Source: Guillardia theta CCMP2712 (Eukaryota > Protista > Cryptophyta). From it: DNA of 64,000 nt. The DNA is taken from assembly GCF_000315625.1 (NCBI RefSeq), contig NW_005434639.1, positions 354,613 through 418,612 of the forward strand, in the 5' to 3' direction. The position numbers and the translations under genes are program-made. Of this stretch, positions 1 to 64,000 are shown in pieces (the first letter of the stretch is position 1; the number at the start of each line of letters is the position of its first letter). The notes below the pieces were generated by a model. The model searched no databases and was not told the DNA's origin. It saw only the letters and a program-made list of their open reading frames with translations.

Positions 1-3000
1 CCGTCATCTACCAACAACACCGTGCAGTTGAAATTCCCGTTGACATTCAAGGCTGTTTGGAAGGTGAGGCTGCCGTTGGTCGGGTCGATGGAAGGCAGGC
101 GGGTGAAGGCAGCCGGCGAGCTTGAGGATACGATGAAAGTCAGCTTCTGCTGCACCTCGTCGAGAGACCCAGCAGAGATGTCATACGCAGCCCCGCCTAT
201 CGTGACCAGGCCGGCGTCCTCGAGGCGTACGAAGGTCGAGTTGATTGAGAAGGTAGGGGCCACATTCTTATCCTCTAGCACGATGCTCCGGTTTTGCTCA
301 GGGCTCTTCCCTGCGATGTTGACCGCCGTGATTGTAACGGCTAGGGTGGACTTGGGAAGGACGTCATCAAGAACGATGCTGCAGACACCCAGACAGACCG
401 TCAGGTTCTCCATCCTCTCGAAGCCGTAGTAGCTGCCGCTGGACGCTCTCGCATATCGCCCGGAGACGTTGAAATGATACTGGGCCGCTTCAAAGTCCTG
501 GCCGGGATCTTTGTATGACCACTGAATGGACACGCGATTGAGAGAGATCTGAGTAAGGACGACGTCAAAGACGCTTCGAGGTCTGCTCACGACTGCGAGC
601 TTCAAGGCCTGCTTGGTCGACACGTTGACTCCGCCGTTCATCGTCCCGCCATCGTCACGCGCAACAACAGAGAAAGTAGTCAAGCCTGTTCCTAACGACG
701 TGGCATTGAAGGATAGAGTGCCGCTCGGAGATATCGCGAGGGTGTTAAGGAGGAGGTTCTGAGGCCCGCCTAGGAAGGTGACGCTGAAGGAGATGTTCTG
801 ACTGAGATCCTCGTCAGGAGCTCCCAAGGAGATGTTGCGAAGAGCGTTGGGGACGAGGTTCGATCCGAGGTCGAGGAGGAGGAGGAGTTGGCTAGCGACG
901 ACGAAGCTCGGGGGGTCATTGACGGGACGCACCACAATGTGCAATGGAATGGGAGAGTAGTGGGTTCGGTCTCCATCCACGAGACTGATGTTCCAGAAAG
1001 CGTCTCCCGAAGCATTGCCTTCTAATTGCAGGTGAAGGCTTCCGTTTAAATCCAATGACGGCGTTACCTTGAACAAATTGTTGCTAGATTCAATCATCGC
1101 ACACTGAAAGAAGCCTTGTGAACTGACATAACTGATGTTGGTTGCAACAGAAGTAACGAAGTCAAGCTTTTTGCTATCTTCATCGGTAGTCAGGAAGGGA
1201 AGCTTCAGTACGAAGAATGTGACTGACTTCTCGGATGAAGGAATGTAGACACTCGTCGTCGAGATGTTAGTTGCCATGGGCTCCTGTGACGGCATCGCAT
1301 AAGTCGGTTCGGGTGTGGTTGAGATTACATCCGCAGCATTCGGCATGCCGGTTGCCTTTGGGGGCCATGCTGGATGAGGCAAGTCACCGAGAGTGATGAG
1401 CAACTTGCCGGCAGACGACACGTCACACTGAGGCACTTGGTTCTTGTACAAGCCATTCCAATCCTGTACCGAGTCAATGAGGTTGTTGATCCGCCAGCTG
1501 ACCAAGATGTATTGAAGCAAAGCTGTCAAGGCTTCATAGTTCTTGGAGCTCTCTAGTGCCCAGGGAAGGGAGAAGCGAGTCGACCTCAAGTCTCCGTACA
1601 AGGTGATCCATAAGGGGCCATGGAAGCCGAGGTCGACCTCGAGGCAGGACATGCGAGTCTCGTCTCCCCGCATGTCTCCATCCGACTCCACCAGTGCAGT
1701 TACAACCACAGCAGTTTTCCCTGAGACTGCCACTGACATGGCCACATCCAGCCCGGCAGTCGCAAGAGCAAATCGTTTCAAGAAGCTTGCTGGAGTGTTG
1801 TCAGGCATGTCTCGCAGGACAGCAGATGCTTTGACGTGTAGGAGGGAAGGAAATGAAGGGACGAGAAATCCGAGAGGAGCGCCTCTTCTTTCCAAGACGT
1901 CTACAGCCCCTGCATACTTCCCTCCGTTGCCCAAGCTCAAAGTGACGATGTGATCCAAGTCGACCTTGACTGGCGTGTGGGGTATAATCAGAATCGTTGT
2001 GATGGATCCATTTAACAATCTCTGTTCAGAGTTCCAGTCGTAGTCACCTCTCCCGATCAGAAGGAAGTTTTCCTCACCATCCTTTCTCAATCTGGCGGTA
2101 ACTCCATATGGTCCAGCGTTGAGACTGTACGATCCCTCTGCAGCAATTGCATACAGCTGGCGGTTGCTGATAGTCAGAAGATTTGTTACGGTCATGTTGG
2201 CATTTAACCCCTTGCCCCTCACATCATATTCAGCGATCAAGCTAAGGTCAATCAGTTCGTTTCCTAGAAGAGCGGCTCTTGAAATCAACTTCACCATTCC
2301 CCCTGGTTTGAGCATGACTAGCTCGCGGAGATCTCCACAAACATCCAGGGCAAACCAATGTCTCTCACCAATCCAAAGGCTGGCAAGAACACTTCCATGC
2401 GCATAGTCCCATCCTCGGCTCAACAAGCCTTGGATCACAAGATCAATAGAGGTCAACTTACTCTCAGCCCAGCTACTAGAAAGATGGATTTCAGACGGAA
2501 GGCAAGACCAACCAAGACAATCACCCGAAGCATTTGCAAACCCAACAAGATTATTAGATCCAATCAGAGCATTCAGTGAACTACTCCCTGCCAAACGAGC
2601 ATCCGACACCACTCCATTGAGAGACATTTCTATGTCAACCTGCCTCTTCTGGTTCCACAACGCTACCAGGCCTGGAGCCAGGTGCAGCTTCCTTTCTGTC
2701 TTGGGCTCGTCGCAGGACGGCCAGCAGCTTCCGGAGCTGCACGACAAAGAACATGCCCTGATTTGATGATAGTATGTGGAGAAGGTCAGGCCTCCGCTCG
2801 ACTCTAGGCTGCCGCCTCCTGCTAGCGGCCCGAGCCCAAGGCTTGTCGAGTAGTTGGCTGCGAGCAGCTCCTCTCTCTGCGTCACGTCATCGAATGTCGT
2901 CCCGGCCTCCGTCGACGAGCTCGAGGGCCACGGCGTGTACTGGTCGGTCTTGGTGTACTTGCCTGCTATCGACCCCGTCCAGTCGACCAGAGGCTCTGAG

Positions 3001-5786
3001 TCATAGCCCACATGGAGCACGCTTGACCCGTCCAGAGCTTCATTCAGCGTCGCCCCGTCAAGCGTCATGGTCATGTCGATCTTCTTTTTCTGGTTCCACA
3101 ACGCTACCAGGCCTGGAGCCAGGTGCAGCTTCCTTTCTGTCTTGGGCTCGTCGCAGGACGACCAGCAGCTTCCGTAGCTGCACGACGAAGAACATGCCCT
3201 GATTTGATGATAGTATGTGGAGAAGGTCAGGCCTCCGCTCGACTCTAGGCTGCCGCCTCCTGCTAGCGGCCCGAGCCCAAGGCTTGTCGAGTAGTTGGCT
3301 GCGAGCAGCTCCTCTCTCTGCGTCACGTCATCGAATGTCGTCCCGGCCTCCGTCGACGAGCTCGAGGGTATCGGCGTGTACTGGTCGGTCTTGGTGTACT
3401 TGCCTGCTATCGACCCCGTCCAGTGCAAGAGTTTGTTATTTTGGAAAAGTAAAGTGACATCTCCATTCATAGATAGCAAGTTTGCTTTCAAATTGTTGAT
3501 CAGATTTGCATCAAAGTAGATTAATTTGTGATTGTTATCCTCTACATTGAGCACTGCTCCGAAATTCCCATCTAATAGGGACATTTGTGGCCAAGATGCT
3601 CCCGCATGGATGTTCCAGTTCAGCAAGCGATGAGAATTCAATTCAAAGTTTATCTTTCCTTGCAAATCAACACTTCCTTGCCCGGGCAATATGAAACTGA
3701 GGCTCGTATCAGTTTTTAGCAGAGATCGGTTCTCCCATCGAATGTCTGCAAGAAGGAAGATTCCTTCGAATCCGTTGTTTCCAGGCTTGTTGTCTCCTAG
3801 GAAGAGGGTCACTCGGAACTTTTCTTTTCGATCTTTTCTATCTTTGGCAATAAGATTGATACTTATTTCATCATTTCGGAGTACTAACCCTCCATCAATG
3901 CTGCCGTCCAGTATCGTTGAGTCCCCGATGCTGAAGCTGACGCTAGCCAGCCCTTCGATCTTCCCCATCTCTCTGACCTCTCGTGCTAGCAAGGCAGCAT
4001 CTGCCATGTACCAATCCTGGGAGCTGGTTTGCATCTTGGAAGACAATGTCCAATTCAAAGGCAACAAGAAGAGTTGATCCACCTTGTTAAGTTGCCGCCT
4101 AGCTGCAGTATTGACCCACTCCCAATTCATGGTGCCCTGCGAGTCAACAAGTCTGACAATCGCAAACAAGATGCTTGATCCCTCTAGACTCCCCGTGCCG
4201 GTTTTACTTGCAATCCCGATGTCCACTTCCAACGAATGCTTGACGAGTACAGTGCTGCCTACCTCAACGTCCAGGGCACAAATCAGCGAGAGACTGTCGT
4301 CTAGGACATCGAGGTACGGTTGACTTTGCCCTGCATTGAATCCAATTAGTTCGTATGCCCTGACCAGGTCAATCTTTGTGAATTCGGCGACATTAGCATG
4401 ACCATATATAACCGGATCACCTTGCCCTGATAAGAAGTAACTGATGTCCGCAAAAGTTATTTCCAAGGATGGTAGTTTATGAGGATCAAAGAGAAATGAA
4501 AAATTTGGTATCTTTTGTTCTGAAATCAGATTGTTTTCCAATGAGCCACAAACCTGAAGTCTCCATCGCTGAACAAAATCAGCTTCAAAACAATTCAAAT
4601 TCTGATTCCCAACCCATCCGGATCGAGGATGCATCTTTCTATGAAAATTTGTCTGCACTGGATACAGCTTGATGAAAAATGAATTTCGGCTTCCCAACAG
4701 ATTCCGGAACAACGCTGAGCTCGAACCTGATGTCAAAAAGGTAACTGAAATCCCAGAAACAGGATGAGTGGTCAGATAGTTCGTAAAGACTTGTACAATT
4801 GGCCGGATGCTGCTGCTGTTGCATTTTCCATGAGCGCAAGTAATGAAAAAATTTGCTCGTGTTCGAGAAATCTGATCGAGATGAGTAGAGCCATTTCCCT
4901 TTTGCGAGATCAGCAGCCACTGGGTGGGTAAAGTCCCAATCCTTACAACTCCATTCGGTTGCTTTGAGCTCGATTCCTGGAACTGTGACTCGGTCCCATA
5001 AAACGCTTCGGCCCCTATATCAAAAGAGATTTCAGGGACGTGAACGTATACAGCAGAAATCAATCCACTCGAATCAAAGATTAAGGGGAGTCTGGGTTTC
5101 AAGATCAGAGCAATCTCCTCTTTAGGAACGACGAACATGCTTGCAAAATCCTTGAGATCTTCTGCTTGAAAGAGATTCAGAGCAAGGTTCAAGACAGAGG
5201 CCAAGGATTGTGAATCGGTAGATCGACGTGAAATCTTCCCCATCTCATAACTCAGGAATTTCGTGAGGTTTCTCGTCTGCGTCTTCTGATACAGACCCCA
5301 ATAGAGGTCGGCCTTCACCTCAAGGAAACATTCCACCTTGAGTCTGAGAAGCGCCCCATGCCAGGACATGAACTGCGAGAAGTCGACGTCGGTGACGTTG
5401 ACACCTCCTCGGAGCGACTGAGAGTCAGAGCTCTGACCCATGACTTGAACAGGCCCGTCGATGTTGATTTGCACAAGGTGCAGCCAATAGTAAGTTGCCG
5501 AGAGGAAAGAAACATTGCAAATCGCTGATTCAAATTGAATGTCATGCAGCATAGAAGCCTGCGAGGGGGCGGTTGCGGTTGCATTGAACACGATCGCATC
5601 TCTTTCAGAGGCGACATGCAGAACAATTCCTTGAGGATGAAGCATCATGTCTTTCTTGGGTAGGGTGAAAACGACGAAAATCGCAATGCCAGCCAAAAGA
5701 AGCAGAATCAGAGCAGCAGCTGCGAGGTACCGGTATCGACGATTCGAGACTTTCTTCATTGCCTCTTCCTCCTCAGGAGACTCCAT
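1..5786 (-). CDS. Giant intronless type-II membrane/surface protein (>1900 aa, C-terminus beyond window) with cadherin-like/Ig-like and FN3 modules
   Basis: ATG at 5786 (MESPEEEEAMKKVSNRRYRYLAAAALILLLLAGIAIFVVFTL, a signal anchor). The frame was open wherever I translated it, and the track lists no stop-terminated ORF in this frame, so it appears to run to base 1. Motifs: VVRPVNDPPSF, VVARDDGGTMNGG, NVAPTFSIN...GSLTFQTALNVNGNFNCTVLLVDD; FN3-like VSIQWS...VTITAVNIAGKS. Confidence 0.8.
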   Translation of the reverse strand, partial: MESPEEEEAMKKVSNRRYRYLAAAALILLLLAGIAIFVVFTLPKKDMMLHPQGIVLHVASERDAIVFNATATAPSQASMLHDIQFESAICNVSFLSATYYWLHLVQINIDGPVQVMGQSSDSQSLRGGVNVTDVDFSQFMSWHGALLRLKVECFLEVKADLYWGLYQKTQTRNLTKFLSYEMGKISRRSTDSQSLASVLNLALNLFQAEDLKDFASMFVVPKEEIALILKPRLPLIFDSSGLISAVYVHVPEISFDIGAEAFYGTESQFQESSSKQPNGVVRIGTLPTQWLLISQKGNGSTHLDQISRTRANFFITCAHGKCNSSSIRPIVQVFTNYLTTHPVSGISVTFLTSGSSSALFRNLLGSRNSFFIKLYPVQTNFHRKMHPRSGWVGNQNLNCFEADFVQRWRLQVCGSLENNLISEQKIPNFSFLFDPHKLPSLEITFADISYFLSGQGDPVIYGHANVAEFTKIDLVRAYELIGFNAGQSQPYLDVLDDSLSLICALDVEVGSTVLVKHSLEVDIGIASKTGTGSLEGSSILFAIVRLVDSQGTMNWEWVNTAARRQLNKVDQLFLLPLNWTLSSKMQTSSQDWYMADAALLAREVREMGKIEGLASVSFSIGDSTILDGSIDGGLVLRNDEISINLIAKDRKDRKEKFRVTLFLGDNKPGNNGFEGIFLLADIRWENRSLLKTDTSLSFILPGQGSVDLQGKINFELNSHRLLNWNIHAGASWPQMSLLDGNFGAVLNVEDNNHKLIYFDANLINNLKANLLSMNGDVTLLFQNNKLLHWTGSIAGKYTKTDQYTPIPSSSSTEAGTTFDDVTQREELLAANYSTSLGLGPLAGGGSLESSGGLTFSTYYHQIRACSSSCSYGSCWSSCDEPKTERKLHLAPGLVALWNQKKKIDMTMTLDGATLNEALDGSSVLHVGYDSEPLVDWTGSIAGKYTKTDQYTPWPSSSSTEAGTTFDDVTQREELLAANYSTSLGLGPLAGGGSLESSGGLTFSTYYHQIRACSLSCSSGSCWPSCDEPKTERKLHLAPGLVALWNQKRQVDIEMSLNGVVSDARLAGSSSLNALIGSNNLVGFANASGDCLGWSCLPSEIHLSSSWAESKLTSIDLVIQGLLSRGWDYAHGSVLASLWIGERHWFALDVCGDLRELVMLKPGGMVKLISRAALLGNELIDLSLIAEYDVRGKGLNANMTVTNLLTISNRQLYAIAAEGSYSLNAGPYGVTARLRKDGEENFLLIGRGDYDWNSEQRLLNGSITTILIIPHTPVKVDLDHIVTLSLGNGGKYAGAVDVLERRGAPLGFLVPSFPSLLHVKASAVLRDMPDNTPASFLKRFALATAGLDVAMSVAVSGKTAVVVTALVESDGDMRGDETRMSCLEVDLGFHGPLWITLYGDLRSTRFSLPWALESSKNYEALTALLQYILVSWRINNLIDSVQDWNGLYKNQVPQCDVSSAGKLLITLGDLPHPAWPPKATGMPNAADVISTTPEPTYAMPSQEPMATNISTTSVYIPSSEKSVTFFVLKLPFLTTDEDSKKLDFVTSVATNISYVSSQGFFQCAMIESSNNLFKVTPSLDLNGSLHLQLEGNASGDAFWNISLVDGDRTHYSPIPLHIVVRPVNDPPSFVVASQLLLLLDLGSNLVPNALRNISLGAPDEDLSQNISFSVTFLGGPQNLLLNTLAISPSGTLSFNATSLGTGLTTFSVVARDDGGTMNGGVNVSTKQALKLAVVSRPRSVFDVVLTQISLNRVSIQWSYKDPGQDFEAAQYHFNVSGRYARASSGSYYGFERMENLTVCLGVCSIVLDDVLPKSTLAVTITAVNIAGKSPEQNRSIVLEDKNVAPTFSINSTFVRLEDAGLVTIGGAAYDISAGSLDEVQQKLTFIVSSSSPAAFTRLPSIDPTNGSLTFQTALNVNGNFNCTVLLVDD
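2650..3422. repeat. In-frame intragenic tandem duplication, period 441 bp (147 aa)
   Basis: About 2650-2981 and 3091-3422 are near-identical; duplicated shadow ORFs start at 2774 and 3215. Confidence 0.9.
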
Positions 5787-6874
5787 CTTGGAATTATACC
5801 AGCACGCAGGGTCGAGCAAGATACAGCCTTCAAGGAGGAAATCACGCGGGTGGATTGAGGGAGTTTGACGCAGAGGAGAGAGCGAAATGCATGAGGAGAG
5901 ATCTACCAGAGGAAGGGAAGGAGGGAGAGGTGAAGGAAGTGCATGCTGGGGTGGGGGAAAGAAGGAAGTAAAAGAAAGTCGTCAAGCAGGGGGATAGGTG
6001 AGGCTGTTGACGTCACGCTCGTGGAACAAGAGGGTACGATGATACCCTTCTTGTAATAGAGACTCACCTATAAAAACTATCAGGAGCTCATGGATCCAAT
6101 GCCGTGGCCTTCGAGTGAACCGTCAAGTTTGACGGATGGGGGTAGGGTAGACCCGGCGTCGACCGAGGGGTGGGGTACTACTAATAATCTTTTTTTCGGC
6201 GACAGCACCCACCCTGTCCATACCACGAGGCTCCACCTGATGCCTCCTATATGGAAGGGGTGGTGGGTGACGCGTCATTTGAGTTTTAAAACGTCAACTT
6301 GTAGTAAAAACAGCTACCTATTTGTACAGGAAATGTAGTACTGCTGTCCTCCAGCAGTACTGGAACTGCAGACTCAGTGCAATGGTAAAATAGGTACACT
6401 CGACCATTCGGCGTACAACTGAGTGACTTATAACTTAATAATTTCGGGTAAATAGATACAGTAGTTGAAGGCCTGGACTGAGTGCTCTGAGGCCGGACGT
6501 CAGCAGGGGGTGCAGAAACAATAATAGAGGTCTTATGGATGTCCCTCTGAATAGCGTTGGGTACTACCCCCCCCCACCAAGTAGTTAACCTTGAGCAAGG
6601 GGTAAAAACCTAGGTTAAATTTACATATGTGATGCTGGTTGTTTCTCCCCAAATGAAGATGTTTTCCCGAGCCCACCTCGCCGTGTCACCACATGTGATT
6701 CCGGAGGCACTGTTGTGAGCGTTACCGCCTGTTCAATTGGACCTTGTGGGGCCTCGATACGCCGCTATAATGCCGCTTTCAATTGTACAGAGTGCGCTAA
6801 TGTCCGGCCTTTTTTTTTTACAGCATCCTTCTTTTTTTTTTCCTTTTTCTTCCCCTTCAGTACAGAAGATTACA

Positions 6875-6911
6875 GCCTTTTACTCAAAGTTAAGTCAAAA
6901 ATCATTACGAG
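6875..6911 (+). repeat. 37-bp dispersed AT-rich motif, copy 1
   Basis: gccttttactcaaagttaagtcaaaaatcattacgag matches the reverse complement of 47207-47242 at 33 of 37 positions. Confidence 0.75.
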
Positions 6912-7763
6912 TATCAGATCACGTGACGTTCTTTTTAACCTGTCCTTTCCCGTGCAGTGCCCGAGTCAAATCAAGTTCAGTGAACGCTCTACGGGACGGT
7001 CGGTGACCGGGCCCGGCCCGATGGGCCCACCGGTCACCCGGTGCCGGCGCCACTGCCGGCGATCTCAGTGAGTCACAGAGGATCACACCCGTGTAAAAGC
7101 AAACATGGAGGGGTGGGGGTGGGGGTCTTTGCAAAGGTTCATACCACGGGGTGTTTTTAGTCTTAAGTGGAGTTGAAGAATGGGGTGGGTACATGAGACC
7201 CACGCAAACTTATGGGATGGGGTTGAGGTTCCAAGCGCCCATGCGAACGAAACTAGAAGCTCTTCTCGCTCCCTCTTGCGACTATCTGACCTCAACAAGC
7301 CCCACTCCTGCTTCCTCTTCCTCCCTCCCCAACCTCACTCACCCCCTCCCGCTCTCCCTCTCTCTCTCATGCTCCCTCGCCGCCTCTTCCCCTCGGTTTC
7401 CTTTCCTCCTCTCTTCCATATTTGTCATCGTTGTTAAGCCCACCCCCGCTCCCCTGCGTATTTCCCTTTTCAAGACTCATGCTCCATTCCTGACTGCCAT
7501 CGGCATACCATACCTTATTCCTCCCTTTCGAATTCACATCAGATAACGAGGATGGCAATTTTAGCTGCAGAATGTTTCACATACCTCCTTCTTTACATAC
7601 CTCATGTCCTTTCTTGATGTCTTATTTGTTTTATGCTGTATTGTCACGGAAAATCATCGATCCACTGCTAATTCATCAGCTGAACATCAAGTGCAACCTT
7701 TTCATAGTCACTTTCATGCGCCTTGTAAGATTCATGCAGCTGTTCTGAAATGTTTTTAAAGGA

Positions 7764-10458
7764 ATGGTGCTCCAAGACGGTTTCGGGGAAGTGGTCGTGC
7801 TGTTCGGATCGCAGACAGGAAACGCAGAGGCGATCGCCGGCAGGATCAGCAAAGACATCTCGAGCAAGGGAGGGTCATGCTCGCTGCTGTGCATGAAGGA
7901 CTACGAGAAGATCGACCTGACTCTGGAGCGAGCTGTGATCGCCGTGGTGTCTACGACAGGGCAGGGAGACGCTCCGGAGAACGCGAGCAAGTTCTTCCGC
8001 TTCGTGAAGGGGAGGACGCATCCCAAGACGCTGCTTGGCGCGTGGCGGTTTGCGGTGAGGAAGGGGAGAGAGGAAAGGGGAGGGAGAGCGCAAAGCCAGT
8101 GAGGACGAGCGGGGAAGAGGCACAGGGGAGGCTGAGGGGGCAGGAGAGGCAGCGGAGAGGGGAAGGGGAGGAGGGAGATAGATGACGAGGGAGGGAGCGC
8201 AGGTGCTGGGGCTCGGGGACACGAACTACGACCAGTTCTGCAAGCCAGGCAAGGTTCTAGACAAGCGGCTGGAGGAGCTGGGAGCAAGGTAGGGAGGGGA
8301 GAGGAGGAGAAAGGACAGGAGAGGGGGACGGGGAGACGAGGGCAGGCGGGGCTGGGCGAGGGAGAAAGGGAGAGAGGGGGGAGGGAGAAAGGGAGGGAGG
8401 AGGACCGGGCAGGGGAGGAGGGAGCAGCTAGGAGGGTAGGAGGGAGGGAGGGCAGGTAGAGAGAGGCGAGGAAGTCACGCTTGGCGGGCAGGCGGCTTGT
8501 GACGGGTCCATCGGGAGCAGCGGGAGAGCACGGAGGGCCAGGAGGAGCAGCAGACGAGGCTGAGGGGGGCTTGAGGCGACGGTGGAGCCCTGGGTACAGC
8601 ACCTGTACAAGGTTCTTGACTCCCACGGTGAGCTATGCTTTCCTGTCTCTCCCTACTCACTGCCTTCAGGATGGCTGCAATCAGCCGTCAGCTTTCCGTC
8701 ACCTCCCGCCCCCTCTCAGGCTGTCCCAGAGCTCCTATTGCCTCCTGCGCAGGTCGGCAAGGATAGTGAGAGCGCAAACGAGGTGAGAGCAGCTGGGACG
8801 GCGTCGTCGCTGATCGATGGAGGAGCAGGTACCCGACAAAGACAAGGTGCATCTGATTCAGGACATCGCTGGTGGCTGGAAGGAGGTGAAGGGTGGGGAG
8901 GCGCTTCTCAAGGGCAAGTACGGTGTGCTTCCTCGACCCACCGCGTTGAACCTCAGCATCGAGGACAGCATCGAGGACAGCAGCGAGGGCTCGTCGCAGA
9001 GTCTCTCCTTCGGTGCCTCACAGCCTGGTACAAGATGATGCTGTTCTCCTCCTCCCCCTGATTCTTTGCTGGCAGAGCGACGATATCCAGCGCGCGTGAC
9101 GTCATGGCGATACCTGACCACTGAGGTGACGAAGAGGGAAAGGCGATGGCGGGGCTGACCCTATCGAGCAGCAAAGCGGAGATAGGATCGTAGTGGAGCT
9201 GGAGCTTGACATCTCCAACGTGGACTGGACGTACGCGCCTGGCGACAGCATCGGCATCGACTGCTGCAACGACGAGGAGGTTGTGAGGAAGCTTCTTGCC
9301 CGGCTGGGCGAAGACCCAGACCGAGTGGTGAAGATCAGCAGCAGCGCAGGAGGTCCGAGTGCAGCGCCTTCCTCCACTGCAGCTGTGCCGCAGCACCTGG
9401 AGGGGCTTGGGAGCATCTCGCTGCTGAGGCTGGTGCAGAGGATGGTTGACATCCGATCGATCCCCAAGAAGGCGGTGCTGAGGCTCATGGCCGATCACTG
9501 CGCCGATGCGGCAGAGGCAGACGACCTGTACCTCCTCTCCTCCATCAAGGGCAAAGATCGTTTCAAGCAGGAGATCGAGCTTGAGTGCCCCACCATCGAC
9601 GAGATCCTCGAGCGCTATCCCTCCTGCAAGCCGCCACTTGCTCTCCTTCTGCAGGTTCTCCCCGCCCTGAGCCCTCGCTTCTACTCCATCGCCAGCAGCC
9701 CCCTCGTCCAGCCCTCGCGCGTTCGCTTCGCCTTCTCTGTGGTGCGCTGGAAGACGCCCAAGGGCGTGGAGAGGAAGGGCCTTTGCACCAACTGGCTGCA
9801 CCTTCTCTGCACCGAGTGGTACAGCAAGTCGCAGATGGAGGGAGCCAGCAGCCCCGTCCTCAACGTCTTCATCGCACCCAGCAAGGAGTTCAAGCTCCCC
9901 GAGGACTCCTCCTGCCCCATCATCATGGTGGGCCCCGGCACAGGCGTCGCTCCCTTCGTCGGCTTCCTGCAGCATCGCAACACCCTCGCGGAGGAGAGGA
10001 AGGCAGAGCAGCAGTCGATGGGCGACAGATGCTTGGGGAGGTGGAGGGGGATGATGATGGAGCTCGAGGACGAGACGGTGGAGGCAGCAGCGCAGGGGCT
10101 CATGTGGCTCTTCTTCGGGTGCAGGCATCCGGATCACGACTACCTGTACAAGCAGGAGCTGGAGAGGCTCCAGCGGGAGGAGGCGATGCTCCTTTCCGTT
10201 GCCTTCTCGCGGCTCTCGGACAAGAAGGTCTACGTGCAGCACAAGATGGAGGAGGCGGGCGAGGAACTCGTGAAGCTCCTCCTCCGTCCTGACTCGCTCC
10301 TGTACGTCTGCGGGGACGGGGCGCACATGGCCAAGGACGTGAGGTCGACGGTAGTGAAGCTGCTGGCGAAGCACGGGGAGATGGAGGCGGCGGAGGCTGA
10401 GAAGCTTGTGACCGGGTGGATGCACAAGGGGAAGTACTTGCAGGACATCTGGTCGTAA
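7764..10458 (+). CDS. MTRR: Methionine synthase reductase (diflavin FMN/FAD/NADPH reductase), multi-exon
   Basis: Flavodoxin [46 protein letters not shown]; [77 protein letters not shown]. No N-terminal TM anchor. Confidence 0.85.
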
Positions 10459-10478
10459 ATCGCTCTGCTCCTCTCCCT

Positions 10479-14268
<3,790 letters not shown>

Positions 14269-14578
14269 GGCCCTGGGACTCAAATGTTTCAATTTTACTC
14301 AACTGCGAGCAAGAAAATGCGCCATGCCGCGTTGGCTGCGATTGAACGGGAGGATCCTTGAGGGAGGGAGGAGAGGTCTAGGAGGAGGAGGAACAGGCGT
14401 GAGAGCGGCAGGAGGAGGAGCACGAGGGACAGCAGGATCGGCGGCTGTGAAGGTTGACCTGGAAGGCAACAGAGACGTCGCAAGGGGAGAGGGCGAGGCG
14501 TGGAGCGTGGACGGGCGGGTTGGAGTGCTTCGAGTCCTTGCTTGGCATCTCACAAGACGCGCGGGCGATGAGCGAGAA

Positions 14579-15653
14579 ATGAAGAGAGAAGGTCGGAGAG
14601 CTCAGGTGGACTTGAGAACAGAAGCAAAGGTGAGAGCAGGCGAGTTGGGGAAGGAGGAAGTGGAGGATGGAGGAAGAAGCAGCCTGATATCGTCTTGTGT
14701 CAGGTTCTTAGCCCGTTGATCTCTCAGTGGAAGAAGCTCTACGAGCATGGCGAGGTCGATGCTGCCAGCTTCGCGGGTGCGTTCGTTCTCGCCTACCTGA
14801 GCGTCAGGCATGGGCGCTGGACGGGGGGTCGGCTGGATGCCTCGGCTTACGGGGGAGGAGCCGTGCAGGACGTCAAGTCAAGTCCCGTGCGGAAGTTCGA
14901 GGGGCTGGAGGAGCTGCTGGGAGACGTCTCGCGATGGTTCAAGGAGGAGGAGCAGGAGGAGCTGACTGTGCTCGATATCCTCTCAACTCTCAAGCTCGAC
15001 GGCATCAAGAAGAACAAGGATAACCTTGCCAACCGCTCCCTCGTCTGCTGGCTCTTGGCTGCCCGCCCCTTCGTGCTCATGTTCCGCATCCCCTCCCCGA
15101 TCGAGGTGCTCAAGATGCAGGCGAGGGGGGAGCGAGTGGTGACGATGTTGACGAGCGAGGAGGAGCTGAGCTCCAAGCACACGGCTCCTCTGCGGTACAT
15201 GGAGGGCGAGAAACTGCACAGCCGGGATGCTCTAGAGTTTCTCGTCCACGACCTCGCGCACATGGAGAAGTTCGTGGACAAGGAAGTGTATGAGGAGCAG
15301 TGGGATTCTTCCGGAGCATGCTGGAGCTGGACGAGGAGGGGCCTCGCCGGTTCCTGCGGAGGTTCGGAGGGGACGAGCAGCTGTGGGCAGAGGTGGAGTA
15401 CTGCATCTCAGACATGAACTGCTGCTGCACGCACCTGCTCAAGTACCTCAAGGCTAAGCTCTTCCTTGCCCGCGATCGCTCCTCCTCCTTCCTCTTCCAC
15501 GCCTGCTGGGCCGAACTGCTCCGCTCCTTCGGAGTCGAAAGAGGGTCGAAGGAGGAGGAGGCAATGGAGGGCGTGGGGTTCAGAGCGATGCGGGAGGACG
15601 AGTCTGATTGCATCCGCAAACACTTCAGGTCGCGTGCGGGGCTGAACAAGTGA
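14579..15653 (+). CDS. Uncharacterised protein with FLVHDLAHMEKF / EQVGFF / ISDMN motifs; apparent 1-nt frameshift at about 15300
   Basis: Exon MKREGRRAQVDLRTEAK, intron about 14630-14703, then ORFs 14695-15417 and 15300-15653, which join as EEQ-VGFF if one G is restored. Confidence 0.6.
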
Positions 15654-15774
15654 CGAGTCGAGGGAGGGGGGTGGTAGGGGGAGGGCGACGAGGAAGGCAA
15701 ACTTTATTCCACAAACGAACATCAACAAATTTTCCTTCTCCTCTCCAACATTCTCTTCGTTCTCTTCTCATTCT

Positions 15775-18700
15775 TCACACAGCAATCGGAGGTCTCCTCG
15801 TGGTCCCAACGTGTTCCAGCCAAGGCATCGTCGCTTCCTCCTCATATCGAATGTGCCCGACCTGCTCGACGTCACTTCTCCTTCCCTTCTCACTCCATCC
15901 TCCCGCTCCTTCCCGCCCTCCATACCATGTAGTCGTTGAGCCGCTCCAGAGCATCCACGACTCCCTGCATTTCCTGTCCGAGCATGTCAGCAAGTCATTT
16001 CCCTCCTCTCCCTCGTCTCTTCCTCCTCTCCCTCGTCTCTTCCTCCTCTCCCTCACATGGTTTGACAGCTGCTCGAAGTCTCCCGCACTGCTGACGTTTT
16101 CAGAAAACGAGGAGAGCTAAGTGAGGAGGAGGAGGAGGAGGAGGAGGAACATGCGCAGGCGCAGGAGAAAGAGAAGGACCTGTAGCGATCGTGCAGCTGC
16201 TGCAGAAGTTTCCCAACTCCGGCATTGACGTCATCGACTGACTTGTGACGCTCGGGGTCGAGGATGCTGTGAGAGGGTGAGAACAATCGAGAGAGAGAGG
16301 AACAGGAGGAGAACCGATCGACGTCTCTGGCACTCTGAGGAAAGAGCGACTTGACCTGCAAGCAAGGAATCAGAGAGTGGAGGCACGGAGCAGCAGGAGT
16401 GCAAGCTAGAGGACGACGGGGCACGAGGAGGAGTCCAATGTACACAGGATGAGGATGAGATAGTGGAGGTGCGGGAGGGAGAGGTAGCAGACGAGCAGGA
16501 GGAGGGTCAGATTCAACCATGGGAAAGAGCATGGTGTCCTCTACAGCCTCGTGCTCGGCGAGGAACGCGATGTAGTCTTGAAACCTCGCCTGCGGCAGAC
16601 TCAGGTCCTGTCTTCCTCCTCCTGTCGTACCTGAAGAGCAACCAACCCTATCTCCGCTGACGCCGCTGAGTTCGCCATGATGAGGAGCCTCTGCGGGGAA
16701 TTCAAAGGAGAAAGCGAGATGAGAGGGGCGAACTCGGAGAAGGGACAGAGGGCGGAAGGAGAAAGAGGAGGAGGAGGAGGAGGAGGAGGAGGAGGAGGAA
16801 GTCAGACCTGAAGCTCAGATCGCATAAGTTCGTGCTGACCCAGCCAGAGATTCACAAGCCTCTCCTGCTGAACTCGATTTGCCTGCATGAGGGCATGAGG
16901 GCATGGCGAATACTAGGATCTCAACAGAGAGAGTTGCGTGCATGCGATCTCATCACACCCGACACGAATGCATCGTACACATGGTCGCAGTCGTCGTCAG
17001 CATCATTGTCATACCTGAAGACCATCTTCGAGCTCCTTTACCATGGCGAAGGTCAACTTTGTTTCCGTGCTCCTCTCAACTGCCAGCAGGTCAACGGCGG
17101 CCACGTCACTTCCTCAGTCTCACCGTTGACTTGTTGTGAGTGCAGCCTCTGGTGTAAGCTCGAATGGACCTGAGCGGGAGACAAGTCAGAGGAGGGCAGG
17201 GAAGTAGAGGAGGAGGAGGAAGAACTCAAAGAGCCAGGAGAGGAGGACCGGACCTGATCTTTCAGTCTGTCTACATTCTGTTTCGCTGTTCTTGCTCTCA
17301 GTATCCTCGTCAGCTGCTCGTGCATAACTCGCTCTCCGCCTTGCACGCTTGCGTCCCCTACCGCCTGATGTGGCTGTCAGCTTGTCTGCCGGTGGGGAGG
17401 AGGAGGAGGAGGAGGAGGAGAGTAGGAGACAAGGAAGTCAGGGAGACCTGGATGGCATCCATTGCTCTGTCGATGCAGCTTTCGCACTCCAGGCTCAAGC
17501 GCTTCAGGTGCGAGGAGAGCGCGTCCAACGTGCGCGTGTCTTGATCCTTGAGGCTGATGCCCCCGCATAAATCTTCCGCCTGCGAGCTCAAGCGCAACGT
17601 GTAGGCCTCGATGTGAGAGACGAACTGCTTGCAGCTGAACAGCCTCTCGAGGGCTGAGATCTTGCGCCTGATCAGCTCCTGCTGTCTCTCCTGCTCAAAG
17701 TACAGGCTCGCCATCCTCTCCCCGGACTGCAATCCCCCGGCTCCTGCCCCCAGGGCGCATCTCCACTCGTCGAGTTGGAAGCCGATGAGTCTGTGGGGGC
17801 CATGGCGGAGGAAGCACAACCAGGGGTCGTCCGTCCTCGCGAGCTCCCAGAGAGACTCGGCGATCCACGAAGCCATCTTGACAGGGACAAGGATGCTGCC
17901 CGCCCGCCACTCCTCGAAGTGAATCGCGTCAATGTGGTCGGCCAGGAGGCTGTGCAGGAGGTTCCCAGGCTCTAGCGTCTGCCGGAGAGCCTTGTCCATG
18001 AAGAAAGGCTCGAGGTGAGCAGGGTAGTAGAGGCAGATGTCGCCGTAGCGCTTCTCCCTGCTGCAGATGATAGTCCGCTCGTTGCTGTCCAGGCGGTACA
18101 CGTCCTTGTTGACCCACCCCAGGTTGACGTATTTGCCGAAGAACTTCTGCCAGGAGATGCTCTCCACCTCACAGAGCTCCGTCAAGGTCGCGTCCTCGAT
18201 CCTCACCTCTCCCTCCAGCCCGTGATTGAATGACGTGATCACTACCTGCACCTTGGCCGGCTTCGAGTCAACCTGTCGGCAGCAGGAGCGATGGAATTCC
18301 TCTCCCTCCTCTTGTAGCTCAACGAAGGTCACGGCGTCTTTGTTGATAGTGAGGCCTTGAGTGAAGGAGAGAAGGCAAATGATTTCTTTCATGAGCTGCT
18401 CCTTCGCCGCTTCCGTCACCTTGCTTGAAACTTGAACCCTTACCAGTGACATCAGAGACACGAGGCACGCGGAGCACGCGGAACCTGATTCGCTCATTTG
18501 GGGTAGGAGGAGACATCTTATGTACACTGAAGAGGACATGCATGAGTGAGTTCATGGCGTCGGGGGATGGAGCGAGTCGAGACTCGAGCTGCTTTCACGT
18601 CAGGCGCAAGGAGAACATTCATGTCCCTCACTCGTCGATGAAGAAGTCGCTTCAGGTGAAGAAGTTTCGCACAGATGCTCGACTTGTCGCAGTCCTCGAG

Positions 18701-19383
18701 ATCGCCTGAAGTATCAGAGTGACTGAGGGAGAAGGAGCATGACCCAGACCTTCGAACACAAGCAGAACTTCCTTAACTTGTGGGACCTGAGGCGGAGGTG
18801 AGGTAACACAAGGGCCCAAGGGCCTCATACCTTTCTCTTCTTTGCCACTGGCATGACGCACAGCTCCTGCACAAGACCGTCAATGCCATGAGTGCTCCCA
18901 GCGCGGTTGACTTCATCCAGGTACGCCGAGTGCGTGCTTGTCTCCTGCACCTTCAGGTCACAACCACAAATCGCGGCAGGGAGATGAAGGACCAGGTTCT
19001 GATCGAGGTTGATGTCCGAATGGTTTCGAAGCTTCTGCACTAGAGTTTCAAGTTTGCTCCCCAACTCTTCATGGACACATCTAAGTCAGGGTCTGCAGAA
19101 CTTCACTTGCGACTTGAACCTTCATTCTCCCGTTTGAGCATGTCCAGTTGAAGTTGGCGATTCCATTCCGCATCTTCTGCGAAAGAGAGGACGTGAGGCA
19201 ACGATCGACTCTTCGCTCCTCACTCACCTCCTGTGCTTCTATTCTGAGAATCCACAAGACCTGCAGCACATTCCCTGCTTCTCAGCTTCCCATCGCATTC
19301 AAAGTTCACTCGACCGTCTCCATGAGGATGGAATCGACAGGGAGGGTTTTCCGCCTGATCAGGCTGCATGGGCGCTGCAGCAT
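15775..19383 (-). CDS. Large multi-exon protein with coiled-coil region and C-terminal hemerythrin (HHE) domain
   Basis: Spliced C-terminus: LWLGQHELMRSELQ|RLLIMANS...LQ|ARFQDYIAFLAEHEAVEDTMLFPM|VKSLF...|ILDPERHKSV...LNDYM|VGHIRYEEEATMPWL, which is the H..HxxxE..H..HxxxEE pattern. Large central exon in ORF 17358-18539. The 5' end is uncertain. Confidence 0.65.
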
Positions 19384-20338
19384 TACTTAGTCATCGGGCA
19401 CGAAGAGGAGGAGACGAGAAAACCATGTGAAGTTGACATGTCCTGAGTGAAGGGAGGCGAATCAAAAGAACCCCATCGGCCGTGAGATCTCGATCACTCT
19501 GCCAACCAAGTCAGCTCAACGGCTGGAAGCACTTCAGTCAAGAACACCGACCCACTTCAACCCTTAGTCTACGTCTTTCCTGAAATTGTGTAGAATCGAA
19601 TGGTGATTTCGAGCGGATTTAACCGAACGAGGGAAGTAAATTCAGCTTTGTTTCCGGTCACACCACAATCCTATATTACCCCTGAATCACCGCGTGGTCA
19701 TGCCAGCTACCTGCTCACATCTTGCCTGGTTCTCCTCTCCAACCCTCTCATCAACTTGTCTGAAATCAGCTGGTTTGGTCGAACCAGCTCCACACTGTGA
19801 GTCTTATGGACTGAAACCTCTCATACCACATTGCCATTCGATTGCGTGAAACTGCTGCTGAACCCTGGTACAACTTGACACTCATGCTTCACATCAACGG
19901 TTGTGATGCCTCTCCTCTCCTCCCCCCTCCTCTCCTCTCCTCTCCTCTCGCCTCTCTCCTCCCCTCGCTAGCATGTTCCTGCCGCTAAATGTTCACAGTA
20001 ATCTCAGCACCCCACCCCCTCGATTTCTTTCAACCCAGCCACCACCCTCTTTGACACAAGTACCTTCATACCCCTACCCACTACCACTGACTCTAGCATT
20101 TGTTCGGGATTATACACCCCTTATGAAGTACCCTACCCTACTCAAACATGTGCTGTTGAGCACTCACTCGTTCACCACCCCTTGTGTTATCTACCCCACC
20201 CCCTTCCTCACTTCTTAAAATCTCCCACTGTTTAAAATACTGTTTTAAAGCCGTTACTTCTTTGCAAATTCCTATGTAACGGTTACCGCAATCCAAACCA
20301 TGGCGTGGGCACTTATCGGCAGAGGTCCACAGCGGCTG

Positions 20339-22494
20339 ATGGCGACGATGGCGGAGGAGGAGAAGGAGGAGGAGGATTTCACAGATTATGAGGTGAAAAC
20401 GACTAGATCCAACGGAAATTCTTCCAAGAGAGATGCACACAGATCAAGAATGTCCCCGGGAACGAGGAGTGGCAGAGAGGAGGGAAAGCTGGACGGGGGG
20501 GTACAGGAGCATGTAGAGCGAGCAGAAACGCCGAGAACGCATGAAAACGACGATGGCATTGACTACAAAGCTCAGGAAAGGTCCGCTGGAATCGACAGGA
20601 GAACATCTAGCAGCCACGGGAACTCGGTTCTGAAGGGAGAGATAGTTTCTAAGTACGCAAGGTTTCTGGCTCTCAGAGACTTGCAACGGATGAGCGAAGA
20701 GCAAGCAGCGAGACGGATGGTGGTATCATTGAAAGTGAAGAGCCAAGAGGACGTTCCTGCACTTGCTGCCTTCCTAGCGCGAAAAGAACAGAAGTTGAAA
20801 GAAGTGATGGTCGAAGCAACGTCACTCGACTTTGTAAAGACTCTGGAGGTTTCAGGACAAGTGAGAATGATAGCGAGTGTTGGAGGGGGGCGAAAGTCGA
20901 TGCTACGATTCACGGGGCCCATGGTGGGCCTTCGACTCACAACCGTCTCCTCTCAGCTGATCCTGCAAGGCATCGACTTGGAGATGTTTTCCTCCGTACG
21001 ACCAGCTTGTCGAGAGATCCAGGCAAACAAAGCCGCTGCTTCCCCTCCTCCTGCTTCCCCTCGTGTATCTCCTGTTCTCCTCCTAGAGCGACTGACGTGT
21101 CTTGCTTCAGGTTGTATCCAAGCCGCTTGTCCATGCTCCAACGTCTGGACATGCCGTGAAGGAGAAGGTGAGGGGTGGTGGGGTTGGCGTAACTGAATGA
21201 CAGCAGGGGTTCTACTTCAACGACGACCAACTACCGACATGCTTGTCTGTGAGCGGAGGGACTGCCGTCTGTCAGCGATGCTCCTTCAGCAACGCGAATG
21301 GCGATGGCATCCTCGTGACGGCAAAGGGGGGAGTCGAGCTCGACGACTGCGATGTCCAGGTAACGCTCAACTCCCCCCCCCCAGCCATGAGAGACAAGTC
21401 GCTGCTTGACTCGTGCTCTAGAGCTGCGGGAGATTTGGAGCTATGGTGCTAGGGGAGGCAAAGCTGCTGGGCAGCAACGTGAGACTGCGAGGCAACGGAG
21501 GCAGTGGATGTCTCGTCAAGGGTCTTGGCTCCTCCTGCGAATTCTCCTCCTCCTCCTTCCATAACAACATGCGTGGAGGTCTCCTGCTTCAGGAAGGAGC
21601 CACCGCCGTGCTGGAGTCCAGCTCAGTCTTGGAGAACGGAGAGTCTGGCATCCACCTGAAGTCGAGCTCGCACTGCAAGCTCTTCTCTTGGTGACCTGTC
21701 GCACCTCCTCCCCCCTGCGTGCTCGTGCTCCCATCCCAGCCACCCTTGTCTACCGTCCTCCATCCTCTTGACCTCTCTTGTCCTCCCTCTCCGCTCTCTG
21801 ACCTCTTCTCCAGCTCTGTCGGACGCAATCGACTTCACGGAGTCTTCGCCATTGGCACAGCAGGGGAGCAGCAGGCGCGAGAAGATCCGCTCCTGCAGAT
21901 GAGAGGGTGGAGGCCAATGGAGCAGCAAAGACGGGCCAGTAGAAACTTCACCAGCGTGAGGATGGAGGACGTGCGACTTGAGGACAACGGAGGAGACGGC
22001 GTGAGGGCGGAGGGCCTCGCCTCCTCCTGCCTCCTCAAGTCATGTCAACTCCTCGTGAACTCAAGAAGCGGAGCTGCCGCCTCTGCTGGTGGCAGCATCT
22101 GCCTGCTCTCCTGCTCTGTGCGAGGCAACAGGGAGATCGGGCTTGTGGCGTCTGGCAAGGGAGCGAGGCTGCTCTGCTCCCATGTGGAGATCGCTGGGAG
22201 CAGCATGGGAGTGCTGTGCTCTGCTGCGAAGGTCGTGAAGGAGAGGAGAGAGACTGACGAGGCTCACAGTCTCTGCAGGTTGAGCTCGTGAGCTCAAGGT
22301 GCGGCAAGAGTCGCGTGAAAGACTTGGAGCAGACCGGAGGAGGGGAGATATCATTCCATGCAGGAGAAGAGCTGCGAGGCTGGATGGAGCACGAGGAAGG
22401 AGCTCCGGTCCCAGGGAAGGAGGACATGGCATGGCTGAAGGAGGTGAGGGAAATGCTGCCAACTAACTCGTGGAGAACTTGGCATGGATTCTAA
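20339..22494 (+). CDS. Right-handed (parallel) beta-helix repeat protein
   Basis: Repeated motifs: NANGDGILV, GNGGSGCLV, HNNMRGGLLL, ENGESGIHL, RNRLHGVFA, DNGGDGVRA, GNREIGLVA. Confidence 0.7.
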
Positions 22495-22553
22495 TCTCTT
22501 AAAGCAAGCTCTCCTTTGCTGTGCTGTCCTCTCCTCCCCTTGTTTCTCTACTC

Positions 22554-25421
22554 TCACATTTCGTGAGGTATCCACACATTCTTCACGTGCGTTGCGGCTT
22601 GAAGGAGCTCGAGCGTTGTCTCTGTATGAAGAATGAGACTCGAGCGTTGCCCTTTTATCTCACCTTGAGTGCTGGTGAACCAGTCGCGGCTGCTCTCCTC
22701 CTCCACAAACAATCTCTTCATGCTGTCAGCTGATGCTGACTCCACCTTGGCGATGCTGTCCTTGGAGCCGAAGAACCACAGCGAGTCCACAGCTCGATGC
22801 TCGGCGAGCACGAGAGCGAGAGGCTGCTTGCTCCCCGTCACCACATTGACCACACCTGCTGTACGTTGAGCGACAACCAGGAGAAGAACCCTGTGCTCAC
22901 CAGGAGGGACGTCCGAGGTCTCGAGTATCTGGTACAAGTCCGCTGCAATCATGGGGTGTCTCTCGCTGCCCTCAACTCAGACTCTCCTCCCCCCCCTCCA
23001 TCGGCACCTCGGGATGATCACGACCGCGTTTCCTCGTGACAAGGCTGCCGCGAGCAGCGACATCAACGACAGGAGCGGATGACTGCTGGGACAGACAATC
23101 CCAACGACTCCGACAGCCTCGTGCATCGCCATCACTGTCCCGTCCAGCGTCGTCTCTTGCACTGATCCCCCGTACTTGTCTGCGTAGGCCGCGAAGGAGA
23201 AGATCCTCGAGATGGACACGTTCACCTCCTCCTTTGCCTCCTGCAGCGACCTCATCATCTCTTCTTCCGCTCGCCCTACTCTTGTTCATCGCCCTCCTCT
23301 CGCTCACCAGCGCGCTGCATCCGGTCATGGTCATGATCCTCTGCTCGAGCTCTCGCGCCCTGGCGCTCACGTTCTCGGCCAAGTAGTAGAGGATCTACAG
23401 GTGACGCTCACGCCTGCCCCCCCTTTTCAACCACCAGCACCATCACCTGCGCTCGGCTGTGCCCCGGCTTGGCAGCCCAGGAGGAGAGAGCAGAGGAAGC
23501 AGCTTCTACAGCATCTCTGATGTCTTTTCTGCTCCCGTTGCAGACCTACGAGGCGAGGAGGCGGGAGCAAGAGTCAATCTCGACGAGGCGCGAGAGAAGA
23601 AAGACTCACGTGTCCGATGAGCTCTTTGTTGTGCGAGAGAACAGGCACAGATAAACCTGAGTCACTCCTCACCTGCTTGCCTCCGACGAAGAGCTTGTTC
23701 GTCCTGTCCACTTGAGCAAACTCCTCTGAAGAGACTGACATCTTCGAGTTTGATCCGACACCCTGTTCTTGCCCGTCATCGCGCCTTTCAGCTTTTCCCT
23801 GCTTGACTTTTCCCTTCCAGGCAGGCAAGAGGTACTCGAAAATGCCCTCCTTTCCTCCCTCCCGCCCAAATCCTGACTCCTTGCATCCTCCAAATCCTGC
23901 AGCAGCGTCGAATACATTGTGCGAGTTTATCCAGACAACTCCTGCTCGAATCTTCTTCGCCATCTCCATTGCTACACACGTCTTCTCTGTCCAGATGGAA
24001 GCGGCAAGACCGTACCTAACGTTGTTGGCCAGCAAACAAGCTTCCTCTGGCGTGCGGAAAGTGTGGAGGACGAGGACAGGGCCAAAGATTTCATCCTGAG
24101 AGAGGGAGGAGCAGGTTTGAAGTCCGAGGATGAGAGTTGGCTTGAAGAAATAACCCTTGCTGGGGTTGAAAGACAAGTTGGACTGAAAAATCTCTCCTCC
24201 TTCTTTCCTGCCTTCATCCACGAACGTCGAGATGGTTCGGAGTTGATTCGCGTTATTGATTGCTGCCATGTCTGCATTCTTGTCTAGAGAGTTGCCCATC
24301 CGAAGTCTCTCAATTCGCTCCTTCAGCTTAGTCACCAGCTTGTCCTTCACTCCCTCCTGTACCAGCAGGCGCGACCCTGCACAGCAGACCTGCCCCTGGT
24401 TCATGAAGATGCTGTCGACACATCCCTCCACACACGCGTCAAGGTCTGCGTCCTGCAAGACGATCATCGCACTCTTGCCTCCCAGCTCCATTGTGAGCTT
24501 GACATCTCTGCCGGCCAGCTGCTTCCTGATCTGCTTGCCCACGGAAGTGGAACCAGTGAAGGCAACCTGGAGGAGAAGCGTGAGATGGAAGCGTATGATG
24601 CAGCGAGAGGAAGCGAGAGGCTACCTTGCTGATGGCCGGGTGAGCAACAAGGTAGCTCGCCATCTCGTTGTCGCCGGTGATGACGTTGACAACCCCCGGC
24701 GGCAACCCAATCTCCTTGAGGATGTCGCAGAACAGGAAGGCTGACAGGCGGGTCGAAGGCGCTGAGATCAGAGTCACGGAAGAGAAGGACGACTTGGAGG
24801 AGATTTCGACCTGGTTTGAGGACGACTGTGTTCCCCATGGCGAGAGCAGGAGCAAGCTTCCATGACAGCATCAGCAGAGGAAAGTTCCTGCAAAGACGCT
24901 TAGGGGCCTCCTGACCTCGTTGCCTCTCACCACGGGATGATGCAAGCCACCACTCCCAGAGGACGGTATCCAGCAAACTCCTGCTCTTGGAGTTGAGCCC
25001 AACCAGCATGGTGGTAGAAATGTCTGACAGCCAGAGGCACGTCGATGTTCTTGCTCTCCCTGATCGTCTTTCCATTGTCCAAGGACTCGATTCCAGCCAA
25101 CAGCTTGTGGTGTCGCTGCATGCTCCGGGCGATGGCGTAAAGGTACTTTGCTCTCTCATGTCCTGTCAGCGCAGACCAGCTCTTGAAGGCTTCTGCCGCT
25201 GCTGCCACCGCCTGGTCCACCTCCTCCTTACCTGCCTGCTCGCATTCAGCCAGAACCTCTTCAGTGCAAGGGTCCACGCTAGGAGCGAAAGCTGGAGAGG
25301 GAGAGAATCTGAACTCTCCTCCAACAAACGTCCCGAACTTGCGAGCATGGCGCTCGAGCCACTTCATCTCCTCCTCCACCTTCTCTTTCGCCTCCCCATA
25401 GTCCAGCCGAAGCGCCTCCAT
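22554..25421 (-). CDS. ALDH16: ALDH16-type aldehyde dehydrogenase (full ALDH plus truncated second ALDH domain), catalytic residues intact
   Basis: ESLDNGKTIRESKNIDVPLAVRHFYHHAGWAQL, IIPW|NFPLLMLSWKLAPALAMGN, FTGST, MELGGKS, NQGQVCCAGSR, EIFGPV, GFGGCKESGFGREGG. Second domain: DRTNKLFVGGKQVRSDSG, ILYYLAEN, YADKYGG, VKNVWIP. Confidence 0.9.
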
Positions 25422-26885
25422 TGCAATTCTTCCACCACCCCACCCTTTGGCAGAATTGAATATGAAAGAGAGGGGTGGTCTAGGTTCTCAATAGATGCGC
25501 CCAGTGGCGGCATGTTTGCAGGGCGGGAAGAGAGGCGAGGGAGGGAGGGAGCAAGCGAGCAAGGGTGGGAGGAAACAAGCGAGCAAGGGAGCAAGGGAGC
25601 AAGGGAGCAAGGGGGAGACAGCAATAGAGGGAGGGCGGAGGCGAGAGGAGTAAGAGAAGGAGAGGAGGAAAGGAGGAGGCCAACAAGGGAGCGAGTGAAG
25701 GACAGTGAAGGTGCCAGGGAACGAAGGGGGAATGTATTAGGATGGAGGGTGGATAGAAATATGGAAAGGGGCAAGATGGGAGCGGAAGCGAGCGAGCAAC
25801 TGAAGGGAAAATGCAATTTAATAATGATAGGAAGAGTGAGGAAGCTGTGGGCAGCAGGCAATGCTGTTGCCCAAACCTTGAGCCTCAGAGGTGACGTCGG
25901 GATCACTGAAAGTTGTGACAATGGTGGAGGGGGGGTAGGTGCGAAGCTGCTGATCCTATCAAATGACTGGGGACGGCATGCGTCGCTGTTGTCTGTCGCC
26001 GAGCATGCGGGGACGGCGGCGAGTTTTGACATGCACCAGGTGGTGGGTGAGTGAGTGGGGGTGGGTCAGGGGTGGGTTGCGACTGTGTGGATATGAGGGC
26101 GATGAAGATTATGCAGGTTTCCCTTCCGAGTCAAGAGGGGTTGTCCTGCCTGGTTAAGAAGGGGGTGGTTACACTGTAACTGTGGGGTAGAGATGCTGTG
26201 TTGAGCCTGGAGAGAGGGGTGGGTGGTGGGTGGTTTTACTACTACGCTTCCTCATCACCCTAGGGGTCATGTTGGTGAGCAGGGTAGGGTGGTTTAATAC
26301 TGAAAACGAGGGGTGTTTCGATAAGTGTTTTGCAGGGTGGAAAATATAGTGAGTGGAAATTTTTTCCATAAACCTCCCAACATTTCATGAAGGATTTTAT
26401 AGGAATATTCTTTGATTAATATATTTCAACAACTAATAGTGAGGGATGTTTATGTTTTCTATAAACATGCCATATTCCTGCAATAATTCCGATGTGACGA
26501 TGTGAGCACAACTACCAATCCTCCTCCTCCTCCTCCTCCTCCACCACCACCACCACCACCACTACCCAATCCTCCTGCTACATATGCACATTTCTTTCCT
26601 CAGAGAACATATCAAGAAGCTCATGCCTGCTAGTATGATCTTATCATCTCTGCAATCATGATCGCCATGTCCCATTGCCATCTTCTCGTACCTTGAATGA
26701 ATACTCACTCGTGTTGTCTTGCCATCCATGGAATTCTGCTATATATCATCACATCTCTCATTTCCATCCTTGGAATCATCGTCGCAATTATATTAGTGGC
26801 CAATGTTATCATCAGATCGTTCTTTTTGTTCGTTGTGGGACACGTCACGACCTTCTTCTCCCCTGCTTTCTCCTCAGCCGCTACC

Positions 26886-26976
26886 ACAGTCCCCATCATC
26901 ACAGTCCCCATCATCACAGTCACCATCATCACAGTCACCATCATCACAGTCACCATCATCACAGTCACCATCATCA
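26886..26976. repeat. 15-bp minisatellite x6 (acagtcMccatcatc)
   Basis: Direct tandem repeat read from the sequence. Confidence 0.85.
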
Positions 26977-27144
26977 CCACAGTCCAACAGTGCGCTGACT
27001 TGATTGTTTCAAGATGCCTGGTCGATGATAAGTTTCCAAGACAACCTCCCCTGCAATTGCACAGAGCAGGCGGACACCGTCTGAGCTAGCGGGGAGAGGC
27101 TTGTGAGAGAAGCACAAGGAGAGGCTTGTGAGAGAAGCATCACG

Positions 27145-29566
27145 ATGGACAAGGAAAGACAGAAGGAGCATTTGAAAGGAAGAAAGAGGAGGGAAGTGCA
27201 CGGCTCCCCATGGCACCTCGGGCAGTACATGGCGACTTGGACAGCGCCAGAAGAGAAGGAGAAGAACGAGAACGAGAAGAAGAGAAGACGCTTGTGTTCC
27301 TGCAAGAGACAGAACCGTACTTTCTTCGTCGTGATGTCGTTTGGGATTCTATTCCTCTTGACTCTCTTGCATCTCATGCTCCCGCCTTTGGGTGAGGATC
27401 GCGTCAAGCTTGTCTGGCAACCCGCGCTGGTTCTCGATCAAGAGCTTGTTTCCTTGGGGCTTACCTTCATGCCAGGACGCCTCTGTCTTGAACCGCACGA
27501 AACAAGAGTTCTTGGTCTTCAAGGAGAACCAGTCTCTCCCGACTTTCGGGATAACAGGAGGAAGGTATGACAAGAAGACAGGAAAGAAGTCAGATTGCAA
27601 TACCCGACTGGTCAAGTTCTGTAATGGCATGTGTAGCAAGCATGGTTCTTCCCCACCTGAGGTCTGCTTGTGCCGACACACTGGGTCAGGCTGTTGACAA
27701 CCACCGCGCAGGAGCTCAAGTCTCCTGGCCTGCTCCAGCTCCGCGGAAATCTTTCCGAAGACTCGCAGTGCTTCCTGTGGTATACAAACGCGATATGGAC
27801 GAGGCCGACGGCTGGCAGAGCAGGGTTGATGTTGTCACGTCTAGGTATCACAATCCTTCCCTTCCGCCTCCTCCGCTCCCCCTCCTCCGCGTTCCCTTGT
27901 TCTTCGTTTCCATATCATGTAACTGCGTCGCTGCAGGTGCAGGCGTGGACAACAAGGCTTACTTTGCTCAAGCTGTGTCCGAGTACGTGGAGAGGAATGG
28001 CTGCAAGTACTTCCAGGTGAAAAACTGCTTGCTTGAACTCTGCTTACTCGCCGTAGTTCACACCTCCTACCCTCGACCTTGGCGAGCAGCATGGATGCTT
28101 TGCCTTCTTTTACAACAATGCGAGATATGCCACATCTCCCCAGGCCCTCTGGTTCCTAAAGAAGTCAAAGGGTTCGACTGGGTAACGACATTCCTTCCTT
28201 CCTCTACCTCTCCTCCACCACGCCTGCTCCCTTGGCAGCTGATTTGTAGATCAGGAGACATGTGCGGCTGATCACTCGCGAGGAAGTGGAGCAAATTGCA
28301 GCGAAGCAACAGGACATGTAAAGCAACGCCACCTCCAAGTTCCCTCTGCTCATCTCCTTTCCCTATTTCATGTCCTCCCTCTCATCCTGGCTTGCTCAGT
28401 CTCTTCCTTCCTCCCCGCTGTGCTGCCATCCACCTCTGGCTTACGCTTGATCAGGTGCCCACGCAGCGGAGGGCTGGCAAGCTTGGAGGTGCCGGACATG
28501 TGGACGATAAAGGGCCACAAGTTCGATCATCGCATCTACGTGCTCGTTCCGTCCATGGAGCCCTGGACCATCTTCTTCCGACCGGGTCACCTTCGCTTCT
28601 CAGTCTTCAATCACACCAACGCCACTCGCACCCGCGCCAAGAAGCTCGTGTTCCTCAACGACTCCGACAACTCGGCGGCGGAGACCGACCCCTACCTCGC
28701 CACTCACGTCACCAACCCTCGATTTGGCCTCGCCCACACCAACAAGTCCCAGGAAGTCCTTCGGCCTGTCGAGACGCTCCGCTCGGCCCTCGAGGAGGAG
28801 CTTGGGGTCACTCGCGGGCGGCAGGCGTGGAGGAAGCTGAGCCTGAGCGTGAGAAATGCGGCACTGAGCGCCATCTTCTCTGTGAGGTACCGCAGCTGGG
28901 GGCAGAATTCCCCCTGGGGCTACCTCTTCATGGCCATGGACGTAGCCTACGACAGGCACCAGAACGCGTTCGTGCTGGACCTCAACTCAGGCCCCTCCTT
29001 CTACCACGGCAGCGAGTGGCCCGAATGGTATGTGCAAGACAGAAGCGCCATGATCCGAGAGGCAGCAGACATCATCCAAGAGCTCGCTTTCCGCAAGCTG
29101 GTCTCGCAGCAGGAGACCAGCTTAAACCCCCTGAACCTCACAGCCATGCCGCTCAAGACCGCCAAGAGCTGGGAGATGCTGTTTGCGGAAGGGGGAGGAT
29201 GGCGACATGAGGGGAGGGATGGGCTGATCAAGGAGGGAGGATGCGTCAGCCTCAGTTACCAAGACGCTCAGCCGCGTCAGCGCCAGAAGCAAGTCGAAGA
29301 ATTGAAGGTGAGAAGCCTACCAGCTGAGATCCTGTGCTCAAGTTTCTGCAGAAATTGAAGACAGAGATGTTTCTTCGAATTCAATCGACAATGGAAAGCG
29401 AAGACGAGGACGAGGCGGCTGCCATGATTCGTGCGTATCTTTATTTCCTCCCTCCGTCTCTTTCTGCCCTCATCCCCTACTTTAACATTGACATCCCTCA
29501 GGTTCGATCCATCGCATCCTCCACGCGCGCGAGCAGCTCAATTCCACGGCTGCTTCACCCCTTTAA
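27145..29566 (+). CDS. Tubulin-tyrosine-ligase-like (ATP-grasp) protein with N-terminal transmembrane anchor
   Basis: TM segment TFFVVMSFGILFLLTLLHLML. TTL motifs GHKFDHRIYVLVPSMEP, GHLRFS, HVTN, YLFMAMDVAYD...FVLDLNSGPSF. Last exons inferred: ...AMIR|SIHRILHAREQLNSTAASPL*. Confidence 0.7.
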
Positions 29567-30745
29567 GAAACCTGTGTACCCCTGCGCGTTGAGGGTCTGC
29601 GGATCCAAGTCAGATGTCAGAGATGTTATTGAAGCAAGTCCCTCCTCCTCACCTGGAACACTACTCCCGTGAAGATGCCTCCTGCGAACATGGCCGGCAC
29701 TGCGATGACCGACTTGGTCACCAGCAGCGCCATCCCTGACAGCCCGTGCCCGCTAGTGCATCCCGAAGCAAGACGGCTCCCAAAGATGCTCAGGAAGCCG
29801 CCAATGAACGCCTGCACGACGGGCACGCCATGTGCGAGCCCTCGGGTGTTGGTGAAGGTGGAGGAGAGAAAGGCGCCGGAGATGGCGCTGAGGAGGTACG
29901 TTGCCTGCCACCAGTTGTCCAGACCCATGCGGTATCCGTTCCAATGCACGAGCTTCTGCTGGAGGTACCCCGAGAGACCGAGAGGCTGCGACGTCAGCGT
30001 CATGTATGCCTGCGATGATCCCAGCGTGTCGGCGACCATGAAGACTGCAGGGAGCTGTAAGGATCCGATGATCACACCCATCAGGTGAGGAGGAAGAGTG
30101 TTGATCCATGGCTTCGCCCACGACGGCAGCTCTGATGAGCTTGTCCAAGGAAAGTAGATCTCCACGAGGTAGATTACTCCAAACAGAAAAGCAGCAAGAG
30201 AAGAAGCCAAGCGAGCATAGGAAACGTTGATCTGACTCATGACCGTCTGCTCTTCAATCTTCTCCTTTGACTTGGTGCAGTACAGCGGGATCAGCCGAGG
30301 CTGCAAGATGCCGTATAAGGCAGCAGCCGTCATGCCCCCTGCGAGGGTCCACAAGGAGTTGGGAACACCTGAACCAACCTGGACCAGCACCATCCCAGGA
30401 CAGGAGCCAGAGAGCGCCATGCCTGATCCGAGAGTGAACGCCCCAAGAGAGACTGCGGCCACTGTCTTTGCTGCCAGCGGCTTCATGAAAATCTCTTGTA
30501 CGTGCTGAAAGCGCTTCGGAGAAAGCTTAGATGCGATCGTCAAGAACAGCGCCGAGCTGGCAGCCGCGCCCAAGAACATCTTCAACTGTGAGCAAGAGCT
30601 TCAGAATGACCCCAGCCAAACAAGCAAATCTCGCTCGTCTTACCATCAAGAACCTCCGGAAGAGGAACTGCTCACGAATCACCAGGGGCAGGGTAACCTT
30701 CCCCAGATCCATGGCGGCACCGAAGCAGAGACCCATCACGCAGGA
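29419..30745. repeat. Left arm of about 1.33-kb near-perfect inverted repeat
   Basis: Reverse complement of 34210-35540 with only a few substitutions and one small indel. Confidence 0.95.
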
Positions 30746-30775
30746 GGAGGCAAGAGTGACAACTGATTTCCACAT
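29555..30775 (-). CDS. YeeE/YedE (TsuA-like) sulfur-compound/thiosulfate transporter, stand-alone copy
   Basis: MGLCFGAAMDLGKV...FLM|LKMFL, GMALSGSCPG, FGSRLASGCTSGHGLSGM; multiple TM helices; two short introns. Confidence 0.85.
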
Positions 30776-32219
30776 CTTGAAACAGAAAGGATGTCAAACC
30801 ATAAAAGCGCAACGGGGATGACAACTCTGAAGGCAACGAAAAGTTAAGATTGCTTGCAAGCAGATGCGAAGTTGTCAGTGCGAGGCATGTGGGTTGCCAA
30901 GTTCAAGTTGTCAGGTATCAGCGATCAGCTCAACACATCATGTCGATGAAGACAGGATGACATGAGGCAAACATTCATCGTCTACAGCAGAAATTCGTCT
31001 AAAGTCGGACATGCTCGCAAGTTTCGCCTTCACACAACACGATCTATGCCTGTGAGGCGCAGCGGAGCTTTTGTAGCCTGTGGGATAACCAAAGGGTGGG
31101 GTAGTTTATGATAAAAGTGGGGGTGGGGTAGTCGAAAACTTGGTTGGGTCCATGACAGGACATGACTCCTCAACTCCCCTCGTAAGCTACCACTGAGTAT
31201 CCTTCTAAAGTTACCACTGAATATCCTCATAAATTACCACCTAGGAACCACATAAGTTACCATTTGCTGGAAGTTCACGCTCTACAGTAAAACTAGGTCG
31301 TCGAATAACACTACCTGAATGTGCACCAGTACTAAATCAGAAGAAGTGCCGGTAATGATATTGTACCCATTCCCGGTTTCAGTACAAATGATAATTTCAG
31401 TTTGTACCCGAGACTTTCTAACAAACAAAAAGATAAAAATCATTGTTGTGTTCAAAATAGATACATTTTAATAACTCATTCTACATGATCGTGGCGAGCC
31501 ATGACCTTCCTTTCCATCCATGGAAATTCCTTCCCTTTCATCTCATAATTCCAAATATGGGAAGAGATATTGAATTAACTTTCAAAATTGAGTCAGCATT
31601 TGGTCGCTGACTTGTCACGTACCTTTCTTTTTTTCGCTACGACCACCCTTTACGACCACCGGTTTGTACCACCCTACCCACCGAAAGACCAACCATGAGA
31701 TCACCCTCTACCCTGCTTTCTACATATGACTACCCACCCTTTTCAGCTTCTCAAACCACCATTCAGACACTCTCCACCCGCCACCAATCAGTACCCCCCA
31801 CCACCCTCATTGAGGTGGGATGGACCCCTTGCTCGTCCTTTACAAATATTGCAGTCCTCTGCTTCAGCCACAACGAAAAGAATTTCCTCTCCCTTTCTGC
31901 CGCCCTTCAACCCCTCTGAATCAGGTCAAGTTTTGATTCTCCTCCTTCTTTGCCTACACCTCCAAGTTCTTGTATACCCTACTTTCTGTATCTGCTTTTG
32001 TATTGCTCCCTCACATTTGTCTGCTGCAGTGAATTCTTTCTGCCATTTCAGTGTGTATGTCTCAAATATATTCAAACCTTTTTGCTCACTCGACATTCCA
32101 CAACAAAGCCTGAGTACTTTTCAACCTTACTTCCACCTTGTAGAGTTGATCTCTTTCACCTTTCTTGAAGCTGTCTTTGTCCGATGATTGCTGACTGTCC
32201 TCGAACAGCTAAATACAAG

Positions 32220-35200
32220 ATGGAGACACCGATGACTTCTGTGTGTATGTCTCTTGCGGAGGGTGTAGAGCAAGAAGCTATGAACAACAATGGTAGAATC
32301 ATTCGTGTCGACGAGAACCTCTACATCTCCAACTCGCTCAAACCAGGAATGCTGTCTTCTATCAAAGACCTGGGCGTCAAGACTGTCATCAACATCCAGT
32401 TTGAAAGTGAAGGAGACTTCAACAGCCTTAAGGAAGATTTGACTCGCCTTGCTATTGAGTATCACAATGATCCACTGGATTTCGAGATGAATGCGGAAGA
32501 TGAGCTCGACCAAGTGCTCTCGCTCTTGGATAAGAGTCAAAAGCCTTGCCTTGTCTTCTGTGAGGCTGGTATCAGAGCAGCTGCAGTTGGTGTTGCATTC
32601 TCAGCTACTCGTAAGAAAGGAGCAGAAGTACTTGGCAAGCTAGAGGCTTATGAAGAGCATGATATCCTAGGACCCACCTATTCTGGGTTGTTAGAAGAAT
32701 TCACGAAGGCGGGATCAAGTTCCAAGTTGAAAACTTTGGTCGCAGGTTACACTGCGTCTAAGCTTTCCAACTGTGCAAAACGTCCAGGGCATTCCAAGAT
32801 CTCTGAAGACCTATACATCACTGGACAGCTAACCGAAGAAGAGCTCAAAGACTTCGCAAAGAAAGGCGTCAAGTCTATCCTGAACATGCGACCAGTCGAA
32901 GAGGCAGGACAGCTGGGCCTGGGAGTACTTGCAAGAGAAGAAGAGGTTGTTTTGCCAAATTTGTAGCCAGATGATGTAACGAATATGTATTGCAGATTGT
33001 GAAATCGCTTGGGTTGAAGTATGTAAATCTGCCTGTCCCAAGGAATGGTCCATACAGTCTGGAACTATGTGAACAAGTTTCTGAAACTCTCACGGACCTT
33101 CTCAAGACGTCAAAGCCAGTGGTAGTACACTGTAGAACAGGGAGACGCGCCGAAGAAATCATGAAGCAAGCCGCTGATGCTGGGCTGATGGAAAATCCTT
33201 TCACTCAAATTTGTTGGAGGGTAGGCAAGGACATTGAGCACAGTGTGCATGAGAGAACCCGCATCGTTCGAGTTGATGAGAATGTGTACATCGCGGGTCA
33301 AATACATGCAGATTCGTTACAGAACATCAAAGATCTCGGAGTGAAGTCAGTTATCAATCTGAGAGATAAATCAGAGCTCGGTTTCGAAGATCTATCATTC
33401 GAGCTCAGCAAGATTGGTGTTGAATGCATTAATGATCCTCTGGATTACGATATGCGGGCCGATACTGACATGGATCAAGTTTTGTCAGTTCTTGACAAAT
33501 GCAAAAAACCATGTTTGGTGTTTTGTCAAGTTGGACTCAGAGCAGCTGCAGTTGGTGTTGCATTCGCAACGACTAGAAAGAAAGGAGCAGAAGCTGTAAA
33601 AGGAACTGTGGACCTGACAAACATTCTCGAGACTACTTACATGAACCTTTTGGACGAGCTAGACGAATCACATCCAGGCACGACTATCAAAAGCTTCGTC
33701 GCAGGTTACATTGCGTCTAAGCTTTCCAACTGTGCAAAACGTCCAGAAAATACAAAGATCTCTGAAGACCTATACATCACTGGACAGCTAACCGAAGAAG
33801 AGCTCAAAGACTTCGCAAAGAAAGGCGTCAAGTCTATCCTGAACATGCGAGGTCCTGCAGAGGCAGGACAGCTGGGCCTGGGAGTACTTGCAAGAGAAGA
33901 AGAGGTTGTTTTGCCAAATTTGTAGCCAGATGATGTAACGAATATGTATTGCAGATTGTGAAATCGCTTGGGTTGAAGTATGTAAATCTGCCTGTCCCGA
34001 GAGAAGGACCTTATTCTGACGAGCTATGCGCCCGGGTCAAGGACACCTTGAATGAACTCTTAAACACAGCCAAGCCAGTGGTAGTACACTGTAGAACCGG
34101 AAGGAGGGCTGAAACGATTATCAAACAAGCTGATCCTCATTTCTTGGAGGAGCATACAGAATCGAAAGTTGAGTCCAATATGTCGAAATCGGCAAGAACC
34201 CTTTCTTCATCCTGCGTGATGGGTCTCTGCTTCGGTGCCGCCATGGATCTGGGGAAGGTTACCCTGCCCCTGGTGATTCGTGAGCAGTTCCTCTTCCGGA
34301 GGTTCTTGATGGTAAGACGAGCGAGATTTGCTTGTTTGGCTGGGGTCATTCTGAAGCTCTTGCTCACAGTTGAAGATGTTCTTGGGCGCGGCTGCCAGCT
34401 CGGCGCTGTTCTTGACGATCGCATCTAAGCTTTCTCCGAAGCGCTTTCAGCACGTACAAGAGATTTTCATGAAGCCGCTGGCAGCAAAGACAGTGGCCGC
34501 AGTCTCTCTTGGGGCGTTCACTCTCGGATCAGGCATGGCGCTCTCTGGCTCCTGTCCTGGGATGGTGCTGGTCCAGGTTGGTTCAGGTGTTCCCAACTCC
34601 TTGTGGACCCTCGCAGGGGGCATGACGGCTGCTGCCTTATACGGCATCTTGCAGCCTCGGCTGATCCCGCTGTACTGCACCAAGTCAAAGGAGAAGATTG
34701 AAGAGCAGACGGTCATGAGTCAGATCAACGTTCCCTATGCTCGCTTGGCTTCTTCTCTTGCTGCTTTTCTGTTTGGAGTAATCTGTCTCGTGGAGATCTA
34801 CTTTCCTTGGACAAGCTCATCAGAGCTGCCGTCGTGGGCGAAGCCATGGATCAACACTCTTCCTCCTCACCTGATGGGTGTGATCATCGGATCCTTACAG
34901 CTCCCTGCAGTCTTCATGGTCGCCGACACGCTGGGATCATCGCAGGCATACATGACGCTGACGTCGCAGCCTCTCGGTCTCTCGGGGTACCTCCAGCAGA
35001 AGCTCGTGCATTGGAACGGATACCGCATGGGTCTGGACAACTGGTGGCAGGCAACGTACCTCCTCAGCGCCATCTCCGGCGCCTTTCTCTCCTCCACCTT
35101 CACCAACACCCGAGGGCTCGCACTTGGCGTGCCCGTCGTGCAGGCGTTCATTGGCGGCTTCCTGAGCATCTTTGGGAGCCGTCTTGCTTCGGGATGCACT

Positions 35201-35400
35201 AGCGGGCACGGGCTGTCAGGGATGGCGCTGCTGGTGACCAAGTCGGTCATCGCAGTGCCGGCCATGTTCGCAGGAGGCATCTTCACGGGAGTAGTGTTCC
35301 AGGTGAGGAGGAGGGACTTGCTTCAATAACATCTCTGACATCTGACTTGGATCCGCAGACCCTCAACGCGCAGGGGTACACAGGTTTCTTAAAGGGATGA
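32220..35400 (+). CDS. Fusion protein: four DUF442/TIGR01244-type sulfurtransferase (phosphatase-fold) domains plus YeeE/YedE transporter
   Basis: Four domains with a GVK(T/S)(V/I)(I/L)N motif and CX4R loops (FCEAGIR, HCRTGRR, FCQVGLR, HCRTGRR). Phase-0 introns at 32946-32995, 33905-33954, 34312-34369 and about 35303-35358. ORF 33949-34428 reads from domain 4 straight into the YeeE N-terminus with no stop. Confidence 0.8.
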
Positions 35401-35540
35401 AGCAGCCGTGGAATTGAGCTGCTCGCGCGCGTGGAGGATGCGATGGATCGAACCTGAGGGATGTCAATGTTAAAGTAGGGGATGAGGGCAGAAAGGGACG
35501 GAGGGAGGAATGAAATAAAGATACGCACGAATCATGGCAG
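34210..35540. repeat. Right arm of about 1.33-kb inverted repeat
   Basis: Reverse complement of 29419-30745. Confidence 0.95.
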
Positions 35541-35910
35541 ATTCGAGGTGTTCTGTGTTGGACATGAACGTGAATACAATTGATCTTGTGTTGTTGATGG
35601 CATTCTGAAGAAAACGCAAGTGTGTCTCAAGACCCCTCAGACTTGTAGTTGAAAATTCTCCGCGAGTTTGGTATCCAAACAAGCGGATCTGTGGCAGTTG
35701 TCCATATCATGCACACAAGGACGGGGCTGCTAGATCTGAGTTGCTGCTGGCGCACTATGCCTGGTGTGACATGACAGGTTGCAATAGAAAGTGGCGAGGG
35801 CAGTGCAGGATGAAGAAGAGGATCAGACCAGGAGACTGAGGCGGACGAGGAGCTAAGAAGGGGTGATAAAGTAAAGGACTCGGCAAGTTGAGGGTTTTCT
35901 AGTGCAGAGG

Positions 35911-37093
35911 TCAGGGCATGGGCATCTCACAGGCAGAGGGATAGCAGCCGAACGCGGAATGAAACAGCTGTCGCTCGATGTCGGTCAGGAGGGTGCTGGC
36001 CCCAAGCCTCAAGAGCGAGGGATCCAACCACTCATCTCCCAGCGTCTCCTTAATCAGCACAAGATATTGCAGCGCCTGCTTTGCTGTTCGGATGCCTCCG
36101 GCCGGCTTGAACCCAACGCGGATGCCCGAGCGTTGGTAGTGATCTCTGATGGCCCTGCACATGACGAGGCTAACTTCGAGGTTCGCGTTCTCCTTCTCCT
36201 TCCCCGTCGAAGTCTTGATGAAGTCAGCACCAGCCTCCATGCAGACCATGCTCGCCTTGTAGATCCTCGTCAACTCGCCCAGCTCTCCCGTCGCTAAGAT
36301 GGTTTTCATATGTGCGTGACCGCATGCCTTCCGGAAGTCCTGCAGCTCTCGCAAGAGCTGATCCCATTCGCCAGCCAACGCGAGCTTGCGAGGGATCACG
36401 ATGTCGATCTCGCTAGCGCCATCAGCCACTGCCTGACGGATCTCTTCCAGCTTGTGCTCGTGCTTGATCTGGCCCGCAGGGAACCCGGTGGCGACGGCTG
36501 CGATAGGGATGGCAGAGTCTCCGATGAAGTGCTTGCAGTCGCTGACCCGGTCAGGATAGACGCAGACAGCTCCCACCTTGAAAAAATTCAACCCACAGGT
36601 CGCTGAGGAAGCGAACATGACCCTCTGCCCTTCCCTTCTCATCCTCCACTTCCGTTCATCTCCTTCTTTTTCTACCCTCCTTCTTGGCTCTCCCCTCATC
36701 ACATCACTCGCTCCCTTCTGCTCTCCTTCGCTACCCTATCCCTCTATCCTCTCTAAGCAATTTTCCTCTCATTGTTGCATCTCCCTCCTTCTGCTCCTTC
36801 TCTTCTCCATGCTTCCTTGATTATCCTATCCTGCCTGTCTCATGTTTTCTTCGCCTTACCTGTATCTTCAGGTCTTCGAACCCCAGGGCTTTCAGAATGT
36901 CCTTCCTGATTGGCTCCTTTGCTTTAGCGCAGAGTCGGGCGATGGTGCCGGGGGTGTCGTCGCCGGCGAGGGTGGTGAGGTCAAGGCAGGAGACAGCACG
37001 GAGGAGCCATGGAACCTGAGCGTCTCCTCTCACGCTCCGTCGCGTCATCATCGTCCTCGCCTCCCTCCGCACTCCTCCTGTGTTGACAGCCAT
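35911..37093 (-). CDS. DERA: Deoxyribose-phosphate aldolase (long, human-like form)
   Basis: MAVNTGGVRREARTMMTRRSVRGDAQVPWLLRAVSCLDLTTLAGDDT, AVCVYP, AAVATGFPAGQ, GASEIDIVI, AHMKTILATGEL, GADFIKTSTGKE, VGFKPAGGIRTAK, RLGASTLL. One intron at about 36580-36859. Confidence 0.93.
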
Positions 37094-37346
37094 GTTCCGC
37101 CTCCTCACTCCCCACCCCTACCCCTGAAGCTCACACCACTACCTACCCAGAGTAAATACCCCTACCCCACTTCGCCACACTCAGAGTCCGTAAATCACAA
37201 CAATACCACTGATACCCCACCCTAGTAGATTGCACACCCACCCCCCTTGGTCGCCCGGGGACAAGCAACAAGCAAGGAGGGCAAGGAGGGCAAAGAGGGC
37301 AAGGGAACGGAGAGTTGGAAGGAGAAGGCGAGGCCGAGGCGAGGAG

Positions 37347-37489
37347 AGGAGGAAGAGGTAGAGGAAGAGGAAGAGGAAGAGGAAGAGGAAGAGGAAGAGG
37401 AAGAGGAAGAGGAAGAGGAAGAGGAAGAGGAAGAGGAAGAGGAAGAGGAAGAGGAAGAGGAAGAGGAAGAGGAAGAGGAAGAGGAAGGA
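37347..37489. repeat. (GAGGAA)n hexanucleotide microsatellite, about 23 copies
   Basis: Direct reading. Confidence 0.9.
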
Positions 37490-37657
37490 GCAGGTGACAA
37501 GAAGGTGCAGGTGACACTGAGCGTGCAGGGAGGGAAGGAGGGGGGGGGGGGAGGGGGGGGAGGGGGCGGAACAGGAAAGTTGTTTTTTGGGGGCAGGGCA
37601 GAAGGAGGTAAGGAGGGTCTCTCAGCTCTCTCTCTTACTCTGCTCTCTCTCATCTCT

Positions 37658-38625
37658 ATGCCGTCATTGTCTACCGCCACCATTATAGTCTTCACCATCG
37701 GAGCGGCAGTGTCATTGCCATGCAGGCACCCTGATGCTCTGAGGATTCGGGGGGGAGGGCCCGTGTGGAGGGAGTACCTGGAGGAGAAACGACATGGCAA
37801 CATCTTCGTGTGTAGAAATTGTGAAGCTCCGCTTGCATGCGTGTCCGATGTCGTCTCAAGGGCATTCCAGGTCTTCAACTGTTCCCAGTCTCCACCCTCA
37901 CCCTCTTTCTCCCCCTTCCTTCTCCTTTTCAACCTTTTCCCTCCCGCTTCTCTCTCCTCCTTTTTCCTCCCCTGCTTCCTCTTCCTCCCTCCTCTTTTCT
38001 CCCTCTTCCTCATGCTTTCCTTCCATCATCCCCGCTCGAGCACAACACAAGGCACGGCCTTGCGCAGCCTCCTCTTGCTCCTCTCACTGGGCCCTCACTT
38101 GCAGGGGAAGCTCGGTCGGGTGTATCTGCTGCAGCGCATGGTGAACGTTCAGCTGGGGCCCCGGGAGGATCGCGCGATGATCACAGGCCTCCACGTCGTT
38201 GCCGACCTTCACTGCCGTAGCTGTGAGGTGAGAAGATAATCCTCCTCCTCCATCATCATCATCTTTTTCTCCATCATCATCATCTTCACCACCATCCTGA
38301 TCAATTCTATCATTGATCATCATCATCGTCTTCCCCCAGCACCTGCACTTCTCCTACGACTCTCCTTTTGATCCTGCCTCTGCTGCGCTGCTCTTGCTCC
38401 TTGCCTTCAATCACGACCGACGTCAGACGCTTCTGGGCTGGAAGTACCTCGAAGCTTTCGACGTGCTCGAGGTCCCTGGCCCTCCCTCACTCCTGCGCTG
38501 ACGCCCTTGAGCAGCGATACAAAGAAGGAAGGTTTGCCATCGAAAAGAAGATGGTCCAGTTGCTGCAGGACGGGAGTGCTCAGGACGTTCCTGAGGAGGA
38601 GACCCAGGGGAGTCCAGGAGGTTGA
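37658..38625 (+). CDS. Yippee-like (YPEL) zinc-binding protein with N-terminal hydrophobic extension
   Basis: WREYL...FVCRNC...VVSRAFQ|GKLGRVYL...VNVQLGPREDRAMITGLHVVADLHCRSCE|TLLGWKYLEAFD...QRYKEGRFAIEK. Confidence 0.85.
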
Positions 38626-38698
38626 AGGTGGAGGACAACAAACAAGCATAGGGAATAAGAAGAGGAGCACAAGAAAGGCTTCATACTGACTTCATACA

Positions 38699-40927
38699 TC
38701 ATGTCTGAGAGTAGAGCAGCTTCGCCTGCTCACGTATGAGACGATCTACTTCAGACTCAAAGTCTTGCTGCTGCAGGGTGCGACTTGCTATCTGAATGAG
38801 TCGATCGATCTCCTCCTCCCTCTCCTCCTCTCCAGCTGGCTTGTGTCTCTTCTCGTCCTTGCTTACTCTCACCTCCTCTACTGGCACTCGCGGCTCGCCT
38901 TGTTGTCTCCTCCAGCAAGGCAGAGAGCCTCCGGTGCAGCCGCAACTCCCTGTGCACACGGGACACTGCCAAGATGGAGGGAACTCGACCCACCACCCCG
39001 AGGAGGAGGAGGAGGAGGAGGAGGAGGAGGAGGAGGAGGAAGAGCAGGAATCTCCTTCCTTGCACGCGAAGATTCTTGCTCGTTTCACGGCAGGCTGATT
39101 GGCTTGGGCTTGCCGCCTCCTACTCTCTCTTATGTTTCTCCTGGTCTCGCCCGGAACCTGCACACTAATGAAAACAAGGAGCGAAAGCGAGTGGAGGAGG
39201 AGGAGCAGCAGCAGCAGCAGAGCAGGCACACCTTTCTTGTGCAGCCCCCTCGGTGATGTAGCAGAGCTTCAGCATTGTGGCGGAGGAAGGAGAGGCGAGG
39301 GGAGGAGGCGGGCACCCACTCGTCCGAGCCTGACCGCCAACCCTTGAAGTGAAGCTTGAAATGTCGCTCGCCATCTATTCCCGTCCTCTCCTCCATCACC
39401 CTGCACGCATAGAACTTGCCTTGCCCCTGCCAAATTCTTCATGTCCTGCTTCCTGCCCCTTGGCCTCTCCCTCTCTGTGCTCCTCCTCTCCCTTGTCATC
39501 CCCCGACGACTCTCGCTCTCTCTTGCTTCTGCGGCTCCTCTGCCCTCTTTCACCCCTCCTGCTCTGCTTACCTCGCACTCGACCACATCATCCACACTGA
39601 CTTGACTTTCCTTCTCCTCTCTCCTCGCTTCCGTCGCTCTCTCCCACACGGCAGAGCTGTAGGGCCAAGATTTCATCCTGGACATCTCCTCAGCTCATCC
39701 TCCCCTCTTCGGCCGTTACCTGGCGTCTCCGTCTGCTGCTCGGATCTTCGATGCATCCTCAAGCAGAGCTCTCCTCCGCTCTCCTTCTCGTCCCACACAC
39801 TCCACACACACCTGACGGCGGCAGCTCTCGTTGCAGCAGCGAAACTTGACGACCCTCCAGCTCCCACACGCATGGCACTCGCTCCACGCGTCACCCTCAA
39901 GTTCGCTAGGCAGCAGCAGCGAGGCGGCGAGGGGCCTCGTGCGAGCGAGGAAAGTCCTGATCTGATCAAGTCGTGAGTCGAACGGGAGAGGAGGCAGGAG
40001 AGCGAGCAAGGGAAACAACAGAAGGAGGGGGGAGAAGGAACCTCGGCAGCACTGCTGCATCCCAGCATCATCGCCATGTCCTCGTCGGACGCGAGCGGCA
40101 GAGACCTCGCGAGGTGAAGGAGGTCAAGTCCCTCTTCGGGCTGCAGGCCAGCAGCAGAGCTCGCCTGGAGAGGCTGAGAAGGGTGGAGAGCGAGAGCATG
40201 AGGCTTACGCGAGTGAGGAGCTTCAGCTGACGTTGGAAGGTCTCAACTTCCTTATTTGAGAAGAGAAGCTCTGGACAACAGATGGGGCATCGCCAGCTGC
40301 CTCCCTCCTCCTCTTCTTCCCTCCTTATACATCGAGACAAGCAGCTTCTGCAGAAAGAGCGCGGGCAGGTGCTGCATCGTCGTCGTGATCCTCCCCGCTT
40401 GTCGAGCTTGTGCGCACAGATGGAGCAAATGGACGCGAAGTCCTGGAGACTCTCGAAAGAGCCGCCGGCGTCTGCGTGTCGCCTGCTCCACCTGGTGCTG
40501 CTGTGCATGAGATTCGTGGAAGCTGCCAACGGAGGGGAAAACCTGCAGGACAAGCAGAGGCCAAGACGGCGAGGAGGAGGACCGAGCTCAATGGCACAGA
40601 GAGCCCAACCGCTGAGGAGAAGAGCATGCATCTCTTTGCATCCTTCTTTCGCTCCACAAGAGCAGCAGGAAGGGGACTGTGATCAAGTCAGCAGGCGCAG
40701 ATGAGGAGCTGGAGAACCGCAAGGCTTCCTCGTCCTCCTCCCTCCTCCTCCTCCTCCTCCAGCTCAGCTTGACATGCCGGGCACCACCAGATCCCTGCCG
40801 GCTCGCGAGAAAGCGGAGGAAGCAAACAACTCATGTGGAAGCTGAGCCAGGCTCAAGTTACTCCGATCCTGACAAGCAGCGATGGCAAAGGGCAGGAGAG
40901 AGAGCATGTGATGGAGATAGAGGACCG

Positions 40928-40972
<45 letters not shown>

Positions 40973-42522
40973 TGAGCAAGCTTTACCCGGACGAGCAGTT
41001 GTCGCAGAGTAGAATACGATGCTCATCGTGCCCTCCACCACAGACTTCGCAGACAATGTCGTCAATGGTGCTGTCAGAGTTTGACAGCAGTCGGGAAGGA
41101 GCTTGAGGAGAAAAGAGCGACATCTGCACAGCTGAGCCTCAGACACGCTGAAGAGCCAAGAGGATTTTGAGGTCACGAAAGGTGAAGGAGCAGGAGAGAA
41201 CAAGGCAGGAGCAGGTAGTGAGGACCTTGATCTTGACGGAGTCTGAGAAGCATTTGCAAGGTTTGGATCGCTGACCGAAGGGGACCCACCTGCTCTAACG
41301 TCACAGCACAGCGACCACGAGGCGCAGCCTTCCTCTCCGAGCCAAAGTTCACGGCCTCTGCACAGTTGAGGCCAGCATTGAAACCGCTGCGAGGAGTGAG
41401 GAGCTGCGACGCGAGCGACGGAAGAGGAGAAAGAGGAGAGAGACCTGTGGTAGGCGTAGGGGAAGGAGATCACAAACTCTCGGGCGTGCTGGACGGCGCG
41501 AGTGAGGTTGATGCCGGCAGCAAGGAGAAGCGAAGGGTGCATGACGCAACTCTTGTGCCGCAGAAACTGACTGCATACTCGAGCTTGATCCGGAAAGATG
41601 CTGGAGGCCAAGCGCTCGAGCTTCTCGCCCTCCGAGTGAGGGACTGCATACCTGCCAACGACATCAAGAGCAGATGACGGCAAGCAAAAGAGAAACGGGC
41701 AGGACGAGGAGAGACGGGAAGAGAATAGAATGAAGAGGAGAGAAATGCGGGAGAAGCAGCAGGAACGAGGAGATGGAGGTGAGCGATGGCGAGTATGAGG
41801 ATAGAATCATGAACGCGAGAGGCAAGAGAGGTGAAAGGAGGAAGAGTCTGGGAGCACCAGATCTTATCGGCGCCGTAATGGAGGTAGTTGATGCTGTAAA
41901 GGTCCATGTCCTCCACGTGCCAAGCAAAACTAGCGCGCCACATCCCCATGTACAGATAGGGTGAGGTCACTCCGGGGATCGTGGACCGCAAGCGTCGCCG
42001 CAGGAGGGAGTCAAGTCTGCTGAGGTTCCAGGCCCCCGCGCAGGCTTCAAACAGCGTGCTTGAGTAGTTGTCACTGCCGTATACGGGAGCCTTCCCCGCA
42101 AACCCCTGCCAGTATCTCCGCTCCACCTCCCAAGCCTCCTCCTCCTCCTCCTCCTCCTCCTCCTCCTCCTCCTTCCATCGTTGGCTCTGCAGCAACCTGA
42201 GGCCAGTAAGGGGCGGGCGGTTTTCGTCTTTGCTCGCCATCCTGGTGTATTCGGCGATCGTACAGGCTCGCTGAGTTATGTTCATGAGTGCATACGCGCC
42301 TGCCCGGCCGGCCGCCTCTTGTCGAACAGGAGCATGCAGCACAAGATCGTCGGCATGGGAGTAGGAAGCCTCTCTGGCCTTCCATGAGGAAGGAGGGATC
42401 ACCTTGCAGATGCCAAACGGCTCAGCTTCCTCTTGGATCTTAAGCACGTAGCCTTCGAAGTCCTCAAACTCTTGTGCTGTTGGGTAGAAGACTGGACACT
42501 TGTGAACGCCTTTCCTCTGCAT
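38699..42522 (-). CDS. JmjN/JmjC histone demethylase (KDM4-like) with PHD/ADD-type zinc fingers and a Tudor-knot-like domain
   Basis: JmjN CPVFYPTAQEFEDF...GICKVIPP; JmjC PGVTSPYLYMGMWRASFAWHVEDMDLYSINYLHYG, FLRHK, VISFPYAYH; CSTCPRSFCRSCL...WRCPIC; HFKGWRSGSDEWVP; WQCPVCTGSCGC. Confidence 0.85.
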
Positions 42523-42839
42523 TGCAACCGAGAAAGGCAAAGAACTGAAAACAGTACAATCAGAACAAAACCACCACCTCTCTTTGCTCGTCCAATTCAT
42601 TCTTCTCTTTCTTCCCTCATCAACCTCAACCCTCTTCACGAGCCTCATTCTCATCAACTTGACACATGTCATATCAACCATGAAGCCAGCATGTGCATCT
42701 TTCGTCTGCAAACATTTGTTTACTCAACTGGAAGAAGCAATCAAAGTAATCCGCCTCAGAGAGAGCCCTTGAGAACGGAGGAGGCAACGAAAACTGCTAC
42801 TGGGCCCAGTACACAAACTTTGAGGAGAGTTTTACTCGC

Positions 42840-45800
42840 TTGTCGAGTCGCCCGAGGAGTCTTCGCCGGAGGTCTCGGACTCCGATGGGGGTCGTCGGCT
42901 CCACTCTGGATGTTTCCTCTCAGTGCACTGAGGGTGCTGCTGAGGAGGACTGGATGCGTCACCTCAGCCTGAGTCAGTCGAGCGGTACCGGCGACGGTGC
43001 CGCTTTTCCGGAGCGGCCCCGTCGCCTGAACGGCGGTCTTGCTTGTTGCTGCTTTCTTCTGCTTGAGGCACTTTTTACCTCATAAAACTCCGAATCCCTG
43101 CTTGAGGCACTTTTTACAAGCAGCCGAAGGGTCAAGCAATCAAGCAACAAGCTGGCAGCAGGAGCATGCAGGAGGAATAAAATCCCAGGTTTTGCTAGAG
43201 GCACTTTTTACCTTCTGCCAGTAAATCTCCAGCCTCTTAGACGCAATGGTCATTCGAGACGTCCGCTGCCGCCACAAAGCTGGCGTTCGCGGACGGAGAG
43301 AAAGGGCAGCCGCCGACAAGGAGCCGGCGTTGCCCGGGGGTCCGCCTGGGGCAGCGGACGGAGGGAGGCTGGAAACAGGAACACGGTGCATAGGATTTAC
43401 TGGCAGAAGGTAAAAAGTGACTCCAGCAAAATAAAGCAGGAACAAGCTGAACCGGCAGGCACACAGTCCACAGCGAGAAGCTGCACACGGTAGTCCTCCT
43501 CGCTAGCCTCCGAGTCAGCGGCAGCCGAGACCAACACCGCCCGTGACGGCGGCGATGCCAGAGAGTGGGGCAAGCAACGAGCACCGTTGTGAGAATACGG
43601 ATTTACTGGCAGAAGAGAGGTTACGGATTTACTGGCAGAAGGTAAAAAGTTCCTCAAGCAAAAGAGAGTCGTCTTGATCAAGTGGGGGGAGGTCAACCTC
43701 GACGCCCTCCATGTTGCAGCGTTGGACTTCGAAGATTCGCAAACATCGCGCTGCATATGCCATGACTACTCCTCCTCGAGCGTTCATCCCTCTTGCCCTC
43801 TCGACGGACGGTACTCTGCTTCCTCCCCGGCATCGGTCGGGTCACGCCGGTGCTGCCTCCGGGTATCGCGTCTAAGGGATTTTATTCCTCCTGCATGCTC
43901 CTGCTGCTTGTTGCTTGATTGCTTGACCCTTAGGCTGCTTGTCTGCGCGGCTTCGCGCTTGGGCTGGCGCTGCCGCGTCTGGGTGCCAGCAGTGCTGGTT
44001 GTTTTCGGGCTTGTGTTTTGTGTGTGATTGTGCAGCTTCTCGCTGTGGACTGTGTGCCTGCCGGTTCAGCTTGTTCCTGCTTTATTTTGCTTGAGGCACT
44101 TTTTACCTTCTGCCAGTAAATCCATTGATCTCCTTCTGCCAGTAAATCCATTGAGCTCCTCCATGGACTTTGTCGAGTCGCCCGAGGAGTCTTCACCGGA
44201 AAGCCGACGCGCCCACTGTGACGTCGGATGCCTCCGGAGAGCTCGACACCACTGGGGTGCTTGCTGCTGGTCCGAGCTCGCCTGCCTCCGATGCCGCACA
44301 GCCCGGTCCCTGCCTGTGTGCCCGGAGGTTTAGCTTGTTCCTGCTTTGTTTTGCTTGAGGCACTTTTTTTTTTTTTACCTTCTGTACTATGTGGGGGGAG
44401 GTCAACCTCGACGCCCTCCATGTTGCAGCGTCTGAGAAGATTCGCAAACATCGCGCTGCATATGCTATGACTACTCCTCCTCGAGCGTTCATCCCTCTTG
44501 CCATCTCGACGGACGGTACCCTGCATCCTGACACCCTCCGCTTCATCGGGTATCTCGCGGACATCATTGCTCAGCGCTCGATGCCTCTTGAGGATGCGGC
44601 GTTTGGTCGGCACTTCGTGCCTGATGACGGCCCTGCTGCTGAGGTCCTGGCTCGCAAACGCGCCGCCACCTATCAGCGCCTCACTATGCAGCTGACGCTG
44701 GAGGCGCTCTTGTCTGGTGCGAGGCGCATGACGCCCTTGCGGGCGCAAGCACTTCTCGAGCCAGAGGACAGCTCCTCCTCGGACTTTGTCGAGTCGCCCG
44801 AGGGGGGTCTCCGACTCCGATGGGGGAAACCTATCAGCGCCTCACCATGCAGCTGACGCTGGAAGCGCTCTTGTCTGGTGCGAGGCGCATGACGCCCTTG
44901 CGGGCGCAAGCACTTCTCGAGCCAGAGGACAGCTCCTCCTCGGACTTTGTCGAGTCGCCCGAGGAGTCTTCGCCGGAGGTCTCCGACTCCGATGGGGGAA
45001 ACCCTTCGAGTGGCCCCGACGATCGGCGCGGAGCTGGCGAGGCGTCTCCGTCCCTCACTGTTACGTCGGGTGCCTCCGGAGAGCTCGACACCACTGGGGT
45101 GCTTGCTGCCCCAGGCGGACCCCCGGGCAGCTCCGGCTCCTTGTCGGCGGCTGCCCTTTCTCCGTCCGCGGCCGCCCGCTTTGTGGCGGCAGCGGACGTC
45201 TCGACTGACAGTGGTCAGTCGGCTGCCTCCGGGTATCGCGTCTAAGGGATTTTATTCCTCCTGCATGCTCCTGCTGCTTGTTGCTTGATTGCTTGACCCT
45301 TAGGCTGCTTGTCTGCGCGGCTTCGCGCTTGTGTCGGCGGCTGCCCTTTCTCCGTCCGCGGCCGCCCGCTTTGTGGCGGCAGCGGACGTCTCGACTGACA
45401 GTGGTCAGTCGGCTGCGTCTAAGGGATTTTATTCCTCCTGCATGCTCCTGCTGCTTGTTGCTTGATTGCTTGACCCTTAGGCTGCTTGTCTGCGCGGCTT
45501 CCGTCCAGCGGTCATCCCTTTTGACGGTGCAGCGGACGTTCCATGACTATGGTCACTCGGCGGCTACCGGGTATCGCGTCTGACAGAACTCTCGTCGACT
45601 CGTCTCATGAGCACTTCATTCCTCCGCCTGCGCAGCGAAATGTGACCCCTCTTGTCTGCGCCGCTTCGCGCTTGGGCTGGCGCTGCCGCGTCTGGGTGCC
45701 AGCAGTGCTGGTTATTTTCGGGCTTGTGTTTTGTGTGTGATTGTGCAGCTTCTCGCTGTGGACTGTGTGCCTGCCGGTTCAGCAGTCTGCTTTGTTTTGC

Positions 45801-47146
45801 TTGAGGCACTTTTTACCTTCTGCCAGTAAATCCTATACTATGGGGAAACACGTCGAGTGGCGCCGACGATCGGCGCGGAGCTGGCGAGGCGTCTCCGTCC
45901 CTCACTGTGACGACGGGTGCCTCCGGAGAGCTCGACACCACTGGGGTGCTGGGCCGAGCTCGCCTGCTTCCTCCCCGGCATCGGTCGGGTCACGCCGGTC
46001 CTTGGGCATTGCTGCGGCGTCGCCGCCGTCACGGGCGGCTACCGCTGACTCGGCTACCGCTGACTCGGAGGCTAGCGAGGAGGACTACCTCGAGCGGTAC
46101 CGTGTTCATGTGTCCAGCCTCCCTCCGTCCGCTGCCCCAGGCGGACCCCCGGGCAACGCCGGCTCCTTGTCGGCGGCTGCCCTTTCTCCGTCCGCGGCCG
46201 CCCGCTTTGTGGCGGCAGCGGACGTCTCGACTGACAGTGGTCAGTCGGCTGCCTCCGGGTATCGCGTCTAAGGGATTTTATTCCTCCTGCATGCTCCTGC
46301 TGCTTGTTGCTTGATTGCTTGACCCTTCGGCTGCTTGTCTGCGCGGCTTCGCGCTTGGGCTGGCGCTGCCGCGTCTGGGTGCCAGCAGTGCTGGTTGTTT
46401 TCGGGCTTGTGTTTTGTGTGTGATTGTGCAGCTTCTCGCTGTGCGCTGTGTGTGCCAGGAGGTTTAGCTTGTTCCTGCTTTATTTTGCTTGAGGCACTTT
46501 TTACCTTCTGCCAGTAAATCCACTACTACTAGACGCGATACCCGGAGGCCGCCGACTGACCACTGTCAGTCGAGACGTCCGCTGCCGCCACAAAGCGATG
46601 ACGCTCTGAAGACCAGCTTCGTTGAGCATTGATCGAATAGTGCGAGTAAGGTTGTGCACGCAGGCTTAGCTTGTTCCTGCTTTGTTTTGCTTGAGGCACT
46701 TTTTACCTTCTTGTTCCTGCTTTGTTTGGCTTGAGGCACTTTTTACCTTCTGCCAGTAAATCCTCTCCAGTACCTTCTGCCAGTAAATCTTCCAGACTGT
46801 CATGCGCCGTGGGAAGCTTGGAGGATCGACGCTTGCAGGTCTGGAGATGATGCGCAGCAACGGAAGGATCGAGCTCGCGCTGACATACATCACATTGCGT
46901 CGGACACTGGCAGATCAGCATGCCATGAAGATGAAGCATAGGATTTACTGGCAGAAGGTAAAAAGTGCCTCAAGCCAAACAAAGCAGGAACAAGAAGGTA
47001 ACCAGGCACACAGCGCACAGCGAGAAGCTGCACAAACACACACAAAACACAAGCCCGAAAAGAACCAGCACTGCTGGCAACCCGGCAGTCACGGCATCGC
47101 CAGCCCAAGCGCGAAGCCGCGCAGACAAGCAGCCTAAGGGTCAATG
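42840..47146. mobile_element. Nest of truncated, rearranged non-LTR retrotransposon copies with restriction-like endonuclease (CRE/R2-group-like)
   Basis: CCHC knuckle CDVCQRELDPSVAAHHLQTC...AHD (46790-46939, -); HNLTRTIRSMLNEAGL (about 46600-46660, -); RLE C-terminal AASEKIRKHRAAY...FIPLAISTDGTLHPDTLRFIGYLA (44420-44560, +). Repeated ORF end SGYRV* plus about 270-bp 3'UTR ending gaggcactttttaccttctgccagtaaatcc, with more than 10 full or partial copies of that end on both strands. No RT domain visible. Confidence 0.75.
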
Positions 47147-47206
47147 ATGTAGTTCAGGCTCCACCTAAAAAAAGCGGTAACTCAACACCATGACGTAATG
47201 GACCTC

Positions 47207-47242
47207 CTCGTGCTGATTTTTAACTTAACTTTGAGTAAAGGC
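47207..47242 (-). repeat. 36-bp dispersed AT-rich motif, copy 2 (inverted relative to 6875-6911)
   Basis: ctcgtgctgatttttaacttaactttgagtaaaggc. Confidence 0.75.
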
Positions 47243-47365
47243 CCGGACCTACCTCCGGCGGGCCGGGCCCCGGCGGGTCACTGGCTAGCTGGAAGTTCGG
47301 AATTTCTTTATTGACTGAAAAAAGTTCACTCATAAGCCGCTTATTAACTGAAAAGTTGAGGGAGA

Positions 47366-47375
47366 GTCACGTGAC
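47366..47375. promoter_or_regulatory. Palindromic GTCACGTGAC (E/G-box-like) upstream of the PKD2-like gene
   Basis: Perfect 10-bp palindrome; TCACGTGAC also occurs at 6919 upstream of MTRR. Confidence 0.35.
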
Positions 47376-47662
47376 AGGTACTTGTCTGTGAATCGAAGAG
47401 TGCCGCCGGGAAGTGCGAGGCAACCCTGTCACATTTGACTACCCCCCTATTAGGCCGCGTTTTCCTCATTGACAGGGGTAGGGTAGCAGAGACTTCTTCA
47501 CGTCCTGTGAAAGTGACGCAAGGGAAGGAGGCAGTAGCGAGGTTGATGCTGCCGCGAGGAGGGCTGATCGCCGCGATCCATGGCAAGAAAAGAAGAACAC
47601 GCGCCGAAGAGGATCACAACGTCCTGTCTCTTCTTGAGCCCCCACATGTCTACAAGGACAGG

Positions 47663-50600
47663 ATGGAGGCTGTCCAAGTTGTGCTGGAAGATGTGCAATC
47701 GCATACCATCTTCGGACCTGCTCACGGGAAGACAGACCATTCTCACAATGTGGCAGTGGATGGTCTTCTCAAAAGAGTGAAAGATAGACTTCATCGCTCC
47801 CATGCATACCTCAAATTAGCTTCCACTGCGCTCTTCTATATTTTGTTTGCAACTCTTCTGTTTACTCAGGGGAATGTAACAGATGCGTACGCCATGGAAA
47901 GTTCGATCATCAACTTGATCATAGGGCAGCTTCCCACGCTTGGAACTGGAGGATATACAAATTCGAATGTGGGAGCAGCAGGGATGCTGAAGAGTTCAAA
48001 TGATTTCTATGCATGGTTGTCAAAGGCCGTGATATCCAACGTGTTCACTGACCCAATATGTGGAGATGGTGTTTGCGATGCGCCGGATGAATACCCTGGT
48101 TTCAGTAGATTTGGCTGCGTTGCAGACTGTGGAAATTACCTTCAAGTGACCCCCATCACAATCGACCTCGAAGATGTGATCGGTACAAGTCAAACGTCCT
48201 TGGGTTGGAATGTGAAGAATACGTCTATCGCGAGTTCAGACAAAGCTGGATTCAAATTCAACATCTACAGTGAAACCATGGGAGACTTCTTGTTCGCAGA
48301 AGATCAGAATCCAACATCATCACCTTCTATATCCACTGAAGTTCCTGATGGTAAATTCACACTTGTGTTCTATCAAACCAACCAAACAAGCAAACTTGTT
48401 GATCTATCGACGTTATACAATTTCTACCCTTTTGAACAGAGGTACGAGCCAATGCTTATCTTCCTTCATTATGCACAGAGATTGATGCTTACATCAGCAC
48501 TGTTCCTGCTCGAAATACACTGAGCGACTATGAATATGGCGATCAAAGAGAATACCTTGCTTCTTCATTCCTAATCACGCAAGGAATTCAAGGCTACTGC
48601 TCCACTTTGCAAGGCAGCTCCGATTCTCGTTGCCAGAGCTTGAATACTTTGGTGACCTCATCAATTGTTTTCAACATTGATGTCCCTCACACATCGCAGA
48701 TATCTTTTGAGGCTCCTTTCTAGTTATGGGCTGAATGGAACCATCACGATTCAATCAAGTTCTTCTCAGGCCGTTCAAAATCTTGTTCAGGTTGTCTCAA
48801 TGGTGTGTAGTCACGTTCGAATGACTATGCGCTGCTAGGTTGGATTTTGCTCCGCGTTGCCTGACAGAACAGGAGGCGCGCGATCCATTCAAAACAAGTT
48901 GTACTTTCAGCGTGCAAAGGCGCAGTGCGTATCTGGGCGACGTTCATATCATAGACTTACGGCAGGAGAAGATGAGATGATTGAGAACACCGCGTTACAG
49001 TCTTTCAATGGTCATGACAAACCATCCATGCACAGCCAAGCAGCTCAAAGCAACAATCCGTCATCAGCCAGGCAAGGGCACGTAGATATAAGGAATTTCA
49101 AATCAGGTGGCAGCCCTTCCCCTGCACCTTCAAGTCCTCCCAGCCATAAGCCAATCCCTAGAAACAGAACCAATACCAATACCAGTACCAGTGCCAATAC
49201 CAATACAAGCAACAGTACAAACAAAATACCAGTACAAGCGCTAGTACAAGCACCAGTACAAGCACCAGTGCCAATACCAATTCCAGTACAAGCAAACATA
49301 CAAGCACAGGTACAAACATCAGCACAAGTTCCAGTACAAGCACCAAAAATGCCAGTATCAGTACAAGTGAGAGCAGCAATAGTAGCTCCAACACAAGTAC
49401 CAGTACCAGTACCAACACAAGTACCAGTACCAGTACCAGTACCAGTACCAGTACAAGTACCAACACAAGTACCAGTACCAGTACCAGTGCCAATACAAGC
49501 ACCAATTCCAGCACAGGTAAAACACGAGCACAATTACCAGCACAAGTACTAGTAGCAATGCTAATAATAGCAGCGCCAGCTCAAGCTCGAGCATCATTTT
49601 CACCTCCAGAACAAACAGCAGCAGCAGCGACAACACAAGCTTAAGTGCTACCAGCTATCCAAGCAGCCATACCATCACAAGTATCAGCAAGAACAACAGC
49701 AGAGGCAGCATCAGACATTCTCTCATGAATACCACTTTCAGCAGCAACACTAGCAGCAACATCAGCAGCAACATTGATACTACCAACATCAGCAGCAACA
49801 TTGATACTACCAACATCAGCAGCAACATTGATACTACCAACAGCAGCAGCAACATTGATACTACCAACAGTAGCAGCAACATTGATACTACCAACAGTAG
49901 CAGCAACATTGATACTACCAACATCAGCAGCAACATTGATACTACCAACAGCAGCAGCAACATTGATACTACCAACATCAGCAGCAACATTGATACTACC
50001 AACATCAGCAGCAACATTGATACTACCAACATCAGCAGCAACATTGATACTACCAACAGTAGCCCTAGCACAAGTAACGGCGACAGTCCAAGTCCAAGTA
50101 TCAGCATTAGTGCCAATTTCAGTACCAGCACTAATTCGAGTCATAGCAGCCATCCCAGCAGCCATCCCAGCAGCCATCCCAGCAGCTATCTGAGCGCGAG
50201 CAACAATGCCAGCACAAGTACCAACACGAACAACAGTAAGAGCAACATCAAAACTGCTTCCGTTCGTACCAACATCAGCACAAGTATCAACATTAGCAGC
50301 AATACAAGTGTTAGTGTATCTGCTGCATCAGGAGGGACGTCAGGAGGAACACAGCCTACATTCCCTTCGCACTCAGGTGGCCTGGGAGGGCTAACGACTC
50401 ATGCTAACACCAGCAGCAATATCAGCAGCAGCAGCAGCAATATCAGCAGCAGCAGCAGCAGCAGCAGCACGAATGCAAGCGCAAGTAGCTCAGGGGGCTC
50501 AGTGGGACCAGGGGGGGGAGGGAGGTCGGGACAAGGAAATGGAGGGACGCCAGGAGGGACGTCAGGAGGGACGTCAGGAGGGACGTCAGGAGGGACGTCA

Positions 50601-50728
50601 GGAGGGACGTCAGGAGGGACGTCAGGAGGGACGTCAGGAGGGACGTCAGGAGGAACACAGCCTACATTCCCTTCGCACTCAGGTGGCCTGGGAGGGCTAA
50701 CGACTCATGCCAACACCAGCAGCAATAT

Positions 50729-50772
<44 letters not shown>

Positions 50773-53700
50773 CGAATGCAAGCGCAAGGGACGTCAGGAG
50801 GGTCGTCAGGAGGGACGCCAGGAGGGACGTCAGGAGGGACGTCAGGAGGGACGTCAGGAGGGACGTCAGGAGGGTCGTCAGGAGGGACGTCAGGAGGGTC
50901 GTCAGGAGGGTCGTCAGGAGGGACGTCAGGAGGGACGTCAGGAGGGACGTCAGGAGGGACGTCAGGAGGGACGTCAGGAGGGACGTCAGGAGGGACAGGA
51001 GGTGAATGCAAGCTGGATGCTGTGAATGAAGTTCTTCCCTTCCACCTTGAAGAAGAAATCACCGGTCTCTGCAGTGTGACTTGGCACATGCCAGCATCGG
51101 AGGGGACTCTCTACGTCAGCACTTCCTCTCCAATCTTAAGCCCCTTGGGTCCTCGCGCATGCAACGACTTGAAGCGAAGCTCGCGTCCCCCCCTGCCTCT
51201 CGGCATTGGCTTCTCGACCCTCCAGGTCACCGGCGAAGGGTTTTCAAGCTTGACGACTCCAGAGGCTTTTTGCCTCTCTCTTTCTGCTGGATCAGGAGAT
51301 TCTCTGCAGAGCTTCAGCTATGCTGTCACGCCAGGCTCTGTTCTCTACTCTATCTTCAAGCTAGACACCTCTGGCTCCATGTGCGTGAGTTACAAGGAGA
51401 GTGACTGCATCTTGCCCCCTCCCGTCATCGCGCAAGTCTCTCAACTCCAAGCAGAAGCTCTTAACTTCCATTTGACCAGCAACGCCGTCACCTATGCCAA
51501 GATCAACATCTCTTCGATGTCAAACCAAGTGTCAATTGCCTACACGAGAACCCAGTTGTCATGCTCAAACGTGTCCGGTACATCCAATCCGATTGAACTC
51601 TTTGATTTGTCGGCTCCAGTTGAAAAGAATACTCCTGTTACCATTTACGCCGTGACGTGTAAGGACAACAGAACCATGAGCTCGATCGCTTCAAAGACAT
51701 TCTCTCTCTATCCTGCCCCTTACTTCTACGTCGAGATCCAAATCGCTGAATGGAGGCAGTCGTCACTTGATGCGACAGATAAGTCGAATCTTGTGAAAGC
51801 ATTGAATGAGAATGTTCCAAATCCTTCTCATACGCATGTCGGATCACATTTTACAAGCGAACCTTTGACTAGCAACAGCACCAACATTACAGGTGTTGTT
51901 ATCAACATCTCGGTCTTGGCAGGATCAAATTACCATGCGGTGGCAGCCTACAACGCCATCTCCTCCAACCAGACAGATGTCTTCAAATCGATCGAGAGGC
52001 TCACAGGTATCTCCAACCTTTCTTTCACTTTGCGCTTGTCGTCTATCACGTCGAGATTATCATTTTCTGGGAACCATGACGCATGTTCGACTCACTATGA
52101 CTGTGTGAGTGGGTCATACTGTGCCAAGAACGATTTCACCTCCTCCAACTTTCAGTGTTTGCCGTGTAGCGCATGTGTTATCGGCTCGAGAGATTCTTAC
52201 GACAACGTCTGTCCTCAAGACAAGTGTCCGAGGTCCGGAGGCTACCCCTCGTGTGTCAACGCAAGCAAGCTTCTTTCCAGTCTGCCGGGGGCTTGTTCGG
52301 ATCACCATGAGTTTGCGGTATGGGAGCACTCCAGCCCAAGTGAGGGGAGCCCGCAGGTGATTCCTCCCTTCACGCCCAAGGTGAGGGAACTGACGGCGTA
52401 CAACCGGCTGGTGGGTGCCATCGTCATCACGCAGACGAGGCTCAAGCAAGGGGCCTGCGTCAACCACATCCGGGACAGCGACGTGCGTCTCTTCACGTCC
52501 TCGGCAGGCTCTGACATCTCTTGTCCCCTGCTCGATCAGTATGACTCGCAGCCTTTCGGATACGACCCGACGTTCATGACCTTCAGCTCGCTGTATGACG
52601 GCAAGGTCACCCCGGACTCCTTCTACGGCTACGGCGAGCGATATAGCACACGAGAGTCGAGCGGCAAGACTGTGTACGGGTACCCCAAGGGCTTCTTCCC
52701 GCACAAGTACAATCAGAACGCACTTGACACCAACATGGACGGGATGCTGAGCAGCGAAGAGCTTGCGGCGGGAGGGAGTGAAACTTTCTTTTGAAGCCCT
52801 CCAAGTACATTGATGCTGATTCAGAGAACCTGTTCAAGCTCTACTTCGACGAACGCCTCACCCAAAAGCAAGCGTTGAAGATGATCGCATTTGCAAGAGA
52901 TGGTAAGTTCATTGACTCTCAGACAAAGGAGATCTCTGTTGAGATCGTCACGTACAATGCAGTCAAGAACATCTTTATGTACTCTGAGTTTGTCTTCGCG
53001 TGGGAATCAGGAGGGAACATTCCATGGAATTACAAGATCAAGACCATACCGATGGATCGCATTCTTTACCCCTCTTACATTCAGATCGGCCTCATGCTCG
53101 CCGTCCTGGTCTTTCTCATGGTCAACTGCCTGCTGGAGCTTCGGGACATGCTGATGCACTTCAAACGGTTTGCGCTCAACGAGTACCTGGCGGATCCCTT
53201 CAACTGGCTGGATTTGCTGCACTTGTTCTTCATGTGGGGATCTGTGCTGTCATGGTTGAAGTATCGGGAAACTGCCCTGACCTTCCAGCTGCAAACTGAT
53301 TACCCAATCTTGTTCTATGGCCCCAAGTACAGTAACTCAAGCAACTCCCGCCGCTCCAACTCCTCCAACCCAAGTTCTACAAGCACAAGACAAACGCCCT
53401 TCCAAGTTCCTATCAGTGTTACAAACTTCGCGATAGCGCGCATGTTTCGCACAAACAACGCTGCTGAGTATGACTTCCTCCAACTGATCAAGGCGATGCG
53501 GGAGATCAGCGGCTGGATGGAAGAGTTTTCCTTCTTCTCGGGGGTTTCTGTTGTGCTCTTCGTGTTTCGACTGCTCAAGTCCCTCGACTTTCAGCAGCGG
53601 ATGGGAATGGTGACCAGAACCATCGCGCGGGCTGCCAGTGACCTGTGGCACTTCATGTTGCTCTTCGTCATCGTGTTCTTGGGGTATGCCATGGTCGGAG

Positions 53701-55629
53701 TGCTGCTGTTCGGCCACCAGTATGAAGTATCAAGACCCTGCGACCCTCCTTTTGAGTGACGCTGATGGCAGGGCATGCAAGATCTATCTCACTGCTGCAT
53801 CACTCTGACCATCTTGTTGCTCAGCTTGGACGCAACTCAGTTCTATGCCTCGGTGACTTGTCAACTTTGCTTGTCAACTTCCCCCTCCTCTCCCCTCACA
53901 CTATCAAAACAACGAGAACGACGACGACGACATCAACAACAAGAACGACCATCACCACAACCACCACTACCACCACTACCACCACAACAGCTTCAACCAC
54001 AACACAAACACAAACACAAACAACTTCATCAACTTCAACATCAACATCAACATCAACATCAACATCAACATCAACACAAACACGAACAACAACTTCAACA
54101 ACATCGACAACAACACAAATACAAACACAAACAACTTCAACTTCAAAAACAACACCAGATGTGCAAGACTTCACTATCCACTCTTCCTGCTTTCCTGCTA
54201 TTCCGCTCACCTACTCCTGATCTTGTTTCCTCCTACTTGCTGGTTCACTCGAATTCTCTTCGTCCTCTCTGCGTACCTTCTTCTCATTGTCATTTCTTGG
54301 AGATGTTCTAAATCCTGCTCCTGTGCTGCTTTCTCACGTGACCTTGACATCGTTTTCAGATGTCTCATGCAGCATCTCCCCTGGCCTTCTACATATTTCT
54401 GTGGTCCTACATCTTTATCGTTTTCTTCATTCTCTTCAACATTTTTCTTGCCATTCTTGTGGACGCGTATGCAACTGTGAAGCGAGCTACCGAAGGAGCC
54501 ACAGGTCTCATACAAGAAGTCGCGGATGTGCTCTGGCATGCTGTAAGAAAGTTTCTCCCTCTACCGACAAGGTACCTGTCAGATGAGCAGTTGTACAAGC
54601 TACTCAAGGAGCAGAAACAGCAGTTTGGAAAGACATCCAAGGTGCAACAAGAAGTGAATCAAAAGCTTGAAGACAAAAAGGAGATTCTTCTCCATGGAAG
54701 TGTGAGGCTTGATGTCAATGCCCTTCAGCACCTGTTGCAGCGCAAGTCGTCCAAGAGATGCAACAAGGTTGCCCCGGACATGGAGCAAGCGCAGCATTGC
54801 GACAGGACAGTGGAGATGGAGAATGGGTACGGCAACGACATGGTCCTCGACGTCATGGAGCGATACGGAAGCAACGTGCTCGAGCAACGTGAGCGCAGGA
54901 ATCGCGAGTTCAAGGAGTATGTAGGGGTGGAGAACATGAGGTCACTGTTGATTCGCCTTGCCACAAGGTGGTCTGACTTCGTTCCAGGCGCCTCCTCGCC
55001 ATGAACATGCTGCAGATCGGTGTGCTGGAGGAGCAGAAGAGGCTTTCTAGCATCTTGGAGGCAGTGGCCATTGAAACGCTTGGAGCTTTACCGGAGGTTG
55101 AGACGAGCATGTCGAAGCTGATGGGGAAGCTGAGCAGGAGGGTCGGAGTCGTTCACCTCAAGGTCATCGGTGCCTCTCAGCTTCCGCGCATGGATCTGCT
55201 TCGTAGCTGCGACCCCTACTGCGTCGCTTACGTCGACGGACCTGGCGAGCCGGAGACGTACGTGACAGAGACTCGGCCTAGAGAGGCGAATCCTCGATGG
55301 GACGCTGAGTTCTCATGGGCCATGTACAGCGAGACTCACTTCCTTACCATCTCCCTGTGGGACCAAGATAACGTGACCAGCGCCTGACCTTGTTATTGCC
55401 AGTGACGTCAGCATTGCAGGTGACCAAGGACGATCTGATTGGCACCGCCGTGATCGATCTGCAAGGCTTGGACGGCTCTACGAGCAACAAGGACTTGTCC
55501 CTGAGCTTGACCAATCCCAGAAAAGCCAACAAGGTCAGAGACTCCAGGCTCCACGTCCGAGTTTGGATTCAAAGTCATGAAGAAGCAGCACAACATGATC
55601 AGAATCATGTGGTAACAGTCAAAAACTGA
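47663..55629 (+). CDS. Polycystin-2-like (PKD2/TRPP) cation channel with very large extracellular loop and C-terminal C2 domain
   Basis: TM1 LASTALFYILFATLLF; algal PKD2 motif DPICGDGVCDAPDEYPGFSRFGCVADCG; NRLVGAIVITQTR, FIDSQT...IVTYN, FNWLDLL, RLLKSLDFQQRMGMVTRTI, GVLLFGHQ, FILFNIFLAILVDAY; C2 HLKVIGASQLPRMDLLRSCDPYC...ISLWDQD...DDLIG. Confidence 0.85.
49758..50054 (+). repeat. 27-bp minisatellite x11 (N[I/S]SSNIDTT)
   Basis: aacatcagcagcaacattgatactacc repeated. Confidence 0.9.
50328..51000 (+). repeat. 12-bp GGTS arrays (caggagggacgt) nested with an about 150-bp duplication
   Basis: Arrays at about 50540-50650 and 50787-51000; 50330-50485 is repeated at 50636-50787. Confidence 0.85.
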
Positions 55630-55700
55630 AAAGATGACGCAACTGCCCATTGAATCTGAATGAGCCCTTCCCTTTCCAATGTCTACCTCCTCCAATGTCT

Positions 55701-58026
55701 ACTAGCTTCATCAGAGCTAGCGTAGCTTCATCAGAGCTAGCGTAGCTTCATCAGAGCTAGGGTAGCTTCATCAGAGCTAGCGTAGCTTCATCAGAGCTAG
55801 CGTAGCTTCATCAGAGCTAGGGTAGCTTCATCAGAGCTAGGGTAGCTTCATCAGAGCTAGCGTAGCTTCATCAGAGCTAGCGTAGCTTCATCAGAGCTAG
55901 CGTAGCTTCATCAGAGCTAGCGTAGCTTGATCAGAGCTAGCGTAGCTTCATCAGAGCTAGCGTAGCTTCATCAGAGCTAGCGTAGCTTCATCAGAGCTAG
56001 GGTAGCTTCATCAGAGCTAGGGTAGCTTCATCAGAGCTAGGGTAGCTTCATCAGAGCTAGGGTAGCTTCATCAGAGCTAGCGTAGCTTCATCAGAGCTAG
56101 CGTAGCTTCATCAGAGCTAGGGTAGCTTCATCAGAGCTAGCGTAGCTTCATCAGAGCTAGCGTAGCTTCATCAGAGCTAGCGTAGCTTCATCAGAGCTAG
56201 CGTAGCTTCATCAGAGCTAGCGTAGCTTCATCAGAGCTAGCGTAGCTTCATCAGAGCTAGCGTAGCTTCATCAGAGCTAGCGTAGCTTCATCAGAGCTAG
56301 CGTAGCTTCATCAGAGCTAGCGTAGCTTCATCAGAGCTAGCGTAGCTTCATCAGAGCTAGCGTAGCTTCATCAGAGCTAGCGTAGCTTCATCAGAGCTAG
56401 CGTAGCTTCATCAGAGCTAGCGTAGCTTCATCAGAGCTAGGGTAGCTTCATCAGAGCTAGGGTAGCTTCATCAGAGCTAGCGTAGCTTCATCAGAGCTAG
56501 CGTAGCTTCATCAGAGCTAGCGTAGCTTCATCAGAGCTAGCGTAGCTTCATCAGAGCTAGGGTAGCTTCATCAGAGCTAGCGTAGCTTCATCAGAGCTAG
56601 CGTAGCTTCATCAGAGCTAGCGTAGCTTCATCAGAGCTAGCGTAGCTTCATCAGAGCTAGCGTAGCTTCATCAGAGCTAGCGTAGCTTCATCAGAGCTAG
56701 GGTAGCTTCATCAGAGCTAGGGTAGCTTCATCAGAGCTAGCGTAGCTTCATCAGAGCTAGCGTAGCTTCATCAGAGCTAGCGTAGCTTCATCAGAGCTAG
56801 CGTAGCTTCATCAGAGCTAGCGTAGCTTCATCAGAGCTAGCGTAGCTTCATCAGAGCTAGCGTAGCTTCATCAGAGCTAGGGTAGCTTCATCAGAGCTAG
56901 CGTAGCTTCATCAGAGCTAGCGTAGCTTCATCAGAGCTAGGGTAGCTTCATCAGAGCTAGCGTAGCTTCATCAGAGCTAGCGTAGCCTCATCAGAGCTAG
57001 CGTAGCTTCATCAGAGCTAGCGTAGCTTCATCAGAGCTAGGGTAGCTTCATCAGAGCTAGGGTAGCTTCATCAGAGCTAGCGTAGCTTCATCAGAGCTAG
57101 CGTAGCTTCATCAGAGCTAGCGTAGCTTCATCAGAGCTAGCGTAGCTTCATCAGAGCTAGCGTAGCTTCATCAGAGCTAGCGTAGCTTCATCAGAGCTAG
57201 CGTAGCTTCATCAGAGCTAGCGTAGCTTCATCAGAGCTAGCGTAGCTTCATCAGAGCTAGCGTAGCTTCATCAGAGCTAGCGTAGCTTCATCAGAGCTAG
57301 CGTAGCTTCATCAGAGCTAGCGTAGCTTCATCAGAGCTAGCGTAGCTTCATCAGAGCTAGCGTAGCTTCATCAGAGCTAGGGTAGCTTCATCAGAGCTAG
57401 CGTAGCTTCATCAGAGCTAGCGTAGCTTCATCAGAGCTAGCGTAGCTTCATCAGAGCTAGGGTAGCTTCATCAGAGCTAGGGTAGCTTCATCAGAGCTAG
57501 CGTAGCTTCATCAGAGCTAGCGTAGCTTCATCAGAGCTAGCGTAGCTTCATCAGAGCTAGCGTAGCTTCATCAGAGCTAGCGTAGCTTCATCAGAGCTAG
57601 CGTAGCTTCATCAGAGCTAGCGTAGCTTCATCAGAGCTAGCGTAGCTGCGTCAGAGCTAGCGTAGCTTCATCAGAGCTAGGGTAGCTTCATCAGAGCTAG
57701 CGTAGCTTCATCAGAGCTAGGGTAGCTTCATCAGAGCTAGCGTAGCTTCATCAGAGCTAGGGTAGCTTCATCAGAGCTAGGGTAGCTTCATCAGAGCTAG
57801 CGTAGCCTCATCAGAGCTAGCGTAGCTTGATCAGAGCTAGGGTAGCTTCATCAGAGCTAGCGTAGCTTCATCAGAGCTAGCGTAGCTTCATCAGAGCTAG
57901 CGTAGCTTCATCAGAGCTAGCGTAGCTTCATCAGAGCTAGCGTAGCTTCATCAGAGCTAGGGTAGCTTCATCAGAGCTAGCGTAGCTTCATCAGAGCTAG
58001 GGTAGCTTCATCAGAGCTAGGGTAGC
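55701..58026. repeat. 20-bp tandem satellite, about 116 copies ([C/G]GTAGCTTCATCAGAGCTAG)
   Basis: Exact 20-bp period over 2.32 kb with no indels or spacers. Confidence 0.98.
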
Positions 58027-58377
58027 ATCTTCAGTGTATTTCGCGGTTTAGCGCTCTCATGTTTGTGCTCTCAAAAGGATTGGTTCAAGTTCTGAGGCGG
58101 GTTTCCGATCCTGTTGCACTCCAAAACATGGTTTGGTGCTGCGAAATTTACAAGAGAACGAGAGAGGAGAGGAGAGGAGAGGAGAGGAGAGGAGAGGAGA
58201 GGAGAGGAGAGGGGATAGCAGGCGAGGGAAGAGGAAAAGAATTTAGGGAAGAAGAGAAGAGAGGAGAGGACAGGGATTGAAAGGGGATGAGATGAAGGAG
58301 AGAGAGCAGTGTATGGCTGGGGAGCAGCCAGTTTCTATTCCTCCATGTTATGTCTTCTCATCATACAAAGCAGGGAC

Positions 58378-60824
58378 ATGGCTGATATTGAGAGTACGAT
58401 GGATAAGAAACTTCAGGCAGCGCAGGTTATGAGCATGTTGCTTGACATCACGAATGCTTGCGTGAAGCTTGTGACAGGATGCGCTGAAGAAGGAACTCAA
58501 CGGTCAAATGCTCGGGAATGAAGCCGCCCTTCCAAGGTTGCCGATCCCTGAGGTCTCTTGCTATTGTTCCTCGAGGTCTTGGTAGGGTCAGCCCTGACAT
58601 TTGGAGGCAGCTCGAAGAATCGATCAGTGATTTCTTACGCGCAGCTAAGCCTCTCTTGTCTCCTGCAGAGTTTGAAGAGACGCAGCATCTCGCCAAGCAG
58701 TTCCTGCAGGTTGAAATAACCTGACAGGGAGATGTCTATCTGCTCTCAGTTTGCTGATCGTCTGAACAGGAGGAGGGGCCTGTAATTCACGACAAACTTC
58801 TTGAATACGATGCCATGCCTGGCATCAATAGCTACATAGAGAACTTCTGGGAGGACGCGTATCTCACGCAACGGAGGTGAAGAAGGAGACAGTCTCGCTG
58901 CCGACTGACGTTGGGCTTCAGCTCCATTGCCATCAACACCAACCCCTTCTTTGTGCTCGAAGATGATCCTACTCCCTCGAGAACGTCACAGATTGCGCGA
59001 GCAACAACGTTGGTCTGGTCGAGCCTCAAGTTCTGTCAGGGCGTGCGAGCCGGCGAGCTCGAGCCGGACATGTTTCGCACCACTCCTCTTTGCATGCGCC
59101 AGTACCTCCGACTGTTTGGCACTTGTCGCATCCCGCGAGCAGCTCGAGACGACGTGAGGACGTGTGCAGAGGCGCGACACATCGTGGTGATGTGTCGCGG
59201 TCACATCTACTGGTTCAACGTATTAGATGGCAGCGGCAGGCTCTGCATCTCCGAGTCGATCCTCCGCGAGACTCTCCGCTCTATCCGCGAGGACAGCATC
59301 GCCTTCACCCCCGAGCAGAACATCAGCAACGCTGTTGGCATCCTCACCAGCACAGACCGCGAGACCTGGGCGAGGTGCCGCGAAACTATCTCCAGCATGT
59401 CGGAGCACAACGAGAAGAGTCTGAGGATCGTCGACGAGAGCCTCTTCGTCCTGTGCCTCGACGACAATTCGCCTCAGAGCCCGGCCGACATGGCCAAGTG
59501 CGCCCTACATGGCACGTCGGTAGTCGAGTCGTTTATGGGAAGCTCGGGGATGCAAGTGGGGACGAGCATTAACCGCTGGTACGACAAGAGTCTGCAGCTG
59601 GTGGTCTGTCAGAATGGCGCTGCAGCGATTAACTTCGAGCACTCGGTGATTGACGGCTACACCGTGTTGCGCTTCGCTTCTGATGTCTTCACTGAAACTA
59701 TCCTTCGGTTTGCCGGTCAGAGACCCTCCCTCCTTCTCTTGTCCTCCTCCTTGTCCTCCTCCTTGTCCGACCCATATTCCATATCTAGCGTCTTCTTCCT
59801 GCCTCTCAATGCTGCTCGCCATTCTCATGTCAGTTCGATGCAGAAAACATCCGAGGAGGCTTTGCTCATCGCTCGTCTGCTGGCATGCGATCAGCGGAGC
59901 ATGCAAGGGCCGAAAAGGAAGAAGAAGCTGCGAAAACAGCGTCTTTCCATCGTATCGAGTGGGTTCTCGACAGGGAGCTGCTTACTTCCATCCTAAAGGC
60001 AGAAGCTTTCCTGAGTGACCGAATAATGCAGGCAAGGTAGCCCGGCCAGTTGTGCTCCTGAGCTGCCGCAGGTTGACCTTCAAGTCCTTGAGTTTGCCAA
60101 CTACGGCAAAAATTTTATTGTCGACCAGAGAATGTCACCGGACGCCTACGTGCAGATAGCAATGCAGGTGAGAAAATAAAATAAAATGAGGAGACGAAGA
60201 GAGGAAGGGAAGCAGAGAGGGGAGGATGGGGCAGAGAGGTGGTGAGAGGGAGGGGAAGAGGAAAGACGAGTTCAGTGTGATATGGAACGAGGAAAACACG
60301 AGGGTACAGATGATGTTGCTGAAATGTCAGTTCTTTAGGTGGCTTACTACCAGCTCTACAAGGAGACAGCCTGTACCTACGAAACGTTGATGACAAAGAA
60401 GTTCTTCCACGGAAGGACCGAGGTGAATAAATCATGAGAGAAGAGGGAAGAGAAGAAGGGAGGAGGGAGGGAGGGATGGAGGGAAGGGGAGAGAGAGACT
60501 CGATTTTGAGGTTTCTGACAGGCTGGCTTTGTGGTCACGGAGGAGAGTACGCGTCTGGCTGAGGTGCTTCCCTCACTTGCTCTTATTGATTGACCTGGCG
60601 TGTAGAGTTTCGATCGCAATTCGCTCGAAGTCTCCAAGGAGCTACTCAAGAAGGCGCTTGACGCGCATGTCAAGGTGAAGCCGCATGGCTGCTTGGGAAT
60701 TGAGGGCTTCGTGACCTGATCTTGCTCCTCTCCTGTATCTTCTCCCTCCTCTCCGATGCCTGGTGTCAGGTCGTCAAGCTTGGTTCCGAGGGGCGAGGAA
60801 TCCGTCATCTCTATGCCCTCAAGG

Positions 60825-60867
<43 letters not shown>

Positions 60868-61800
60868 ACGCTCTTCCAGTGCCTCTCTGAACGAGGCCGA
60901 GCGGCCTGGTGGAGCCCCAGGCTTCTCGGAGCGACTTCAACGGTCACACTGCCGGACCTTTTCAAGGGAGTCGCATGGAAAAAGCTTAACCGACATGTCA
61001 TCAGCTCGAGGTCCCCTCTTCCTCTCAGTGAAAGATACTCACGCTCCTCCTCCTCCTTCAACTTCAACTCCGACCGGCTCTATACTCCTCCTCTTCCTCC
61101 TCCTTCTTTTCTCCTCCTCCTGTCTGGCCTTCTGTCTCCAGCAACTGCGGTAATCCAGCTCTCCGTCTCTTTGGCTTCGGGCCTGTTTGCGAGGATGGAT
61201 TCGGGTTTGGCTACATCATCAAAGACGACAACATGCAGGTGCTCGCCCTTCTTCCCTCCTTCCCTCACTTTCGCCTCCTCGCCCTCTCCTTGCACTCGTA
61301 CTTGTACTTCTTGCTGTACCTTCGGTCAAGATTCTGCTGCTCACGTTTTTCATCCTTCGCTTCCAGTTCTGCGTGTCGTCTTTTAACCGACAGACGTCGA
61401 GGCTCATCGCAGCTTTGGAAGACACCCTGCTCAACTTCAAGAGGTCCCTACAGGGACAGACTACTCTGATGCCGCTCTCTCCTGCTTACGGCTCCATGAT
61501 CACCCAGAAGGCAACTACCTCCCATCCAACCTCTTCTGCCTTGCTCTCATGTTCTTTGTACATGTTTCCGGCGTTTCTGCTCCCTTTCCCTTTCCGACCT
61601 CGTTGCCTCAATCCGCCTGCTCTTACGCGTGTTCGCAGCATGTCATCCCTTTCTCTGAGGCGAAGAATTGACAAGCGTCTTCTCGCTCGTCATGTTCTGC
61701 AGGATGGAAGCAGCTCGTCGCGCTTGCTCCAGCTCCTTCTCCACCTGCAGGCGCAGCAACTAACCGTCAGAGGATGTGAAATAGAACGAGAGCCCACAAG
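58378..61800 (+). CDS. Carnitine O-acyltransferase (choline/carnitine acyltransferase family, YAT1-like)
   Basis: LPRLPIPE, SYIENFWEDAYL, INTNPFFVLEDDPTP, PLCMRQY, VGILTSTDRETW, LFVLCLDD, NRWYDKSLQLVV...INFEHSVIDGYTVLRFASDVF (catalytic His), MSPDAYVQ, TYETLMTKKFFHGRTE, NCGNPALRLFGFGPVCEDGFGFGYII. The 3' end is approximate. Confidence 0.9.
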
Positions 61801-61981
61801 AGATGTGAGCGGGGATGAGGGAGAGGGATGTAGTAAGCAGGAAGGGGATCACTGACAAGGACGAGGTGGAAAGAGCGAAGAGCAGAGGAATGAGAGAAGC
61901 TTTTTGATACCTGCTGTTTCTCCTGCTCAACTGCAAGTGCTTTCTCTGCTGCTTTGCTTCTAAAGCCTGAAGCCTGTCAGC

Positions 61982-63226
61982 CTATCGCACATTCTCCTCC
62001 TCCTCACCCGCATCCCACTTGGAGTCTCTCGCGGCAGCTTCAAACAGGCTCTGCCTCTTCCCCAGCTCTTCCACCTGAGCCTCCAGCGGCGACAAGTCTG
62101 TGTACTCGTCGTAAAGCTCTCCCCTGGCATGGCGTGAGCTCGCGACGGCAGCCACCTCCCTCACCCCTCGCACAGCGACAGCCGTTTGCCAGCGAGCTTG
62201 TGCTGCATCAGCTTCCTAGTTAAAAGCACCTTGCGGTAGTTCTCGTTGTCGAGCTTGAGCGAGTCAGATTCAGCGGGGAAGGAGTAGGAGGAAGGAACGG
62301 GGAAGATGAGACAGGAAGAGGGGAAGGACGAGACAAGAGAAGCACAGCAGGAGGAAAGAGAGGAGGAGCTTTTCTCACCTTTTTCTTCAAGGTCGCGATC
62401 TTCTCGTCCAGTCGGCGTCGCAGGCCCTCGTGTTGTGTCGCCTCCTTGTCGCGCGTGAGCTTGAGGATCTTGGAGTTCAAGTCCTTGGCGGAGAGGTTGC
62501 ATCCCTCTGCTTCTGCCTCCAGCCTGAGCATGCACGTGAGACGGCGAAGAGGAAGAGAGGGAGATTTCTCACACTTGCAGCGTTTGATTCCACTTGAAGG
62601 CTTCCTCCCGCCTCCTCACCGTCTCACTCCCTCGTCGTTTGCTCTCCTGCCCTCTACTTCTTGTTCTTTGAGCGGATTCAAAGCCATCCTTCATGAAGTA
62701 GAGTCTCATCTTGCTCTCCGCTACCCCATCGCTCTGCCGTCGCCCTATGCCCAACCACGCGTCCTTTTCCTTCATCCCTGCCAGACCTTGATCCATGCGG
62801 GCATCTAGACGGGCAGCAGCAGCAGCAGCAGCAGCAGCAGTCCCTCCTCTTGCCATCTCTCTCTCGCTCTTCTTGTTAGCGTAGTGCAGGAGGAGGGCTC
62901 GACGGGTCCTCTCATCTTGTGGAGCGATGAGCTGTCGCCTGACAGCTTGTCTGATTGTCTGTACACTCTCCTCCTCTAGCAGCCCCTCCTCCTCCATCGC
63001 CATCGCCATCTCATCCACGCTCAGGCGGTCAAACCATGCCTCCATCCTGTAAGCCAGCCTCTCCTCTCCTCCTCTCCTCCTGTCCCGGTCCTCCTCTCTG
63101 TTCTTTAACCTGCCAGGCTCTCGAGTTGTGGTCGGTTGCCCTCAGTGAAAACGTCGAATAGATCATCTTCATCTGCCATCTGATTGGATAAAAGTTCAAG
63201 TACTTGAAAGTGATGATTCATCATGC
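61982..63226 (-). CDS. Hypothetical multi-exon protein with coiled-coil C-terminus
   Basis: Consecutive minus-strand ORFs (62569-63045, 62220-62531, 61982-62173) separated by pyrimidine-rich GT-AG introns; no family recognised. Confidence 0.45.
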
Positions 63227-64000
63227 AAAACAGATAAAATGCCCTTCCCTACTTCTTCCCTTTTCTGCAATCCTCATCTCCCCTTCTGTTCCCTCTTGTC
63301 TCCCTCCTGTATTCTTCTCACCACCATAGTCCTGTTTGCACATCGAAAGAATCGTGTCAATGCCGTCAGTCTCCTTCTCCTCAACCTTCTTCTGATCATT
63401 TCTGCTATCCCTTCTGAACTCTTGAACCTCCTCCTCCTCCTCCTCCTCCCTGGGAACGTGTAGATAGCAAGCGCTCCCTATCCCTGCATTAGGTTTCTTC
63501 GCTGCTCTAAGTGACGCATGGTGACAGGCAAGGAAGGAAGGTCTGTCTGAGCCAACCATTGCCTATGCAGCTGCCTCTTTCAGTGCTAGCGGGAAGAACG
63601 AGAAGGCAGTCCCCGCCAAGTGGATCAAACAACATTGCCGCAAAGCTTTCAAACGCGTGGTTGATGTTGATGAGAAACATACGACTGTCAACAAGGGACA
63701 GAGGAAGAGACTTTCATGTGTGGTCATGGTCACTAAACTTCCGGCGCTGTACACACGTACGAGCATTGGATGAGGAGGACTTGAGTCAAACGAGTTTTCC
63801 GAACAACCCTCTGACATATCGAAGATTAATTTAGATTTCTGAAATATTATTTGAGAATCGAAATATTATTTGAGAATTGAAATCTTATTTCAGAATTGAA
63901 ATCTTATTTCACCCTTGTCGATTTTACAGGTGAACCTGCAGTCAAACTTGTCACCGAGAATAGATAGATAGAGAAAGGAGCGAGATGAGAGAGGAGAGAT

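What the first reader, a model, noticed from the sequence alone, without database searches (positions are those of the whole stretch)
32220..35400. Eukaryotic (DUF442)4-YeeE fusion: candidate one-polypeptide thiosulfate/sulfane-sulfur uptake and processing system
Seen: four tandem domains, each with an intact CX4R cysteine loop and a GVKxxxN motif, read in frame through 50-58-nt introns into a complete YeeE/YedE transporter with both Cys motifs (GSCPG, GCTSGH). Known: bacterial TsuA/YeeE imports thiosulfate and needs a separate soluble Cys sulfurtransferase (TsuB/YeeD). DUF442 domains act as sulfurtransferases when fused to SQR or persulfide dioxygenase (Blh), and bacterial sulfide-oxidation clusters often include YeeE/YedE genes. 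Inference: the sulfur acceptor has been tethered, four times over, to the transporter in an alga. I know of no described eukaryotic protein with this architecture. The DUF442 part looks more AT-rich than the YeeE part, hinting at a separate origin.
Basis: partly seen in the sequence, partly recalled or inferred. Interest (0 to 1): 0.9.

Follow-up and report, generated by a model that had tools for sequence, protein, structure and literature searches.

The report
Alga's sulfur channel with built-in sulfurtransferases
The alga Guillardia theta has one expressed gene that joins four small sulfur-transfer enzyme domains to a membrane sulfur channel. Bacteria keep these same parts as neighbouring genes, so the fusion gives a testable clue to what the unstudied eukaryotic versions of this channel do.

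Summary
Window 32220-35400 (+) is a five-exon, all phase-0 gene of Guillardia theta CCMP2712. It encodes two A-B pairs of DUF442 domains, each with an intact CX4R loop, fused in frame to a 9-helix YeeE/YedE domain (988 codons).

RNA contigs and transcript-derived database proteins cross the DUF442-to-YeeE junction. NCBI's genome annotation wrongly splits the gene. The same fusion occurs in a close relative and in a more distant, unidentified eukaryote, so it is old and conserved.

The channel is not a TsuA orthologue. Its pore motifs match the bacterial half-size YedE1E2/PmpAB type, which in Pseudomonadota lies directly beside a DUF442 gene. Charge bias predicts a membrane orientation opposite to E. 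coli TsuA, with the N-terminus in the cytosol.

Best reading (about 0.5): a reduced-sulfur importer with tethered cytosolic persulfide acceptors. Export is not excluded.

A 99% identical inverted stand-alone YeeE copy lies 3.4 kb upstream; this scan's note s1-453511 had already flagged it.

No paper describes the fusion, though UniProt holds collapsed two-domain transcript versions. I rate it a new variant of a known kind, of moderate to good interest.

The parts
32220..32945 (+). Exon 1 (242 codons): start METPMTS, DUF442 domain A (about 32295-32600, CX4R CEAGIR at 32559-32576), a linker, and the N-terminal half of domain B (from about 32796).
   Evidence: Transcript proteins P0254 and P0255, and the Hanusia phi fragment P0010, start with the same METPMTS.
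32946..32995 (+). Intron 1 (50 nt, GT..AG, phase 0), inside domain B.
   Evidence: A spliced joint 32943/32994 is seen in run X7. Homologous cDNA-derived proteins read straight across the junction, LAREEE|IVK.
32996..33904 (+). Exon 2 (303 codons): C-terminal half of B (CRTGRR at 33131-33148), domain A' (CQVGLR at 33524-33541), and the N-terminal half of B'.
   Evidence: RNA contig 33010-33741 in X1 and X7. P0260.
33905..33954 (+). Intron 2 (50 nt), identical to intron 1.
   Evidence: X1 record 1 joins 33712-33902 to sequence identical to 33953-33998.
33955..34311 (+). Exon 3 (119 codons): C-terminal half of B' (CRTGRR at 34090-34107), a short tether, the internal Met at 34180, and the first transmembrane helix and loop A of the YeeE domain.
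   Evidence: RNA contigs 33969-34239 (X1, depth 337) and 33969-34310 (X7) cross position 34180.
34312..34369 (+). Intron 3 (58 nt).
   Evidence: Spliced out in X1 and X7.
34370..35302 (+). Exon 4 (311 codons): the bulk of the YeeE/YedE domain, with GSCPG at 34547-34561 (loop B) and GCTSGH at 35192-35209 (loop D).
   Evidence: PF04143 at E 7e-30. Aligns with StYeeE C91 and C293. AlphaFold2 pLDDT is about 95, and Foldseek gives 6LEO and 6LEP at TM 0.75-0.77.
35303..35358 (+). Intron 4 (56 nt).
   Evidence: Spliced out in X1 and X7, and in 8 raw RNA reads of X22.
35359..35400 (+). Exon 5 (13 codons plus TGA). A poly(A) loose end is seen at about 35534.
29440..30779 (-). Inverted near-identical copy: the stand-alone YeeE gene GUITHDRAFT_152718 (ATG at 30775, stop at 29555, 368 aa, MWKSVV...). 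It is head-to-head with the fusion gene.
   Evidence: 1340 nt, 99% identical. P0163 = EKX45438. Its own 5' end appears as X1 record 5 at depth 39.6. The two arms differ at 12 sites in 34179-34209 and at only 8 sites in the remaining 1306 nt.
34176..35515 (+). The arm of the inverted repeat that lies inside the fusion gene. Identity becomes sharp from 34210.

Best explanation
This is one gene for one polypeptide. An array of four cytosolic DUF442 (rhodanese-type, CX4R) sulfurtransferase domains is fused to the N-terminus of a nine-helix YeeE/YedE-type sulfur channel. The channel sits with its N-terminus and its GCTSGH loop towards the cytosol and its CPG loop towards the far side.

Proposed mechanism: reduced sulfur (zero-valent or sulfane sulfur, or thiosulfate) crosses the membrane along the two conserved pore cysteines. 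At the cytosolic mouth it is taken over as a persulfide by the CX4R cysteines, first by B', which sits about a dozen residues from helix 1. It is then passed to glutathione or other acceptors. This makes the protein a eukaryotic, fused version of the bacterial yedE1-yedE2-DUF442 cassette.

Shown here: the gene structure, its expression, conservation of the fusion, the folds, the motifs, the charge bias and the bacterial gene neighbourhood. Inferred: substrate, direction of transport, sulfur transfer between the domains, and which membrane holds the protein.
For: Fusion is real:
- The frame is continuous, with no stop before 34180.
- RNA contigs cross the junction at the same depth as the DUF442 exons (337 against 353-378), while the stand-alone copy's 5' end has depth 39.6.
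- Transcript-derived proteins P0254 and P0255 (MMETSP/UniProt) and P0260 (JGI) carry DUF442 plus YeeE.

Fusion is conserved:
- P0262 has B-A'-B'-YeeE in a close relative.
- P0263 (spliced) and L013 (genomic, with introns and eukaryotic neighbours) have (A-B)1-YeeE at 54% identity.
- The fused YeeE domains group together, apart from the other G. theta paralogues.

Domain identity:
- PF04273 scores 52 bits against a cut-off of 26.1.
- TIGR01244 gives E 2e-21.
- 2F46 and 3GXH are the best PTP-fold matches.
- The YeeE fold matches 6LEO at TM 0.75.

Orientation:
- In 105 of 105 eukaryotic homologues, the simple loops on the N-terminal side carry more K+R (6.9 against 2.2).
- The control, E. coli TsuA, shows the reverse (1 against 14 in simple loops; 3 against 24 overall), which fits its solved N-out topology (PMC7449682).
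- There is no signal peptide before 650 soluble residues.

Bacterial precedent:
- In 24 of 56 DUF442-bearing Pseudomonadota genomes, DUF442 lies within 5 kb of a DUF6691 half-YeeE gene.
- Three loci inspected show the cassette GCTSGH-half, then CPG-half, then DUF442.
- The charge bias of those halves matches the eukaryotic orientation.
- The bacterial GCTSGH half is 33% identical to the C-terminal half of the G. theta YeeE, E 3e-11.

Biochemistry from papers:
- YedE1E2 imports zero-valent sulfur and yields GSSH, and yedE1E2 lies upstream of blh in Agrobacterium (PMC10812762).
- DUF442 transfers sulfane sulfur between thiosulfate, polysulfide, GSH and sulfite (PMC5823870, PMC9163753).
Against: - No transport or enzyme assay exists for any eukaryotic member.
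- Direction cannot be read from sequence.
- Seawater holds 28 mM sulfate, so the benefit of importing reduced sulfur is not obvious (my own knowledge).
- No single RNA contig covers all four domains. Assemblies collapse the repeat to two domains (P0254, P0255).
- Read laying listed no contig over 32220-32750 in the RNA runs.
- The Met at the junction is conserved, so a YeeE-only product from an internal start is not excluded.
- TIGR01244 stays below its cut-off for the G. theta protein (76.4 against 85.85), and other PTP-like Pfam families score about as well as PF04273.
- In the distant relative the linker is about 110 residues, so tight docking of B' is not a conserved feature.
- The orientation rests on the positive-inside rule, not on experiment.
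Confidence: 0.5

Rival explanations
1. Same fused protein, opposite direction. The cytosolic DUF442 domains make thiosulfate (GSSH plus sulfite) or gather sulfane sulfur, and feed it into the channel for export from the cytosol, either out of the cell or into a compartment. This would be a detoxification device.
For: DUF442 catalyses GSSH + sulfite -> thiosulfate (PMC9163753). The domains sit on the face that in TsuA is the substrate-entry face, the loop-D cysteine (PMC7449682). Many animal homologues come from sulfide-exposed invertebrates such as Ridgeia, Paralvinella and Solemya. An inside-negative membrane potential favours anion efflux (my own knowledge).
Against: Every family member characterised so far is an importer: TsuA, SoxT and YedE1E2. 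YedE1E2 did not help export (PMC10812762, PMC11582611). The bacterial halves share the eukaryotic orientation by charge bias and still import.
Confidence: 0.2
2. The domains are regulatory or phosphatase-like, not sulfur carriers. In this reading the PTP-fold array senses persulfidation or redox state, or dephosphorylates something, and gates or scaffolds the channel.
For: Several PTP-like Pfam families score as well as PF04273 (Tc-R-P 53.5 bits against 52). TIGR01244 is below its cut-off. The A-type loop (CEAGIR, CQVGLR) differs from the canonical CRSGxR.
Against: All four loops have the CX4R length typical of DUF442 (2F46 alignment), not CX5R. The Proteomonas A-B orthologue passes TIGR01244 at 90.8 bits. 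The bacterial operon link between DUF442 and half-YeeE genes points to a shared sulfur pathway.
Confidence: 0.1
3. The substrate is selenium rather than sulfur. The channel would import a reduced selenium species, and the rhodanese-like domains would carry it as a perselenide.
For: YedE-type relatives are linked to selenium transport (cited in PMC11582611). There are weak matches to selenium YedE models (E 3e-5 and 1e-4).
Against: Those matches lie far below their cut-offs (23 against 350 bits) and are weaker than the TsuA match. The bacterial partners of DUF442 are sulfide-oxidation genes (PMC9163753, PMC10812762).
Confidence: 0.07
4. Two functional units despite the open frame. YeeE would be made mainly from an internal start at 34180, as in the stand-alone copy and in NCBI's model, and the fused RNA would be read-through or an assembly effect of the 99% repeat.
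For: The repeat boundary lies at the internal Met. NCBI models split the locus. Contigs cannot phase the 1.3-kb repeat.
Against: The junction 33969-34239 is unique to this copy and is covered by RNA at full depth. There is no stop codon and no intergenic space. Two other organisms keep the fusion, one of them seen in both spliced RNA and genomic DNA.
Confidence: 0.08

Closest known systems
Bacterial yedE1-yedE2(PmpAB)-DUF442 gene cassette, and YedE1E2 beside Blh (DUF442-persulfide dioxygenase)
   Same: The same two protein kinds are linked. The pore motifs agree (GSGCTSGHG and xCPG). The predicted orientation of each half agrees. DUF442 is cytoplasmic. Sources; PMC10812762.
   Different: In bacteria there are three separate genes: two four-helix halves and one DUF442. 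Here the halves are fused in the order CPG-half, extra helix, GCTSGH-half, and two or four DUF442 domains are attached at the N-terminus of one eukaryotic, intron-bearing gene.
TsuA/YeeE with TsuB/YeeD, including natural YeeE-YeeD fusions (Corynebacterium; PDB 6LEO, 8J4C, 8K1R)
   Same: Both have a nine-helix YeeE fold with cysteines in loops B and D, and a cysteine-bearing soluble sulfur acceptor on the cytoplasmic side (PMC7449682, PMC11073785).
   Different: The acceptor there is a TusA-like fold fused at the C-terminus. Here it is a PTP-fold DUF442 at the N-terminus. The charge bias predicts the opposite membrane orientation. The TsuA model scores 41 against a cut-off of 400. There is no C22 equivalent.
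DUF442 fused to SQR or to persulfide dioxygenase (Cupriavidus SQR, Blh)
   Same: DUF442 is tethered to a partner that handles sulfane sulfur (PMC9163753, PMC5823870). Open frames of this kind were seen, at about 440 and 530-606 aa.
   Different: The partner here is a membrane channel, not an enzyme, and the domain is present four times.
Stand-alone A-B di-DUF442 proteins of other cryptophytes (Proteomonas sulcata P0008/P0261, Rhodomonas salina P0009)
   Same: They have the same A-B pair, with the same loops and the same junction sequence.
   Different: They are soluble and lack a YeeE domain.

Membership tests
YeeE/YedE (Pfam PF04143 Sulf_transp) | Profile match above the gathering score over the whole domain | tested here: met
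   Exon 4 alone scores 105 bits. Spliced P0260 scores 119.9 bits over profile positions 2-309 of 310, against a cut-off of 27.
YeeE/YedE (Pfam PF04143 Sulf_transp) | Nine transmembrane helices plus four re-entrant loops, as in 6LEO | tested here: met
   The AlphaFold2 model has pLDDT of about 95 in this part, with the matching helix pattern. Foldseek gives 6LEO and 6LEP at TM 0.75-0.77.
YeeE/YedE (Pfam PF04143 Sulf_transp) | Conserved cysteines in loop B and loop D (StYeeE C91 and C293) | tested here: met
   GSCPG aligns to GGCASG, and GCTSGH aligns to GGCNIGH. Both cysteines are at least 90% conserved across 117 sequences.
TsuA thiosulfate transporter (NCBIfam NF052577, equivalog) | Score above the equivalog cut-off | tested here: not met
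   The score is 34.7-41.3 bits against a cut-off of 400.
TsuA thiosulfate transporter (NCBIfam NF052577, equivalog) | N-out, C-in orientation with the acceptor at the loop A/B face | tested here: not met
   The charge bias is reversed relative to E. coli TsuA, and there is a long N-terminal soluble part without a signal peptide. This is a prediction, not an experiment.
TsuA thiosulfate transporter (NCBIfam NF052577, equivalog) | Third conserved cysteine in loop A (C22/C25) | tested here: not met
   Loop A reads MDLGKVTLPLVIREQF and holds no cysteine.
TsuA thiosulfate transporter (NCBIfam NF052577, equivalog) | Transports thiosulfate | not testable with these tools
   This needs an uptake or complementation assay.
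YedE1E2 / PmpAB-type sulfur transporter | GCTSGH-type and CPG-type cysteine loops | tested here: met
   The motifs are the same as in the bacterial halves of L030 and L035-L037. The C-terminal half is 33% identical, E 3e-11. The CPG half matches only weakly.
YedE1E2 / PmpAB-type sulfur transporter | Two separate four-helix polypeptides | tested here: not met
   Here there is one chain with a linking seventh helix.
DUF442 (Pfam PF04273 / TIGR01244 sulfur transferase) | Profile match above the cut-off | tested here: inconclusive
   PF04273 scores 52 bits against 26.1 on P0260, so it is met. TIGR01244 scores 76.4 against 85.85 and is not met for G. theta, but it is met (90.8) for the Proteomonas A-B orthologue. 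Tc-R-P scores equally well.
DUF442 (Pfam PF04273 / TIGR01244 sulfur transferase) | CX4R active-site loop, one residue shorter than the CX5R loop of PTPs | tested here: met
   All four domains have it. A' aligns to the CRTGTR loop of 2F46 without a gap.
DUF442 (Pfam PF04273 / TIGR01244 sulfur transferase) | Fold like the solved DUF442 proteins | tested here: met
   2F46 and 3GXH are the best PTP-fold matches. The domain pLDDT is only 60-90.
DUF442 (Pfam PF04273 / TIGR01244 sulfur transferase) | Sulfurtransferase activity | not testable with these tools
   This activity is known for Blh and for Cupriavidus DUF442 (PMC5823870, PMC9163753), not for these domains.

The most novel reading that the evidence does not exclude
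The whole eukaryotic YeeE-like family, found in cryptophytes, choanoflagellates and many marine invertebrates, is inserted in the membrane the opposite way round from bacterial TsuA. The cryptophyte fusion would then act as a Rosetta stone. It would show that these proteins import sulfane sulfur or thiosulfate and need a cytosolic rhodanese-type acceptor. If so, this would be the first reduced-sulfur uptake system described in eukaryotes.
Probability: 0.3. Interest if true: 0.75.

Novelty: new variant of a known kind. Interest (0 to 1): 0.55.

Why it matters
YeeE-like proteins are widespread in eukaryotes, including nine loci in this alga and many marine animals. I found no functional study of any eukaryotic member in the papers searched.

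A conserved fusion to sulfurtransferase domains mirrors a bacterial operon. It therefore names a likely partner chemistry and a likely orientation, and it offers a single construct that can be tested for uptake against export of thiosulfate or zero-valent sulfur.

The analysis also corrects the reference annotation. NCBI models this one gene as several models, two of which were retrieved here. Finally, it shows that the family contains members with opposite predicted membrane orientation.

Tried and rejected
- Complex prediction (B domain against YeeE domain) was not folded.
- The look-up of encoding contigs for P0163 found no record.
- Read laying listed no RNA contig on 32220-32750. I do not read this as silence. 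The word share of 0.88 fits a full mRNA (about 0.90 expected, against about 0.73 without exon 1). MMETSP transcripts also contain exon 1.
- The 150 closest YeeE cluster representatives showed no DUF442 in the 9 longest hits and the top hit scanned. The fusions appeared only after a long query became available.
- A bacterial single-chain DUF442-DUF6691 protein is suggested by an ESM Atlas cluster: 285 aa, 412 members, both Pfam families in all members. I could not confirm it at sequence level. In 251 and 401 Pseudomonadota genomes I found only adjacent genes.
- My first reading was that an N-terminal fusion to an N-out channel must mean export. I dropped it as the leading model after the charge-bias analysis with E. 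coli TsuA as control.
- G. theta shows no clear Blh-type gene.
Spliced sequences used were database proteins. The only pooling of exons was for GC counts in a script.
Full report
**What is there.** The window comes from Guillardia theta CCMP2712. The neighbouring stand-alone YeeE gene equals NCBI EKX45438 / GUITHDRAFT_152718. Earlier scan notes name the same alga.

On the + strand, 32220-35400 reads as five exons separated by GT..AG introns of 50, 50, 58 and 56 nt, all in phase 0. The product has 242 + 303 + 119 + 311 + 13 = 988 codons. Exons were searched one by one by reference. Whole spliced sequences were taken only from database proteins that the tools returned.

**Domains.** The soluble part is two A-B pairs, not four equal repeats.
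- A (32295 onward) and A' (33260 onward) are 51% identical.
- Each B domain is split by one of the two identical 50-nt introns.
- A 300-nt stretch covering the N-terminal half of B, the intron and the next 34 nt is 95% identical between the two units.
- All four domains keep a CX4R loop and a GVKxxxN motif.
- On the spliced protein P0260, PF04273 scores 52 bits (cut-off 26.1). TIGR01244 'sulfur transferase' gives E 2e-21 but stays under its cut-off (76.4 against 85.85).
- The best solved relatives by sequence and by fold are the DUF442 proteins 2F46 and 3GXH. The A' loop aligns to CRTGTR of 2F46 without a gap.

The membrane part matches PF04143 over positions 2-309 of 310. In an AlphaFold2 model built on 117 sequences it folds with pLDDT of about 95, and it matches StYeeE 6LEO/6LEP at TM 0.75-0.77. 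GSCPG and GCTSGH align with the essential C91 and C293 of StYeeE. The non-essential C22 has no counterpart.

**Is the fusion real?** There is no stop codon and no spacer before the internal Met at 34180.
- Runs X1 and X7 hold spliced contigs, with introns 3 and 4 removed, so they are RNA.
- X1 has a contig 33969-34239 and X7 a contig 33969-34310^34369-35299^35356-35540. Both run straight over 34180.
- In X1 the junction contig has depth 337, like the DUF442 exons (353-378). The separate 5' end of the stand-alone copy (ATGTGGAAATCAG...) has depth 39.6.
- Splicing of introns 1 and 2 is seen in X7 and X1. It is also confirmed by cDNA-derived homologues that read LAREEE|IVK without a break.
- The 90% cluster of the YeeE protein contains MMETSP transcripts of 685 aa: P0254 and P0255, which are UniRef100_A0A7S4P502 and A0A7S4P4X6. 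They start at METPMTS and run through DUF442 into YeeE.
- JGI proteins of 766 and 767 aa (P0260, P0262) carry B(C-half)-A'-B'-YeeE.

The 685-aa forms lack exactly one 303-codon unit, but they are collapsed at two different points inside the repeat. I therefore take them as assembly collapses. The copy-specific C-terminal half of B links exon 1 (in P0254) to A' (in P0260), which implies the four-domain mRNA. No single contig shows it.

NCBI's annotation splits the locus. Two of its models were retrieved here: a 102-aa partial (EKX45440, B' only) and a 347-aa YeeE (EKX45441).

**Conservation.**
- P0262 is a close relative's version of the fusion. Its junction reads ...DDALMWKSTATLSSSC.
- P0263 (719 aa, spliced) and the metagenome contig L013 (the same gene with introns, next to Patched-like genes) carry a single A-B pair, a linker of about 110 residues, and YeeE. 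They are 54% identical to the G. theta protein.
- In a maximum-likelihood tree, the G. theta fused copy, its stand-alone twin and P0262 form a 100% clade. This clade is sister, with weak support (82/54), to the clade holding P0263. Both lie apart from the other G. theta paralogues.
- Free A-B proteins exist in Proteomonas and Rhodomonas.

The fusion is therefore old. All G. theta YeeE paralogues are GC3-rich (0.62-0.80), and this YeeE lies in a homogenised repeat.

**The inverted twin.** 29440-30779 (-) is 99% identical to 34176-35515. It is a stand-alone 368-aa YeeE. The two copies differ at 12 sites in the first 30 nt after the ATG and at only 8 sites in the next 1306 nt. That is a sharp edge, typical of gene conversion or of a recent partial copy. 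The stand-alone MWKS start matches the relative's fused junction, so the twin most likely derives from the fused gene. Because of this repeat, contigs cannot phase the YeeE variants with the DUF442 part.

**What it is related to.** The TsuA equivalog model scores only 41 bits (cut-off 400). StYeeE gives 13.7 bits by sequence. The bacterial half-size proteins fit better. A GCTSGH-type half from a Halieaceae genome is 33% identical to the C-terminal half, E 3e-11, with the same GSGCTSGHG motif. The other half carries xCPG, as the G. theta protein does.

I sampled 251 Pseudomonadota genomes, and 56 have DUF442. In 24 of these, a DUF442 gene lies within 5 kb of a DUF6691 half-YeeE gene, and in about 15 it is directly adjacent on the same strand. 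This is my own cross-tabulation of the tables. Three loci that I read show the cassette GCTSGH-half, CPG-half, DUF442.

Published work supports the link:
- YedE1E2 imports zero-valent sulfur and yields GSSH, and in Agrobacterium it sits upstream of blh, a DUF442-dioxygenase (PMC10812762).
- DUF442 is a rhodanese-type transferase acting on thiosulfate, polysulfide, GSH and sulfite (PMC5823870, PMC9163753).

The cryptophyte gene is thus a fused form of a bacterial gene neighbourhood.

**Orientation.** StYeeE has its N-terminus outside and its C-terminus inside. YeeD binds the cytoplasmic face, and natural YeeE-YeeD fusions are C-terminal (PMC7449682, PMC11073785). Here about 650 soluble residues without a signal peptide precede helix 1, so the N-terminus must stay in the cytosol.

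The positive-inside rule agrees:
- In 105 eukaryotic homologues, the loops on the N-terminal side hold 11.2 K+R against 5.0 on the other side. In simple loops the figures are 6.9 against 2.2, with the N-terminal side higher in 105 of 105.
- The same count on E. coli TsuA gives 3 against 24, the reverse, as expected from its structure.
- The bacterial halves show the eukaryotic pattern: the CPG half is N-in, and the GCTSGH loops are on the K/R-rich side.

So the eukaryotic family is predicted to be flipped relative to TsuA and to share its orientation with YedE1E2. This places the GCTSGH loop and the DUF442 array on the same, cytosolic side. In G. theta the last DUF442 helix ends about a dozen residues before helix 1. 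The distant relative has a long linker instead.

**Mechanism.** My best reading, at about 0.5, is import of reduced sulfur through the cysteine-lined pore, followed by hand-over to the CX4R cysteines as persulfide and then to glutathione. Export of thiosulfate or sulfane sulfur made at the DUF442 domains is the main rival, at about 0.2. A regulatory or phosphatase role, a selenium substrate, and a mainly unfused YeeE are less likely. Substrate, direction, membrane location and inter-domain transfer are inferences only.

**Novelty.** Full-text searches found no paper that links DUF442 to YeeE in a eukaryote, or that links Guillardia to either one. The protein is catalogued only as unreviewed, collapsed transcript translations and as split genome models. 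It is a new variant of a known kind, not a new kind.

Noticed in passing
window 29440-30779 (-) and 34176-35515 (+): A 1340-nt inverted repeat, 99% identical, makes a head-to-head pair of the fused gene and a stand-alone YeeE gene. Identity starts sharply about 30 nt after the two ATGs. Four of the eight later differences change amino acids (P/S, C/Y, L/H).
   Followed up: partly
window 32788-32795 and 33747-33754: In runs X7 (RNA) and X15 (DNA), both labelled organism B, the two copy-specific 8-nt blocks of the B and B' N-terminal halves appear swapped relative to the window. This could be a strain difference, gene conversion, or a mis-assignment in the assembly.
   Followed up: no
G000 contigs C106, C124, C297, C18, C35 (loci L001-L010): G. 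theta has nine YeeE-like loci. They include a three-copy cluster on C297 and two copies with the same internal deletion (L008, L009). The seven outside this window are intron-free, in six-frame view, over the YeeE domain.
   Followed up: partly
alignment A2 (105 eukaryotic YeeE-like proteins) against L038:6468-7526 (E. coli tsuA): The whole eukaryotic family shows a positive-charge bias opposite to that of E. coli TsuA. This predicts a flipped membrane orientation.
   Followed up: yes
window 32220-35400, NCBI models EKX45440 and EKX45441: The reference annotation splits this gene. The two models retrieved are a 102-aa partial (B' only) and a 347-aa YeeE that starts at MDLGKV. Exon 1, A' and the junction lie outside both.
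   Followed up: yes
window 35911-36702 (-): An ORF with a deoxyribose-phosphate aldolase-like sequence (…GADFIKTSTGK…) lies tail-to-tail just downstream. The X1 RNA contig that covers the YeeE part runs on past 35600 towards it.
   Followed up: no
L013 (ENA ERZ1764451 contig, 8460 nt), gene at 349-3309: An unidentified GC-rich eukaryote carries the one-pair version (A-B)-linker-YeeE, with introns, next to Patched/sterol-sensing genes.
   Followed up: partly
P0012 (JGI, 433 aa): A Blh-like protein (DUF442 plus persulfide-dioxygenase-type metallo-beta-lactamase). Its DUF442 domain resembles the cryptophyte B domain. Its source organism is unknown.
   Followed up: no
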